Origin: Obrimoposthia wandeli | Taxonomy: Eukaryota | Direction: 5' to 3' | NCBI GenBank assembly: GCA_977020255.1 | Contig: CDROCS010004085.1 | Coordinates: 310,001-374,000, forward strand | Length of the DNA: 64,000 nucleotides | Part shown: piece by piece, positions 1-64,000 of the stretch | How the letters are laid out: every line of letters begins with the position of its first letter | How positions within the stretch are numbered: the first letter of the stretch is position 1 | Notes under the pieces: generated by a model | Database searches by the model: none | The model's input: only the letters and a program-made list of their open reading frames with translations | Told to the model about the DNA's origin: nothing | Made by a program: the position numbers and the translations under genes

Positions 1-1483
1 GGTAGGTTGCATCAATAGCGTTTGTGATGAGATTAACAAGTACTTGTTGAATGGCTGTTTTGTCACCCAAAAAGGAGATATTTTTCTTTGATGACTTTAC
101 GTTAATTGTGATATTTTTTTTAAGTACGTACCAGTCAATCATATTGATTGTAGAGTGTAGTAGGTCATCAAAAATGAATGTTGTTCTATCCGGTGGGGCC
201 AGTCTAAGCATGATGCTATAACGTTTAATGACGTTCTCGCTTCGTTCTAGTTGCACTAGAATTTTACTTAAAATACCGTCATAGAATTTAGCATCACTTT
301 CTTTTTTGGCTATACCACTTTCTGCATATAAGCGCATGGCGCCTAGCGGTTGATTCATTTCATGCGCTAAATTTCCGCCAAGTTTTCCTATTAATGCTCT
401 TTTTTGTGATAGTTGTAGAGTGTGTTGTAGCTTCTGTTTTTCATTTTGTGTGTTGCGAAATTTAATCGTGAGGTAGATGTGGTACGACGGTAGTATCAAG
501 AACAGCATGAAAATTGTCCAAGCAATATATTGATATTCATAAATATAACTGCTGATTGTTTCTGTTAGTGTTCTTGCTTGTGGGTGCATTCCAAGGTCGT
601 AAAAAAGGCTGTCTAGCTCTGTTTGTGATTCGGGTACGCTCCAACCTAAAGATTTTGCTGCTTTTGCTTCAGCGCTTTGTGGTTCGACCGAAAATAGGAC
701 GGAGACAATTTTTTTGGCTAGTTGTCTATCTGCGTGGGCTGACATAGCAAATGACCAATTTGGGTATAAGCGAGAACTCACTTTACATTGGAAGCCAGCA
801 GGGGTTTTATCGTTGATTAGCCTGAAATCATTAATATCGATATTATTCAGCCGAGTATATTCTTCCATAAAGCAAGTGGGAATAACGACCGCGTCCGCCT
901 TGCGGTTCACTAACTGCATAATCGCACTTTCATGTGGATACTCTGTAAACATCACGTTTTTAAAGTATTCACTATCATAGTTATTATCTTTAACTTCACG
1001 TGCATAAGCGAGATATCCACCGAATGCCAAAGGGCTGACGGCAGCTATTTTTTGTTGATAAATATCATCCATCGAGTAGTAAGGGCTATCGCTGCGAACC
1101 CATACGGCAGATGCAATTGATTGTGTTGTTCCTCCGGAGAGGGGGCTAATCAGTGTGGCCAACCATGATAATGTGTTTACTTTTCCCACTCGTATAGATT
1201 CACCTGGGTTTATAAATACAAATGGGACTTCTTTATTAACAATTGCTTGGCGCATTTTTTTTTGTTTTATAGGGTGCAAGGTGAAATTATAATCAGGTAA
1301 TCGAGTGTTGAGTAGGCTTATTATTGCCATCCACCGGTCTTGGCTTTCTTTGAAGCCGTGATCAGAAAAAGCACCAATTTTAATCTCTTGCTGGTTTTCA
1401 GCGGCATAGCCCAGCATTGAGTAAAATTGGCTTACAAGCACTACAATAATGATTATATTTTTCATTGAGCCGCAATCTTTCAT
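1..1483 (-). CDS. TtrS-like sensor histidine kinase (C-terminus runs off the left edge; not in the ORF track)
   Basis: Segments translated by hand. ATG at 1483 overlaps the dmsD stop (TAATG). N-terminus MKDCGSMKNIIIIVVLVSQ..., periplasmic phosphonate-binding-like domain (VFINPG...IAAVSPLAFGGY), H-box LAHEMNQPLGAM and N-box QQVLVNLITNAIDA, all in the same frame. Confidence 0.85.
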   Translation of the reverse strand, partial: MKDCGSMKNIIIIVVLVSQFYSMLGYAAENQQEIKIGAFSDHGFKESQDRWMAIISLLNTRLPDYNFTLHPIKQKKMRQAIVNKEVPFVFINPGESIRVGKVNTLSWLATLISPLSGGTTQSIASAVWVRSDSPYYSMDDIYQQKIAAVSPLAFGGYLAYAREVKDNNYDSEYFKNVMFTEYPHESAIMQLVNRKADAVVIPTCFMEEYTRLNNIDINDFRLINDKTPAGFQCKVSSRLYPNWSFAMSAHADRQLAKKIVSVLFSVEPQSAEAKAAKSLGWSVPESQTELDSLFYDLGMHPQARTLTETISSYIYEYQYIAWTIFMLFLILPSYHIYLTIKFRNTQNEKQKLQHTLQLSQKRALIGKLGGNLAHEMNQPLGAMRLYAESGIAKKESDAKFYDGILSKILVQLERSENVIKRYSIMLRLAPPDRTTFIFDDLLHSTINMIDWYVLKKNITINVKSSKKNISFLGDKTAIQQVLVNLITNAIDATY

Positions 1484-2136
1484 TAAAAGTAAAGTTTTAC
1501 ATTCAATGGCGTATTCACGTCAAGTAGTACTGAAATTTCGTCAATTAAATTTCGGGTAATTAATCCAATTTGGCGATAAAAAACAGTTTTAGCATTCGTG
1601 ACAAGGAGTATTAAGAAACGGTCAAGCCAAGGTAAAAGATGCTGAGAAAGAAAAATCCTTACCGTTCGCTTTGATGTCTCATCATCTGGAGTTAGACCCA
1701 TTCTTTCAAGGAGTAGCGCCAGTATTTCTAAGCAGAAGCCAATATGATCAATGGGTTGAAGCTCTGATGGTTTAAATTTCAGCTGATTTTTTTCTACAAA
1801 GTCTCTCAGATCATAAGTTGAGTCTTGTTGTAATAAGTTTTCATCATGAAGGTAAACGGATCCCCATGGTGGTGCTTTTGGCATTCCTAGCCCTACTATT
1901 AACGCTAAGTGGTCTGCGGCGATTTCTTTTATCTCATTATCAAGCTCATTATCTACTGATAAATTGTTCACTATAGAGGTAAGCTTCTGCCAATCGCTCG
2001 CATACCTTCTTTCCGATACCTCAAAAGTATTTTCATTTAAGCAATTTAATGAGTCTGTTGAGGGGGGGGACAGGTAAAATTTAGCAAGAATATTGAGTAT
2101 AAGAATATCTTCTTGATGATTTTTTTTCATAGTCAT
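1483..2136 (-). CDS. dmsD: TorD/DmsD family redox enzyme maturation chaperone
   Basis: PPWGSVYL and PIDHIG motifs; directly downstream of the molybdoenzyme gene. Confidence 0.9.
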   Translation of the reverse strand: MTMKKNHQEDILILNILAKFYLSPPSTDSLNCLNENTFEVSERRYASDWQKLTSIVNNLSVDNELDNEIKEIAADHLALIVGLGMPKAPPWGSVYLHDENLLQQDSTYDLRDFVEKNQLKFKPSELQPIDHIGFCLEILALLLERMGLTPDDETSKRTVRIFLSQHLLPWLDRFLILLVTNAKTVFYRQIGLITRNLIDEISVLLDVNTPLNVKLYF

Positions 2137-2171
2137 AAGGCTAAGGATTACTCCTTAGCCCTCCTTGAATT

Positions 2172-4604
2172 TTATAGTTTTTTGATGTCGACTAAATTGG
2201 TATTTTGAGGGTTCGCTTTAGCTAGAGCTGTTGCACGGCCTTTCGTTAGGGTATTTATGCAACCTCCCTTATCGATGCCTTGTGCGTTAGGGCTGAACCA
2301 CATGCCTTCAGGTATTACCACGACCCCAGGCATAACACGTGGCGTTACGCGTGCGGGCAGTTCAACAGTTCCTCTGTCGTTATATATGTGCACGATATCT
2401 TGATTGCTGATATTACGTTCTTGTGCATCGACAGGGTTTATAGCAACGGCATCCTCTAAAACCTCACGCAACCAAGGAACATTTTGATAGACGGAGTGAG
2501 CTCGACCTTTTGGTTTACAACCTATAAGTTGGAGTGGATATTTTTTCTTTAATTCGAAGTCTTCAAAACCTTCCCATGTTGCAACATAGCTTGGCAGTGG
2601 TGAAATAACATCGCCTTCTGGCAATACCCACTCTTTTGCGTATTTTGCTAGTGTATGAGAGTAGATTTCAATCTTTCCGGTTGATGTTGGCAAAGGATGT
2701 GCTTTAGGGTCCTTTCGGAAATCTTTGAGTACATAGCGATCTGCGTTAGGATCGAAAGGCATACGAATTGTCTTCGCTTTATCCAACACTTCAAAAGGAG
2801 GGAATTCTGGATGATTCTTACGACTTAGTTCGTAAAGATGCTGTTGCCACTCGTCCCAGCTACGACCTTCTGTGTATTGCTCGCGAACACCGAACTTACC
2901 TGCCAGTTCAGAGAATACATCGTAAGGATGACGGCATTCGTACATAGGGTCGAGTACGTGCTCTGTCTTTGTTAAGTGGGTCGAGAACTTAACAATTCGT
3001 GAATTCTCTAACCATGTAATATCTGGTAATAGTATGTCAGCAAATTTTGCACTCGCTGTCATGAAATTATCCATTACGAAAACGAATTCAACCTTCTCTT
3101 CATCTTGAATGATCTTGGCTGTGCCGTTACAGTCGGAGTGTTGGTTTATTAGCCAGTTACCTTGATAAACAAAGACACATTTCACATCGGTATCAAGTTT
3201 ATCTACACCTTTAATGCCATCTGTTTGAGATGTCATCTCGTGCCCACGTTCAATCGCTTCGGCCCATTTAAAGCAGGGTAGTTTGGCTTTAACTTTATTT
3301 TCCCCAAAAGGCATTTTAGTAATGTCAGTTGATTTAAATAAATAGTCAGAGCCGCCATTATTTGTGCCGGGTAAACCAATTTGGCCTAATAGCATAGGCA
3401 GCATATATATGGAGCGAACGGTTTGTTCGCCGTTTGCTTGGCGTTGAGGGCCCCAACCCTGAGCAATAAAGGGTGCCTTTGCGTTACCAAGTTCGCGCGC
3501 TAATGTGTAAATTGCTTTAGCTTGGATGCCACAAATCTTCTCGGCTCTTTCTGGTGTTTTTGCTGTGCCGTCTGCACCATTACCAAGAATGTGTGCCTTA
3601 TAACCTAAAGATGCATCGAGTGGTAGAATGTTTTTCTCTACGTCACCTTCTTCTTTGTCGTAGCCGTAACAATGCGTTGTAAGAAATTCTTCATCAACGT
3701 AGTTTTCTGTGATCAGTATGTAAGCTAATGCTTCTACTAATGCGGCATCTGTTCCTGGATGGATGGGTATCCATTGATCTTCTCGACCGCACGCCGTGTC
3801 GGTATATTGAGGGTCAATAATGATCGTTCTTGGTGTTTTAACTTGTTTGTTGATTTGATAGTTGTAAGTGTCACTACCACCGCTCATTCGTGTGTTTGCT
3901 GGGTTGTTACCAAAATATAAAATCAAGTCTGAGTTTCTAAATTCAGTTGGGGCGCTGCCCATTGTGAATTTTTTATCCCCGTAGGTAACAGTACTAGCTG
4001 TATCAATTTGATAACTACTGTAGTTACCATGTGCCGGTAAATGCCCACCAATCGAATTCAGGAACCTTGGAACGAAATGGTATGGCGCATTTGGCTTACC
4101 ATAACCGATACGGAAGAAGATCGAGCTGTTTCCGTGTTTATCGATAACGTTTGAAAGACGCTTGTGCACTTCGTTCAGTGCCTCATCCCACGAAATTCGC
4201 TCGAATTTACCTTCACCACGCTTACCAACACGGCGCATTGGGTATTTCAATCGGTCGGGTGCAAATGTACGCTTGTGAATGGCGCGTCCGCGTAAACATG
4301 CGCGAACTTGTTGCTGACCATATTCATCATCACCTTGATCATCGGTTTCTATTCTTTTGATTCGGCCATTTTCGGTTACAACTTTCAGTAAACAGCTAGA
4401 ATGACAGTGAGCCCAGCAGTTATGCCATTTCGTTATTTCTTTGTAATGTGTTTTGATTATGGCTGATGCGATAGCATTTAGAGGTTGCGTTGATAGAAAC
4501 GCGCTTGCTCCAAAGAAGGCACCAAGTTTCATAATTGAGCGACGTTTTGGGTTTTCTAATAGGTTGTCTTTATCTTTACATTTATCATTCATAATAATCA
4601 CCAA
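2172..4604 (-). CDS. dmsA: DMSO reductase family molybdopterin catalytic subunit (DmsA/YnfE-like), Tat-exported; start may be ATG 4592
   Basis: Twin-arginine KRRSIMK; FS0 motif CWAHCHSSC...RACLRGR; DRLKYPMRRVGKRGEGKFERISWDEAL; GNYSS (Ser ligand region); C-terminal RAHS molybdopterin-binding domain. Confidence 0.9.
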   Translation of the reverse strand: MVIIMNDKCKDKDNLLENPKRRSIMKLGAFFGASAFLSTQPLNAIASAIIKTHYKEITKWHNCWAHCHSSCLLKVVTENGRIKRIETDDQGDDEYGQQQVRACLRGRAIHKRTFAPDRLKYPMRRVGKRGEGKFERISWDEALNEVHKRLSNVIDKHGNSSIFFRIGYGKPNAPYHFVPRFLNSIGGHLPAHGNYSSYQIDTASTVTYGDKKFTMGSAPTEFRNSDLILYFGNNPANTRMSGGSDTYNYQINKQVKTPRTIIIDPQYTDTACGREDQWIPIHPGTDAALVEALAYILITENYVDEEFLTTHCYGYDKEEGDVEKNILPLDASLGYKAHILGNGADGTAKTPERAEKICGIQAKAIYTLARELGNAKAPFIAQGWGPQRQANGEQTVRSIYMLPMLLGQIGLPGTNNGGSDYLFKSTDITKMPFGENKVKAKLPCFKWAEAIERGHEMTSQTDGIKGVDKLDTDVKCVFVYQGNWLINQHSDCNGTAKIIQDEEKVEFVFVMDNFMTASAKFADILLPDITWLENSRIVKFSTHLTKTEHVLDPMYECRHPYDVFSELAGKFGVREQYTEGRSWDEWQQHLYELSRKNHPEFPPFEVLDKAKTIRMPFDPNADRYVLKDFRKDPKAHPLPTSTGKIEIYSHTLAKYAKEWVLPEGDVISPLPSYVATWEGFEDFELKKKYPLQLIGCKPKGRAHSVYQNVPWLREVLEDAVAINPVDAQERNISNQDIVHIYNDRGTVELPARVTPRVMPGVVVIPEGMWFSPNAQGIDKGGCINTLTKGRATALAKANPQNTNLVDIKKL

Positions 4605-4612
4605 CTCTTCGC

Positions 4613-5449
4613 TTAAAGATGTTTAATCAAAATAAGATCGTAGAAACAAATTCTTCCTATCAGCTCTGAGGCCAGAAGACAGAAGAAAATACCCAAACCC
4701 ACAATTCTGTTAATTGACGGGAGACGAAGCATAATTGCAGGAACAAATGCAATCACTAGAAGTGCTAGTTTTGCTGTCATTAGAAGTTCTGATGAAGCAG
4801 AAAGAGTGGCACCGATGGTGTTAAGTTCGCTTGTTAGCCATAGTGTGTAGCTAATGCTTGTGATTGTAGAAATGATGAGTGCAGATAAACATCCGAATCG
4901 GATCGCAAGCGATACGGCGTTGTCGTGTTTGTCTTTTTTCACCAAGTTCATTAGAAGAAACGTTAGTCCGCAGCCTGCATTAAGTGCGGTTACGTAAAAG
5001 TTCACTCGTGTCCAATTTGAATCCCACAATGTAACGGTTGGTAGCTTATATACAGAGCTTATTAACCAAATCATTCCGATGCCTGCAATGCTGGCAACGA
5101 TAAATGAAAGCAAGGTGATTGTGTTGTTGGCACGCTTCCATAGAAGCCATGTTGCCAAAACACCTAACCCACCAAAAACTGAAACAGAGAATATTTCTAA
5201 GCTTAATGATGATGAGTGCTCGAGACCGTTAATGATGTTCAGGGCGCGAGTTGGTGTGCCCATATGGCTTAACGCAGCTAAACCGCCAAGGGCGAATATT
5301 GGCCATAAAGCGAGTAATGGTTTTACATAAGAATTTGCGATTTCAGCTGTTTTAGTCGGTTGGCAGAGTATAAATAGTGTAAATAGAATAAAAAATCCCG
5401 CGACGCCTTGCGAGATGACTGTAAAAAAAACAAGCGGTAATTCGTGCAT
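4613..5449 (-). CDS. dmsC: DmsC family membrane anchor subunit
   Basis: MHELPLVFFTVISQ start with GGAGG RBS; SLSHMGTPTRA and SSLSLEI motifs; multiple TM helices; ELIGRICFY end. Confidence 0.9.
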   Translation of the reverse strand: MHELPLVFFTVISQGVAGFFILFTLFILCQPTKTAEIANSYVKPLLALWPIFALGGLAALSHMGTPTRALNIINGLEHSSSLSLEIFSVSVFGGLGVLATWLLWKRANNTITLLSFIVASIAGIGMIWLISSVYKLPTVTLWDSNWTRVNFYVTALNAGCGLTFLLMNLVKKDKHDNAVSLAIRFGCLSALIISTITSISYTLWLTSELNTIGATLSASSELLMTAKLALLVIAFVPAIMLRLPSINRIVGLGIFFCLLASELIGRICFYDLILIKHL

Positions 5450-5450
5450 G

Positions 5451-6083
5451 TTATACCTCCTTAATGTTAATGACTTGTCCAGTTGTATCGCCTGAAGGTT
5501 TTGCATTTTTATTTAATTTGATAACAAGCGAAGGCGAAGTCAGAGAGGCTTTGGGTAACGGTGCGATTTCTGCTATATGTCCGTGTTTTTTGCGTAGGTC
5601 TTCAATTGGGCCGAAATCAATGGCTCTTAATGGGCATGATGAAACACAGATTGGTTTCTTACCTTGTTCGACTAAGTCATAACAACCATCGCATTTCGTC
5701 ATGTGCCCTTTTGCTTCGTCAAATTGAGGGGCACCGTATGGGCATGCCATTTCGCAGTAGCGACAGCCTATACAAACATCTTCATTAACGATAACGAGTC
5801 CGTCTTTTTTACGTTTGTGCATAGCACCGCTTGGGCATGCTTTTGTACAAGCTGGATCAGCACAGTGATTACAGCTGATTGAGGTGTAATAACCAAAAAC
5901 ATTTTGTGTCCATGTTCCATTGCTATCTTTAGCCCATTCGCCACCGACATACTCGTAAACACGACGAAAACTTGACCCTGCAGGTAGGTCGTTTTTATCC
6001 TTGCAAGATACTTGGCAAGTTTTGCACCCTGTGCAGCGACTGGTATCAATAAAGAATCCATATTGAGTATCTGGCACCATCAT
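5451..6083 (-). CDS. dmsB: DMSO reductase iron-sulfur subunit
   Basis: QYGFFIDTSRCTGCKTC, SCNHCADPACTKACP, CIGCRYCEMACPYGAP, KCDGC...CVSSCP: four Cys groups, closely resembling E. coli DmsB. Confidence 0.95.
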   Translation of the reverse strand: MMVPDTQYGFFIDTSRCTGCKTCQVSCKDKNDLPAGSSFRRVYEYVGGEWAKDSNGTWTQNVFGYYTSISCNHCADPACTKACPSGAMHKRKKDGLVIVNEDVCIGCRYCEMACPYGAPQFDEAKGHMTKCDGCYDLVEQGKKPICVSSCPLRAIDFGPIEDLRKKHGHIAEIAPLPKASLTSPSLVIKLNKNAKPSGDTTGQVINIKEV

Positions 6084-6139
6084 AAGTTACCTATTTAATT
6101 ATCAAATAATGGCGATATAAATACCCTATAAAGACAAAC

Positions 6140-6171
6140 ATGCGTTATTGTGGCTAGCCACAATAACGCAT
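6140..6171. repeat. Perfect 32-bp palindrome upstream of dmsB
   Basis: ATGCGTTATTGTGGCTAGCCACAATAACGCAT equals its own reverse complement. Confidence 0.95.
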
Positions 6172-6175
6172 TTTA

Positions 6176-6191
6176 TGTGACCTAGATCACG
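6176..6191. promoter_or_regulatory. CRP-type binding site
   Basis: TGTGA-CCTAGA-TCACG, near-consensus TGTGA-N6-TCACA. Confidence 0.75.
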
Positions 6192-6442
6192 CATCGTCTC
6201 TCGTGAATTAACATAGTTGGCGTTAAATAAAAGATATGGATAGTAGAAGGCTTTGTTGTTTCTCAACTCTTTTTTGATACCGTTTAAAATCATCTTCGCT
6301 TGATTTTATCTGCTGATGGCGGCCTTTGGCACATCATTTAGCAACCCTTTGATCCCATCTACAGTGGTTGAGTATGGCGAAAACTACCAGCCGCTGACAC
6401 ACCTTCCTCCTATCTGATTCAAAAACATAGCCTGTCACGATT

Positions 6443-6817
6443 TCAGCTTACAAGGTGAGCAACCGATTCTAGCAGCGGTGAAGCTACCGCAAGAGACAGT
6501 AAAAGTGTCATCATTGATGGAATCGCATCTTTCCAAGTATCAAATCGAAAATGAAAGAACATCGCGCCTAGTGAGGTGATAGCAATAAAACTTGCGCCCA
6601 CAGCACTTAGTAGCGGATTGTCCGCGACCATACCGAATAACATTACAATTGAACCTGTTGCTTCAATTACTCCAACCATGAACATCGCTGCACGGTTAAG
6701 CCCATATTTATGGAAGAATGCTAACTGAGGTTCGAATATCTTTTTTACCCAACCGCAGGTTTTGATGGAACTAGCAAACAAGAAAAATGCGATTAATAAC
6801 CCTTGAATAAACAACAT
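6443..6817 (-). CDS. DoxX family membrane protein
   Basis: 124 aa, about 4 TM segments, FFASSIK...G.IE..G...GA..FH pattern; divergent from a LysR gene. Confidence 0.75.
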   Translation of the reverse strand: MLFIQGLLIAFFLFASSIKTCGWVKKIFEPQLAFFHKYGLNRAAMFMVGVIEATGSIVMLFGMVADNPLLSAVGASFIAITSLGAMFFHFRFDTWKDAIPSMMTLLLSLAVASPLLESVAHLVS

Positions 6818-6906
6818 AATTTTAACGCCTTATTTAGTAATCGAATCATTAAAGCATTCCAAGTTGAGTGTGTGGATACTAAAGTTGTGATTATTATCAT
6901 TCCAAA

Positions 6907-7341
6907 ATGGAATCTGTTATGGATAAGCTTGATTGTTTAAAAATCTTCGCTCGCGTTGCCCGTCTTGGTAGTTTTACTGCGGCGGCAAATGAACTCAATA
7001 CCACTCAAAGCGCGGTCAGTAAGAGGATCGCGTGGCTAGAAAAAGAGGTGGGTATTACCTTATTTCATCGTCATGCTCGGGCGCTCAGCCTTACTGTTGG
7101 CGGTAAACAATATTTGGATTTGGCACTAAAGCTGACGGAAGAGATAGATTTATTTGAATCTCAATTAAGGCAAGAACAAGCGACCGTGTCTGGTCATTTA
7201 AAACTCTCTGTTCCTAGTGCGTTTAGCGTCCGATTGCTTTCCTTACCACTTAAAGACTTTATGAACTTGCACCCCGAGCTCTCTGTTGATGTATCGGTGT
7301 CAGATAAGTTTGTCGATTTAGTTGAGGGCAATCTGTTATGA
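6907..7341 (+). pseudogene. Truncated LysR family regulator (HTH plus start of the effector domain only)
   Basis: LysR HTH (GSFTAAANELNTTQSAVSKRIAWLE) intact, but the ORF stops at 144 aa just after FVDLVEG; I could not recognise a continuation in other frames. Confidence 0.75.
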
Positions 7342-7611
7342 GCTTTTACCCCGTATTGGCTTAGAGTAAAAATAATTCTCATTCTGAACATTAGTCCAGA
7401 CCTGTCTCCGTTCTTTTCATCGTCCCTGATGTGCGCTAACTATAACTTGTATTATATATATATGTTATATAGGATATTGCGCGATATGGAAGCGGCTAAC
7501 ATCTCAATACTTACTGATAATCAAGTACAAGCATACAAGCTTAACAATGAATAAAAGCCAGTAGAGATGCCGAATTACCCTGTAAAAACATCACTTACAA
7601 TGGGACAGTAT

Positions 7612-8778
7612 ATGCGTTCACTTTTTATTCGAATGAGGTTCATTCACTGGTTAGGTGCGATTGCACTTTTGGTTAATGCTACATTTTTCACTGATGTGTT
7701 ATTTTCACAAATCATTCAATATGTTGTTGTTGTTTTTTTGATTATCCATGACATCGATGAGAAATTTTGGGGCGTCGATTCTCTGGAAAATGTCACAAAT
7801 TATATGAAGAATTTTGAAAAAAAAGACCTTTCTGTGCCTTGCGAAATAAACAGTAAGTACAACAAAGAAATGGGTAATGTGCTCAATGTTATTAATACCT
7901 TCAGAGAAAATGTGAAATGTGCGCTGGTAGATATACAACAACAGGCCAATACCTCTGATGAAATATCCGATTTACTTAAGCTCAAAACTCAAAATATTTC
8001 AGTAAGGATTCAGGAACAAGACAATCGAGTGCACTTTATAACAAATCAAGTTGAGACTCTGGATCAGACATCGATAACTCTTCAATCCAAAGCAGAAGAA
8101 ACGCGCTCAAAAGTCGAACAGACCCGAGATGATTTACTTACCTCAAACAGTACAATGGGAATGATGGTAGAGGAGATAGGTACTTATATCCAAAATAATG
8201 ACTCACTCCATGACAAATTTCACCAGCTATCTAAGCAAACACAATCTATTGAAAAAGTAGTATCGGTCATCAATAACCTAGCTGATCAGACGAACCTTTT
8301 GGCTTTAAACGCCGCGATAGAAGCAGCCAGAGCGGGAGAAAATGGAAGAGGTTTTGCTGTGGTGGCAGATGAAGTGAGAAACTTAGCGAAATCAACTCAG
8401 GAAAGTTTGGATGATATCAACCAGATAATAACGGGGATATCTGAAGCGGTTCTTGACGCTGGCGAACAGATGAAAACTCAGTCTGTAGCGATAACATCAT
8501 TGTCTCACTACACAACAACCAGCCAATCAGGGCTCGAAGCGGCCTGTGAAAATATTAATGAAATCCTGCCCCTTATTGGGCAAGACAGTGAAAGTGGTAG
8601 TGTTGATATTCTTTATGTTCACAAGTTGGTTAGAGATATCAGTAAAGAGATTGAAGCATTAAAAACGCTTTCTAGCTCTAATGCTAATGATTGCGCTGAA
8701 CTTGAACAACAAGGGTACTACCTTAGTGAAGTTACAGACAACATCGTAGGGCAATTGGGGTTATTTAAAACAAATTAA
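7612..8778 (+). CDS. Methyl-accepting chemotaxis protein with no sizeable periplasmic domain (ORF open from 7567)
   Basis: Two closely spaced TM helices, HAMP-like segment, hairpin tip [27 protein letters not shown]. Confidence 0.9.
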
Positions 8779-9034
8779 AACTTTTAGACGCGATAATCGT
8801 ATGTATTCCTAAGAATAAAACTTACAGCACGATACAACACTCCCCCCCCAAAAAATACTCAAAGAGGGGGGAGTTTGTGCGAGTTTCAAAAATCATCGAG
8901 TCTGCGATATTTTCACTGACTCTGTGACAGACTCAGTTCCATGTAAGAAACGTTCTTACTGAATAGTAAATGGACAGTCTTAACCCTGTAAAAAATAAAG
9001 TGATATATTGCTTAATAGAAGCTGTTATCTCTAA

Positions 9035-9055
9035 ACGCACGCACGCACGCACGCA
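9035..9055. repeat. (ACGC)5 tetranucleotide simple sequence repeat
   Basis: acgcacgcacgcacgcacgca read directly. Confidence 0.95.
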
Positions 9056-9319
9056 AGCGATCGACTGGAACGATCTGAAATATAAATACAGGTGGTTTCT
9101 AGGCTGGAAATTAAAATAATCTAGAGGGCAGAGCACTTAGCAGGTCGATGAGCTGTTGCTCGTAACATGACTCAAAATGGATTAGCAATGCCACCCCCCT
9201 TCAAGCTAATACACGATTAAATCGATTAGCCTTACAGAGAGGTGTTTATGCTACAAATCAACCCTCAAATGGTTTCCATTCAAAAATTAGATTGTCGTTA
9301 GATTTATTTTTTAATCTGG

Positions 9320-10606
9320 TTAAAAATTGTCCAGCCAGATGTCTTCATTCAAAGATGCTTTATTTTTGCGTTTTTTCTTACCGCTGCCTTCAGGTTTTGC
9401 CATCGGCTTATTTGCAATTAAAAACGCTTCATTCACTTCATCAGCTTCAAAGCCTTCTACTTGCTCACGTTCAAGTCGGAGCTTGTTCTTCTTTTCGATG
9501 ATTTTGAAATGATGATAATCGTCATGATCGATAAGCGATAACGCTAAGCCCACTTCACCCGCACGGCCACTTCGACCAATACGGTGCATGTAGTCTGATG
9601 GGCTTCTTGGTAAGTCGAAATTGATCACTACTGGCAGTTTTTCGATGTCTAAACCACGGGCTGCAATATCAGTAGCAATTAACACTTGGATCTCACCGGC
9701 TTTAAACGCTTCAAGCACGCGAGTACGAGCGCCTTGGCCTTTATCACCATGGAACACTTCTGCGGTAATACCACGTTTAGAGAGTTTGTCTGCTAAGTGC
9801 TCACAGCTGTTTTTCGCATTGACGAAAATAAGCGCTTGTCGCCATTCATTTTGTTTGATCAAGTGCGCCAATAAAGCGGTTTTTTCACCTTTGTTGACGG
9901 TAAAAACACGCTGAACTAAAGTGCTGGCGTCGCTACTTTGCAATTGAATTTCAACAGGTTCGTTAAGCAATTCTTGCGTTAACGTCTGTACTTGTTCAGG
10001 AAAGGTCGCTGAAAATAATAACGTTTGCTTATTATTTGGCAATAAACCCAACAATGCAGTTAGCTCGTCAGTAAATCCTAGGCTTAACATGCGATCGGCT
10101 TCATCAAGTACTAAGGTTTTAACCCTATCGAGCTTAATGGCATTACTTGAAATCAAATCGAGTAATCGACCAGGCGTTGCAACCAAAATATCAGTGCCGC
10201 CACGTAATGCGAGCATTTGAGTATTCGCTGATACACCACCAAAAACAGCAACCGTTTTAATCGCACCGTTAAAATGCACCGCATACGATTTAATGCTGTC
10301 AGCAACCTGCTTAGCCAGTTCACGTGTAGGTACCAAAATCAGTCCAGTAACATAGTTACCTTTACTTAATGGTTTGTCAGCGTGCTGTTGCTCAAAAAGG
10401 TGCTGCAATATAGGCAGTGCAAAAGCAGCCGTTTTACCAGAACCAGTATTTGCCCCTGCAATTAAGTCACGTCCTGCTAATACACTTGGGATCACTTGCG
10501 CTTGAATAGGCGTTGGCTGTTGATATTCCAGCTCAGTTAATCTAGCTAATAGAGGTGAAATAAGGCCAAGTTCTGTAAAGTTGGCTGGCGTTGTGGCAGT
10601 AGTCAT
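9320..10606 (-). CDS. DEAD-box RNA helicase (RhlE-like)
   Basis: Q motif, ANTGSGKT, PTRELA, DEAD, SAT, ARGLD, HRIGRSGR; likely start MTTATTPANF at 10606. Confidence 0.95.
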   Translation of the reverse strand: MTTATTPANFTELGLISPLLARLTELEYQQPTPIQAQVIPSVLAGRDLIAGANTGSGKTAAFALPILQHLFEQQHADKPLSKGNYVTGLILVPTRELAKQVADSIKSYAVHFNGAIKTVAVFGGVSANTQMLALRGGTDILVATPGRLLDLISSNAIKLDRVKTLVLDEADRMLSLGFTDELTALLGLLPNNKQTLLFSATFPEQVQTLTQELLNEPVEIQLQSSDASTLVQRVFTVNKGEKTALLAHLIKQNEWRQALIFVNAKNSCEHLADKLSKRGITAEVFHGDKGQGARTRVLEAFKAGEIQVLIATDIAARGLDIEKLPVVINFDLPRSPSDYMHRIGRSGRAGEVGLALSLIDHDDYHHFKIIEKKNKLRLEREQVEGFEADEVNEAFLIANKPMAKPEGSGKKKRKNKASLNEDIWLDNF

Positions 10607-11027
10607 TAATATAAAGGGCTCAGAGCTAAGATAATAGCGCGCTATTTTAGCGTATTTATGCCCCGTTAAGTTAGTGATATCGATCAAAGCTTGCCGTAAT
10701 GTCATTCCATCACCGTATAGAGCGAGTTTGATTCGACACTAAGTTCCTAAATGGTCACTGTCTTTCATTCTCATTTTTTATGTTACTTAATGCACATAAG
10801 GGGCAAGGTTCTAAACTGAGGGAGAAAACGGGGTGAAACTGAGAATAGTGATAGTTTCATTAATAATAAGGTTATTATCGTGAAAGCACTCTACATAAAA
10901 ATGATGGGCGTGTTTGTATTGATCACTTTACTTTGGTTCAAACCAGTTAACACAAGACTTAACTGCGATCGGTTATGATTTGGATTTATTCCACCGTGAA
11001 TACTTTTCAATGCGTTAGTGTCATCTT

Positions 11028-11075
11028 TATACCCAAGTTACCTCAAGATGCTCGTTTCAGCGAGAATTTGTTGGT
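11028..11075 (+). mobile_element. Possible ERIC/IRU-like MITE left-end remnant
   Basis: TATACCCAAGTTACCTCAAGATGC resembles the TATACCC... terminus of ERIC-type intergenic elements; the 13-bp reverse complement TAACTTGGGTATA occurs at 27535-27547. Confidence 0.35.
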
Positions 11076-11154
11076 ATGGCTCGACAGCTATGATTTATAC
11101 GCCACTTCAAAATAAGCATGAATAGCGACTATTTTTTCATCACAGAGTTGAAGA

Positions 11155-11856
11155 TTAAACATTCATCCAATTTGTGCATAGCACAGGGATTAAACTTGCC
11201 GCTTTCCCTCTTAGGTATTTATATCCGAAGGGGATTTTGCCATTAATATCTAACGAGACAATAATTTTCTCTGCTTTGAAAGGGGCCTTTTTAAGCAGCC
11301 TGGCGGCAGGCTGAACAGTTAAAGAGCTGCCAACGGCTAGTACTTTATCGGCGGATTGTATATGTTTTGTCGCCTCATCTAAGCACAATACTGGTTCGCC
11401 AAACCACACAATATGCGGACGCAATTGGCTATTTAATTCGCAATGTTGACCAATATAAATAGGCTTGTCTTTCCAGTCATAAACAATGGAAGAGTCAATA
11501 CTGCTTTGAGCATGATTGAGCTGTCCGTGTAAGTGTATAACATTGGAACTTCCAGCCCTTTCATGTAAGTCGTCAACGTTCTGAGTAATGATCACTACAT
11601 CGTACACTGACTCTAATTCAACCAAAGCCTTGTGTGCTTGATTAGGAAGTGCTTTTAACGCCTTTTGTTTACGCTGATTGTAAAAGCGAAGTACCAACTC
11701 AGGGTTGCGCTCAAACGCATCCTTACTTGCGATCTCATATACGGGATAGTTGTTCCATAAACCATTACTATCCCTAAAAGTACTCAAACCACTTTCTGCA
11801 CTAATTCCAGCCCCTGTAAAGACAACAATTTTCTTCTTTTTTGTCTCGCTCATCAC
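11155..11856 (-). CDS. Sir2/CobB family NAD-dependent deacylase
   Basis: GAGISAESGLSTFR, ITQNVDDLHERAG, HLHG, LRPHIVWFGE, VGSSLTVQPAA. Confidence 0.93.
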   Translation of the reverse strand: MMSETKKKKIVVFTGAGISAESGLSTFRDSNGLWNNYPVYEIASKDAFERNPELVLRFYNQRKQKALKALPNQAHKALVELESVYDVVIITQNVDDLHERAGSSNVIHLHGQLNHAQSSIDSSIVYDWKDKPIYIGQHCELNSQLRPHIVWFGEPVLCLDEATKHIQSADKVLAVGSSLTVQPAARLLKKAPFKAEKIIVSLDINGKIPFGYKYLRGKAASLIPVLCTNWMNV

Positions 11857-11899
11857 AATTACTCCAGCAACGTTGTCATTGAGTCAATCCTAACGTTCA

Positions 11900-11922
11900 A
11901 ATGCGACATATAACGTCGCATT
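11900..11922. promoter_or_regulatory. Inverted-repeat operator, probable WYL-regulator site
   Basis: AATGCGAC-N7-GTCGCATT in the 99-bp divergent Sir2/WYL intergenic region. Confidence 0.75.
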
Positions 11923-11955
11923 GTGTGTTAACTTTCGATGACTTGATGCAATAAA

Positions 11956-12960
11956 TTGAAATTGTTAGAGAATATTAGAATGGATAGTGGATTAAGAAAG
12001 CTAGCAATACTGGCCAAGTTATCTAAGTACAGAAAAATTTCAGCCTCACAAATTCAGAAGCAGCTTGAAAATGAAGGAACAGAGACTTCGCTAAGAACCA
12101 TACAAAGAGACTTAGTCGAACTTTCCAGCCAGTTTCCAGTATGTGGCGATGAAAGCAAGCCTATCGGGTGGTCTATTGATAAAACGGCTGAACTATCACT
12201 TTCTGATTTTGATCTGACAACCTCTGTTACTTTTGTTCTGGCAGATAAGCATTTGGCTAATTTACTGCCTCCTTCTATGAGAGAAACACTCGAGCCTTAC
12301 TTCCGAACGGCAAAGCAATTTATTCGTTCTGAAAGTAAAAAGCCTGTTAGTCATTGGCCAGAAAAAATTGAGGTTCACACAAAGGGCTTGCCACTGCACC
12401 CGTCTGATATTTCAGAAAAGATCATAGAAGCAATATACAGCTCCGTGTTATCAGAACAGTGCCTTAAAGTCTCTTACTGTTCGTTAACCTCTGGAGAGGA
12501 AAGTCATTTTATTTTCCACCCTTACGGTATCGCAGTTCGCAGCGAGCGTTCTTACTTAATAGGTAGATATGACGAATACGCCGATATAAGGCAGTTGGCT
12601 ATAAGCCGTGTACGTGAAGCTGAAAAGCTGGATAAAGCCGCCGATATTGATCCCGACTTTTCGCTTAAGGATTTCGTAGCACAAGGTGAAATGGGTGTGA
12701 TTCGTGATAATGAAAAATTGAATGTTAAGCTTTGGATCACACCAGTACTTAAAACGATATTAACGGAAACACCGCTGGCAGAAAATCAGAACATTGAGCC
12801 TGAAGGCGATGATTTTATTTTAACGGCATCAGTAGATGATACCGATGAACTAAGGCATTGGATACTTTCAATGTGTAACCACGTCACTGTGTTGTCACCA
12901 CTTAAACTGAAAAATGAGGTCATCGAATACTTATCGAACTCACTTAGTTACTACCAATAA
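11956..12960 (+). CDS. WYL-domain transcriptional regulator (wHTH-WYL-WCX); start may be ATG 11980
   Basis: N-terminal wHTH (SLRTIQRDL), WYL domain (HPYGIAVRSERSYLIG...IRQLAISRV), C-terminal WCX (ELRHWILSM..HVTVLSP..LK). Confidence 0.92.
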   Translation: MKLLENIRMDSGLRKLAILAKLSKYRKISASQIQKQLENEGTETSLRTIQRDLVELSSQFPVCGDESKPIGWSIDKTAELSLSDFDLTTSVTFVLADKHLANLLPPSMRETLEPYFRTAKQFIRSESKKPVSHWPEKIEVHTKGLPLHPSDISEKIIEAIYSSVLSEQCLKVSYCSLTSGEESHFIFHPYGIAVRSERSYLIGRYDEYADIRQLAISRVREAEKLDKAADIDPDFSLKDFVAQGEMGVIRDNEKLNVKLWITPVLKTILTETPLAENQNIEPEGDDFILTASVDDTDELRHWILSMCNHVTVLSPLKLKNEVIEYLSNSLSYYQ

Positions 12961-12970
12961 GGCAAAAATA

Positions 12971-13498
12971 ATGGACCTATTAAATAAAAAACTAAAACAA
13001 ATAGTCGATGATAATCTAGAACACTTTGCCATATTTGCGGCACAAGGATATTCATTTGAAGAATGGTTGAACTTGGAGCTTTGCGTTGCCCTAAATAAAG
13101 ATTTATCGATAAAGAAAAATGCTGTCTGGAATACCCCTAAATACAAACATAACAACGGGGAGCGATTAGATATAGGGTTTACTTACAAAGATGAAAATTA
13201 TGCCATTGAGTTAAAAATAGCTCACCCAAGCACGCTGGAACAATATAAGAACAGTTGCAAGCATGACATAGAAAAACTTTCATCTGCCGAAGAATATCAT
13301 CACCGATTTTTTGTTTTGATTATCGTTTCTACACTATCAGCAGAAGAATTTGCTTCAGATGAAGCTTGGGGCAATTGGGTGAACGATATCTTTAAAGAGG
13401 GCTTGGGTAAACGTGATGCCATTGACCTAGGTGACTCCAAAGGTTCTGTGAATATTTATATGTCTGAAATCACTTATAAGCCCACAATATCGAAATAA
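12971..13498 (+). CDS. Hypothetical protein, predicted PD-(D/E)XK restriction-endonuclease-like fold
   Basis: FEEWLNLEL (helix Glu), RLDIGF (Asp), YAIELK (ExK), then DIEKL helix and FFVLII strand; starts 10 nt after the WYL stop. Confidence 0.6.
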   Translation: MDLLNKKLKQIVDDNLEHFAIFAAQGYSFEEWLNLELCVALNKDLSIKKNAVWNTPKYKHNNGERLDIGFTYKDENYAIELKIAHPSTLEQYKNSCKHDIEKLSSAEEYHHRFFVLIIVSTLSAEEFASDEAWGNWVNDIFKEGLGKRDAIDLGDSKGSVNIYMSEITYKPTISK

Positions 13499-13553
13499 AT
13501 GTTCCCCCGCTCCTAAGCGACTCATTTTGTCCATAAGTGGCTTAGGGTGATCA

Positions 13554-13682
13554 GTACTTATCATTACCATGAATCGCCCCAAGAAACTAAATGGGTGGAC
13601 GATGGAAATGATGGATGCTCTTGCCGAAGTGTTTTCAATAGCAAATACCAACGATGCCGTTAAAGCGATCATTTTATCGTGA
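13554..13682 (+). pseudogene. Enoyl-CoA hydratase/crotonase N-terminal remnant
   Basis: Manual translation VLIITMNRPKKLNGWTMEMMDALAEVFSIANTNDAVKAIILS*, bounded by in-frame stops. Confidence 0.75.
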
Positions 13683-13717
13683 AAAATAACCTGAGGCTCC
13701 CACTATTTTTCTATATC

Positions 13718-15478
13718 TTAATCTTCCGACCAAATTTCTTGAATAGATGGCCAACCCCAAGCTGTAATGGATACCCCTTTTAAAATCCCTTCAAAATGCA
13801 GAGTCTGCTTGTGGTGAAATAGTGGTAATAACCAGTTCTCGCTGATCATTGCAGTTGCAATAGGTTCCAACTCACGTAGGTATTCTGTTAAAGGGCTTTT
13901 ATGTCGGATATTGATTAACTCTTTACCTAACCATTTACTGTTTTCAGGCGTTAGGCTCTGATGTAGAACTGGGTTGGATAACAACCAGCGAAAGGCAGAG
14001 GTAGGGCGATTATCATCTAAGTTTAAGCTCGTCAGGATAAGATCTTCGTTAAGGCGATTTGCGTCAGCCTTCTCGTAAAAATCGTCAAAGGAATAGAGAT
14101 TGATCAGGCATTTAACACCTGCGTGATTCAGTATTTCTTTTATAGCTTCAGAGCAATCCATCAAAGCCTGATGTTTGAACACTGCAATGGTGAGTTTTTC
14201 TGGCAATGGTTGTTGTGTTGTTGGTATTCCAAAGGGTTTTATCCAGGTTGGTAACAAGTTGCGCGCAGGGATTGCCTCTATCTGATTATTTGCATTACTT
14301 AAATACGCCATTATCTCTTTTGTAGCCAGAATCTGACTTAGATACTTACGTTGTAATATTGGAAGATCAGCCTGATGGTTGAATAGCATAAGTAAGCAAC
14401 CGTCTTCGATTCTGGTCTGCTGACCATTATCAGCGTCTATGTTATCTCCGTTGATAGAGAGGTAGTGCGAGCAAACAGAACGTTTTTCTTGTGCAATATC
14501 CGCTTGAAGTGTCGTTGTACAAAATGCATCGTCTTCTTGTGGCGATACCTGCCAGACGGTGACAGTATCGGTGAGCGCACGGCATCCGTAATAGTTGTCG
14601 AATGCCTGTAACTGTAATCGTTTATCTGAGTGCTCTTGAACTTTAAATGCGCCACTGCCCACAATCACTGTTGGGGTAAAGAGCTGTGAAACAGGCTGGA
14701 TTGCGTATCTTGCATCTGCAATTAGCCCTGCAAACCCTGAATCTGGCTGGTTTAGCTGAAATTCTACGCAGTGAGGGTTAATGACAGAAATACTCACCAT
14801 GTGTGCCAGTTCTTTCTGGTATCCCGGCAGATCTTTTAATTGGGTAAATAGTTCGGCTATTACTCTTGCGCTGATTTTACTGCCGTCATGAAACGAAAGC
14901 TGTGGGCGTAAATAGAAGCGCCAGTGATATAGCTCTTCATTATAAGTCCAGTGATGTGCTAACTGAGGAGTGACGATACCATTCTCATTGCACTTGGTCA
15001 GGCTACAATATATTTGGCGTAACAGAAAGCGCTCACTGTTCCTCTGTGGAATATGAGGCAGTAGTTGTGAAAAGGGGCGACGATAGGTTAGCTGAACATG
15101 CAGCTGTCCTTCTCGACGGGTTGCGCCAGAGGTATTTTGTAGTAGCTGTCCAAATAACACTTGGTCATTGTCGATAAGTGCTAAAGCTTTTTCATATTTT
15201 CCTTCAGAGATCATCTTTTTGGCGAGATCCGCCTTCAACTCATCCGGTCTGTATTTAAGATGAAGCACAGAACGCTGGTTACGACCAACTTTCGGAACCC
15301 ACTCTAGCCACCCAATATTTTGCATCTCTTTTAATAGGGTTCGGCTATGTCTGGTACTGGTGAACATGGCTTCCGCCACGTCGTGCAGAGTGATGAGGAT
15401 TTCTGTCTTTACCCCGAGCTTGGCTATGCGTAGGAAGTAAAGGATCAACTTATCTTTAGACTTAGACAAAATGAGCAC
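13718..15478 (-). CDS. SgrR family transcriptional regulator (HTH plus solute-binding family 5 domain)
   Basis: STRHSRTLLKEMQNIGWLEWVPKVGRNQRS N-domain; RNSERFLLRQIYCSL, PQLAHHW, WRFYLRP. Confidence 0.9.
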   Translation of the reverse strand: MLILSKSKDKLILYFLRIAKLGVKTEILITLHDVAEAMFTSTRHSRTLLKEMQNIGWLEWVPKVGRNQRSVLHLKYRPDELKADLAKKMISEGKYEKALALIDNDQVLFGQLLQNTSGATRREGQLHVQLTYRRPFSQLLPHIPQRNSERFLLRQIYCSLTKCNENGIVTPQLAHHWTYNEELYHWRFYLRPQLSFHDGSKISARVIAELFTQLKDLPGYQKELAHMVSISVINPHCVEFQLNQPDSGFAGLIADARYAIQPVSQLFTPTVIVGSGAFKVQEHSDKRLQLQAFDNYYGCRALTDTVTVWQVSPQEDDAFCTTTLQADIAQEKRSVCSHYLSINGDNIDADNGQQTRIEDGCLLMLFNHQADLPILQRKYLSQILATKEIMAYLSNANNQIEAIPARNLLPTWIKPFGIPTTQQPLPEKLTIAVFKHQALMDCSEAIKEILNHAGVKCLINLYSFDDFYEKADANRLNEDLILTSLNLDDNRPTSAFRWLLSNPVLHQSLTPENSKWLGKELINIRHKSPLTEYLRELEPIATAMISENWLLPLFHHKQTLHFEGILKGVSITAWGWPSIQEIWSED

Positions 15479-15644
15479 CAGTTTATATGTAGTAGTTCCT
15501 CATTTTAGCCATTAAAGCACTGTAGTGGTATAGATTACGAAAATATGGCCGAAAACAGGAAGTAAATAAGCTTTTATTCTCTGTTTTTGTGTTCCTTATT
15601 TTGACTGATAATTAAATCTGTTAACGCAGCAGAGGGGGGGGGTT

Positions 15645-15824
15645 ATGCTAGAGGCTATTAAAAGAATCATTCAGCAGAGAGCAGGCAACACAGTATTAGC
15701 GGAGCATTATCGAGCTCGATTGGTTGCTATTCGAAATGTGATTGAGGAAGAGGCGACTGTCTATATGTCTTCACTATTACCACTTTATGATTGGAATACA
15801 CCGGATAAAAAGGAGTCAAAATGA
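15645..15824 (+). CDS. Small 59-aa ORF below the ORF-track cutoff
   Basis: MLEAIKRIIQQRAGNTVLAEHYRARLVAIRNVIEEEATVYMSSLLPLYDWNTPDKKESK*; G-rich RBS; stop overlaps the next ATG (ATGA). Confidence 0.6.
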   Translation: MLEAIKRIIQQRAGNTVLAEHYRARLVAIRNVIEEEATVYMSSLLPLYDWNTPDKKESK

Positions 15825-16210
15825 AAATTGAGCATGTCGCGATTTGGTGTAATAGCCTTGAAAGTATGAGTTCTTTTTATCAACATTACTTTGGTGCTAA
15901 AAGTGGTGAAAAATATGAAAATGAAGCAAAAAAATTCTCGTCCTACTTTTTGACCCTTCCAGAGGGGGCACGTATTGAGCTGATGAATATGGCGTCATTT
16001 CAAATACTACCATCAGACCTTTACGTTCAATTCACAGGGCTCGCGCATTTGGCATTTTCTGTGGGATCTGAAGAAAAAGTGGATCAGATGACAGAGACAT
16101 TTATCGCCGATGGTTACGAAATTCTAGACGGTCCACGATGGACAGGAGATGGTTATTACGAAAGTGTGATATTAGACCCTGAAGGTAACCGAGTTGAAAT
16201 TACAGTGTAA
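15821..16210 (+). CDS. VOC/glyoxalase family protein
   Basis: IEHVAIW, ARIELM, GLAHLAFSVGS, GPRWTGDGYYESVILDPEGNRVEI. Confidence 0.93.
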   Translation: MKIEHVAIWCNSLESMSSFYQHYFGAKSGEKYENEAKKFSSYFLTLPEGARIELMNMASFQILPSDLYVQFTGLAHLAFSVGSEEKVDQMTETFIADGYEILDGPRWTGDGYYESVILDPEGNRVEITV

Positions 16211-16277
16211 ATGTCAGTAATCTTTTCGTGTTGAAAGAATTGGATATTTATAGCTGCTTGTTTCGTAAATGGGTATC

Positions 16278-17234
16278 TCAGCGTTTGAACGTATCTGATG
16301 GGTATTCGCCAAATAACGACTGATAACGTGCAGAAAAGCGACCTAAGTCAGTTATATTCAATACCAAGGCCGCATCAGTGATTGAGGATGATTCTTTATT
16401 AAGAAGAATATCTCGTAATGCATAAAGTTTAATTAACATCGCGTATTGCTTAGGCGCTAAGCCAACTCTTTCATAAAACATATTATTTAATGTACGTGTT
16501 GAGACTCCGAGTGTAGAGGCAATGGAATTTATTGAACCCGTGTTCTGCGTGAAATTTTTCAGTGCTTTTATAGCGAAAGGAAGAATATGCTTTCTCGGTA
16601 ATCGGCTGCGACCTTGGTTTTGTTGCGGGCGTAGTGGTGGAGCTGTACTTTTAAGTTCTTGCAGTAATTGTAAAACAATCTCTAACCCGGGTTTGTTTTC
16701 CTCAAAATAGTCATCATTAAAGCCATTACTATTGAGAAGGCTTTGTGCGATTAAGCGAATTTTATTTAGTTGGTTTTCTTTTACTTCAATTGGCATCATT
16801 GATGCGCTAATTAAGTTCAGATGTCTTGAGGTTGTTTCAAATCGAATCATCATCCAACGGGTATCTGGCGGAACCTGAAAACAATAAGCTGAGCCTGAAT
16901 GTGAAGTAACAAGCCCCATTTGGTTTGCATTTAACGTGACACCATTAAAAATAAAACTGCCTGCTTCGAGCGGAAACATTAGTAAAGCGGATTTATCCTC
17001 TGCTGCGCTAACGTTGGGTACAATATTAAAACTGTGTGCAAATGCATAAATATGGTCAGGTGAAGAGGCAAGATAAAATGTCACTGGCATTCGCTGTAAT
17101 TCATCGAATTGATATATAGGTGCAGTAAGGCTGTTTACGGTGGTATTTTTATGGCAATTACCAAGATAAACATCGGCATTAAGATTACGCATTAATGTTT
17201 GCCTGAAGTCATCAAACTTTTTTAATGTCAGCAC
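16278..17234 (-). CDS. AraC family transcriptional regulator (EutR-like)
   Basis: C-terminal dual HTH: LGVSTRTL...GLAPKQY...ITDAA...DLGRFSARYQSLFGEYPSDT. Confidence 0.88.
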   Translation of the reverse strand: MLTLKKFDDFRQTLMRNLNADVYLGNCHKNTTVNSLTAPIYQFDELQRMPVTFYLASSPDHIYAFAHSFNIVPNVSAAEDKSALLMFPLEAGSFIFNGVTLNANQMGLVTSHSGSAYCFQVPPDTRWMMIRFETTSRHLNLISASMMPIEVKENQLNKIRLIAQSLLNSNGFNDDYFEENKPGLEIVLQLLQELKSTAPPLRPQQNQGRSRLPRKHILPFAIKALKNFTQNTGSINSIASTLGVSTRTLNNMFYERVGLAPKQYAMLIKLYALRDILLNKESSSITDAALVLNITDLGRFSARYQSLFGEYPSDTFKR

Positions 17235-17258
17235 ATTATTTACCCTATTGATGAACGT

Positions 17259-17281
17259 AAAAAAAGGGAGCTTTCACTCCC
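17259..17281 (-). terminator. Rho-independent terminator after the sulfatase
   Basis: GGGAG-tgaaag-CTCCC followed by a U-tract on the minus strand. Confidence 0.6.
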
Positions 17282-17356
17282 AATTATATAACGAATGATA
17301 AAATAATTATCTTAGTTTAATCGTATGCTATTCGTTGTTTCGCACTAAACTCGTTT

Positions 17357-18922
17357 TTAATTGTTTTGCACTAAACCTGCTTTTTCAGCAGCCTTAGAGG
17401 CATTCATCGTTTCTTCCATTATTTTATCGATAGAGAAACTGGCCACTTCTTGACGTGGTGGAAACTCTTTAAAAGATTTTAGCATTTCAGCGACTTTTGC
17501 TTGTGCTGGTACTAAACGGAATACACGATCAAACATCCAACGATCGTAGCCAAAGCCTTGATCACCTTTTTCGTAAGGGTCAACCTCAAGATCAAAGATC
17601 AGTGGAATTCGTAAGTTCGTGAATTCACGCGTCCACACATCCCAACCTTCATTTTCTTGGATCTTGAAATGCATCTTCCAGCGTCCATCACGTAAAGCCA
17701 ATAAATCACCATCATCAGACCAATAGAAGAACTCTTCACGAGCACTTTTATCTGTTTTATTGGTCAAATAATCTTGTTGGTTATAGCCATCAAGGTGATT
17801 TTTATAAGTACGTCCATTGCTTGCAGTGTAGCTTGTTAGCAGCTGCTCTTTGATATCTTGCTTACCCGCCATTGAAACTAAAGTTGGGAACCAATCTTCA
17901 CCAGCAAACATTTGGTTATACAAGGAACCTGGCTTGATATGACCCGGCCATTTGATCAGTGCTGGTACTCGGAACCCGCCTTCCCAGCCAGTATTTTTCT
18001 CGCCTCGGAATGGACCGAACGATGCGTCAGGCCATGTTGCATTCATTGGCCCATTGTCGGTGGTATAGACCACAATGGTATTATCTGCGATACCGAGGTC
18101 ATCAACTTTCTTTAAAATTTCCCCAATTTGATCGTCATGCTCTACCATAGCATCGGCGTAGAAACCAAGACCGGTACGACCTAAATTACTATTCTTTACA
18201 TGCGTATTTACGTGCATGCGTGTGGTGTTGTACCAAGTAAAGAAAGGTTTATCTGCTTTGACCTGACGTTCCATGAAGTCCATTGCGGCGCCAAGTGTTT
18301 CGTCATCAATGGTTTCCATACGCTTACGGGTTAATGGGCCTGTGTCTTCCATTCGACCATCAGCGAAAGATTTAATAACACCTCTTGGGCCAAATTTTTC
18401 ACGGAATGCAGGATCTTGAGGGTAGTCAGGGTTTTCTGGTTCTTCTTCAGCATTTAAGTGGTAAAGGTTTCCTAAGAACTCATCAAATCCGTTATTGGTT
18501 GGCAACATGTACTCTTTGTCACCAAGATGATTTTTACCAAATTGACCCGTTGCGTAACCCATATCACGTAGTACTTGTGCCATGGTAATGTCTTCAAGCT
18601 GTAAACCTTGGTCAGCACCGGGAAGTCCTACTTTGGTTAGGCCTGTACGGATTGGCATTTGACCTGTAATAAACGCAGAGCGACCAGCAGTACATGATTG
18701 TTGTGCATAGTAAGATGTGAACTTACCGCCTTGGTTGGCAATGCTGTCGATATTCGGTGTTTGATATCCCAACATGCCTTGGTTGTAAGTTGATAGGTTA
18801 CCGTAACCGACATCATCGCCAAAGATGACTAAAATATTGGGTTGTTCAGCAGCATAAGCCGATGCAATACCACATGTTGCCAATGTTGCTGCAACAATGG
18901 ATTTTTTTAATATGTTTACCAA
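17357..18922 (-). CDS. Secreted arylsulfatase (Cys-type, formylglycine dependent)
   Basis: Signal peptide; PNILVIFGDDVG; SCTAGRSAFITG; GKNHLG; TTDNG; TTG start with AGGAGG RBS. Confidence 0.93.
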   Translation of the reverse strand: MVNILKKSIVAATLATCGIASAYAAEQPNILVIFGDDVGYGNLSTYNQGMLGYQTPNIDSIANQGGKFTSYYAQQSCTAGRSAFITGQMPIRTGLTKVGLPGADQGLQLEDITMAQVLRDMGYATGQFGKNHLGDKEYMLPTNNGFDEFLGNLYHLNAEEEPENPDYPQDPAFREKFGPRGVIKSFADGRMEDTGPLTRKRMETIDDETLGAAMDFMERQVKADKPFFTWYNTTRMHVNTHVKNSNLGRTGLGFYADAMVEHDDQIGEILKKVDDLGIADNTIVVYTTDNGPMNATWPDASFGPFRGEKNTGWEGGFRVPALIKWPGHIKPGSLYNQMFAGEDWFPTLVSMAGKQDIKEQLLTSYTASNGRTYKNHLDGYNQQDYLTNKTDKSAREEFFYWSDDGDLLALRDGRWKMHFKIQENEGWDVWTREFTNLRIPLIFDLEVDPYEKGDQGFGYDRWMFDRVFRLVPAQAKVAEMLKSFKEFPPRQEVASFSIDKIMEETMNASKAAEKAGLVQNN

Positions 18923-19649
18923 AGTGACCTCCTGATAAATGGGTCTGAATGGGGATCGCTGTGTATGTTCTAGCGAGACTACAAAGCGTATTGTGGCGCG
19001 ACAGGAGGATTTTCTTGTACGTAAAAACGGAATTAATAGTTAAGGAAGTCTTTAATTGTGGTGTGTGTTCACTAAGTCTAGTTATAAAGCTTTTTTGTCA
19101 CTAATTTGCAAATACAGATCTAGCCAGTAATAAAGAGATGATTAGAACCACTGCAGAGTAAAGGTAAATTGAATTAATATTTGGGAGCAATTTTACGCGC
19201 TATTAGCCTAATTATATTTGAAAATCAGTACGTTTGTACTTTTGCATAACTTTGTGACTAAACCTTTGCGAGAGATATCACGGTATTTTTCATGTCTCTA
19301 ATGACCACCTAATCGGTCGAACATCACAAAACACAACAATATAAGAAATACTTAAATACAAACGCATGTAATTTTGTATGCAATAAGATCGTTTATGTTT
19401 TCACAAACTATCTGCTTTTAGCTTATTTCAGAAAATAATTATTGTGACTAATTTGTTGTATAAATAGACAAAAATTGCCATGTGCCGGCAGAATTGCCAA
19501 AAATATCATTTATCATAATATTCTACTTCTATTTCAATTCGATAGAGTATGGATAATCTCAGCTCTCTACAGTGCCTCGATTTAAGATTAAAATCTTCAT
19601 CCGTCCGATAAATCATATATTTATTATAGTAGTAGCTAAGAAGGCAGAT

Positions 19650-21557
19650 ATGAAAGACCTCTCATTTCGACGTGTTGGTTTTAAGCAACGCATTATATTT
19701 ACTGTTGCTTTACTGGTATCAGCGGCACTATTGGTCACCAATTGGCTGTCTTATAACAACTTTAAAAGCGATAAAATTGCATCGATTGAAGAAAAATCCC
19801 AATTAATTGTAAAAAGTGCAAAACGTGAAGTCGAATTATCGATGCAGACAAAAGTTGACGCACTCAGCTCAAGTAAAGCTTTTTTCCGAACAAATCACTC
19901 AAACAGCGAATATGTTGAGGTTGCAAAGCTGGTCACCGAAGCGGGTGGATATTCCAGTTTTACCGCCGGCTATAGTGATGGCCGCGCCTTTGGTGATTCC
20001 GGTGGTAACAATGGCGTTTTTGATGTTCGTGATTATGATCCACGTACCCGTGATTGGTACAAGCAAGCATTGGCAAAAAATAAAACCATACTGACTGATA
20101 TCTATACCGATGATACCACCGGAGATTTGATGGTGAGCATTGCGACCCCAGTTAACCGCGAGGGTGTAGTGGTTGGTGATATTTCATTGAAAAGTCTTAA
20201 TGACGCTATTAACAGTGTCGATTTCCCCGGCGCGGTGATTTTAATCCTAAGTGAACAATTTTCTCAGCTGGCATCCTCAGATCCTAGTGATGAACTGGGG
20301 AGCTATTTTGGTATTCCAAAATTGGAACAGCAGATGGCAGCCCAAGGCTCTGGTGCGGCTGATTATCAGTGGGCAGGAGCTGATAAGCGTGCTTATTTTT
20401 CCGAAATTCCACTTGTTGACGGAAGTAAATGGTATCTCTACGTTGGCGTTGAAAAATCGGTGGTCTATGCTGATGTTGAAACAGCATTAATTAAAGCATT
20501 ATCAACATCCACTGTTATTCTTATCATTGCGCTCCTGATTGTCATTGTTATATTAAACCAGCTATACCGCCCAATACTCACACTTAAAGATGTGGTACTT
20601 GATCTGTCAAAAGGAAACGGTGATCTCACTCGACGCTTACCGGTTACTAGTCGTGATGATCTAGGCCAAATTTCAGAAGGCGTTAATAGATTTATCGAGA
20701 ATCTGCAATCTTTGATGCTAGAAGTCTCGCAGTCTTCTGATCACATTTCTCGCAGCGTTGATCAGCTTAAAAACCAAGCAGACGCTAACAACAACGTATT
20801 GACTGCTCATGCAACCGAGACGGAGCAAATCGTTACTGCTATTGAGGAGATGAGCGTCACTGCGAATGATGTTGCGAGTAATGCAGCTGAAGCCTCTCAA
20901 TTTACTCATAGAACCAATTCGCAAGTTACAGACTCTAAAAATGTTGTAATCAGCGCTACTACTACGGTATCTCAACTTGTTCAGAACGTCGAAGATACAT
21001 CTATCAGTATTGCTGAAATAGAAAAAGACACCTTGGAGATCACCAATGTGCTGAATGTGATAGGTGAAATCGCCGATCAAACAAACTTACTTGCGTTAAA
21101 TGCTGCCATAGAAGCAGCCCGAGCCGGAGAACAGGGCAGAGGGTTTGCCGTTGTCGCTGATGAGGTAAGGGCATTGGCCGCCAGAACGCAGACGAGTACA
21201 GCTGAAATTGAACAAAAGTTAAATAAATTACGTAACGGTTCAAGTTCAGCAATTTCTGCAATGAAAGCGACTAAATCAACATGCGAGAAAACAGCAGAAA
21301 GTACATCTTTGGTAGAAAATGACCTTGATACTATCGCTCACTCAGTTACCCACATCAATGATCTCAATACCCACATTGCTACCGCAGCCGAACAGCAAAG
21401 CTCTGTTGCGGGTGAAATCACTCGTAACATGGCAGCTATTCGTGAAATCGTCGGGGAGTTATCTTCTAATGGAGAAGCGACAAGCAATGAAACCATCAAT
21501 CTGGCAGCTGCAAATAGTCAGTTAAAATCTGTTGTTGATAAATTTAAATTACAGTAA
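19650..21557 (+). CDS. Methyl-accepting chemotaxis protein with dCache sensor domain
   Basis: TM1, YDPRTRDWY...IYTDDTTG Cache motif, TM2, HAMP (GDLTRRL...DDLG), [34 protein letters not shown]. Confidence 0.95.
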
Positions 21558-21792
21558 ACCGTTTTTCCATAAACAAGTGGATAAGTTAGTCAATTGTTGA
21601 CCATGCAGGGAGCTCATTGTAGCTCCCATGTTTGATCTGAATTTGTTGCAACAACCCCATCTAAAGAGTAAAAAAATATGTACAGCGACTCTGTGAGTTT
21701 ACAGATAACCCAGTTTTAATATGGATAAAAGATTGACTACGAAACAATAAAATATGAAGATCTTCTTCTAATCACTGTCTGTTATTTAAACT

Positions 21793-23787
21793 ATGCCCAA
21801 ACCTTGTATGCCCAAAGCGTTATTTGTTTACTCAAAAATTTGGGTATCTTCTCTGTTACTTGTCTTGTCATTGAATGTACAGGCTGAAGAGTCACCGCTT
21901 ATTCCCCCTTTTATTGCCAATAAATTAACAGCGCAAGATCGATCTTTATTCTCAATCTATCAATTATCTGATAGCGAACCTGAAGTCGCGCGTAAGAAAC
22001 TGTCTAATTTTTCATTAAAGCAGCTCGAAAAAAAAGATGATATGCGACAAGCCCTTTATTATTTGACAATTTTCCGCTTAGAAGGGGCACTCGGTTCGAC
22101 TGAAATATGGGCGGGTAATAAATATACAGAAGACTACATTGCGAAATTAACGTCTTTAGGCGAACGAGTAGAGCAAAGCTGGATGATGGGTGAGGCAACA
22201 TTAGAGCAAGCGATTGAATTTATTGAGGTCGGTGAGTACGAACAAGCTTTTCAACATATAACGTTAGTTATTGAAATCGCTAAGCAAGAAAAGTATCAGC
22301 ATTTACTGGCTCGGGCGATGAAATGGCGCGCCAATATATATGTTGAATCATCAGCCTATCCTAAAGCGATGGATGATTATCGCTCGGCGTTAGAAATCTT
22401 CACTCAACAAAAAGATCAGATTCAACAAGCAAGAGTATTGTCTAATATTTCAACGGTCTATTTTCGTTTAGAAGAGTGGCAGAAGGCCGATAAATATAGT
22501 CGCCGTGCATTTAAACTAATTGATAAAGTGAATTTTGATAATCCAGGCGTTAAAGCAATGCTGCATATTAATGCTGGAATTATTGCTAAAAATTTGAATA
22601 AACCTGAATTAGAATCAGAGCATCTTCGCGCTGCTGTCAAATTATCGACCGAAAAAGGGTCACGTTATGCTCAGATATATGCGCTTTCCAATCTGGTTAC
22701 TTTATTGCTCCAAGAAGATGAGCTAGAAACTGCGATAGCAAGTGCCCAACGCTGCTTGGTGCTTGCAAACGAAGTTTCAGACAAGGTTGGTATGGTGTAT
22801 TGCAATGAAGCTGTTGCTGAAACCTATTTGAAACAGCAGTGGTACGATGAAGCGTTAGCATTGTCTGAAAAGGTTTTAGCGCAATTTGAAATAATGAATA
22901 ATAGAAAGAAATCTATTTTATTGAAGGAATTTATTTCAAAAATTCATGAAGAACGTGGAGACTATAAGCAAGCCCTCGTTTTTTATAAGCAATATACCGA
23001 CGAAGGTAAAGATTACTTATTTGATGAACGCCGTAAGCAGCTGTTTGCCCTTCAAGAAAGCTATGAGGCTAAAAATAAAGAAACTGAAATTGAATTACTA
23101 ACCTATGAAAATGCCTTGAAGACAGCCCGTTTATCACAACAGAAAACCTTAGATCAATTATGGTTGCTGGTTGCGCTTATTTTTTGTTTAGTGATTTATC
23201 TTCTTTATCGTCGCTATGTGTCTGTCGCTAAAACCAACTTTAGTCTGCGTCGTTCTAATGCCACGTTAGCATCACAATCTTTGGAAGACCCTTTAACAGG
23301 ATTGCACAACAGGAGGTATTTAGAACAGTGGTTAGATACTGCTAAGCAGAAGCGCCAATTAGATGCCTATAATTTGGTTGTGCTTGTGGTCGATGTGGAT
23401 CATTTCAAAAAAGTGAATGACAGCTATGGTCATGAGATTGGTGATAATGTGCTTACTGAGGTTGCACACCGTTTAAAAGATAACGCGCGTAGCCATAATG
23501 ATTTAGTTATACGCTGGGGAGGGGAGGAGTTTGTACTCGTTTTAGCATTAACCCCCGAGTCGGATATTGAATTTGTACTAAACCGCTTACGTGAATCTAT
23601 CGCGTCGACCCCGATAATAAGTGCCGACCACGAATTGACTGTGACTGTTTCAATTGGTGCCATCGGTGGTATTAAGGGCGATGTGATATATGAACAATGG
23701 GATGCGCTGTTAGCACAGGCTGATAAAGCATTATATAACGCCAAATCGTCAGGGCGAAATTGCGTTAAGTTAGTGGGTACATACTAG
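21793..23787 (+). CDS. TPR-repeat membrane-anchored diguanylate cyclase
   Basis: Signal or TM segment, TPR-like helices, TM, DPLTGLHNRR, DVDHFKKVNDSYGH, RWGGEEF. Confidence 0.92.
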   Translation: MPKPCMPKALFVYSKIWVSSLLLVLSLNVQAEESPLIPPFIANKLTAQDRSLFSIYQLSDSEPEVARKKLSNFSLKQLEKKDDMRQALYYLTIFRLEGALGSTEIWAGNKYTEDYIAKLTSLGERVEQSWMMGEATLEQAIEFIEVGEYEQAFQHITLVIEIAKQEKYQHLLARAMKWRANIYVESSAYPKAMDDYRSALEIFTQQKDQIQQARVLSNISTVYFRLEEWQKADKYSRRAFKLIDKVNFDNPGVKAMLHINAGIIAKNLNKPELESEHLRAAVKLSTEKGSRYAQIYALSNLVTLLLQEDELETAIASAQRCLVLANEVSDKVGMVYCNEAVAETYLKQQWYDEALALSEKVLAQFEIMNNRKKSILLKEFISKIHEERGDYKQALVFYKQYTDEGKDYLFDERRKQLFALQESYEAKNKETEIELLTYENALKTARLSQQKTLDQLWLLVALIFCLVIYLLYRRYVSVAKTNFSLRRSNATLASQSLEDPLTGLHNRRYLEQWLDTAKQKRQLDAYNLVVLVVDVDHFKKVNDSYGHEIGDNVLTEVAHRLKDNARSHNDLVIRWGGEEFVLVLALTPESDIEFVLNRLRESIASTPIISADHELTVTVSIGAIGGIKGDVIYEQWDALLAQADKALYNAKSSGRNCVKLVGTY

Positions 23788-23939
23788 TGAAATATTGTGC
23801 ATTGGTGTTGTTGTTTTATTTTAGTCATATATTCAACCTGCGGTTTAAATCACGGTAAATGAAAGATTCATTTACCGTGTTGGTATTATGATACGACCTT
23901 TTATGTGATCGCTTTCTTTGGCTGATTTATTTGGCTTTT

Positions 23940-24929
23940 TTAGTCGATGGGTTGATTTACATCGTGACGGGCTAACCACCATTTTTCAGCCAATGCTAAT
24001 GCCGATTCTTGTGTTTCGCATAGACCCATTAATTTTAGTGTGATGGCCAATGTTGAGATAACCGCATGGCTACCGTAGTTATTATCCTCTTCACCTAGCC
24101 ACACTTTTTGCAGGTACTCACCGCTTATTTCTCCGTGTTTACCAGAGGCACCTTCAAGGAATGTTGGCCACTCTTCGTCGAAACGTTCACCGTTAATGAC
24201 ACCCGCTAACCGGCATGCAATGCGTGGGCTACGTTCGCTTTCACCGCCTTCACCTTTAAAAGCCACCATATTGTTATCACCTACCAGTGCGGCAGCATCG
24301 GCATGCAGTTTTTCATAACCTTGGTGGAATATACCGTGAATAGAAAAAGGGGCAGCGGTTGGGTTTAGCGCCCGTGCGACAGTATTTAATGGTGTACGTA
24401 ACCCTACTTGACTACGCAGTGCTAATAAATCCACTAACGGGTCGCAATAGGATGAAAGCGGCACATAACAAATATTATCAAGCGCTAAAATGGCTTCTGC
24501 TTCTTCAGCGGTGTTTGCTTGGCGAATATTTAAAGCTGGGCAGGCTGTCTCTATTTGGTATTTCACCATATCAATGGCGGCATGACCGTGAAGGAAAACG
24601 CGCTTGCCATTTTGCGCTAATATTTTTGCGGCTAATAATAACCACGGTGGTTGGCGTCGTTTACCGGCGAAGCATGGCCAATCAAGGTCAACATCAATGG
24701 ATTGCCATTGCGGTGAAATACGAGAACGTAACGCTTCTATATATCCAGCAGCCTCCTCACCCGTTTCACAACGAACACGTTGCAGCATAAGCAATACCGC
24801 AAGCTGAAGCAGCTCTGCTTTACCATCGAGGTACATATTTAACGCTTCACGCGCTTCTTCTTGTGTAAGCGAGCGACGGCCTTTTTCACCGCGCCCAACA
24901 TGTTTAATAAATTCTGAAAAGGCTGTCAT
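23940..24929 (-). CDS. Glycosyl transferase family 3 / YbiB-like (TrpD-like fold) protein
   Basis: IKHVGRGEKGRRSLTQEEA, RVRCET.EE..G, DLDWPCFAGKRR, GLRTPLNT, FKGEGGESER. Confidence 0.8.
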   Translation of the reverse strand: MTAFSEFIKHVGRGEKGRRSLTQEEAREALNMYLDGKAELLQLAVLLMLQRVRCETGEEAAGYIEALRSRISPQWQSIDVDLDWPCFAGKRRQPPWLLLAAKILAQNGKRVFLHGHAAIDMVKYQIETACPALNIRQANTAEEAEAILALDNICYVPLSSYCDPLVDLLALRSQVGLRTPLNTVARALNPTAAPFSIHGIFHQGYEKLHADAAALVGDNNMVAFKGEGGESERSPRIACRLAGVINGERFDEEWPTFLEGASGKHGEISGEYLQKVWLGEEDNNYGSHAVISTLAITLKLMGLCETQESALALAEKWWLARHDVNQPID

Positions 24930-25155
24930 GCTTTATCCCTGCAATGAACGTATTTCCTATTTGTGCAGTTTTATGACTGAAAATCAATGTTTAATCCCAA
25001 TCTAGACAAGTTCCTGATCATCCTTGCTGGTTAAATTGCTGCTCAGCAGAGGGGAGGTACTGCAATGTACTGTCACTTCCGAATCTGGCTAGCTTAATTT
25101 GGTATAGTCTTTAGACTTAGTTTTAAGGAATGAGCAATTATATTGAGTTGGTTGT

Positions 25156-26700
25156 ATGAACACGGAATTGATAGTAGATAACGTCCCATTAAATAAACCA
25201 GCCTTGTCTGATGAGCAATGCCGTGAAGCGCGGTTATCACGTGATGTTCGTTATGATGGGCTGTTCTTTATTGCGGTAAAAACGACGGGTATTTACTGCC
25301 GTTCTATTTGTCCGGCACGCGCGCCATTAGAGAAAAATGTTGAGTATTTTCAATCGGCAGTCATTGCTGCCAATAAAGGGTATCGGCCTTGTTTACGTTG
25401 TCGCCCTGATAGTGCGCCCGGGTCACCAGCGTGGCAAGGTAAAAATACGACGTTGCACCGAGCGATACATTTGATTGATGAAGGTGCATTACAACAACAG
25501 TCATTGGCTGAGTTGGCTGAACGGTTAGGCATTAGCGATCGTTATTTACGCATGTTGTTTCAGCAAGAGCTTGGTTTATCACCGATTGCTTATTCCCATT
25601 ACCAACAGTGTTTGTTTGCCAAAAAGTTATTGCATGATACGCAATTGAACATCACCAGTATTGCGCTTGCCAGTGGCTTTAATAGTGTTCGTCGATTTAA
25701 TGATTGCTTCAAGAAACTGTTTTCACTTACTCCGACTCAAGTACGAAAAAATGCCGTAGATAATAAGCATGATCAGGCTGAAGATATCGTCATCACGTTA
25801 TCGTACCGACCACCCTATAATTGGCGACATCTCCAGCAGTTTTATGCCGCACGTATTATAGAAGGGCTAGAGTGGTGTGATGAAAATAGCTACGGGCGTA
25901 CTTTTAGCTATGACTCTGTAGATGGCTTTCATTCGGTACCAAGCACAGGGGAAAGAATAGGTGATAGTGAAACGCCATTCGATTGTATTGGCGAATTTAC
26001 CGCGTTTCATATACCTGAAAAATCGGAATTCTCGGTACGAATCCAGCTTTCTGATTTACGTTATCTGAATCGTGTTATTCGTAATATCCGACGATGTTTA
26101 GATTTAGATGCCGATATCGAGCACATTGAATTACGATTAAAACGTGCTCTTAATACTGAGGTGTTGGCGATTTCTGGTTTGCGTTTACCGGGTGTGTGGA
26201 GCCCTTTTGAAGCGGGAATTAGAGCGATACTCGGTCAGCAAGTTTCTGTACAAGCAGCAAGAAATTTAGTGACTAAAGTGGTGGGAAATAACCCTATTAA
26301 TACTGATGAGCGGTGTTATTTCCCTTTGCCTCAACAGCTTATTGGTGATGAACTCTCTTATTTGAAAATGCCAGGAAAACGCAAAGAAACAATCCGATTA
26401 TTTGCGGATTACGCACGTGATAAACCATTAGATGATAGCAAAGCGTTATTAGCCATTGCGGGTATTGGGCCGTGGACGGTACATTATTTACGCATGAGGG
26501 GGTTAAGTGATCCTGATATTTTTCTGATTGGTGATCTAGGCATTAAGAAAGCGTTGGTCAAGATGAATGAGGCGTTTTCACCCGATGCAGCAACGCCATG
26601 GCGCAGTTATTTAACCCTTTATTTATGGAGTGCTGATCTTGATTCAGCCACAGTGCCGATTGCGAATAACAGCCTTATAACGGAGAACGATCATGTTTAA
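25156..26700 (+). CDS. alkA: Ada-AlkA fusion (Ada Zn domain, AraC HTH, AlkA 3-methyladenine glycosylase)
   Basis: TTGIYCRSICP and RPCLRCRP Zn ligands; LSYRPPYNW; RAILGQQVSV; HhH-GPD GIGPWT...GDLG. Confidence 0.93.
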   Translation: MNTELIVDNVPLNKPALSDEQCREARLSRDVRYDGLFFIAVKTTGIYCRSICPARAPLEKNVEYFQSAVIAANKGYRPCLRCRPDSAPGSPAWQGKNTTLHRAIHLIDEGALQQQSLAELAERLGISDRYLRMLFQQELGLSPIAYSHYQQCLFAKKLLHDTQLNITSIALASGFNSVRRFNDCFKKLFSLTPTQVRKNAVDNKHDQAEDIVITLSYRPPYNWRHLQQFYAARIIEGLEWCDENSYGRTFSYDSVDGFHSVPSTGERIGDSETPFDCIGEFTAFHIPEKSEFSVRIQLSDLRYLNRVIRNIRRCLDLDADIEHIELRLKRALNTEVLAISGLRLPGVWSPFEAGIRAILGQQVSVQAARNLVTKVVGNNPINTDERCYFPLPQQLIGDELSYLKMPGKRKETIRLFADYARDKPLDDSKALLAIAGIGPWTVHYLRMRGLSDPDIFLIGDLGIKKALVKMNEAFSPDAATPWRSYLTLYLWSADLDSATVPIANNSLITENDHV

Positions 26701-27157
26701 TCAGTTAATACATACCCCAATAGGTTGGCTTAATATTAAAGCGAGCGACAAAGGCGTGGTTGCCATTGAATTTAATGCCGACCAAGCAGCCCCGCAAAAA
26801 AGGAATACTGTGACTCAACAGTGTTTTGAGCAGCTGAGTGAGTATTTTACCGGTGTTCGTAAAGTCTTTTCAGTATCCCTAGATATGCAAGGCACAGCTT
26901 TTCAGAATCAAGTGTGGTTGGCATTAGAACAGATCGACTTTGGGCAAACGTGTTCGTATACCGATATTGCGATTGGCGTGGGCAGCCCGAAAGCCGTGCG
27001 TGCTGTCGGTGCTGCGAATGGTCGCAACCCTGTGCCTATCATCGTGCCTTGCCACCGTGTGATTGGACGAAGCGGAAAGCTAACGGGTTACGCTGGTGGC
27101 GTTGATACCAAGGCATGGTTACTTACCCATGAAGGTGCCGATTTCATCTCAACATAA
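26693..27157 (+). CDS. ogt: Methylated-DNA--protein-cysteine methyltransferase
   Basis: GTAFQ, RAVGAANGRNP, PCHRV active site. Confidence 0.95.
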   Translation: MFNQLIHTPIGWLNIKASDKGVVAIEFNADQAAPQKRNTVTQQCFEQLSEYFTGVRKVFSVSLDMQGTAFQNQVWLALEQIDFGQTCSYTDIAIGVGSPKAVRAVGAANGRNPVPIIVPCHRVIGRSGKLTGYAGGVDTKAWLLTHEGADFIST

Positions 27158-27294
27158 ATCTGTCTTCAACTACTGAGATTAGTACTTAAGCATAAGTGAT
27201 AGGTATTAGAATAAGCAGAAGTGGTAATTATATGCAGCCTGTCTAGGCTTAATGGTATTGCAGTAGAGGTAATGTTAACCAAGAGGAATGAAAA

Positions 27295-27486
27295 ATGAAG
27301 AAACTATTATTGTTACTGAGTTTGGTGGTAATTATTGGTCTTGGTGGGCTTTTATTTAATTCTGTCGAAACGCAATCGAAGATCGACATCTGTTTGGATA
27401 ATGGCGGTAGCTTTAATTATCAAACGTGTGAGTGTGATTATGAAAATAGCCACCCGTATGAAAGTGATAATCAGTGTGATGGGTAG
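27295..27486 (+). CDS. Small membrane-anchored Cys-rich hypothetical protein
   Basis: GAGG RBS; N-terminal hydrophobic helix; C-LDNGG-x5-CxC...C. Confidence 0.7.
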   Translation: MKKLLLLLSLVVIIGLGGLLFNSVETQSKIDICLDNGGSFNYQTCECDYENSHPYESDNQCDG

Positions 27487-27590
27487 CGATAGTCGTGGTG
27501 GTCAAATTCACCGTACCGCTGTACGTAGAGAATTTAACTTGGGTATAAAGCCTATTTCGACAGAGCCTAACAGCTTTTAGGAAACTGAAT

Positions 27591-28373
27591 ATGAAGGTTC
27601 AATACTTTTTTCATCGTGCAACAGGGACACTGACGTATCTTGTATCGGACAGTGGAGAGGCTGTGATCATAGACCCAGTCCTCGATTATAGCAAAGGCAA
27701 GATAGCAACGATGTCACTGCAACAAGTGATTAACGCTGTCAAAGAGCAGGGGTTAGCACTCAAATATATTCTTGAGACACACATTCACGCAGACCATTTA
27801 TCAGCTGCACTGGCAGTCAAGGATGCACTTAGTGGTAAAATAGCCATTAGCCGAAAGATAACTGATGTGTATGATACTTGGTCGTCAAAAGTGAATTGTC
27901 AGCCGTTAGCACAATTTGATGCGCTATTGGATGAAGGCGATGAGCTTAGTTTGGGTAGGGGAAAGGTGTCAGTATTGTCAACGCCGGGTCATACGCCAGC
28001 GGATCTGACCTATCATATCGGCGACAGTATTTTTGTTGGCGATACGTTATTTGCACCCAAACGCGGGACAGGAAGGGCGGATTTTCCCGGTGGAAGCGCT
28101 AAAGACTTGTATCAGTCTATTTCACGTCTCTTTGAGCTGCCTGAAGACACGCATGTGTATTTGTGTCATGACTACCCCTCTGAAAATGAAGAGCCTGAAC
28201 TTTGTTCATCACTCTCGACACAGAAGAGTGACAACGTAATGATTAATACGTCGGTGACAGAAGAGCAGTACATCGATATACGATCAAAAAGGGATAGCAA
28301 TCTGGCAACACCAAAACTGTTGGATGTGGCTATTCCGTTTAATCTTACGTATCAGTTGCCAAGTATTGCCTGA
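27591..28373 (+). CDS. MBL-fold metallo-hydrolase (persulfide dioxygenase/Blh-like)
   Basis: ETHIHADH, TPGHT, FVGDTLF, GTGRADFPGG, LCHDY. Confidence 0.9.
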   Translation: MKVQYFFHRATGTLTYLVSDSGEAVIIDPVLDYSKGKIATMSLQQVINAVKEQGLALKYILETHIHADHLSAALAVKDALSGKIAISRKITDVYDTWSSKVNCQPLAQFDALLDEGDELSLGRGKVSVLSTPGHTPADLTYHIGDSIFVGDTLFAPKRGTGRADFPGGSAKDLYQSISRLFELPEDTHVYLCHDYPSENEEPELCSSLSTQKSDNVMINTSVTEEQYIDIRSKRDSNLATPKLLDVAIPFNLTYQLPSIA

Positions 28374-28523
28374 ACACAAAGGCCGTATGATAAAAAGTTA
28401 GAGAAACCACACGTAACTATTCAGTTCCACGTGTGATTTTCGATACGCTTTTCCTCATGAGGCCTTTTTTTGCATAACCTAATTGCGGTGATACGTGAAC
28501 TCTACCTGTGTCAGATATGACTG

Positions 28524-29084
28524 CTATAGGCAAGGCTCAACTTCGATAGTATAAGGTGATTCTATTGATGCCAGATTATTGTATCTTAGATAACAATTAT
28601 CACTAATTAACACTGGTCTTTTACCTGAGTAATCAAGATTTTTTACCGAAGTGATAGTGATACCTCCTTTAGAACCTTGGCGAATAATTCCCCAGTCTTT
28701 GGTTTTCTCATAATCTTTGTTGATACCATCCACCAAGGTGGTTATGGTGTAAAATCCAGCTTCAGGATAGCCACCACGGAAAGTGCAGGCTCTATCCTCA
28801 CAGCCAGGAATCGGAATCTCTGCGATATGCTCCGTGCTACTTGCATCTCCTTTCTTACTGGTTACATAAGATAAGCTTTCCAACCCTGCGAGCGCCATTT
28901 TACCGTAACCAATACCTAAACCTGATTCGATCGAACCTTTTAAGCCTTCTAATGCTGCATTTCGTGCATCGGTTTGTAGGTTTAAAAAACGGGGAGCGGC
29001 AGTCACGGCCAAAATACCCAGAAGCACAATAACGACAACTAACTCTATAAGGGTAAAGCCGTTTCTTCTCATTTTCGTTCTCAA
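28524..29084 (-). CDS. Type IV pilin, MshA-like (class III signal peptide)
   Basis: RNG|FTLIELVVVIVLLGILAVTAAPRFLNLQTDAR; C-terminal Cys residues. Confidence 0.9.
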   Translation of the reverse strand: MRTKMRRNGFTLIELVVVIVLLGILAVTAAPRFLNLQTDARNAALEGLKGSIESGLGIGYGKMALAGLESLSYVTSKKGDASSTEHIAEIPIPGCEDRACTFRGGYPEAGFYTITTLVDGINKDYEKTKDWGIIRQGSKGGITITSVKNLDYSGKRPVLISDNCYLRYNNLASIESPYTIEVEPCL

Positions 29085-29628
29085 TGTTGAGTAATAGTTC
29101 TATTTTGGTGTCAATTTAATGGCGTTTATACTTATAGTCAATAACTTATACCTTATGTTGTACTGAAATGTGATTGATATTTATTGTTAAAATGAATAGT
29201 TACTGCTCATTTGTTTTGATTTTTGTATGTAAAGTGGGGTGCTGATGTACTTTTACAGGCGTATCTTTCTGTATACAGTTTAAATAGTTTTTTATTGCCA
29301 TTATTCATAGCGATAAGGTGTGGGTTTATCGGTTTACCAGCCGAATGAATAACAAAGGTTCCTTACTTGGCTTATCGTGCTGATTTTACTTGTTAATAAT
29401 GAGCATGATGATTGGTGGGGAGATGTGAGAGGTGAGCCGTTTTCACGTTAAGATATCGTGCGTTTGATGTTCTAAAGATAGTTAGCTAGCAGTAAAAGCA
29501 TCACATAGATTGTTTAGGCTGGCATAAACTGGTAGTGTCGCTGCCCTTGTACCATTCCATCGCATTAAATAAACTTTGCTGCCTGTCGGTTACGATAGTC
29601 ATTCAGCATCATAAATAGGATTATCACC

Positions 29629-31017
29629 TTGAGCCAAACAGCTTTTTCTACCCTAAACCTGCACGCGGATTTGCTAAAAAATCTGACTTCTCTTGGTTAC
29701 GAGTCAATGACTCCGATTCAAGCGCAGAGCTTACCGCATATCTTGGCGGGCGAAGATGTTATCGCTCAAGGTAAAACGGGCTCAGGCAAAACAGCAGCCT
29801 TTGGTCTTGGTCTATTAGAAAGACTGAACGTGAAGCGTTTCCGTGTTCAGTCTTTAGTACTTTGTCCTACTCGTGAGCTAGCTGATCAAGTAGCAAAAGA
29901 AATCCGTAAACTTGCACGTACTATTCACAACATCAAGGTATTGACGTTATGTGGTGGTATGCCGTTTGGCCCTCAAATTGGGTCGTTAGAACATGGCGCA
30001 CACATTATTGTGGGCACACCGGGTCGTATTGAAGAGCACGTACGTAAAGGCACATTGAATCTTGATGATCTAGAAATGCTAATTCTAGATGAAGCTGACC
30101 GTATGTTAGAGATGGGTTTCCAAGATTCATTAGATGAAATCATTGATGCAGCCCCTCAGCGTCGTCAAACATTGCTATTCAGTGCGACATACCCGTCTCA
30201 GATTAAGTCTATTGCTGATCGTATTATGTTCAAGCCAGTGATGGCGAAAGTTGAATCAATGCACGACGAAAGCAGTATTGAGCAGCATTTCTATAAAGTC
30301 GATGGTAACGAGCAACGTTTAACGGCATTACGCTTATTGCTGTTAAAGCACCGTCCAGAATCGACTGTTGTATTCTGTAACACTAAACGTGAAGCACAAG
30401 AAGTATCAGACGATCTAGTGGATTATGGTTTCAGCTCGATTGCCCTACACGGCGATTTAGAGCAACGCGAACGTGACCAAGCATTGGTTCGTTTTGCTAA
30501 CAAAAGTACATCAGTATTAGTGGCAACAGATGTTGCGGCTCGTGGTCTAGACATTGATTCACTTGATGCTGTGATTAACTACCACCTTGCACGTGATACA
30601 GAAGTACACGTTCACCGTATTGGTCGTACGGGCCGTGCGGGTAGTAAAGGTATTGCATGTTCTTTAATTAGTGATAAAGAGCACTACAAAGTAGCCATGC
30701 TGGAAGATTACCTTGATAAGCCAATCAGTGGTGAAGCATTACCGTCAATGGACTTGCTTGATCAGCCAACATTCCGCCCAACAATGACAACATTGCAAAT
30801 TGATGGCGGTAAGCGTCAGAAGATTCGCCCAGGTGATATTCTTGGTGCTCTAACGGGTGAAAACGGTATTGCTGGCGCACAAGTAGGCAAAATTCAAATT
30901 TTTGATAACTTTGCGTATGTAGCTGTGAAAAGCGAATCAGTACGTGCGGCAATGAAGAAATTAGAAGACGGTAAGTTGAAAGGTCGTACTTTCCGTGTTC
31001 GTCAGATTACTGCTTAA
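29629..31017 (+). CDS. dbpA: ATP-dependent RNA helicase DbpA
   Basis: DEAD-box motifs plus C-terminal DbpA RNA-binding domain (IDGGKRQKIRPGDILGALT). Confidence 0.96.
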   Translation: MSQTAFSTLNLHADLLKNLTSLGYESMTPIQAQSLPHILAGEDVIAQGKTGSGKTAAFGLGLLERLNVKRFRVQSLVLCPTRELADQVAKEIRKLARTIHNIKVLTLCGGMPFGPQIGSLEHGAHIIVGTPGRIEEHVRKGTLNLDDLEMLILDEADRMLEMGFQDSLDEIIDAAPQRRQTLLFSATYPSQIKSIADRIMFKPVMAKVESMHDESSIEQHFYKVDGNEQRLTALRLLLLKHRPESTVVFCNTKREAQEVSDDLVDYGFSSIALHGDLEQRERDQALVRFANKSTSVLVATDVAARGLDIDSLDAVINYHLARDTEVHVHRIGRTGRAGSKGIACSLISDKEHYKVAMLEDYLDKPISGEALPSMDLLDQPTFRPTMTTLQIDGGKRQKIRPGDILGALTGENGIAGAQVGKIQIFDNFAYVAVKSESVRAAMKKLEDGKLKGRTFRVRQITA

Positions 31018-31099
31018 TCACGGCATAACGAATAGATAGAATGGGGGTTATTGTAAACCTCTGACTATTTGTTTAAGTGCAGTGATAAATACACATTAT

Positions 31100-31136
31100 A
31101 AAAGCCGATTCAGCCTTAGGTTGAATCGGCTTTTTT
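31100..31136. terminator. Bidirectional Rho-independent terminator
   Basis: AAAAGCCGATTCA...TGAATCGGCTTTTTT between convergent dbpA and the repeat genes. Confidence 0.85.
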
Positions 31137-31261
31137 ATTCGTTGTTGAATCATAAAAGCACCTTGGTTCTGTAATCAGTATGTTTGTTTGAGATACATAC
31201 CGTTGGATGAGAACATTTGGCTTATACCATTTCCGTATGGCGATAAGCCGCCCTAGGTTCG

Positions 31262-31597
31262 TTAGCTCTTTTTGTTCAGTGCCTCAATACGTAATTGTGT
31301 TGCATAGCGCGATGCTACATTCTCATCACGATCAATTGTTGTGTAAGACACTACATCGCTTGTTACGGGTGTGAGTGCTTTTATACGTAACGATTCAGCG
31401 TATAAGCTGCCTGTGTTTTCATCGCGGTCTGCATAAGTAATTGACGGCGCAGAGCTTGGCGATGCATTTAATGCACTAATTCGCAGTTGTTCAGCATGCA
31501 TGCTTGATAGGCTTTCATCGTGATCGTTCTGACCAGCAGTGGCTGATAATGCAGGAAGTAGTAGGGCTAAGCTGAGTAGGGCAGTTGATGTTTTCAT
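31262..31597 (-). CDS. Secreted 111-aa internal-repeat protein, copy C
   Basis: Signal peptide plus three D[HR]DE-x5-[HY]AxxLRIxAL modules; paralog of the two adjacent ORFs. Confidence 0.88.
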   Translation of the reverse strand: MKTSTALLSLALLLPALSATAGQNDHDESLSSMHAEQLRISALNASPSSAPSITYADRDENTGSLYAESLRIKALTPVTSDVVSYTTIDRDENVASRYATQLRIEALNKKS

Positions 31598-31661
31598 GGT
31601 GATTTCCTTTTTAAAATAAGTTATTGGATTTTGATACGTATTTTTAATACATATAGTTCAC

Positions 31662-31997
31662 TTAGCTTTTCTTATTTAATGCATCGATACGTAATTGCGT
31701 GGCATAACGGGTAGAGATGTTTTCATCGTGGTCAATCACGGTATAAGACACGACATTTTGTGTGCTTGGTGTGAGTGCTTTTATACGTAGCGATTCAGCG
31801 TATAAGGTGCCTGTATTTTCATCACGGTCGGCATAAGTAATTGACGGTGCAGAACTTGGCGATGCACCTAATGCACTAATTCTTAGTTGTTCAGCGTGTA
31901 TGCTTGATAGGCTTTCATCGTGATCATTCTGGGCAGCCGTCGCTGATAATGCTGGAAGTAGTAAAGCAAGGCTGAATAGGGCAGTTGAAATTTTCAT
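31662..31997 (-). CDS. Secreted 111-aa internal-repeat protein, copy B
   Basis: Same architecture as copy C; repeat period 400 bp. Confidence 0.88.
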   Translation of the reverse strand: MKISTALFSLALLLPALSATAAQNDHDESLSSIHAEQLRISALGASPSSAPSITYADRDENTGTLYAESLRIKALTPSTQNVVSYTVIDHDENISTRYATQLRIDALNKKS

Positions 31998-32060
31998 GAT
32001 GCTTCCTCTTTGAAATAAGTTATTGGGTCTTGATACGTATTTTTAATACATATGGTTCAC

Positions 32061-32396
32061 TTAGCTTTTCTTATTTAATGCATCGATACGTAATTGCGTG
32101 GCATAACGGGTAGATACGTTTTCATCGTGGTCAATCACGGTATAAGACACGACATTTTGTGTGCTTGGTGTGAGCGCTTTTATACGTAACGATTCAGCGT
32201 ATAAGGTGCCGGTGTTTTCATCGCGGTCGGCATAAGTAATTGACGGCGCAGATTGAGGTGAAGCATTTAATGCACTAATTCGCAGTTGTTCAGCATGCAT
32301 GCTTGATAGGCTTTCATCGTGATCATTCTGAGCAGCCGTCGCTGATAATGCTGGAAGTAGTAAGGCTAGGCTGAGTAGGGCAGTTGATGTTTTCAT
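32061..32396 (-). CDS. Secreted 111-aa internal-repeat protein, copy A (first in the operon)
   Basis: Same architecture as copy C; repeat period 399 bp; AAGGAAG RBS. Confidence 0.88.
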   Translation of the reverse strand: MKTSTALLSLALLLPALSATAAQNDHDESLSSMHAEQLRISALNASPQSAPSITYADRDENTGTLYAESLRIKALTPSTQNVVSYTVIDHDENVSTRYATQLRIDALNKKS

Positions 32397-32443
32397 AATG
32401 TTCTTCCTTTTGTTTTATGTTTGGTTATTTGAATCTGCTTTTT

Positions 32444-32526
32444 ATGAACTGAACCGTTTAGTTCATTTTTAGAATAGACCTATGGTCACAGGTCTGTCAA
32501 TCTTTTTTGAACTAAACAGTTTAGTT
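32444..32526. promoter_or_regulatory. Cluster of inverted-repeat operators in the divergent promoter
   Basis: ATGAACT-N9-AGTTCAT (32444-32466) and AACTAAAC-A-GTTTAGTT (32510-32526), plus AGACCT-N8-AGGTCT between them. Confidence 0.7.
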
Positions 32527-32566
32527 TGTTAAGGTGATTGTATTGAACCGTAGTGAGGAAAAGCGG

Positions 32567-33127
32567 ATGAGTCGATGTGAAGAGAAAAAACAAAATGCTA
32601 TAAATAAGACCGTCGAGTTGTGCTCTCAGTATGGCTTCCATGGTACGAGTATGGATAAAATCACTGCTGCAACAGGCTTGTCAAAAGCGACGATTTATAA
32701 GTATTTTTTATCTAAAGAAAAGCTTATTGCTCAGGCACTTGATGCTTATGGGAAGAGTGCGATTGAGCACTTAACCGAGGTGATGAATGACGGTTCATTA
32801 TCTTTAGAAGAAAAGCTAAGTGAACGCTTTGAAACCTTGCGTCAGTCTTTAGTTGTTGATGCATTTAATGGCTGTTATTTTCAACTAGCCTACAGTGAAT
32901 TTTGTAACGCAGAAGAAAACATTACTGATATATGTACGCTTTATAAGCAACAGCGTGTGAGTATGGTTTGTAATCTTCTTGAAACACATAACGTAGAAAA
33001 TGCTCAAGAAAAAGCGGTGAAAGCAGAGCTTATTTTTAATGGTTTGATTGCAACATTGCAGATTTCAAAAGATCCTACTCTTATCGATATTGCACGTGAT
33101 ATGTATATGGATGTGATAAACCGCTAA
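32567..33127 (+). CDS. TetR/AcrR family transcriptional regulator
   Basis: GFHGTSMDKITAATGLSKATIYKYFLSKEKL HTH; FNGCYF C-domain motif; GAGG RBS before ATG 32567. Confidence 0.93.
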   Translation: MSRCEEKKQNAINKTVELCSQYGFHGTSMDKITAATGLSKATIYKYFLSKEKLIAQALDAYGKSAIEHLTEVMNDGSLSLEEKLSERFETLRQSLVVDAFNGCYFQLAYSEFCNAEENITDICTLYKQQRVSMVCNLLETHNVENAQEKAVKAELIFNGLIATLQISKDPTLIDIARDMYMDVINR

Positions 33128-33276
33128 CGTTGTTAAGGGTGAGCTATTAGCTTTGCTCGTTAATAAAATACCGAGAGTCATTGATGATTATTCATTAACT
33201 CATTACGTTCTCGGTATTCAATTATGTCGTTATCTTTATGGTTTGGTTTATTGCATGGTTGATTAACGAATACCGC

Positions 33277-34056
33277 TTAGTTGCGACCTGCCATCACCCC
33301 GCCATCAATATCCCAAATAGCCCCTGTCACCCAACTTGTTTCGTCCGATAATAAGAAGGTGATGGTATTGGCGATATCTTGAGCTGTACCAACTCGTCCA
33401 ATAGGGTGGAAAGCATTGAACCCTTCTAACACTTCATCAACCTTTTTGGGGTCAATAAATGATTCATAAATGGGCGTTTTCACTACTGCTGGTGAAACGG
33501 CGTTTACTCTAATTCCGCTGTCTGCAAGTTCCATTGCCATATGTTGGGTTAATGCATGTAATCCCGCTTTTGCCATTGAATAAGCGGATGATGGTGTCGC
33601 TTTAATCGCTTGTTTTCCCCACATTGAACCGATGTTCACAATGTTCCCGCCACCGTTTTGAATCATATTGGTAGCAACCGCTTGCGAGAGGGTAAAGGTC
33701 GCTTTGTTTAAATCCATATAGATGTCGTAATCACTGGCAGTATGTTCCACAAAAGCTTTGGGATTAAAATACCCGGCAGCGTTAACTAAATAGCTGATTT
33801 GATTTGAAGGTTGATGAATAAAATCGACAATTTTCTGGACATCATCAGCCTTGTAAAGATTGGCTTGTAAGCCAGATACCTGATTAGAACCAGATGCTAC
33901 TGCTTGTACTTCACTAACGGCTCGATCTAACTTTTCAGCATTGTTTCCGACGATAACCACATCGAGGTTATTCATCGCTAATTGCTTTGCTGTTGCTAAG
34001 CCCATGCCGCTAGAGCCACCTACGATCAATGCGATACCAGTGTGTTTGAAGTTCAT
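33277..34056 (-). CDS. SDR family oxidoreductase
   Basis: [30 protein letters not shown]. Confidence 0.93.
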
Positions 34057-34162
34057 TTTTATACTCTCTTGTGTATTGGCGATATGCTAATGTTAGTGCT
34101 ATTACCAACCATCTGAATAGTAAGTACAAATCGGTAAGGTAAGTACTTATTGGTACATCTTT

Positions 34163-34507
34163 ATGAAAAGTCAGGAAAAAATATTTTCGAGAAAATCAGC
34201 GCCAGAGCGATCTGCGCGTATGGTAGAAACCATTTATGGCTGTAAATGGTCACTGACGGTTTATCAATTGCTTGCGCATGATATTAATCGACCGGGTGAA
34301 ATGGTGCGGAATGTAGAAGGGCTATCAACGAAAGTATTGAATGAATGTTTACGTAAAAATGTACATTTTGGTATTTTAAATCGAGTCACATTTAACGAAG
34401 TACCACCAAGAGTCGAATATGAAGTGACGCCTTTTGGCGATAAATTTATTCGTATTCTTGATCAGCTCGAAGTACTGCAAAATGAAATATCAGAGGCAGA
34501 TGAATAA
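34163..34507 (+). CDS. HxlR family winged-helix regulator
   Basis: GCKWSL, GLSTKVLNECLR, EVPPRVEYEVT. Confidence 0.9.
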   Translation: MKSQEKIFSRKSAPERSARMVETIYGCKWSLTVYQLLAHDINRPGEMVRNVEGLSTKVLNECLRKNVHFGILNRVTFNEVPPRVEYEVTPFGDKFIRILDQLEVLQNEISEADE

Positions 34508-34660
34508 GCGATTGTATAAATTCCTAAAAGTTTCTTCTTTAAATTGTAAGGTGTAACATCTGTACTGACGCTTATTCATTCCTACCTCGGCTAAATTAGA
34601 TAAGTTATGATATTGAGCTATAGCAAAAGGGATTATAGTGGTGTTCCTTGACGGTAGGAA

Positions 34661-34693
34661 TTCCATAGCGGCTTGTTGAATTCCGCTATGGAA
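34661..34693. terminator. Hairpin, likely terminator downstream of eda
   Basis: TTCCATAGCGG...CCGCTATGGAA 11-bp stem. Confidence 0.55.
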
Positions 34694-34746
34694 CATTACA
34701 TTTAATTCATCAGAAAAAAGTCTGATGTATTAAAGCTGTCTCAGTC

Positions 34747-35364
34747 TTAATGGCTGTTAACTGCTTTAACCAGATTTGCTAATCCTTCCCAATCAGCATT
34801 ATTGATTAAGTCATTTGGTACCATCCAAGTGCCACCACATGCTACAACAGATTCCAGTGCAAGGTAGTCGGCTACGTTGGCTGGGCTTACACCGCCTGTT
34901 GGCATGAATGATACTGGGTACACCGCTGACAGAGCTTTAAGCATCGGAATGCCACCTGATGGTTCTGCAGGGAAAAACTTCAATGTTTTAAGCCCCATTG
35001 CCATAGCTTGCTCAACCAAGCTTGGGTTGTTTACACCCGGAATGATTGCAATGTTCTTTTCTTGACAGTATTGCACAGTGGTCGGGTTTAGGCCTGGGCT
35101 CACAATAAAATCAACGCCTGCCGCGATCGCTTCATCTACCTGTTGAGCAGTCAGTATTGTACCTGCGCCGATAAGCATATCTGGGTACGCTTCGCGCATT
35201 AGTCGAATAGACTCTGCAGCTGCTGGTGTTCTGAATGTTACTTCGGCGCAAGGCAGTCCATTTTCAACCAAAACTTTAGCTAATGAAGCCGCTTTATTGG
35301 CATCATGGATGGCAATAACAGGGACGACTTTGATTTCTTTTAAACGTTGTTCGATGCTAAGCAT
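34747..35364 (-). CDS. eda: KDPG/KHG aldolase
   Basis: EVTFRT, GAGT, VSPG, LKFFPA (Schiff-base Lys), FMPTGGV. Confidence 0.96.
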   Translation of the reverse strand: MLSIEQRLKEIKVVPVIAIHDANKAASLAKVLVENGLPCAEVTFRTPAAAESIRLMREAYPDMLIGAGTILTAQQVDEAIAAGVDFIVSPGLNPTTVQYCQEKNIAIIPGVNNPSLVEQAMAMGLKTLKFFPAEPSGGIPMLKALSAVYPVSFMPTGGVSPANVADYLALESVVACGGTWMVPNDLINNADWEGLANLVKAVNSH

Positions 35365-35376
35365 AATTTTTAAACC

Positions 35377-36753
35377 TTAAATAATAAAACTACCAATCGC
35401 GACAATAACGAAAGCGATGGTGCCAAGAAGTGTTTCCATTACTGTCCATGTTTTGAGCGTTGTTTTTTCGTCCATTTCCATGAGACGCCCAACAAGCCAG
35501 AAGCCTGAATCGTTAAAGTGAGAAAGTACTGTTGCACCACTGGCAATTGCGATCACAATGAAACATAAGTCGAGTTCCGATAAACCTGTTGTAGCGGCAA
35601 CTGTTGGTGCAATCAATGCCGCAGTTGTTGTTAACGCAACGGTTGCTGAACCTTGTGCAACACGTAGGCAAGTTGCAATAACAAAAGCAGCAACAATTAC
35701 GGGCATGCCTGTATCTGATAAGACACCTGCTAGCGCTTCACCAATGCCACTTGCACGTAATACACCACCAAACATGCCGCCTGCACCTGTTACTAGAATA
35801 ACAGCACAGATAGGAGCCAATGAATCACCACAAAGTTTTTCAAGATGTTTCAAGCCGTAATCTTTGGCAAATACGGATAAACAGACGAGTAAAGTAATAA
35901 GGAGAGCAATCGGAGTTTTACCTAACATTCGTAGGAATTCAACGGTTGGGGAAGACCCATCAATTACACCTGCTACAGACAATGTATTAAGACCTGTATC
36001 CATAAAAATAAGGAAAACTGGTAGCAGCAAAATAGCCATCACGGTTGAGAATTTTGGTGACTTAGTTTCGTCTACGATGTTATCAGCATTAAAGAATGCT
36101 TTTGACAGTGGGATATCAAATTTCTTGCCAGCATATTGACCGAATAAATATGCGCCCAAATACCATGTTGGAAGGGCCACAATCATACCGACAAAAAGCA
36201 GCAGACCAATATTGGCACCGAGTAATTCTGCTGCAGCAACAGGACCCGGGTGGGGGGGGACAAATGCATGCATTACGGCAAATGCACCAGCAGATGGTAA
36301 TGCGTATTTAAGTGGCGAGCCACCAAAACGTTTGGCTACACTGAAGATGATTGGCATCATTACGATCAGGCCAGCATCAAAGAAAATCGGGAAACCGAAG
36401 AGTAAAGAAGCGACACCTAATGCGAGTGGAGCTTTATCTTCACCAAAACGCCCCACCAGTGTATCTGCCAGTACTTTCGCACCGCCAGTGACTTCTAAAA
36501 TCTTACCAATCATTGCCCCCAAACCCACAAGTAGCGCAACAGAAGCCAATGTGCCTCCGAAGCCCCCCATCATGGTTGGGACAACTTGATCACTGCTAAT
36601 ACCTGTCGCAATAGCAGTACCTAAGCTCACGAGCGTCAAAGACGCAAAGGCATGAACTTTTAGCTTTATAATTAAAATGAGTAGTGCCGTAATTGCTAAT
36701 GCGGCAATCATTAGCAGATATGCAGGGCCTGCAGCTTGGGTAATCTGTTCCAT
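35377..36753 (-). CDS. GntP family gluconate permease
   Basis: GAMIGKILEVTGGA, MHAFVPPHPGP, LRVAQGSATVA, SHFNDSGFW. Confidence 0.94.
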   Translation of the reverse strand: MEQITQAAGPAYLLMIAALAITALLILIIKLKVHAFASLTLVSLGTAIATGISSDQVVPTMMGGFGGTLASVALLVGLGAMIGKILEVTGGAKVLADTLVGRFGEDKAPLALGVASLLFGFPIFFDAGLIVMMPIIFSVAKRFGGSPLKYALPSAGAFAVMHAFVPPHPGPVAAAELLGANIGLLLFVGMIVALPTWYLGAYLFGQYAGKKFDIPLSKAFFNADNIVDETKSPKFSTVMAILLLPVFLIFMDTGLNTLSVAGVIDGSSPTVEFLRMLGKTPIALLITLLVCLSVFAKDYGLKHLEKLCGDSLAPICAVILVTGAGGMFGGVLRASGIGEALAGVLSDTGMPVIVAAFVIATCLRVAQGSATVALTTTAALIAPTVAATTGLSELDLCFIVIAIASGATVLSHFNDSGFWLVGRLMEMDEKTTLKTWTVMETLLGTIAFVIVAIGSFII

Positions 36754-36809
36754 AGTACCTATCCTAGTATCACGATTAATAGTGTTTGTGTTTTAGTTCA
36801 CAAATCTCT

Positions 36810-36839
36810 AAGTTACGGGTAACATGTTACCCGTAATAT
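36810..36839. promoter_or_regulatory. Two back-to-back GntR operators (24-bp perfect palindrome at 36813-36836); CRP-like site at 36787-36802
   Basis: AAGTTACGGGTAACAT and ATGTTACCCGTAATAT match ATGTTAC-N2-GTAACAT; TGTGT-N6-TCACA lies just upstream. Confidence 0.85.
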
Positions 36840-36914
36840 CTTTAAGATAAACCCATATTTTCCAGCAATATTAAAAAATGAGATCTAGCTCAGAATAATA
36901 AGTAGGGAGCTTAT

Positions 36915-37469
36915 ATGACAGGTAAAAGCATTGTTGTCATGGGTGTCTGTGCGTGCGGTAAGAGTACCGTGGGTCAGCAATTGGCAAGTGCAATTGGTGC
37001 AAAGTTCATTGATGGCGATGATTTACACCCAAAAGCAAACATTCTGAAGATGTCTCGTGGTGAACCGTTGAACGACAAAGATCGTGAACCGTGGTTAGAG
37101 CGTATTCGTGATGCAGCCTTTAGTCTTGAAAGTAAAAATGAGACGGGTGTTCTGGTCTGTTCTGCGCTGAAGAAGAGCTACCGAGATCAGATTCGAGACG
37201 GTAACAGTAATGTGACGTTCTTGTTTTTAGATGGAAGTTTTGAGCTGATTTTAGAGCGAATGCGTTCACGCACAGGTCATTTCATGAAAGAGAATATGGT
37301 GAAAAGCCAATTCGATACACTTGAGTGTCCAACCAATGAGCCACAAGTCGTGACTGTAGATATTGATGCGACGATGGATGAAGTATTAATCAGATCCATC
37401 GCCGGTTTAGAGGCTTTAGCGCAACAACACGCATTGCCAGTTAGTGATAATCAAGAGGTTGCCTTATGA
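36915..37469 (+). CDS. gntK: Gluconokinase
   Basis: MGVCACGKST, DGDDLHP, LNDKDREPWL, CSALKKSYR, HFM...SQF. Confidence 0.96.
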   Translation: MTGKSIVVMGVCACGKSTVGQQLASAIGAKFIDGDDLHPKANILKMSRGEPLNDKDREPWLERIRDAAFSLESKNETGVLVCSALKKSYRDQIRDGNSNVTFLFLDGSFELILERMRSRTGHFMKENMVKSQFDTLECPTNEPQVVTVDIDATMDEVLIRSIAGLEALAQQHALPVSDNQEVAL

Positions 37470-39262
37470 CGCATTCTGTTCTTCTCGACGTTACCCAACG
37501 TATTATTGAACGTAGCCAAGCAACACGCGCGGCTTTTTTTGCGAAAATGGATGAACAAGCGGCTGCAGGTAAAGGGCGAGCACAGTTATCATGCGGTAAC
37601 TTAGCCCACGCAGTGGCGGCTTCGTGTAACAGTGAAAAAACCGCAATTCTTAATTTTACTCACGCTAATGTGGGCATTGTGACAGCGTACAATGATATGT
37701 TAAGTGCGCATCAAACCTATAAAGATTACCCTGATCAAATCAAGACGACCTTGAACCTTCAAGGGCACACTGCGCAAGTTGCTGGTGGTGTACCTGCGAT
37801 GTGTGATGGCGTAACGCAAGGGCAAGCAGGCATGGATATGTCGCTATTCTCTCGCGATTTGATTGCCCAATCGACCGCCTTTTCGTTGAGTCATAATGTG
37901 TTCGATGCCACACTGTTACTGGGTATCTGTGATAAAATTGCGCCGGGGCAGTTAATGGGCGCTTTGACCTACGGACACCTACCGACGGCATTTATTCCTG
38001 CGGGGCCTATGTCGACGGGCATTACGAACGAAGAAAAAGTCGATGTTCGCCAAAAATTTGTAGCCGGCAAAGTAGGTAAAGATGCACTGCAAAAAATGGA
38101 GTGCAATGCCTATCACTCGTCAGGCACTTGTACCTTTTATGGCACCGCGAATACCAATCAGTTGGTGTTTGAAGCAATGGGACTTATGTTGCCGGGTTCT
38201 GCTTTTGTGCATCCATTATCACCACTTCGTACTGCACTGACTGATTATGCCGCAACACGTATTGCTGCGATGACGGCAGATACACCTTCTTATCGCCCAT
38301 TGCGTGATGTGTTCACCGAGAAAAGTCTGGTTAACGGGTTAGTGGCGTTATTGGCATCGGGTGGTAGTACGAACCACAGTATCCATATGATCGCGATTGC
38401 GCGTGCCGCTGGTCTTATTCTGACGTGGGAAGATCTCAGTGATTTGTCTGATGTAGTGCCATTATTGGTGAAGGTGTATCCGAACGGGCCTGCCGACATT
38501 AACGCATTTGAAGCGGCAGGTGGTGTGCCAGCATTAATGAAGCGCTTGCACGAAAGTGGTTTACTGCATACTGATGTTATCCCTGCCTTTGGGTCGTTTG
38601 AACAACAATTGATGTCACCAAGCCTCGAAGGTGAAAATGTTATCTGGCAAGCGCGCGGGGAAACGACGAACCCAGAGGTTGTTGCTGTTAGCGGCAAAGT
38701 ATTCCAAAGTACGGGTGGCACAAAAGTATTAAACGGTAATCTAGGGCGTGCAGTGATCAAGGTATCAGCTGTTGCAGAAGAATACCGTGTGGTTGAAGCG
38801 CCAGCTAAAGTGTTTACTTCGCAACATGATGTGGAAGCTGCGTATAAAGCCGGCGAACTGAACCAAGATAGCATTATCGTGGTGACGCATAATGGTCCTG
38901 CGGCGAATGGCATGCCAGAACTTCATAAGTTAATGCCTATTTTAGGTAATATTCAAAAAGCTGGTTTTAAAGTGGCGTTGGTTACTGATGGGCGCTTATC
39001 GGGCGCATCAGGTAAAATTCCTGCTGCTATCCATGTGTCACCAGAAGCATTGCGTGGTGGTGTTATAGGATTGATCCAAGACGGCGATATAGTGCGACTC
39101 GATTGTGTAAGTGGGCAATTGGATGTGTTGGCCGATATGCAGCATCGAACAGTGGATAAGATCGATACGGAATCACGCCAAATGACGTGGGGACGTGACA
39201 TCTTCAAAATCATGCGTGAAAACGTATCGAGTGCTGAGCACGGTGCATCATTTCTTTATTAA
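37466..39262 (+). CDS. edd: Phosphogluconate dehydratase
   Basis: SCGNLAH, YNDMLSAH, PAMCDGVTQG, CDKIAPG, GMPELHKL, TDGRLSGASG. Confidence 0.97.
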   Translation: MTHSVLLDVTQRIIERSQATRAAFFAKMDEQAAAGKGRAQLSCGNLAHAVAASCNSEKTAILNFTHANVGIVTAYNDMLSAHQTYKDYPDQIKTTLNLQGHTAQVAGGVPAMCDGVTQGQAGMDMSLFSRDLIAQSTAFSLSHNVFDATLLLGICDKIAPGQLMGALTYGHLPTAFIPAGPMSTGITNEEKVDVRQKFVAGKVGKDALQKMECNAYHSSGTCTFYGTANTNQLVFEAMGLMLPGSAFVHPLSPLRTALTDYAATRIAAMTADTPSYRPLRDVFTEKSLVNGLVALLASGGSTNHSIHMIAIARAAGLILTWEDLSDLSDVVPLLVKVYPNGPADINAFEAAGGVPALMKRLHESGLLHTDVIPAFGSFEQQLMSPSLEGENVIWQARGETTNPEVVAVSGKVFQSTGGTKVLNGNLGRAVIKVSAVAEEYRVVEAPAKVFTSQHDVEAAYKAGELNQDSIIVVTHNGPAANGMPELHKLMPILGNIQKAGFKVALVTDGRLSGASGKIPAAIHVSPEALRGGVIGLIQDGDIVRLDCVSGQLDVLADMQHRTVDKIDTESRQMTWGRDIFKIMRENVSSAEHGASFLY

Positions 39263-39437
39263 GTAATCATCTAACAATCTTAATTAATATCTGACTATCT
39301 ACTTCGCAATAATGGTAGCGCTGCTATGGAAAGGCTTTTTAATAAAAAGCCTTTCTCTAAAATTCAATTTTTCAATCTGGGCATTATTTTTTTTTGATTC
39401 AACACGCTAAGATAACGGCTGAATTGAATAAGCAATT

Positions 39438-41402
39438 ATGTTTTTTATGCAGCCTAATCAAGCATTGACCAAAGAGATTTGGAACGCTTTTGTATCCCAA
39501 TCATCAGCAGAAGCTGAACTTCCTAATATTGAACCGCACTTACAGCAAGTCTGGGCTAGATGTCGTCGACAGCAACGTCATGATCATTGGTCGATGCCTC
39601 ATCGGGCTAAAGGGGTAACCTATGCTTCGATACAAAAAAGTAAAGCTTCGTTTTTAAATATTGCCATACCTGCTATTGAAGATATTTATGAATATCTAGA
39701 AAGCGAGAGCTGTGCTTTTGTTATTAGCGATGAAGCTGGTTGTACTCTGTATTTATGTGCAGACAGTGCGATGAAAGTAAAACTTGATGCGCTTGGCATT
39801 CAGGAAGGGGTTTACTGGCGAGAAGGCATTATGGGTAATAATGCCATTTCTAGTGCTATGCATTTAGCGAAAGCGACTAAAACGGCTGGTTTTGAGCATT
39901 TCAAGGAAGCGTTACATGGCTTCGCCGTATATGCAGCCCCAGTATTTGGTGATACTGGAACCGCGCTAGGCTGCGTCGCGTTGGTTTTGCCTGTCGAAAA
40001 AGCCAGTGTTTCTGCATTGGGCTTAATTCATTCAGCTTCTCGTGATATTGCAAGCCAAATGCAGGCAGAGAGTATGCTTACCGAATCTAATCAGCACCTG
40101 TCTGAAGTGCATGTTTTACTTGAAGGTGTTGAGGAAGGTGTACTTGCATGGTATCCCAATGGAAAAATTCATTATTTGAATCAAAAAGGTTGCGACCTTT
40201 TGGGGCTTACGGCCAGTGAATTAGGGAGAGAAATCAGTTCGGTACTCACTATGCCTCAGCGTGTTCATCAAGCTATTAAACAGGGGGTTGGACTAGATAT
40301 GGTTGATACGACCATTGAAAGTAAAGGTCGGCTTATTTCTTTAGTCATGTCGCTAAAAATTGTGAGAAATGCCCAAAATACAACTCATTGCTATATTGCT
40401 CTGCTTTACCCTATTGAGCATATTCGCGATTTAGTGCATCAGCATGTTGGCAACCGGGCAAGATTGACCTTTGACGATATTGTTGGGGTTTCGGATGCTA
40501 TGTTGCGGGTAGTTCGGCAAGCACGCTATGCAGCAAAAGGACGAGGCCCTGTTTTGCTTCATGGTGAAGATGGCATTGGGAAAAGTCACCTTGCTCAAGC
40601 TATTCATAATGGCAGTGATAGGCATGGTCAGCCGTTCATTGCCATAAACTGTCAAGCCATTCCCAAAGAGCTTATGGCGAGTGAATTTTTAGGTTCAGCA
40701 CTAGAGAGTGAGCACTCTTCTGTGTCGAAGTTTGAACTGGCTAATGGCGGTACTTTGTTTCTCGATCAAGTGGAATGCTTGTCTTCCGAGGTACAAGCAG
40801 CCTTGCTTCACTTACTCAAGACAGGGCTAATCAATCGTATGAACGGTAATATTGTCTCTGTGGATGTGCGTATTGTTGCCACATCGAACGTCGACTTAGA
40901 TCAGTATGTAGTGGAAAAACATTTTCGTAGGCAGCTTCTTTTGGAGCTGCAAACGTTTGATATTCACGTATCTCCGCTTCGCGACCGAATTGAAGATGTG
41001 CCTATACTCGTTGAACGAAAACTGACTCATTTGGAAGCTGAAAAGAAAACATCACTTACTCTTAGTCAAGAAGCGTTGTCGTTTTTAATGCGATACCGTT
41101 GGCCGGGAAACCATCGGGAACTGCGAAATGTAATCGAGCGGTCTGCCAACTTTTCGGATGGTAGTGTCATTAGAGTTAAAGACTTACCTGACATTATTCT
41201 TACAGCGACAGATCATGGTCAGATAGGTGATAAGCCTTTGCATTCAAACAATTTGGCTGATTCAGAAAAGGTGACAATTATTCGTTCAGCCTTAGATTGC
41301 CGAGGGAAAACCGGCTCTATGTGTGAAGATTTAAAGGTGGGTCGTACGACGTTGTGGCGCAAGCTCAAAAATTACGATATTGACGTGAATGATTATAAAT
41401 AA
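39438..41402 (+). CDS. dhaR: Dihydroxyacetone kinase operon activator (GAF-PAS-AAA+-HTH)
   Basis: GAF, PAS, Walker A GEDGIGKS, ELANGGTLFLD, WPGNHREL, Fis HTH; GAFTGA absent as in E. coli DhaR; adjacent to dhaKLM. Confidence 0.9.
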   Translation: MFFMQPNQALTKEIWNAFVSQSSAEAELPNIEPHLQQVWARCRRQQRHDHWSMPHRAKGVTYASIQKSKASFLNIAIPAIEDIYEYLESESCAFVISDEAGCTLYLCADSAMKVKLDALGIQEGVYWREGIMGNNAISSAMHLAKATKTAGFEHFKEALHGFAVYAAPVFGDTGTALGCVALVLPVEKASVSALGLIHSASRDIASQMQAESMLTESNQHLSEVHVLLEGVEEGVLAWYPNGKIHYLNQKGCDLLGLTASELGREISSVLTMPQRVHQAIKQGVGLDMVDTTIESKGRLISLVMSLKIVRNAQNTTHCYIALLYPIEHIRDLVHQHVGNRARLTFDDIVGVSDAMLRVVRQARYAAKGRGPVLLHGEDGIGKSHLAQAIHNGSDRHGQPFIAINCQAIPKELMASEFLGSALESEHSSVSKFELANGGTLFLDQVECLSSEVQAALLHLLKTGLINRMNGNIVSVDVRIVATSNVDLDQYVVEKHFRRQLLLELQTFDIHVSPLRDRIEDVPILVERKLTHLEAEKKTSLTLSQEALSFLMRYRWPGNHRELRNVIERSANFSDGSVIRVKDLPDIILTATDHGQIGDKPLHSNNLADSEKVTIIRSALDCRGKTGSMCEDLKVGRTTLWRKLKNYDIDVNDYK

Positions 41403-41412
41403 TCAGAAATAA

Positions 41413-41435
41413 ACACCGCACATTATGTGCGGTGT
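41413..41435. terminator. Hairpin between convergent dhaR and dhaM
   Basis: ACACCGCACAT-T-ATGTGCGGTGT. Confidence 0.6.
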
Positions 41436-41469
41436 GTTAGTTGATAGTGGCCACTTAGATCACGGCCAC

Positions 41470-43977
41470 TTAGAGTATGGTCAATATTTGCTGTAAGGTA
41501 TCGGCATTCAGGATCTCTTTCGCTTTCTGTTCTGCTTGTTGGTGGTGGGTTGCACGTACGGCCTGTTTAACTGCTGCAATACGGATTGGGCTCATACTCA
41601 GTTTATCAATTCCCATTCCTATCAGCATCTCTGTTAGCGTTGGATCACCAGCCATTTCTCCGCATATCCCAATAGTGATGCCAGCATCATGTGCAGCTTT
41701 AACCGCGAGTTCAATCATACGTAGCACAGCAGGCTGAGTGGCAGAGACTAAATACGAAACCGCATTATTGCCTCTGTCTGCAGCCATCACATACTGAGTG
41801 AGATCGTTGGTACCGATACTGAAGAAATTGACTTCTTTAGCTAACTGCTTGGCATTGGCTACCGCAGCTGGCACTTCAATCATAATACCAATGTCAGGAA
41901 TGGCAGTTGATACACCGTCACGCTGTAATGCGTTATGGCAGTCATTAAGTAGAGATTTCGCTTGATGTAATTCCTCTGGAGTAGAAACCATTGGAAACAT
42001 CACATGCAAATTCGGGTGTTTAGCTCTTGCTCGAAGCAAGGCATTGAGCTGTACTTTGAATAATTCTTCATTTTGCAAACATAATCGCAAACCTCGGCAA
42101 CCAAGGAATGGGTTATCTTCGTGCCCTTGCTGCAAATAGGCTAAAGGTTTATCGCCACCAATATCGAGTGTGCGTATGATCACTGGTTTTTTATCAAATG
42201 CGTGAGCTATTTGGGAATAGAATTCATATTGGTCTTGTTCGGACGGTGCTTGCTCGCGTTCCATAAAAAGAAATTCGCTACGGACTAACCCAACACCTTC
42301 GGCACCGCTATTCAGTGCTTGTTCCACATCTTCTAAAGTGGCAAGGTTAGCAAAAACATCCACTGAAGCACCGTCTAGCGTATACGCTTTTTCCATCACC
42401 TTTGTTTGGGCTTGCTCTTTCTGTTGCTGCTGCTTTTCAAGCTCTTTTTGTGCACTTTCTAGTTGCAGCGACGTAGGTGATAACCACACTTCTCCGCTGC
42501 CCCCATTAATGACTGCGACGTTGCCTTCTCGGCTACGAGACATCAAGTTATTGAGTCCTGTAATTGCTGGAATACCTAATGCCCGAGCAAGAATAGCGGA
42601 GTGTGACGTACTTCCTCCTTGCTCTAGGATAATCCCTTTGATCATCGCTGGATCAAGTTGTGCGGTATCTGATGGTGATAAGTCAACGGCAGCTAAAATC
42701 ACTGGATCAGTCAGTACGATTTTTTGTTCAGCTTCCCCGATGAGTAATCTCATTACGCGGCGACCAATATCGTAAATATCTTTGGCACGTGCCTGCATAT
42801 ATTCACTAGAAACGTCTTTGTAAGCTTGCGCTGTCTGCTCAATAATTGATGACCAAGCAGTTTCCACATTGATTTGATTGCTGAGCTGTTGTGCAATTTG
42901 ATTGCTAAGATCAGGATCCGCCAACATAGTGCTATGAGCTGTAAAAATATCACTTTCTGATTTTGAGCCAGCGAGGGCAGTTCGATCTGCTAATTGGGCG
43001 AGTTCTTGCTGAGCGGCATCACTGGCTTCAGTGTATAACGTCCATTCCTGCTCATAACTTAGATAGCGACGATCTCGTGCTTTAGGCATTGCTGCGCGGT
43101 AGTGCCAGATTGGAGCGATAGCGATTCCTTCTGATATAGCTATGGCTGTTAAGCATCCATGTTCATCTTCAATGATATCGGTGATTTGATTAACTGTATT
43201 AACGCTATTTTGCTTATTCATGACATCGATTTGTTTATCTATCGATTCATTGAAATGGTTATGTGCGAGCAATTGAAATGCTTGTAATGCCTGTTGTGCT
43301 TCTTTACCACTGGCAATACACGCTAAGGTGTCGCCTTGTTTTACATCTAATAGCGCAATACTGTTAATGCTCTTGGCGCTAACGCGTCTGTCGTGGCAAC
43401 GTAGCCATATTTGAGCATCAAATGCGCTGATAGCACCAACAATCGCAGAAGCAGGTCTGGCATGAATGCCATGGGGGTTTTGTACCAGCCATTCAATTTC
43501 TGTCTCGTTTTCACTGTCAGCGGGAGTTGGTAGAACATCGGTTGGTATACCGTTCGGTAGCTTCGCGCTTTGGTTCAACAGTTGATATTTTGCGAGTAAT
43601 GCATTGTGTGCTTCATTAGTGACTTCTTCGAGAGACATGCCAGCAGCGGCGGCAACACTTGCTGACATTGCTCCTTCAATGAGCGGTGCAGCACAGATGT
43701 GCACATTCGCAGCTTGTTCACTGCCCATAAGCTCTAAGGCCATGTCAGTACTTAATATTGCGCTACCCATATCCACGAGAACCAAAACACCTTCGGGTGA
43801 ATATACCTCTTCAATCGCCATCATGATGGCTATCGCATCGGTACCAATGGGATTTTCAGGATCATCGACGCCAGCAGCGACAGCGATTTGGACTTTCCCT
43901 TGTGTCATCTGTTCAGCCAGCGCATGAACGCCTTTGGCTAAATCTGGGCTGTGGGAAACAATTACAATACTGACCAT
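41470..43977 (-). CDS. dhaM: DhaM multidomain phosphotransferase: EIIA(Dha), HPr and a complete Enzyme I
   Basis: IVSHS, NPHGIHARPA, GGSTSHSAIL, GVGLVRSEFLF, RTLDIGGDK, MIEVPAA, SIGTNDLTQY, GICGEMAGD. Confidence 0.93.
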   Translation of the reverse strand: MVSIVIVSHSPDLAKGVHALAEQMTQGKVQIAVAAGVDDPENPIGTDAIAIMMAIEEVYSPEGVLVLVDMGSAILSTDMALELMGSEQAANVHICAAPLIEGAMSASVAAAAGMSLEEVTNEAHNALLAKYQLLNQSAKLPNGIPTDVLPTPADSENETEIEWLVQNPHGIHARPASAIVGAISAFDAQIWLRCHDRRVSAKSINSIALLDVKQGDTLACIASGKEAQQALQAFQLLAHNHFNESIDKQIDVMNKQNSVNTVNQITDIIEDEHGCLTAIAISEGIAIAPIWHYRAAMPKARDRRYLSYEQEWTLYTEASDAAQQELAQLADRTALAGSKSESDIFTAHSTMLADPDLSNQIAQQLSNQINVETAWSSIIEQTAQAYKDVSSEYMQARAKDIYDIGRRVMRLLIGEAEQKIVLTDPVILAAVDLSPSDTAQLDPAMIKGIILEQGGSTSHSAILARALGIPAITGLNNLMSRSREGNVAVINGGSGEVWLSPTSLQLESAQKELEKQQQQKEQAQTKVMEKAYTLDGASVDVFANLATLEDVEQALNSGAEGVGLVRSEFLFMEREQAPSEQDQYEFYSQIAHAFDKKPVIIRTLDIGGDKPLAYLQQGHEDNPFLGCRGLRLCLQNEELFKVQLNALLRARAKHPNLHVMFPMVSTPEELHQAKSLLNDCHNALQRDGVSTAIPDIGIMIEVPAAVANAKQLAKEVNFFSIGTNDLTQYVMAADRGNNAVSYLVSATQPAVLRMIELAVKAAHDAGITIGICGEMAGDPTLTEMLIGMGIDKLSMSPIRIAAVKQAVRATHHQQAEQKAKEILNADTLQQILTIL

Positions 43978-44039
43978 AATTAAACCTTAAAGTGAGGTGG
44001 TGTAATACCACCTCGAACAGAAAAAAAGGAAGGAGAAGA

Positions 44040-44666
44040 TTATTGCGCTGAAGCGTTGCGTAGTGCCGTAAAAAGTAGGTAGGTGGATGTCGCGCCTGGG
44101 TCTTGATGACCAATAGAACGCTCCCCTAAATAGCTTGCTCGTCCTTTTCTTGCTTGCATTGGAATTGTGCTTTTCATTGCGACTTCAGCATTGGCAACGG
44201 CGGTATTTAGAGCATCATAAACGCTGATGTTTTGGTCTTGCTTTAGGCTTGTCATAATACCGTTCCAGGTATCAATCATGGTTTTCTCGCCCACCTCTGC
44301 TCTTCCGCGTTGAACAATTCCATCCATACCGTCTTGAAGCATTTTGGTCAGTTCAACAAGGCTGAGTTCTTCTTTAGACATTACGCTGGTTGCTGCGCGT
44401 ATAAAGAAAGTGCCATATAGTGGACCACTGGCTCCACCTATGCTTGATAGCAGTGTCATACCGGTGGTTTTCAAAATAGTGCCAATGTCTTTATCGGCAA
44501 CACTCGGTAATTTCTCTTTTACTTTTTGAAAACCACGGTTCATATTGAGCCCATGATCTGAATCACCAATTTCTCGGTCTAACTCCGTTAAGAAATCTTG
44601 CTCGTTTTGGAATACGTCAGCTGAATCTTCAAGCCACTGAACGATTTGTTGTTTGGTAATTGTCAT
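44040..44666 (-). CDS. dhaL: Dihydroxyacetone kinase ADP-binding subunit
   Basis: LDREIGDSDHGLNMNRGF, GGASGPLYGT, GRASYLGERSIGHQDPGATS. Confidence 0.96.
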   Translation of the reverse strand: MTITKQQIVQWLEDSADVFQNEQDFLTELDREIGDSDHGLNMNRGFQKVKEKLPSVADKDIGTILKTTGMTLLSSIGGASGPLYGTFFIRAATSVMSKEELSLVELTKMLQDGMDGIVQRGRAEVGEKTMIDTWNGIMTSLKQDQNISVYDALNTAVANAEVAMKSTIPMQARKGRASYLGERSIGHQDPGATSTYLLFTALRNASAQ

Positions 44667-44683
44667 CAGTTGTTCCTTAACGT

Positions 44684-45751
44684 TTAGCAGCCCCAGCGCA
44701 TTGCTGGTGTGTTAACGGGCATATCGAACAGAGATAACATTTCATCATCGACTTTTAGCACTGAGATAGAAATCCCTTGCATATCTAATGATGTGCAATA
44801 GCTGCCAATAAGGTTTCGTTCGATGTGTATCTCATGATTTTCCAGTATTTCAGCAACTTTTCGGTATACCATGTAGAGCTCAGATTGTGGTGTTGCCCCT
44901 AGGTTGTTCACCAGCACAATAACCTTATCGCCAGAATCGAGAGGCTCTGTGACCCAAGATTCGTCTTGCCATTCACCTAAATTATTATCCCAGCGGCGAA
45001 CAATACGTTCATAGGGAGTGTTATCTAATATCTCACTCATCATATCGGTAGTGATAGTGTCGCCATCAGTAAAGGCGCGACGTTCGATACCGGGTTCCCC
45101 ATGAATACCGACACCAAATTCAATTTCATTATCGGCTAACTCAAAACTTGGTTTACCAGCGGCAGGAACAGTACAAGCAGAAAGTGCAACACCAAATGAA
45201 CGTCCACGGTTAGCAATATGTTTAGCTAAAGTACTCATTTTATCGAGGTCATATCCCTCTTCAGCAGCTGCCCCTAGAATTTTCTCTGCCAGCACTGTGG
45301 TCGCAACGCCGCGTCGCCCTGCGGTATACAGGCTATCTTTCACTGCTACATCATCGTCGATCAGCGTCGCTTGTACTTTTACGCCCTCACCGTGAAGAAG
45401 TTCAACGGCTGTTTCAAAATTCAGTACATCGCCGGTATAGTTTTTAATAAGAAAGAGAATACCTTCACCAGTGTCGACCTTCTGTGCACATTCATACATT
45501 TGATCGGGTGTGGGTGATGTAAACATTTCACCAGGACAAGCACCATCAAGCATGCCTTTTCCTACATAACCACCGTGCATAGGTTCATGACCGCTTCCTC
45601 CCCCAGAGATAAGAGCAACCTTGGTTTTTTCTCGCTCTTTTCGCACGATATACATCGGATCTAGGTGTACGTCGAGGTCAGAATGAGCCTTTGCAATACC
45701 TTGAAGTTGCTCTTTAACCACTTGATCAATTTGATTAATCATCTTTTTCAT
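44684..45751 (-). CDS. dhaK: Dihydroxyacetone kinase DHA-binding subunit
   Basis: SGGGSGHEPMH, FTSPTPDQM, KNYTGD, GVGIHGEPG. Confidence 0.96.
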   Translation of the reverse strand: MKKMINQIDQVVKEQLQGIAKAHSDLDVHLDPMYIVRKEREKTKVALISGGGSGHEPMHGGYVGKGMLDGACPGEMFTSPTPDQMYECAQKVDTGEGILFLIKNYTGDVLNFETAVELLHGEGVKVQATLIDDDVAVKDSLYTAGRRGVATTVLAEKILGAAAEEGYDLDKMSTLAKHIANRGRSFGVALSACTVPAAGKPSFELADNEIEFGVGIHGEPGIERRAFTDGDTITTDMMSEILDNTPYERIVRRWDNNLGEWQDESWVTEPLDSGDKVIVLVNNLGATPQSELYMVYRKVAEILENHEIHIERNLIGSYCTSLDMQGISISVLKVDDEMLSLFDMPVNTPAMRWGC

Positions 45752-45969
45752 CGTTCTATCCTTGTTATTCTGCGTTGGGGCAGTTTATTTATTGGGTAAA
45801 AGGAAGTCGTAGTAAATCGCTCTTGAGCTGCACAGTAAGTACGGTATCTAAATTCCCAACTAAGGGAGGCACAACCCAGCGGTTTTGATTCATCGATGTT
45901 TATAAATTTACCTGTAATGTCAAAACTGATGGTATGCCAATAAGAGAAGAGGCGTTACTCCGGTTGCTA

Positions 45970-46019
45970 TGTTTCAAAATGGAACTGTATGGAAGAGCTT
46001 ATGTTCAATAATGAAACAT
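45970..46019. promoter_or_regulatory. Two candidate DhaR (Fis-type HTH) upstream sites
   Basis: TGTTTCAAAATGGAACT and ATGTTCAATAATGAAACAT imperfect inverted repeats about 220-270 bp upstream of dhaK. Confidence 0.45.
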
Positions 46020-46205
46020 GTGTTGAGTTAGGGGGGCCGATTCTTGAGCTAAAGCATGCTTTGGGCTTGTTATCTGGAATAGATAATGATGATAGCGAGT
46101 AGGCGCTAAGCTTATTGGGGTGTATTGATGTGTAAGTTTGCTACTAGGGTCACAAATAATATTGGTAATAATGAGGAGTAGTATACCCCCCATATTTATA
46201 TTGTA

Positions 46206-47213
46206 TTAAAGGCTTTCACCTTCCGTTACCGTGAAGCCCATGTCAAAAACCTTTTGCTCGATCACATTACCGGTTATCGCTGAAAGTAAGAGCTGCGCGC
46301 TCTTTTCACCTATTTCATACCTTGGTGTAGAGATGCTAGTCAGTTTAGGTGACATGGCTTGACCAACGTCTAATGCGTTATAGCCTACAACACTAATTTG
46401 ATTAGGTACTGAAATCCCTTGAGCTTGGCAAGCCATGATCGTACCGATGGCGATATCATCGTTGGTACAAAAGATGCCATTAAGGTTTGGCTGTTCAGTT
46501 AAGGCGCGATCAAGTAATTCACGACCTAACGTAAAGCTAGAGTGTTCTTCCGTTAAAATATGAACAGGCTCAAGGTTGGCTTCTTGTATTGCACGATCGT
46601 AGCCGTTCATTCGCAATTGTGTTCGTGTATCAAGGCGAGCGCCAAAGTACACCGTGTTTCGTTTCCCTGTTTTAATCATTTCTTTTACAACGGTATACGC
46701 TGCATGTTCGTGATTTAACCCTACCGCCATATCAATTGGATTTTTAGGTAGTTCCATTGCTTCAACAACCGGAATGCCAGCTGTTTTAATCATTTGAAGG
46801 GTACGAGTAGTATGGTCGGTACTGGTTAAAATTAGCCCATCAACTTGGTATGACAATAGGGCGGCAATTTTGCTCTCTTCTTCCTCTTCGCTATAGCTGA
46901 AGTGGGCGATCAAGGTTTCGTAGCCATTGGCTTTGGTTACGGTTTCAATACCTTGTGCAAAATTAGCAAACACTTGGTTGGATAAAGAAGGCAACAAAAC
47001 ACCAATCGCTTTGCTGGATGATTTTGAAAGCATTGCAGGTGCACGGTTTTGGATATATCCCAATTCTTCTACGATTTTCGCAATTTTTTCTCGGGTTGCC
47101 ACTGCCACCGATTCAGGGTTCCTCATGTAACGGCTAACCGTCATTTTGGTGATACCAATACGGTCGGCGATATCTTGTAGAGTAGGGCGAGATTTACGGT
47201 TATCTGTGCTCAT
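46206..47213 (-). CDS. gntR: Gluconate repressor GntR (LacI family)
   Basis: RPTLQDIADRIGITKMTVSRYMRNP; IGVLLPSLSNQVFA; likely start 47213. Confidence 0.95.
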   Translation of the reverse strand: MSTDNRKSRPTLQDIADRIGITKMTVSRYMRNPESVAVATREKIAKIVEELGYIQNRAPAMLSKSSSKAIGVLLPSLSNQVFANFAQGIETVTKANGYETLIAHFSYSEEEEESKIAALLSYQVDGLILTSTDHTTRTLQMIKTAGIPVVEAMELPKNPIDMAVGLNHEHAAYTVVKEMIKTGKRNTVYFGARLDTRTQLRMNGYDRAIQEANLEPVHILTEEHSSFTLGRELLDRALTEQPNLNGIFCTNDDIAIGTIMACQAQGISVPNQISVVGYNALDVGQAMSPKLTSISTPRYEIGEKSAQLLLSAITGNVIEQKVFDMGFTVTEGESL

Positions 47214-47391
47214 GCTAATGTTCTCATTAAATGTTACTGTAACATTACCATCTAAGCGACTGTGGTTACAATAAAAAAGCAGCACTTACTCATCCGGTTA
47301 CTGTCCGAAATAGTAAGCGCTGCTTAAAATCAATGATGGTTAATAGCCAGAGTTAATAGTCAGAATTAATGACGACTGTTTTGATCTGTTA

Positions 47392-48372
47392 TTAATCGTG
47401 CGTAAGTACAACTTTACCTACGGCTTTCCCTGCTTCTAGATGAGCATGCGCTTCAGCTACTTGCCAGATAGTGAATTCTGACTCATCAATTAATGGGGTA
47501 ATTTTCCCTTGGTCTACTAAATCGGCTACTGCGGCTAGAATTTTGCCATGGCGAGCACGATCGATGTTTTCAATCATTGGAATCAACATTAATACACTGT
47601 GGAAGCTAAGGCCTTTCAATGCGATCTGAAGTGGATCGGCAATGGGTAATGTTGTTGCCACACGCCCATTGAACTTAACGGCTTCAAAACTGCGTTGGAT
47701 ATTCTCGCCTGCAATCGTATCGAAGATGGCGTCGAATCCATGGCCATCAGTGTATTGGGCAACGTATTCAGCAACATTTTGCTTTTCTACATTAACCACG
47801 TTGTCGGCGTTAAGCGTTTTGGCTATGGCTTCATTTTTAGATCGTGTTGTTGTGGTAACAGTCGCACCAAGGTGCTTACCAAGTTGCACTGCGATATGAC
47901 CAACACCGCCTGTTGCACCATGAACAAGTAGGTTGTCACCCGCTTTAACATCCATTTTTTCGCACAGTGCTTCCCATGCAGTGATAGAGACAAGCGGTAA
48001 TGCTGCTGCTTGCTTCATAGTAAGCGAGGTCGGTTTATGTGCCATTAGGTTGGCATCAACCAGCATGTAATCTGCCAGTGCACCGTTAATACCGGCAATA
48101 CCGCCAGCACAACCATACACTTCATCACCAACTTTGAAGTTGCTGATAGAGTCACAAACAGCTGTTACAACACCCGCTACATCACCATGAAGAATGCTTG
48201 GTAGGTTTTCAGACCATGGCGTCTGTACAGAGCGAAGCATGGTATCTAACGGATTAACACTCGTGGCTTTCACTTCAACAATCATATGACCCAATTGCAG
48301 TTCAGGCATTGGTTGTTCTGTAAGGTTAAATGCGTCGTAGCCGCCGATGTTGCTAATTGTCATTGCTTTCAT
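47392..48372 (-). CDS. Zinc-independent MDR family NADPH:quinone oxidoreductase-like protein
   Basis: SVNPLD, LHGDVAG, AAALPLVSITAWEAL, HGATGGVGHIAVQL. Confidence 0.9.
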   Translation of the reverse strand: MKAMTISNIGGYDAFNLTEQPMPELQLGHMIVEVKATSVNPLDTMLRSVQTPWSENLPSILHGDVAGVVTAVCDSISNFKVGDEVYGCAGGIAGINGALADYMLVDANLMAHKPTSLTMKQAAALPLVSITAWEALCEKMDVKAGDNLLVHGATGGVGHIAVQLGKHLGATVTTTTRSKNEAIAKTLNADNVVNVEKQNVAEYVAQYTDGHGFDAIFDTIAGENIQRSFEAVKFNGRVATTLPIADPLQIALKGLSFHSVLMLIPMIENIDRARHGKILAAVADLVDQGKITPLIDESEFTIWQVAEAHAHLEAGKAVGKVVLTHD

Positions 48373-48511
48373 TTTTTACGCTCCGGTTTGGTTTATGCGG
48401 CCATTCTAGTCATTGCTAGATAAACAACAATACGTTGAAAAACAAGATAGCTTTGCTTTTAAGACAAAAGCGGCTGCGCTATAGTGAATAAAGAGAAAAG
48501 GCATGTAACAG

Positions 48512-49408
48512 GTGACAAAAGAGATGGCGACATTTAATAAATTGCATTACTTCAATTGCGTTGTAGAAACGGGCAGCATTTCAAAAGCCAGTAAAGTTTT
48601 TGATGTGCAGCCATCATCGATATCACGGCAATTAGCGTCATTAGAGAGTGAACTCGGTATTCGCCTGTTAGAGCGAACAACGCGAAATATTGGCTTAACG
48701 GAAGCAGGTAAAACGTATTACGATTATTCAAAACGTATTATCTCTGAGCTTGAAGAAGCCAAACGTGCAGTAGGCGATCTGCAGCTTAGCCCAATAGGTA
48801 ACCTAAAGATCAGCACGACAGTAGGGTTTGGTGAAAGCCGTATTCTGCCCCTATTGCCTAAATTTCGGCAGGCTTATCCTGATATTCGTATCGAAGTTGA
48901 ACTGACTGAACGTATAGTAGATTTAATCGAAGAGAATGTTGATATTGCGATTCGCAGCGGCCGTTTACCCGACTCTAGTTTGATCGCGAGAAAGCTGGTC
49001 GATAATCATTTTCTTTTATGCTCAAGCCCTGAGTATATGGACGAGAATGGGCTACCAGATTCCCCCGAGCAATTGATCAACCATGATTGCGTGGTGTATG
49101 GCTACCATGGTTGGAAAGATTGGTATTTGGTTAAAAACAATTTTCAAAAATTAGCCATTAAACACTACATGACCGTAGATTCTGTTAATGGACAAAAACA
49201 ACTTATTCTTCATGGTGGTGGTATTGCACTTATCCCTTATTGGGCGGTTAAAGATGAATTGGCTTCTGGCCAGTTAATTCAGGTGTTACCAGAACATCAA
49301 TTTAGCCCGTGTCTCCATTTAAGTTCAACTTATGCGATCTATCAAAATAGAAACCTAGTATCTTCAAAGGTGAGGGTGTTTTTAGATTTTTTGCGAGAAA
49401 ATATGTAG
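48512..49408 (+). CDS. LysR family regulator (CrgA-like)
   Basis: HTH GSISKAS...SSISRQLASLE; VDLIEENVDIAIR; KVRVFLDFL. Confidence 0.93.
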   Translation: MTKEMATFNKLHYFNCVVETGSISKASKVFDVQPSSISRQLASLESELGIRLLERTTRNIGLTEAGKTYYDYSKRIISELEEAKRAVGDLQLSPIGNLKISTTVGFGESRILPLLPKFRQAYPDIRIEVELTERIVDLIEENVDIAIRSGRLPDSSLIARKLVDNHFLLCSSPEYMDENGLPDSPEQLINHDCVVYGYHGWKDWYLVKNNFQKLAIKHYMTVDSVNGQKQLILHGGGIALIPYWAVKDELASGQLIQVLPEHQFSPCLHLSSTYAIYQNRNLVSSKVRVFLDFLRENM

Positions 49409-49630
49409 CTATGTAATGCCGTACCATTAAATGTAATCCACTCCATTTATCAATGAATATAGTTGGAATGTTAAGATTCAATAATGAGTAATAGTTGTGA
49501 TTGTAGGTTTATACAATGGCTGTATTATATGCCGAAAATACAAAAGCAAAGGGAATACATCATTATTAGTCCGCCTTAGAAATTAATCTCTTATGAATTT
49601 ATGGCTCATTAATTAATAAAGAGGTTTTTC

Positions 49631-51121
49631 ATGTTAAGTTTTTATAAAGAAAGTTGGTTTGATAATATTAAAGGTGATTTACTATCAGGAATAGTTGTAG
49701 CATTAGCGTTAATACCAGAAGCTATTGCATTTTCAATAATCGCCGGGCTTGATCCAAAGGTCGGTTTATACGCTTCATTTTCAATCTGTGTTGTTATTGC
49801 TTTCACCGGTTCACGTTCTGCAATGATTTCAGCATCAACCGGCGCAATGGCTTTGCTAATGACGACATTAGTTAAAGACCATGGTTTACAATATCTTTTA
49901 GCGGCTTCATTTCTTACTGGTGTTATTCAATACGTAATAGGGCTTTTAAAGCTTGGCAACTTAATGAGGTTTGTTTCACGCTCAATTGTTACCGGGTTTG
50001 TTAACGCTCTAGCAATATTGATTTTTATGGCTCAATTACCAGAATTAACCAATGTAACGTGGCAGGTTTATGCATTAACTGCTGCCGGCTTAGGGATTAT
50101 CTATCTATTTCCCTATATTCCTAAAGTTGGAAAAATATTACCATCACCATTAGTTTGTATTATTGCTATCACTATATTCTGCGTGATGTGTAACATCGAT
50201 ATTCGTACTGTTGGCGATATGGGATCATTACCTGATTCGTTACCTGTATTTATGTTCCCTGATATTCCATTCTCCTTAGAAACATTAAATATAATCTTCC
50301 CTTACTCGTTAGCACTTGCCGTTGTTGGTGTTCTTGAATCGCTTATGACTGCAAAAATTATTGATGATATTACTGATACAGATAGTGACACTAACAGTGA
50401 ATGTAAAGGTCAAGGTTTAGCAAATATGGTTTCATCATTGTTCGGTGGTATGGCTGGCTGTGCCATGATTGGACAATCAATGATTAACATTAAATCAGGC
50501 GGTAGAACTAGGTTATCAACATTATCAGCAGGTGTTTTCCTTTTGATAATGGTTGTTTTCCTTGGTGACTATTTAAAGATAATTCCAATGGCTGCGCTTG
50601 TTGCTGTGATGATAATGGTTTCTATAAGCACGTTTTCATGGAAATCAATACCTGCGATGAGGCACATGCCGTTAAACTCTAACGTGATCATGATTGCAAC
50701 GGTTGTTTCTGTTGTCTTAACCGATAACTTAGCAATTGGTGTTGTTGTTGGTGTTGTTATTGCTTCTGTGTTCTACACGAATCAGAGCAGGTTAATAATG
50801 AAAGTCACTGATGATATTGTCATTCGTTATGACCACACAATTCATAGGGTACATGGTCAGATATTCTTTGCGTCTGCTTATTCCTTCATTGATATGTTCA
50901 ATTTCAACAGTCCTTCAAAGTATGTGACCATTGATCTAACCAGTTCTCATTTTTGGGATATAACCGCCGTGGGTGCGCTTGATAAAGTGATTATAAAATT
51001 CATGAATGCTGGATGTGATGTTAAAGTCACAGGGATGAATGACAATACAATGAAAATAATAGAAAAACATGCAATTTATAATAAGCCTGAGAAACTGGCA
51101 TTAATGACACAGGGTCACTAG
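49631..51121 (+). CDS. SulP family anion transporter with STAS domain
   Basis: DLLSGIVVALALIPEAIAFS, GLDPKVGLY, GGMAGCAMIGQS, VHGQIFFASA...DITAVGAL. Confidence 0.93.
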   Translation: MLSFYKESWFDNIKGDLLSGIVVALALIPEAIAFSIIAGLDPKVGLYASFSICVVIAFTGSRSAMISASTGAMALLMTTLVKDHGLQYLLAASFLTGVIQYVIGLLKLGNLMRFVSRSIVTGFVNALAILIFMAQLPELTNVTWQVYALTAAGLGIIYLFPYIPKVGKILPSPLVCIIAITIFCVMCNIDIRTVGDMGSLPDSLPVFMFPDIPFSLETLNIIFPYSLALAVVGVLESLMTAKIIDDITDTDSDTNSECKGQGLANMVSSLFGGMAGCAMIGQSMINIKSGGRTRLSTLSAGVFLLIMVVFLGDYLKIIPMAALVAVMIMVSISTFSWKSIPAMRHMPLNSNVIMIATVVSVVLTDNLAIGVVVGVVIASVFYTNQSRLIMKVTDDIVIRYDHTIHRVHGQIFFASAYSFIDMFNFNSPSKYVTIDLTSSHFWDITAVGALDKVIIKFMNAGCDVKVTGMNDNTMKIIEKHAIYNKPEKLALMTQGH

Positions 51122-51147
51122 ATATACCATTAAAAAAGTACCCTTTA

Positions 51148-51495
51148 TTGGATGCTTTTAATGTTTTATTTAATGTTATTAAATATATATTTAGGGATTC
51201 TATGCGACCACTTATAACACATGAACCATCAATTGTTGCTACAGCACATTTTTACTACCCCTCTAAAATAACTAAAAATAAAGAGCCACACTCTTGGGTG
51301 ATTGATAGAAGAACGTTAATTGCAAAGAAATATAAGGTTCATGGTATTAATAAAGAATACTCTTTAAAGGTAAGTCCAAATCGTTATGTTTATGAAGAGG
51401 ATTTGATTAGATACTTCGAGGTAAGTAAAAAATCCAATCAGTTCTTTTTAAATGAGAACAAGATTTACTTTAGTAAAACTATATTTAGAAATTAA
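51148..51495 (+). CDS. AT-rich hypothetical protein
   Basis: 115-aa ORF, Lys/Tyr rich, no recognisable motif. Confidence 0.4.
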   Translation: MDAFNVLFNVIKYIFRDSMRPLITHEPSIVATAHFYYPSKITKNKEPHSWVIDRRTLIAKKYKVHGINKEYSLKVSPNRYVYEEDLIRYFEVSKKSNQFFLNENKIYFSKTIFRN

Positions 51496-51676
51496 TATCG
51501 TAATATCCATTCAGAGTGAAGTGTGTTTATAGTCAGTGCTATGAAAAATAAATGTAATGTTATTCGTTTGGGTTTTGCTGCATACGAATATGGGGAAAGC
51601 CAAACTCTAGAGTATTAAGCGATTAGACAATATGTGGCCGGATTAGGTATCTGGCTGAATTGAAAGATTAGATCTT

Positions 51677-52687
51677 TCATGATGTAGTTCGGTCTAAAAA
51701 GCGTTTTCGATAATCTTTCGGAGGGAATCCGGTTAATTTTTTAAAAGCGCGCGAGAAATGAGCAATATCGGCATAACCTAACTTGGCTGAAATATCGGTA
51801 AGGGAGTAACGGGCATCTTCCATTAACCGACAAGATGTCGCGAGCATGATGTTCTCTCGTATGATCTTGAATGTGGTATTTTCTTTAGCCAAGCGGCGTT
51901 GTAATGTTCGTGCGGAAGTATTCAGTACCTTAGCCGCTTCATTTACATTCATTGATGGCTGGCCAATATAGGGGGTTAATGCGAGATAAACGGTTTCTAT
52001 ATATGTCCGTTTTTTGGGAGTGCTAGATGCTTTTTTTTCACTAAAGCTTGCGGGTAGTATAACGGGAGTATTGAGAATGGTATCTGATAGCTCAATAGCC
52101 GTTACGTTGCGATCTGAAACGAACTGAATAGATTGCCCTTTAAAAACCTCAAGCATAGGTTCGATGCTTGAAGACTGGACGGCAACAGAGTTGGGTAACC
52201 AGGTAGTTTTTGTCATAACGTTGATAAATTCGATGGTAAATAGTATCGCAAACACTTCAGCCCAAAAAAATCCCTTCGTATCTTCTTTCGTTTTATAGCG
52301 GCAAAACCAAGGTGTTCCTTTAAAGTGCTCGATAGCAATTTTTGCTGACGGTGAATCGTGAATAATGGCAGTTGCAAGAGAATTGAAAGCATCCTCAAGA
52401 TTTTTGGGCGCATGGATATGGTTCAATATTTTGGGTATGAAATATTCCCGAATGACTACCCGTAATAAATTGCCATAATGCTCTGGGTCTGATTTTTCTG
52501 CCATTAGCACCAGTAAGTGTTTAATAGGTTCTTCTGGCATAAATTCACTTTTCGAACGCAATATATCTTCAGGTAATCCTGCAGTCTTGAGTAATGGGTA
52601 AATATCTTTTTCGAAATGCTTCAGCAATTCAACCAAAGTGGCAGCATGCACGGTTTTGATTAGAGGGGTGAGCTGGTTGGCTGCCAT
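51677..52687 (-). CDS. AraC family transcriptional regulator
   Basis: TSARTLQRRL...LGYADIAHFSRAFKKLTGFPPKDYR. Confidence 0.92.
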   Translation of the reverse strand: MAANQLTPLIKTVHAATLVELLKHFEKDIYPLLKTAGLPEDILRSKSEFMPEEPIKHLLVLMAEKSDPEHYGNLLRVVIREYFIPKILNHIHAPKNLEDAFNSLATAIIHDSPSAKIAIEHFKGTPWFCRYKTKEDTKGFFWAEVFAILFTIEFINVMTKTTWLPNSVAVQSSSIEPMLEVFKGQSIQFVSDRNVTAIELSDTILNTPVILPASFSEKKASSTPKKRTYIETVYLALTPYIGQPSMNVNEAAKVLNTSARTLQRRLAKENTTFKIIRENIMLATSCRLMEDARYSLTDISAKLGYADIAHFSRAFKKLTGFPPKDYRKRFLDRTTS

Positions 52688-52831
52688 AATAGAGAAATAT
52701 CCTTATTACCGTCATTGAGTATGCGTTCTATTATAGAGGGTTTTAACAATAAAATGTTGGGATTACTTATTTGAAATAAAAGGAAAAGGTAACGCGGCTG
52801 CTTCCATGCCGCGGGGGTAATATTGCTTTGG

Positions 52832-53146
52832 TTATGATTGAACATGGCCTACTTCAGCTTTTTTTATCAGAAGTGTTGGCTCTGATTTTTGGGATGGTTT
52901 AAAAATATTAATAATCGCTTTTACGGTGAAGTAAGCACATATCGCTGTAAATGTTACAGCACTAAAAGATTCACCTGATTGAATCGAGACTCCTACGACT
53001 TCAAATGCCTTTCCGCCAAACTCCTTCACATAGGTTAGCGCCCATTTATAGACAAGGTAAAGCTTGGTGAGCGTTATAAGCACAAGATAGGCTTTACCGT
53101 AAGGTGTAAGAAGAAACTGCTTTGTTTTATTCCAAATACTTTTCAT
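52832..53146 (-). CDS. Small hypothetical membrane protein
   Basis: Two hydrophobic segments; plausible start. Confidence 0.6.
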   Translation of the reverse strand: MKSIWNKTKQFLLTPYGKAYLVLITLTKLYLVYKWALTYVKEFGGKAFEVVGVSIQSGESFSAVTFTAICAYFTVKAIINIFKPSQKSEPTLLIKKAEVGHVQS

Positions 53147-53411
53147 TAATATTTCTCGTTCTGATGTTATGAATGGTGGCTGTGCTTGTTGAACGAGATT
53201 AAGTTTACGGGTTGAGCTATTCGTTTTTTATCATTTAACGCCAAGGCTTGCTGTTACTGTTAAATGTATACGGTGGCGTGAAATGGTAAAAAATAGATAG
53301 TAGAGACGTTTATTATTAGGGGGATTTTAATCATAAATTCGATTTATTACGGTGCATACGCAGATCCAAACTCTGTCTTGTTCATTACGAGAAAAATCGA
53401 AGAGGATAGGT

Positions 53412-54566
53412 ATGAACCAAAATAAACAATCGTCTCATTCTGAAAAACCACAAGCCCCCCTTTTGACTGAGCAGCCTCTAACATCTAGTTCTCAGCCCTC
53501 TAAAAAACAAGTCAGCATCCAATGCATTACGCAGAGTGTTTTATGCCTGTGTATGGGGTTATTTGTTTTCTATTTAGTCGCAGATCGTTTTATTCCGAAT
53601 ACTGATATGGCGCGAGTTCGCAGCCATGTGATTCCTGTTACGCCATTAGTTTCTGGTTCAATTATTGATGTATTCGTTAAGCCCAATGATGTTGTAGAAG
53701 CCGGCGATGCACTTATTAAAATTGATCCGAGTAATTATGAAATCGCGTTAAAAGAAGCAGAACAAGACTTGAAGCAAGCTGGAAAACAGATTGGTGTGCA
53801 AACAGCTTCAGTCGCAGTTGCCCAAGCCAAATTATCAGATGCACTTGCCCATCAAGAAAATGTGAGAAGCCAAGCATCGCGTGTTTTGGCTATGGTTGAT
53901 AAAGGCATTGTTACTAAAGCGGATGCGGATAAAACCCGAGCCAGTTTGGCGAGTGCTAAAGCCCAAGTTGCATCGGCTTCAGCAAATTTAGATCAAGCCA
54001 AAGAGCAATTAGGACAAACAGGTAGCGATAATATCGATATACAGTCGGCATTATTAGCATTACAAAAAGCACAGTTAAATGTAGAGCGTACCGTTGTTCG
54101 TGCTCCTGCATTTGGTGGCGTGTCTAATTTTCGTTTAGATGAAGGCTATTATGCGCGAGAAGGGCAACCATTATTAACATTTGTGTCTGGTGAAGATGTT
54201 TGGTTAGAAGCGTATTTTCGTGAAAACAGTTTAGGTAATGTGCAAGCCGGTAATAACGTTGAAGTTGCCTTAGACTACGCACCTGGTGAAGTATTCAAAG
54301 GCCAAATTATTAGCATCGATTATGGGGTTAATTGGGGAGAAAGCAATCAGGCCGGTCAGCTTGCCTCTGTTGGGGCTCAAACGGGTTGGCTACGTCAAAC
54401 TCAACGTTTTCCGGTGATGATCCGCTTTGATAATGAGTCTGCCCAAGGGTTATTACGTGTAGGCGGGCAAGCCGATGTGATGGTGTATACCAAAGAAAAA
54501 TCCATTATGAACATATTTGGCCGTGTGTGGATTCGACTATTAAGTTGGATGTCATATGTCCGATAA
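53412..54566 (+). CDS. HlyD family membrane fusion protein
   Basis: TM, PVTPLVSG, lipoyl-like VEAGDALIKIDP, coiled coil, VRAPAFG, QRFPV. Confidence 0.92.
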   Translation: MNQNKQSSHSEKPQAPLLTEQPLTSSSQPSKKQVSIQCITQSVLCLCMGLFVFYLVADRFIPNTDMARVRSHVIPVTPLVSGSIIDVFVKPNDVVEAGDALIKIDPSNYEIALKEAEQDLKQAGKQIGVQTASVAVAQAKLSDALAHQENVRSQASRVLAMVDKGIVTKADADKTRASLASAKAQVASASANLDQAKEQLGQTGSDNIDIQSALLALQKAQLNVERTVVRAPAFGGVSNFRLDEGYYAREGQPLLTFVSGEDVWLEAYFRENSLGNVQAGNNVEVALDYAPGEVFKGQIISIDYGVNWGESNQAGQLASVGAQTGWLRQTQRFPVMIRFDNESAQGLLRVGGQADVMVYTKEKSIMNIFGRVWIRLLSWMSYVR

Positions 54567-55599
54567 GTCGATATCTTTAGCGAGCGTTAATACAATACAA
54601 GCTTCGATTGATCGCCGTATTATTCGCTTTGTGGTGGGAGTCACCGTTGCGGCAGCACTTGCTTATGGCATAAATTGGGGATTGTCTTTTGTCATGCCCG
54701 TTTTCTTGGCAAAATTTTTAGTTGATAAGCCCGTATTAACTCGCCAGATCTTTGATGAATTGTTTTTGGCCATGATCGCCACAGTATTAATTGGTTTAAG
54801 CATCAGTAATGGGGCGACCCATTACCCATTAGTGCTGTTGTTACTCGTCGGGCTATTAATGTTTTGGGCATATTATTTATTCATGGATCCAGAATGGAAT
54901 TTATTTGCCACGATTCTTATTATTTCAGCCTTACTCATTCCTTATATGGGTATTATTAACCCTGCCGCGGCATTATTTTTAGGTAAAGGGCTAATGATAT
55001 CGGGTATTGGTGCTGTCGCCATGTTTGTTTTGATGCACTGTTTATTGCCTGACAAAATACCGCAATCAGCAAAAGCTAAACTTAAGCCTATTTTACCCTC
55101 ATCTTCCCAACGTACGAATGAGGCATTGCGTGCGTTGATGATTAGTTTTCCGATTATTGCTTTCTTTTACTATTTTCAGATAAATGGTGCACTACTCACA
55201 CTCGCCTTTATTGGTATTTTGTCGTTGCAAATTACAGGACAAAAAAGTGTGAAACTCAGTGCTTTCTTGTTACTGACTAATAGCGTTGGAGGCATATTAG
55301 CTGTTATTGCCTATGAGCTTTTAGTAACAGTGCCTTGGTTCCCATTTTTGGTCGTATTAGTTGCGTTGTTTGCGTGTATATTTGCGAATAAAATTTATAG
55401 TAATCCATTAAAAGCGCCTATCTGGAGTGGAATATTAACGGCATTATTAGTGGTTTTGGGTTCTGCATTATCAAGTGAATCAAAAGATATTGATGTTGGT
55501 TTTTATACTCGAATAGCTCAGATATTTTTAGCGGGTACATACATGATATTCATTTCTTTCTTATTGGGAAATCGTAATAAAGCCAAACACGATAGTTAA
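54556..55599 (+). CDS. DUF2955-like inner membrane protein (FUSC-like partner of HlyD)
   Basis: Multi-TM protein overlapping the HlyD stop; typical Vibrionaceae pairing. Confidence 0.75.
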   Translation: MSDKSISLASVNTIQASIDRRIIRFVVGVTVAAALAYGINWGLSFVMPVFLAKFLVDKPVLTRQIFDELFLAMIATVLIGLSISNGATHYPLVLLLLVGLLMFWAYYLFMDPEWNLFATILIISALLIPYMGIINPAAALFLGKGLMISGIGAVAMFVLMHCLLPDKIPQSAKAKLKPILPSSSQRTNEALRALMISFPIIAFFYYFQINGALLTLAFIGILSLQITGQKSVKLSAFLLLTNSVGGILAVIAYELLVTVPWFPFLVVLVALFACIFANKIYSNPLKAPIWSGILTALLVVLGSALSSESKDIDVGFYTRIAQIFLAGTYMIFISFLLGNRNKAKHDS

Positions 55600-55977
55600 T
55601 ATTTTATTTTTTATACACTAATTTTTATTTATGGAACCAATATCTTCCTTGGGCCATAAACGGCTTTTTTAAAAGACGTGATTCTAATGACTATCGTGCC
55701 TATGCTGTAATTATGGTTGGCATAGATAGCTTATTTACTCAATACTCTCCATAATTTTTGAACTAATGTCACAGTATTTATCGTGTTCCTCTTGCGAATG
55801 ATTACGCACTAATTAACACACTTATTTAAATAATAAATAAAATGAAGTTCATTTATTCATAAATAAGCAAAATGGTTTATTTAAAATAGAATGGCTGCTG
55901 TTGTAACGATTGATTTCATTTACTAGTATCGTTATTAACGGCTTCCATAATAACGTCTTTTACAGGGATGAAAGTAA

Positions 55978-57381
55978 ATGAGTAACATGGACAAAGAGCT
56001 CAAAAACGTGAATCGTCGTCAATTTATTAAAGGAACGGCAAGTGTTGCTGTCGCAGGGCTCAGTACTTCAATTTTTGCAAATACGGTTAATGCATCCACT
56101 TTGCAAACAGATTGGCAGGCGGTTAGTCAGAGTAAAAACGACAAGAGATTTTGGCAGAAAGTACAAAAGCAATTTGTATTAGATAAAAGAACAACATATA
56201 TGAATGTTGGCACAACCGGTTCTATGCCAAAGCACGTACTTGCTGAATTGAGTGACAACAATAAAACAGTAGCAAAATATCCATGGGATATGGACGAAAA
56301 ATTTGGTTCTTGGCCCTATGTTTCAGACATGGTGAATGATATCGCACCAGGCTTTGGAGCCGATCCCCATGAGATAATACTAAGCCGTAATACTACCGAT
56401 GGCATGTGTTCAATAATCAATGGACTTCATTTTGAAGAAGGCGATGTGATTCTTACCACTCATCATGAGCATGTTGCAGCGACATCCCCCATGCATGTTG
56501 CTAAACAACGTTTTGGCGTCAACATTGTTGAAGTACAACTTCCTGTCTATACCGGTTCAGAAACAGTCTCTGAAGATGATTATGTTGAGGCATTTGCAGC
56601 TGCTCTTAATGAAAACAATAATGTTCGCCTGATCGTCTTTTCTCATATCACATACAAAACAGGTACAACATTACCTGCAAAGCGTATTTGTGCATTAGCC
56701 AATCAATATGCAGTACCCACTCTTGTCGATGGTGCACATACTGTGGGTATGTTTGATTTGGATTTTCACGATATCGATTGTGATTTCTATGCTGGTTCAG
56801 GGCATAAATGGCAATGTGGACCAGGTGCGACTGGCATTTTATATGTGCGTGATAATGCAACACGCTTAGATGAATATTGGAACGATCGTGTTAACCCGCT
56901 TTGGCTTATTAACTCCTCGCTGTCTCATGCTGGTTATCTTGGTACTCAATTGCAAATGCAGTATATCGGTAATGATAATTACCCAGCTAAACAAGCACTG
57001 GCTGATAGCTGTAAAATGTGGGATGAGATAGGTAGGCGAAGAATTGAAGAGCGCGTATTACATTTAGGTGCGCTATGTAAATCGTTATTAGCCGAAGCTT
57101 TACCAAACGCGAAATTCTTCTCACCGAACGTGAAAGGATTAACGAGTGGTCTTACAACATTTAACCCTTTTGGATTTGAAAGTGGTGAGTTGCTCACAGA
57201 GTTTAGGGATCGGTTACGTAATGACTATGGCTATATTATTCGTACGACTGATTTTAGATTATACAAAGATGATACCGTTGAAACACATGCCCTAAGAATT
57301 TCCACACACCTTTTTCATGATGAAAAGGATGTGAAAGGGTTAGTCAATGCAATTCAGGAATTGTATGAATATATGAGTTGA
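55978..57381 (+). CDS. scrA: Tat-exported class V PLP aminotransferase, ScrA-like
   Basis: NRRQFIKG Tat motif; YMNVGTTG; VDGAH; SGHKWQCGP (PLP Lys); LRISTH; gene context. Confidence 0.85.
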   Translation: MSNMDKELKNVNRRQFIKGTASVAVAGLSTSIFANTVNASTLQTDWQAVSQSKNDKRFWQKVQKQFVLDKRTTYMNVGTTGSMPKHVLAELSDNNKTVAKYPWDMDEKFGSWPYVSDMVNDIAPGFGADPHEIILSRNTTDGMCSIINGLHFEEGDVILTTHHEHVAATSPMHVAKQRFGVNIVEVQLPVYTGSETVSEDDYVEAFAAALNENNNVRLIVFSHITYKTGTTLPAKRICALANQYAVPTLVDGAHTVGMFDLDFHDIDCDFYAGSGHKWQCGPGATGILYVRDNATRLDEYWNDRVNPLWLINSSLSHAGYLGTQLQMQYIGNDNYPAKQALADSCKMWDEIGRRRIEERVLHLGALCKSLLAEALPNAKFFSPNVKGLTSGLTTFNPFGFESGELLTEFRDRLRNDYGYIIRTTDFRLYKDDTVETHALRISTHLFHDEKDVKGLVNAIQELYEYMS

Positions 57382-57438
57382 TCTTTGAGCGCTCTATAAG
57401 AGCGCTTTCTTGATGATAGAGAATATGTATCGAGGGTA

Positions 57439-58368
57439 TTGATGACTGTAAAAAAAATAGGGAAAACGATAAGCCATATTGTGTTTGTTGGTGCTGCGAT
57501 CATTTTCAGCCAACACTCCTTGGCAACTGATCTAGCCGAAATTAAAGAGAAAGGTGTCTTACGTCATATTGGCGTGCCTTACGCAAACTTTATCTCTTAT
57601 ATTAATCGAGATGACTTTCAATTACTAAGCGGCTTGGATGTTGATATTGTAAAAGGTTTTTCTGAGTCAATAGGGGTTGAGTATCAATATGTTCCGGCAG
57701 AGTGGAACAACGTTATTGGTAAATTAATCGGTCAAAATGCTCAATTTAAAAATAATCAAATTGTATTAGGCAAGAAAAGCCCCATTGAAGGCGATATTAT
57801 CGCCAATGGTGTAACAATTTTGGATTGGCGAGCAGAACTTGCTGACTTTTCTGACGATTATTTTCCTTCTGCTGTATGGCTCGTTGCACGTTCCGACTCT
57901 GATTTGGAACCCATTCAACCAACGGGCTCGATTGATAAAGATATAGAAAAAGTAAAACAACTCATTAAGGGAAGAGATGTGCTGGCGATGGAGCAATCTT
58001 GTTTAGACCCTAATTTATACAACCTCTATGAAACAGAGGCAAACATCATAGAGCCAGAACGTAGCCGAAAATTAAATGAGATGGTACCTGCAATCCTCAA
58101 CCAAGATGCTGAAAGTACGTTGCTTGATGTTGCTGACACCTTAATTGCACTTGAAAAATGGCCTGGTGAAATAAAAGTGATAGGCCCTATTTCACAAGAT
58201 CAAAGAATGGCAGTGGCATTTAGAAAGAGTTCTCCAGAATTACGTAAGGCATTCAATCATTATTTGGCTACGATTAAAGAAGATGGAACGTATCAAAAGT
58301 TGGTTGAAAAATATTATCCGTCGGTATTTTATTTCTATGGTGATTACTTTAAGGAAAGTAATCAGTAG
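57439..58368 (+). CDS. scrB: Periplasmic amino-acid-binding family 3 protein, ScrB-like
   Basis: LAEIKEKGVLRHIGVPYANF, GLDVDI, AVAFRKSSPELR; gene context. Confidence 0.85.
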   Translation: MMTVKKIGKTISHIVFVGAAIIFSQHSLATDLAEIKEKGVLRHIGVPYANFISYINRDDFQLLSGLDVDIVKGFSESIGVEYQYVPAEWNNVIGKLIGQNAQFKNNQIVLGKKSPIEGDIIANGVTILDWRAELADFSDDYFPSAVWLVARSDSDLEPIQPTGSIDKDIEKVKQLIKGRDVLAMEQSCLDPNLYNLYETEANIIEPERSRKLNEMVPAILNQDAESTLLDVADTLIALEKWPGEIKVIGPISQDQRMAVAFRKSSPELRKAFNHYLATIKEDGTYQKLVEKYYPSVFYFYGDYFKESNQ

Positions 58369-58397
58369 ATCTTATAAAGGAAGCAATAAAAGGATTT

Positions 58398-60728
58398 ATG
58401 AAAAAACGGAAGCAGAAACTATCAAGTAGTCGCTTAATCATTATTGCAGCGGTATTGCTTGCTGCATACTTGGTGTTGATTTTGGCTGTCACGAATCTTG
58501 GTCAGACACGGCTAAAAGAGTCTCAGCACCGAGAGCTTAATCTCAAGGTACAAAGCTACACCAGCATGCTGGAGTATTTCTTCTATGTCACTAATGATGA
58601 GATAACAAACCTCGCCAGCGATAAAGAAATGCAGACATTTTTCGCTAATTTGGCATCAGGTATGTCGATGAAATACGGTCTAGGTGCGAGCTTGATGAAT
58701 CTTGATAGAAACCTTATAGCGCTAAAACAGTCGACGACAATAAATCAAAAATCGGTTTATCGACGCTTTATGCTTGTAGGTTATGACGGGACAATCATTT
58801 CAAATACCACGCCACATCAAGATATTTCTTTTGATATAACGCAATACAAAAATATCAAAGATCCAGACATGATGATCCGTACGGTTAAAAAGTCTGGTGT
58901 TATCAGTATTCAATTGATTAAACCCGTTAAATATGGGGGTAAGCCGGTTGCTTTTTTGGTTACTGATATCAATAAGCAAGTTATCATTGACCAGCTTACA
59001 GCACAGGAATACGCAGAAAGTCGAAGTAAAGTGGACTTAGTCGCCAAGAGTGGAAATATTTTCATTTGGGATTCATTAACAATCAACCAACAAGCAGAAG
59101 GGCGAACAAAGCTAGCGAATAGCCTTTATTTTGAAAGGCAGATTAAAAATACGCCGTTTAAGTTAAGAAGTTGGTTTGAGCCAGTAAATGAAAAAGATAT
59201 TTTCACTTCAGGATGGTTTATCGCGGGTCTTTCATTTCTTGCACTCCCTGTCATTTTTGGACTGTTCTACATCTTTAAAATGAATAGCGCTAATATTATT
59301 TTGAGAACTAAATTTGAAGAAAGTAATAAACAGCAAGTTATTTTATCGACTAAAAATAGACGTTTGACTGAAGAAATTGATAAAAGAAAAATATCTGAAG
59401 AAAAATTGGCTTACCAAGCATCGCATGATGCATTAACAGGTTTACCTAATCGAAAGTATGGTAATGAGCGATTAGAACAAGAGTTATTCAGAGCGAAAAT
59501 AAATAAGACTAATGTATTAGTCATGTATGTTGATCTTGATAATTTCAAAAAAATCAATGATACCTTGGGGCATTTAGCGGGTGATCAAATTTTGAAATTA
59601 AGCACTGCAAGGTTACTGGGCTCTGTGCGTCATTCTGATATTCTAGCGCGCTTAGGCGGCGATGAGTTCTTATTAGTTATTCCTGATCTGAAAGATTTGA
59701 AGTCAGCCAAACTATTAGCGACAACGATTGTATCGTTATTTAATAAACCGTTTTTTTGGCAAAAACAGGAGTTTTTTGTATCTACCAGTATTGGCTTGTC
59801 GGTGTTTCCGAAAGATGGCGATAATGCTCAACAGTTACTCGCGAGTGCCGATACTGCTATGTATCGAGTAAAGCAAGATGGCCGAAATGCATTTAGCTTC
59901 TATAGCACAGACATGAATAGGGATGTGCAACGTACATTAGAATTAGATGGACGATTGCGACAAGCGATTGCGAATGACAGTTTGGAACTCTACTATCAGC
60001 CGATTATTGAATTAGAATCTAACCGAATTGTTGGGGCTGAAGCACTTATGCGTTGGAATGACGCAAAGTTTGGTTGTGTTTCACCTGAAGAGTTTATTCC
60101 TCTCGCCGAGAAAAATGGACTAATACACCAGCTTGGTGAATTAGCCATTAATAAAGCCTGTATGCAGGCCGCAGAGTGGCAAAAAATCTCACCTCTACAA
60201 ATATCAATTAACTTTTCGAGCGTTCAGTTTAGGTACTGTGATTTGCTCTTTGAGCAAATATGTAATGGACTAGCCAAGTCAGGTTTACCTGCTGATAGAT
60301 TAGATATTGAAGTAACAGAAAGTTTGTTGATTGATCACAGTGAAGAGGTCGTCACATTACTGAATAAACTGCAATCCATGGGGGCACAACTCACCATTGA
60401 TGATTTCGGTACAGGCTATTCATCGCTGAGCTACCTACATAAATTCCCGTTTAATAAATTAAAAATAGATCGAACGTTTTTGCTAAATATGCATGCGAAT
60501 GATGCTGACCGTGAACTTGTAAATGCGATTATTGCGATGGCGAAAGCGCTTAATTTAAAAGTGGTGGCAGAAGGAATAGAAGAACAATGGAATGCGGATT
60601 ATCTAAGATTCATTAACTGTGAATATGGACAAGGTTATCTATATAGCAAACCTGTACCCGCGAAAGAGTTTGAACGTTTACTGTCGCGCAAGTTGAAACC
60701 GGTGTTGTGTGAGCAATTGAATAGCTGA
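58398..60728 (+). CDS. scrC: Membrane GGDEF-EAL protein, ScrC-like
   Basis: Two TMs around a periplasmic domain; RHSD I-site, GGDEF, EAL, DDFGTGYSSL, AEGIE. Confidence 0.88.
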   Translation: MKKRKQKLSSSRLIIIAAVLLAAYLVLILAVTNLGQTRLKESQHRELNLKVQSYTSMLEYFFYVTNDEITNLASDKEMQTFFANLASGMSMKYGLGASLMNLDRNLIALKQSTTINQKSVYRRFMLVGYDGTIISNTTPHQDISFDITQYKNIKDPDMMIRTVKKSGVISIQLIKPVKYGGKPVAFLVTDINKQVIIDQLTAQEYAESRSKVDLVAKSGNIFIWDSLTINQQAEGRTKLANSLYFERQIKNTPFKLRSWFEPVNEKDIFTSGWFIAGLSFLALPVIFGLFYIFKMNSANIILRTKFEESNKQQVILSTKNRRLTEEIDKRKISEEKLAYQASHDALTGLPNRKYGNERLEQELFRAKINKTNVLVMYVDLDNFKKINDTLGHLAGDQILKLSTARLLGSVRHSDILARLGGDEFLLVIPDLKDLKSAKLLATTIVSLFNKPFFWQKQEFFVSTSIGLSVFPKDGDNAQQLLASADTAMYRVKQDGRNAFSFYSTDMNRDVQRTLELDGRLRQAIANDSLELYYQPIIELESNRIVGAEALMRWNDAKFGCVSPEEFIPLAEKNGLIHQLGELAINKACMQAAEWQKISPLQISINFSSVQFRYCDLLFEQICNGLAKSGLPADRLDIEVTESLLIDHSEEVVTLLNKLQSMGAQLTIDDFGTGYSSLSYLHKFPFNKLKIDRTFLLNMHANDADRELVNAIIAMAKALNLKVVAEGIEEQWNADYLRFINCEYGQGYLYSKPVPAKEFERLLSRKLKPVLCEQLNS

Positions 60729-60855
60729 ATATTTTCACTATTGACTGCTTTTTGAGCGGAGAAGGTTTTTTAATCAAAAAATAGCTGCCTTTTTATTTGT
60801 ATTTTACTGCCTAGTTATATTTACTTTTGTTACATAACTTACACTACGGTTAATT

Positions 60856-60892
60856 ATGTTTTAGTTAACGTTTAAAACGTTAACTAAAACAT
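60856..60892. repeat. 37-bp palindrome (18-bp arms, 1-nt centre)
   Basis: ATGTTTTAGTTAACGTTT-A-AAACGTTAACTAAAACAT. Confidence 0.95.
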
Positions 60893-61266
60893 CTTTCTTT
60901 GCTAGTAATTTAGACTTCTATGCAAAGAGTAGAAAATCTATAGAGACCTTACTGCCATCTTTTATTCTTATTAGTTACGAATAAAGCCATTTTATCAGTG
61001 GCTTACTCCAACTTAACTGTTCATTTAGTGTTGTTTTTATTGCTTGGTTGTAAGTTTTCATCATTTATTATTAGTATGAAAATTCCATTATTCTTTTTAG
61101 GTATATTCTTGTTACATAGGAATATACATGCTTATTTAAGTAAAAAATGAACTGTGATTTTGATCTATTGTGCTTAAATTTTTACTGGTTATGATTCCTC
61201 CCGATTTTACTTTTAATGCCAAACACTTACAGAGCTATAACAAATACAGTATGTAGGTATAGATAA

Positions 61267-64000
<2,734 letters not shown>

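Follow-up and report, generated by a model that had tools for sequence, protein, structure and literature searches.

WYL regulators are known to link nucleic-acid signals with the response to DNA damage and with defence against phages, but for few of them are the targets known. The locus described here raised the question of whether a sirtuin (Sir2), a WYL transcription factor and a small third ORF, which lie side by side, form one regulated unit, and what that unit might do. The locus was analysed within a stretch of 64,000 nucleotides, referred to as the window. Our main reading, to which we give a probability of roughly 0.6, is that these genes are a truncated version of an as yet unnamed Vibrionaceae accessory regulon run by a DriD-type WYL factor. 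The role of this module is probably a conflict or DNA-stress response triggered by ssDNA, judging from characterised relatives of the regulator.

Gene layout in the window and in full-length relatives

The features of the locus are as follows.

11155-11853, minus strand: gene for Sir2, 232 aa when started at ATG 11853, within an ORF open from GTG 11856
11887-11892, minus strand: TAGGAT, a -10-like hexamer 11 nt from the operator half-site, assigned to a proposed Sir2 promoter
11900-11922 (core 11903-11919), unstranded: putative operator AATGCGAC-ATATAAC-GTCGCATT, one palindrome for both divergent promoters
11929-11934, plus strand: TAACTT, a -10-like hexamer with TG before it, 10 nt from the operator half-site and assigned to a proposed WYL-nuclease promoter
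11980-12960, plus strand: gene for a predicted wHTH-WYL-WCX transcription factor, 326 aa when started at ATG 11980, within an ORF open from TTG 11956
12971-13498, plus strand: predicted stand-alone PD-(D/E)XK nuclease gene "nucA", 175 aa, in the same operon as the WYL gene
13514-13534, unstranded: probable decayed second operator TAAGCGAC-TCATTTT-GTCCAT, a putative relic of the promoter of a lost F3-F19-cREC operon
13551-13679, plus strand: N-terminal fragment of a crotonase (enoyl-CoA hydratase) gene, about 43 codons, with the frame translation SVLIITMNRPKKLNGW...AVKAIILS followed by a stop

The three ORFs lie at the positions given in an earlier note on this DNA. Sir2 and WYL are divergent, as stated there, and the spacer between them was revised from 99 bp to 126 bp because the starts were set to ATG 11853 and ATG 11980. 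The latter is the most likely WYL start, since the resulting 326 aa is the length of the 98%-identical protein P0004 and aligns with all homologues; ATG 11853 is the most likely Sir2 start, giving 232 aa as in P0069. The third ORF begins 10 nt past the WYL stop (ATG 12971; stop at 12958-12960), again as reported, with AAGG 8 nt ahead of its ATG. The DEAD helicase and SgrR genes named as flanks were both recovered by Pfam, and the broken crotonase gene at the right flank is the N-terminal fragment listed above, marking a deletion scar and the right edge of the module. A MITE remnant proposed for the left spacer was not borne out, as there was no direct or inverted repeat in that spacer and no second copy in the 64-kb window.

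Full-length relatives of the module are larger and have as many as seven genes, organised into three or four transcription units (F9, Sir2, WYL-nuclease and F3-F19-cREC). The last of these, the second operon, encodes F3 (a 144-aa protein of unknown function), F19 (86 aa) and a cREC domain protein. For annotation of this genome, the three window genes count as a single, truncated unit rather than the self-contained three-gene system that had been suggested. What does stand from that proposal is a functionally linked, co-regulated and patchily distributed accessory unit under a WYL regulator. No PADLOC model of a named system matched, in agreement with the statement that no named system has this layout. 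Each full-length locus has both Sir2 and cREC; in L009 and L024 the two genes adjoin or overlap, and a decayed cREC follows Sir2 in L005 and L007. No RNA ligase, 2H, Nudix, PIN or kinase gene was found in any module locus examined.

No remnants of F3, cREC, F19 or F9 were detected by tblastn anywhere in the window. The sequence suggests that the F3-F19-cREC operon was lost and that a probable decayed operator was left behind, which begins 15 nt past the nuclease stop. Intact operators occupy that position in L001, L002, L006, L008, L009, L010, L016, L024, L025 and L059. The decayed site has two mismatches to the operator pattern. The window has many matches of this quality (65 against 51 expected), and the reading of this one as a relic therefore relies on its position. 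Because F3, F19 and cREC are missing, the window copy may be only partly functional.

The WYL regulator and its operator

The regulator matched the Pfam families WYL (PF13280, E 2.5e-11) and WCX (PF25583, E 7e-12), both above cut-offs, and was also matched by the generic WYL models of PADLOC. For its HTH region, Pfam gave just a weak match to HTH_Tnp_Tc3_2, which at 19 bits fell short of the cut-off of 31.5, and the segment SLRTIQRDL, with invariant R47, Q50 and R51, fits a recognition helix by position and pattern. The R47-x-x-Q50-R51 arrangement is invariant among homologues, and its counterpart in DriD is R37-x-x-E40-R41, a correspondence based on pattern and not on structural alignment. 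When the WYL-family profile was compared with the PDB, PafB/PafC (6e-9) and DriD (2e-6 to 1e-5) were retrieved; nothing else appeared at E up to 0.01, and CapW and BrxR were not among the matches. Among the ssDNA-contacting residues of DriD, Y168, Y192 and R204 are matched by Y174, Y200 and R212. Counterparts of R176, R178 and R207 were absent from the regulator in the sequence comparison, which is an observation against the main reading.

The single inverted repeat described earlier between Sir2 and WYL proved to be a perfect palindrome, with the core GCGAC-N7-GTCGC and 8-nt arms (AATGCGAC/GTCGCATT) that are 100% complementary across a 7-nt spacer. The motif CGAC-N7-GTCG occurred once in the window, where 0.27 occurrences were expected and at least one was seen in 25 of 100 shuffles; alone, this single occurrence is not significant. 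The weight of the operator comes from its conservation across loci. RCGACA-N6-GWCGY, or a GACG half-site variant, was found 70-80 nt upstream of the WYL start in 14/14 close loci examined, and the operator is also conserved in most of the wider WYL clade (~30% identity). In relatives it stands upstream of both WYL and F3, and wherever Sir2 is not directly divergent from WYL it has its own copy upstream (L008 at 5435, L009 at 8183, L024 at 4354). The pattern carries about 19 bits; only a handful of chance matches were expected over all fetched loci and more than 200 were found.

Spacing to the predicted promoters was also conserved. A -10 hexamer was counted if it had A2, T6 and at least 4/6 matches to TATAAT and lay 10-11 nt from the operator half-site, for which the rate at random positions was 5.4%. 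Such hexamers were present at 12/13 F3-facing promoters, about 9/12 Sir2-facing promoters and about two thirds of the WYL-facing ones. Equal 10-11 nt spacing was found for the Sir2-facing operators of L002, L005, L007, L009, L010, L016 and L024, and the WYL-facing hexamers of relatives, at the matching offset, read AATAAT, GATAAT, TATAAT or CATAAT. The window's own WYL-side hexamer, TAACTT, is weak (3/6). This weak -10, together with the missing second operon of the window copy, speaks against the main reading. As read from the sequence, the operator covers the would-be -35 position in most of the module's transcription units. The palindrome marks every transcription unit of the module, the moved Sir2 included, and a -10 usually follows it at 10-11 nt. 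Since a single operator stays with each unit when the genes are rearranged, the extent of the regulon is legible in the DNA sequence.

The consensus operator of DriD (Caulobacter crescentus) is ATACGAC(X)7GTCGTAT, and the site of DdaA (Acinetobacter) is CGACAATATGTGTCG. DriD-activated promoters have no -35; the site takes its place, with constant spacing to the -10, and the targets include the nuclease gene bapE. The module resembles these systems in the predicted wHTH-WYL-WCX domain order of the regulator, the operator core CGAC-N7-GTCG, the R-x-x-(E/Q)-R base-reading positions, the operator over a missing -35 at a fixed distance from the -10 (with the transcription starts here being predicted), apparent autoregulation and a nuclease gene among the targets. 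In its operator, its base-reading residues and the layout of its promoters, the module agrees with DriD and DdaA, which are ssDNA-sensing activators, and not with CapW and BrxR, which are repressors; this suggests that the regulator is DriD-type. The regulator differs from DriD in that its WYL-WCX part matches only weakly, the wHTH did not align by HMM and three ssDNA-contact residues are not kept. The regulon is also local, comprising about 3 to 7 neighbouring accessory genes and one perfect operator core in the window, in contrast to a genome-wide set including recA. Sir2, cREC, F3, F19 and F9 are not known targets of DriD or DdaA.

The sirtuin, the nuclease slot and their distribution

Sir2 matched the Pfam SIR2 family at E 4e-40. 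Against the NCBIfam CobB/deacylase models it scored about 200 bits, all below cut-off (best 200.3 vs 243 and 199.5 vs 320), and its closest solved relatives are Sir2-Af1 (Archaeoglobus), E. coli CobB and human SIRT5 (E 1e-45). It shares with these the Rossmann motifs (GAGIS, TQNVDDLHERAG), the catalytic histidine of HLHG and the acyl-lysine motif YxxR, present as FYNQR. It differs from them in lacking the zinc-ribbon cysteines, which are replaced in the window protein, mostly by serine, and are lost across the whole family including stand-alone members, in falling below every CobB cut-off and in standing under a WYL operator. Identity was 43% to E. coli CobB and 56-63% to homologues in other orders, which stand alone without a WYL gene. 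No PADLOC family matched at E up to 0.01, and a relative gave just a chance-level 14.5-bit match. ThsA, DSR1/DSR2, SIR2-HerA and SPARSA also have a Sir2 fold in an accessory cluster resembling a conflict system, but the window protein matches no PADLOC Sir2 model and consists of one 232-aa domain that carries motifs of the deacylase type, without their typical sensor or partner domains. By sequence it is a zinc-less CobB-like class III sirtuin and not a ThsA/DSR NADase, in keeping with the caveat already attached to the locus. The identity to CobB and stand-alone homologues, the retained YxxR and the lack of a match to a defence Sir2 model suggest that it may be an ordinary deacylase brought under the WYL regulator, a point against the main reading.

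An orthologous Sir2 (63-81% identity) was found within 2.5 kb of the WYL gene in 12/14 loci with enough flank. Sir2 was relocated into the downstream operon in L009 and L024. In V. metschnikovii the original Sir2 is a 48-aa remnant, and a different, zinc-containing Sir2 adjoins it. L004 carries the WYL-nuclease-F3 part without Sir2. The module-linked Sir2 genes form a single clade (support 85/80), which may reflect taxonomy since all are from Vibrionaceae.

The third ORF had been called a PD-(D/E)XK nuclease, and structure prediction strengthened this call. Its AlphaFold2 model, built from a 38-sequence alignment, had a pLDDT of 94.8. Foldseek against AFDB clusters returned "restriction endonuclease", NERD, NOV_C and PD-(D/E)XK entries (E 9e-8 to 1e-4, TM 0.5-0.79); against the PDB alone the match was weak (E 0.013). 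VIA-align ranked R.SwaI (Z 8.1) and Card1 (7.2) highest, then CinB, OkrAI, BamHI, EcoRV and Hjc, and PD-(D/E)XK enzymes made up most top rows. The predicted catalytic motif is E30/W32/E36 ... D67 ... E80-L-K82, in which E30 shows no variation among the 38 sequences and W32, E36, D67 and E80 show little or none; K82 is retained in most and replaced in part of the distant members. No Pfam family matched, and PADLOC gave just a 14.7-bit match to its CARF_PDDEXK model. These data support a predicted PD-(D/E)XK nuclease fold for the 175-aa product.

The nuclease family is rare, with 3 word-search matches and 37 cluster representatives among 1.84 billion proteins, and a small nuclease always lies downstream of this WYL gene (about 16 distinct Vibrionaceae loci). 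The occupants of this position are two PD-(D/E)XK families and one GIY-YIG-like family, which are unrelated or barely related. On the WYL tree, nuclease type changed 6 times in 14 rows, against a shuffled mean of 6.6. Window and L015 DNA are 69% identical over Sir2 and WYL, a similarity that does not extend beyond WYL. The position after WYL is a slot for nuclease cassettes that are freely exchanged.

The module is restricted to Vibrionaceae, in about a dozen species, seven of which were among the 185,579 species representatives scanned. In V. vulnificus a relaxase gene (PF03432) stands some 1.5 kb away from it, and a gene for an Xre/MbcA-type antitoxin domain is close by. Some chromosomal neighbourhoods are common across genera, with an ABC-F gene in L004, L007, L010 and L015; an M32 peptidase gene neighbourhood is common to L006 and L008. 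Most copies stand among housekeeping genes and not in recognisable defence islands, and none was found on PLSDB plasmids or IMG/VR contigs, observations that count against the main reading.

Proposed function and alternative explanations

By analogy with DriD, DdaA, PafBC and CapW, the WYL domain would bind ssDNA arising from DNA damage, phage replication or incoming DNA. The regulator dimer would then recruit RNA polymerase; release from DNA seems less likely. In the window, one operator would drive two back-to-back promoters, with Sir2 leftward and WYL plus the nuclease rightward, so that expression of a small stand-alone DNA nuclease and a CobB-like NAD-dependent Sir2 would rise. In full-length relatives that signal would also drive the F3-F19-cREC operon, and the Sir2 product would probably be handed to cREC, because cREC is predicted to process ADP-ribose or cyclic-phosphate products. 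The exchanged nuclease cassette, the patchy distribution and the one copy close to a relaxase gene suggest that the module serves in conflicts, which could mean defence against phages or mobile elements or a damage-triggered self-cleavage like that by DriD-controlled BapE; core repair would be less likely. We infer the defence role, and we regard the Sir2-nuclease-WYL module as a promising candidate for a new system of stress response or phage defence.

A more specific and tentative possibility, to which we give well under even odds, is that the full-length relatives are a new multi-operon Vibrionaceae system for immunity or programmed death. An ssDNA-sensing DriD-type activator would control an exchangeable DNase, a zinc-less sirtuin and cREC; sirtuin and cREC would make or process an ADP-ribose-derived product, and the window would be a minimal three-gene remnant able to persist. 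If true, this would be the first cellular, regulated case of sirtuin-cREC chemistry, so far predicted just for phages. The module joins previously unlinked things, namely a DriD-type activator in an SOS-bearing gammaproteobacterium, a slot for unrelated small nucleases and a CobB-like sirtuin with an uncharacterised cREC, and offers a small testable system for cREC function. It also bears on whether a deacylase-type sirtuin can serve in a conflict system and on the reach of DriD's mode of activation from a site over a missing -35.

The model of the earlier note was repression in the style of CapW and BrxR, in which the WYL dimer blocks RNA polymerase, an ssDNA or phage ligand frees the promoters and infection is aborted by the nuclease, whether or not Sir2 consumes NAD as well. 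CapW and BrxR, from CBASS, BREX and other systems, are repressors, and ssDNA releases CapW from DNA. The module is like theirs in having a wHTH-WYL-WCX factor whose gene heads a set of accessory conflict genes or diverges from it, a palindromic operator within the common promoter region, possibly the ssDNA signal of CapW and, across the wider WYL clade, interchangeable cargo; that clade adjoins typical defence cargo (PLD-helicase, a 921-aa PD-(D/E)XK protein, a dynamin-like GTPase and other Sir2 proteins). With its centre near -30, the operator covers the core promoter, and several near-consensus -10 hexamers preceded by TG could fire without a -35 and would need repressing; both observations also suit a plain repressor and go against the main reading. 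A stand-alone nuclease in the regulator's own operon would likewise need tight control. However, the operator sequence, base-reading residues and promoter layout are those of activators, the PDB search returned PafBC and DriD alone, the Sir2 is not of a known NADase-effector type and the cargo fits no PADLOC system model. We consider repression doubtful as a whole; WYL regulation of the block stands, and activation is at least as likely as the derepression first proposed. Another possible explanation, which we judge unlikely, is an accessory to DNA-damage tolerance or repair with no conflict role, where an SOS-independent response like that of DriD or DdaA would switch on a structure-specific nuclease together with a deacylase that adjusts the activity of repair or metabolic proteins. 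The characterised factors with this operator all run a DNA-damage response, the Sir2 resembles a true protein deacylase and many copies lie between housekeeping genes, some in neighbourhoods common across genera. Swaps between unrelated nuclease folds would be unusual for repair genes on this time scale, however, and the restriction to about a dozen species, the copy beside a relaxase gene and the lack of a known repair role for cREC, F3, F19 and F9 also speak against it.

NAD- or ADP-ribose-linked processing of RNA ends, with Sir2 acting like KptA on RNA 2'-phosphates, cREC resolving cyclic ADP-ribose phosphate and WYL sensing cyclic-ended RNA fragments, would account for Sir2 and cREC occurring together in every full-length locus. 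Both nuclease folds are metal-dependent and do not produce cyclic phosphate ends, which argues against it. Conserved phage sirtuin-cREC neighbourhoods and this chemistry were predicted by Iyer, Burroughs, Anantharaman and Aravind (PMC9503650, section 3.7.3), who also named WYL as a possible sensor of cyclic-ended RNA. The full-length relatives share with those systems a CobB-like sirtuin linked to a cREC protein. In contrast, the loci here are cellular and without RNA ligase, 2H, Nudix, PIN or kinase partners, a WYL factor resembling ssDNA sensors and DNA-type nucleases are added, and the window copy has no cREC; the Sir2 of phage KVP40 (38% identical) also has no cREC within 4 kb on either side. 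We regard RNA-end processing as quite improbable. Last, Sir2 could be a housekeeping cobB that merely adjoins an unrelated WYL-nuclease pair, as its high identity to CobB and stand-alone homologues and its absence from L004 would allow. The chance of this seems very slight, since the relocated Sir2 keeps its own operator copy (L008, L009, L024) and V. metschnikovii has a different Sir2 beside the remnant of the original. Sir2 also remains in the cluster through rearrangements, and it remains where the flanking genes change between genera.

Gene order in the window and in related loci

The Sir2-WYL-nuclease module is real, conserved and unnamed, and is a new take on the theme of WYL-controlled stress or defence systems. 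The window holds a three-gene form that is truncated compared to its relatives.

Features of the module and its flanks in the window (the three ORFs and the two flanking genes from the ORF listing and the raw sequence)
9320-10705: DEAD-box helicase gene, left flank
11155-11856, minus strand: Sir2 gene
11956, plus strand: opening of the WYL ORF
12971, plus strand: ATG of the third ORF (nuclease), 10 nt past the WYL stop
13514-13534: putative decayed operator, TAAGCGAC-TCATTTT-GTCCAT, right half-site damaged, 15 nt past the nuclease stop
13551-13679, plus strand: N-terminal fragment of a crotonase (enoyl-CoA hydratase) gene, 43 codons, cut at both ends, directly after the decayed operator and followed by SgrR
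13718-15478: SgrR-type regulator gene, right flank

Pfam matched SIR2 (4e-40), WYL (2.5e-11) and WCX (7e-12) in these ORFs and no family in the third. The earlier note described Sir2 and WYL genes diverging across 99 bp with one inverted repeat, and an ORF beginning 10 nt past the WYL stop. The ORF listing and the sequence agree with this arrangement but not with the spacer length. Homologues place the likely starts at ATG 11853 for Sir2 (232 aa) and ATG 11980 for WYL (326 aa), so the spacer is 126 bp. It contains a strong inverted repeat, AATGCGAC-N7-GTCGCATT, at 11900-11922, and a second, weaker one with 14-nt arms (79%).

Related loci were gathered from three nuclease relatives, seven Vibrionaceae genomes identified by a WYL profile, four more Vibrionaceae Sir2 relatives and metagenome contigs, and family HMMs were run over all of them. 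A gene of about 175 aa starts 2-10 nt after every close WYL gene (at least 47% identity). Full-length loci continue with F3 (144 aa, no known family), often F19 (86 aa), and a protein with a cREC domain (PF20274, E 1e-20 to 1e-25). An orthologous Sir2 gene is divergent from WYL in L002, L005, L006, L007, L010, L015 and L016/L017, and also in L008 and L110, where F9, a small protein that often adjoins Sir2, lies between them. It sits within the downstream operon in L009 and L024 and is missing in L004 only. In L001 (V. metschnikovii), the usual Sir2 is a 48-aa N-terminal remnant (6225-6368) adjoined by a different, zinc-containing Sir2 of 286 aa (5250-6110). The L023 locus pairs a nuclease of the window's family with a Sir2 similar to this zinc-containing one.

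The three genes that the earlier note had grouped do recur together in relatives, and the fuller units are larger than three genes. The short form of Sir2, WYL and nuclease only was found in the window, in the near-identical L003 and, independently, in Photobacterium swingsii (L015). F3, F9 and F19 matched no Pfam, PADLOC or PHROG family, and an Atlas lead to BTB-like proteins for F3 (0.67) was within the chance range and was dropped. The cREC proteins form two paralogue groups, encoded after F3/F19 and immediately after Sir2, respectively. Several of the copies are truncated (L009:8021-8218 and 9044-9289; L024:5129-5407; L005:4871-5092; L007:4928-5134), and the post-Sir2 copy of L024 overlaps the Sir2 stop. 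In Vibrio porteresiae (L110), an IS element with an rve transposase (1130-2241) splits the nuclease and operator from the F3-cREC genes.

No trace of F3, F19, cREC or F9 was detected by tblastn anywhere in the window. The site at 13514-13534 lies where relatives have intact F3 operators; since operator matches with two mismatches are frequent in the window (65 vs 51 expected), its reading as a decayed operator rests on this position. The simplest reading of the right edge is that one deletion took F3-F19-cREC together with most of the crotonase gene. P. swingsii has an intact ECH gene about 5.7 kb from its module.

On the left, the possible MITE remnant of the earlier note found no support. 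The flank has no repeats, no second copy within the window and no MITE-like repeat structure, only an indel polymorphism of about 85 bp in the helicase-Sir2 spacer (window ~10850-10860 vs L003:212-293), with the extra bases in L003, a metagenome contig 96-99% identical to the window. Foreign origin could not be argued from composition, as the GC contrast between module (0.35-0.42) and flanks (0.40-0.46) is not telling. Rfam gave nothing within 10500-13900.

The sirtuin and the exchangeable nuclease slot

The closest solved relatives of the window Sir2 are Sir2-Af1, E. coli CobB (43% identity) and SIRT5, and no PADLOC Sir2 effector model was matched, in keeping with an earlier caution that the sirtuin looks CobB-type and not ThsA/DSR. 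It scored about 200 bits against the NCBIfam CobB/deacylase models, under every cut-off. It retains the NAD-binding motifs, the HLHG histidine and the YxxR motif (FYNQR) known from class III deacylases, and its zinc-ribbon cysteines are replaced. Zinc-less sirtuins of this kind make up a large family among marine bacteria, with stand-alone members (56-63% identity) in Litoribacillus, Pseudoalteromonas, Cellvibrio and Thiodiazotropha that have no WYL gene nearby.

The nuclease family of the window, nucA, is a rare one: three relatives turned up among 5.8 billion proteins in a word-based search, and 37 among 1.84 billion cluster representatives in an exhaustive profile search. In the 38-sequence alignment, E30 and W32 are invariant, E36, D67 and E80 are nearly so, and K82 follows E80 in most members, which is the helix-Glu ... 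D ... E-x-K signature. An AlphaFold2 model built from this alignment had a pLDDT of 94.8. Foldseek matches of the model to solved structures were weak (E 0.013; top rows including Cas4, SfsA, SwaI, MGME1 and HincII), and those to AFDB fold clusters had E 9e-8 to 3e-4 and TM 0.5-0.79, under the names restriction endonuclease, NERD, NOV C-terminal, YqaJ and PD-(D/E)XK. VIA-align returned R.SwaI (Z 8.1) and Card1 (7.2), with CinB/CidB, Cdn1, OkrAI, CdiA-CT, BamHI, EcoRV and Hjc in further rows. Because of the conserved motif, the model and the fold matches, the third gene is predicted to encode a PD-(D/E)XK nuclease, and the motif read by hand in the earlier note was right.

The position after WYL is an exchangeable slot that holds three nuclease families.

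Nuclease families in the slot
nucA: window, L001, L002, L003, L023
nucB (PDF...IEIK, PD-(D/E)XK-like): L004, L006, L007, L024, L025, L059, L110
nucC (GIY-YIG-like): L005, L008, L009, L010, L015, L016

The nucB family gave weak matches to Pfam PDDEXK_9 and PADLOC CARF_PDDEXK. It was kept separate from nucA because hhalign aligned only the catalytic core, at a probability of 6.6% (E 0.006). The conserved nucC pattern (YQIYG ... LLYIG ... R ... EH ... E ... N) and its Atlas neighbours (0.94-0.97, with structural matches to GIY-YIG clusters) are a lead to a GIY-YIG-like fold, not proof of it; a profile search of the PDB gave nothing for nucC.

In a maximum-likelihood tree built from 14 WYL proteins, nuclease type requires six changes (minimum 2; shuffled mean 6.6), and the sister WYL genes of L009 and L024 are followed by nucC and nucB, respectively. 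From Sir2 through WYL, the DNA of the window and L015 shares 69% identity, a similarity that is lost at the WYL stop. The Sir2 and WYL trees also conflict, and therefore the parts of the module recombine. Three loci have an additional, divergent nuclease gene that belongs to the family of their first one: L005 (8662-9369, minus strand; the two copies about 57% identical), L004 (7606-8196, minus) and L007 (7606-8169, minus). The entire nuclease-operator-F3-cREC block of L005 is inverted, and it and WYL-nuclease run towards each other. The duplicates and this inversion suggest that cassettes are exchanged or inverted blockwise. Remote nucA relatives outside Vibrionaceae (L111:304-1363, L113:4001-4785) are followed by a 66-aa ORF and have no WYL gene; the only one with readable flanks (n=1) adjoins a flagellin gene. 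These may be a separate two-gene cassette.

Operator, promoters and type of WYL factor

The regulon of this module is unusually readable from DNA. The palindrome RCGACA-N6-GWCGY lies 70-80 nt upstream of the WYL start in all close loci. When all fetched loci were scanned, each full-length one also had it between its nuclease and F3 genes. It precedes Sir2 in precisely the loci in which Sir2 and WYL do not directly diverge (L008 5435, L009 8183, L024 4354). With a pattern of about 19 bits, few chance matches are expected in the scanned DNA; over 200 were counted, most of them at WYL genes, including those of a metagenomic WYL clade at about 30% identity.

A -10-like hexamer (A2, T6 and at least 4/6 matches to TATAAT) was sought 10-11 nt past the half-site on the gene-facing side. 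It was present in 12/13 promoters facing F3, about 9/12 facing Sir2 and about two thirds of those facing WYL, compared to 5.4% of random positions.

Candidate -10 elements in the window
11 nt left of the palindrome, towards Sir2: TAGGAT
10 nt right of the palindrome, towards WYL: TG-T-TAACTT

The window would thus have two putative back-to-back promoters, with one common site over the would-be -35 position. These findings answer the refuting condition set in the earlier note: the sirtuin is a regulon member and not a mere neighbour.

The F3 leader carries a conserved hairpin, ACTCTCTCC-N9-GGAGAGAGT, with the Shine-Dalgarno sequence in its 3' arm (L001:8511-8580, L002:2460-2528, L006:7555-7630, L008:7518-7590 and eight other loci). 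In the alignment, 95% of cells are paired, and 3/9 pairs show two-sided changes (L006: CTCCCTCTG/CAGAGGGAG). This hairpin, absent from the window, may be a translational control element.

The operator resembles the sites of ssDNA-sensing WYL activators. DriD reads the consensus ATACGAC(X)7GTCGTAT through Arg37, Glu40 and Arg41 (PMC10853764), and Acinetobacter DdaA binds CGACAATATGTGTCG (PMC13010146). A 2026 cryo-EM study reported that promoters activated by DriD have no -35, that the DriD site overlaps the -35 position and keeps a constant spacing to the -10, and that the nuclease gene bapE is among the targets (PMC13004042). The module promoters have the same site-over-missing-(-35) layout and fixed -10 distance. 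Recognition-helix residues R47-x-x-Q50-R51 are invariant in the module WYL family, and among PDB entries at E ≤0.01 its profile matched only PafB/PafC (6e-9) and DriD (2e-6 to 1e-5). On these grounds we favour an ssDNA-stimulated activator over a CapW-like repressor, at about 60:40. Doubt about the activator reading comes from several -10 hexamers that are strong and TG-preceded, and from three of the ssDNA-contacting arginines of DriD, which have no counterparts in the module WYL.

Distribution and candidate role

Linkage of the genes, the common operator, the promoter layout and the exchange of cassettes are shown; inferred are the ssDNA signal, whether the factor activates or represses, and the role of the module in the cell. 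A conflict function is a candidate for this role. Unrelated nuclease folds are exchanged in it, and its spread is patchy, with seven species matched among 185,579 representatives. Against this, the Sir2 is deacylase-like, most copies have housekeeping neighbours, and the plasmid and viral collections are without the module: in PLSDB the only matches were WYL relatives (25-32% identity), with F3 missing, and in IMG/VR they were wHTH fragments. No named system was matched either, as the PADLOC matches of the module proteins were all to generic WYL models or at chance level. Full-text literature searches (WYL with Sir2 and cREC, GIY-YIG or Vibrio) found no paper describing the cluster.

The only PHROGs matches were to Sir2, WYL and a cREC family that has no name. 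A sirtuin-cREC pairing has been predicted for phages (PMC9503650); the module has the same pairing, but the RNA-repair partners of that prediction are all absent from it. No cREC lies in the 4 kb to each side of the Sir2 gene of phage KVP40, and one 'phage' Sir2 match was discarded as the E. coli chromosomal cobB inside a record.

The surroundings of the V. vulnificus copy (L016) also favour a conflict role, as a relaxase gene (PF03432) lies about 1.5 kb away with an AAA_33 kinase-like gene between (1-3016), and an Xre/MbcA/ParS-type antitoxin domain gene lies on the other side (8705-8902). This copy is probably a mobilisable island. The cargo of the wider WYL clade is likewise defence-like. 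The metagenome relatives L026-L101 (about 30% identity) keep RCGACA-N6-GWCGY upstream of their own genes, and they form a large operator-sharing WYL subfamily with exchangeable cargo, including a PLD-helicase, a 921-aa PD-(D/E)XK protein, a dynamin-like GTPase, an amidohydrolase and other Sir2 types.
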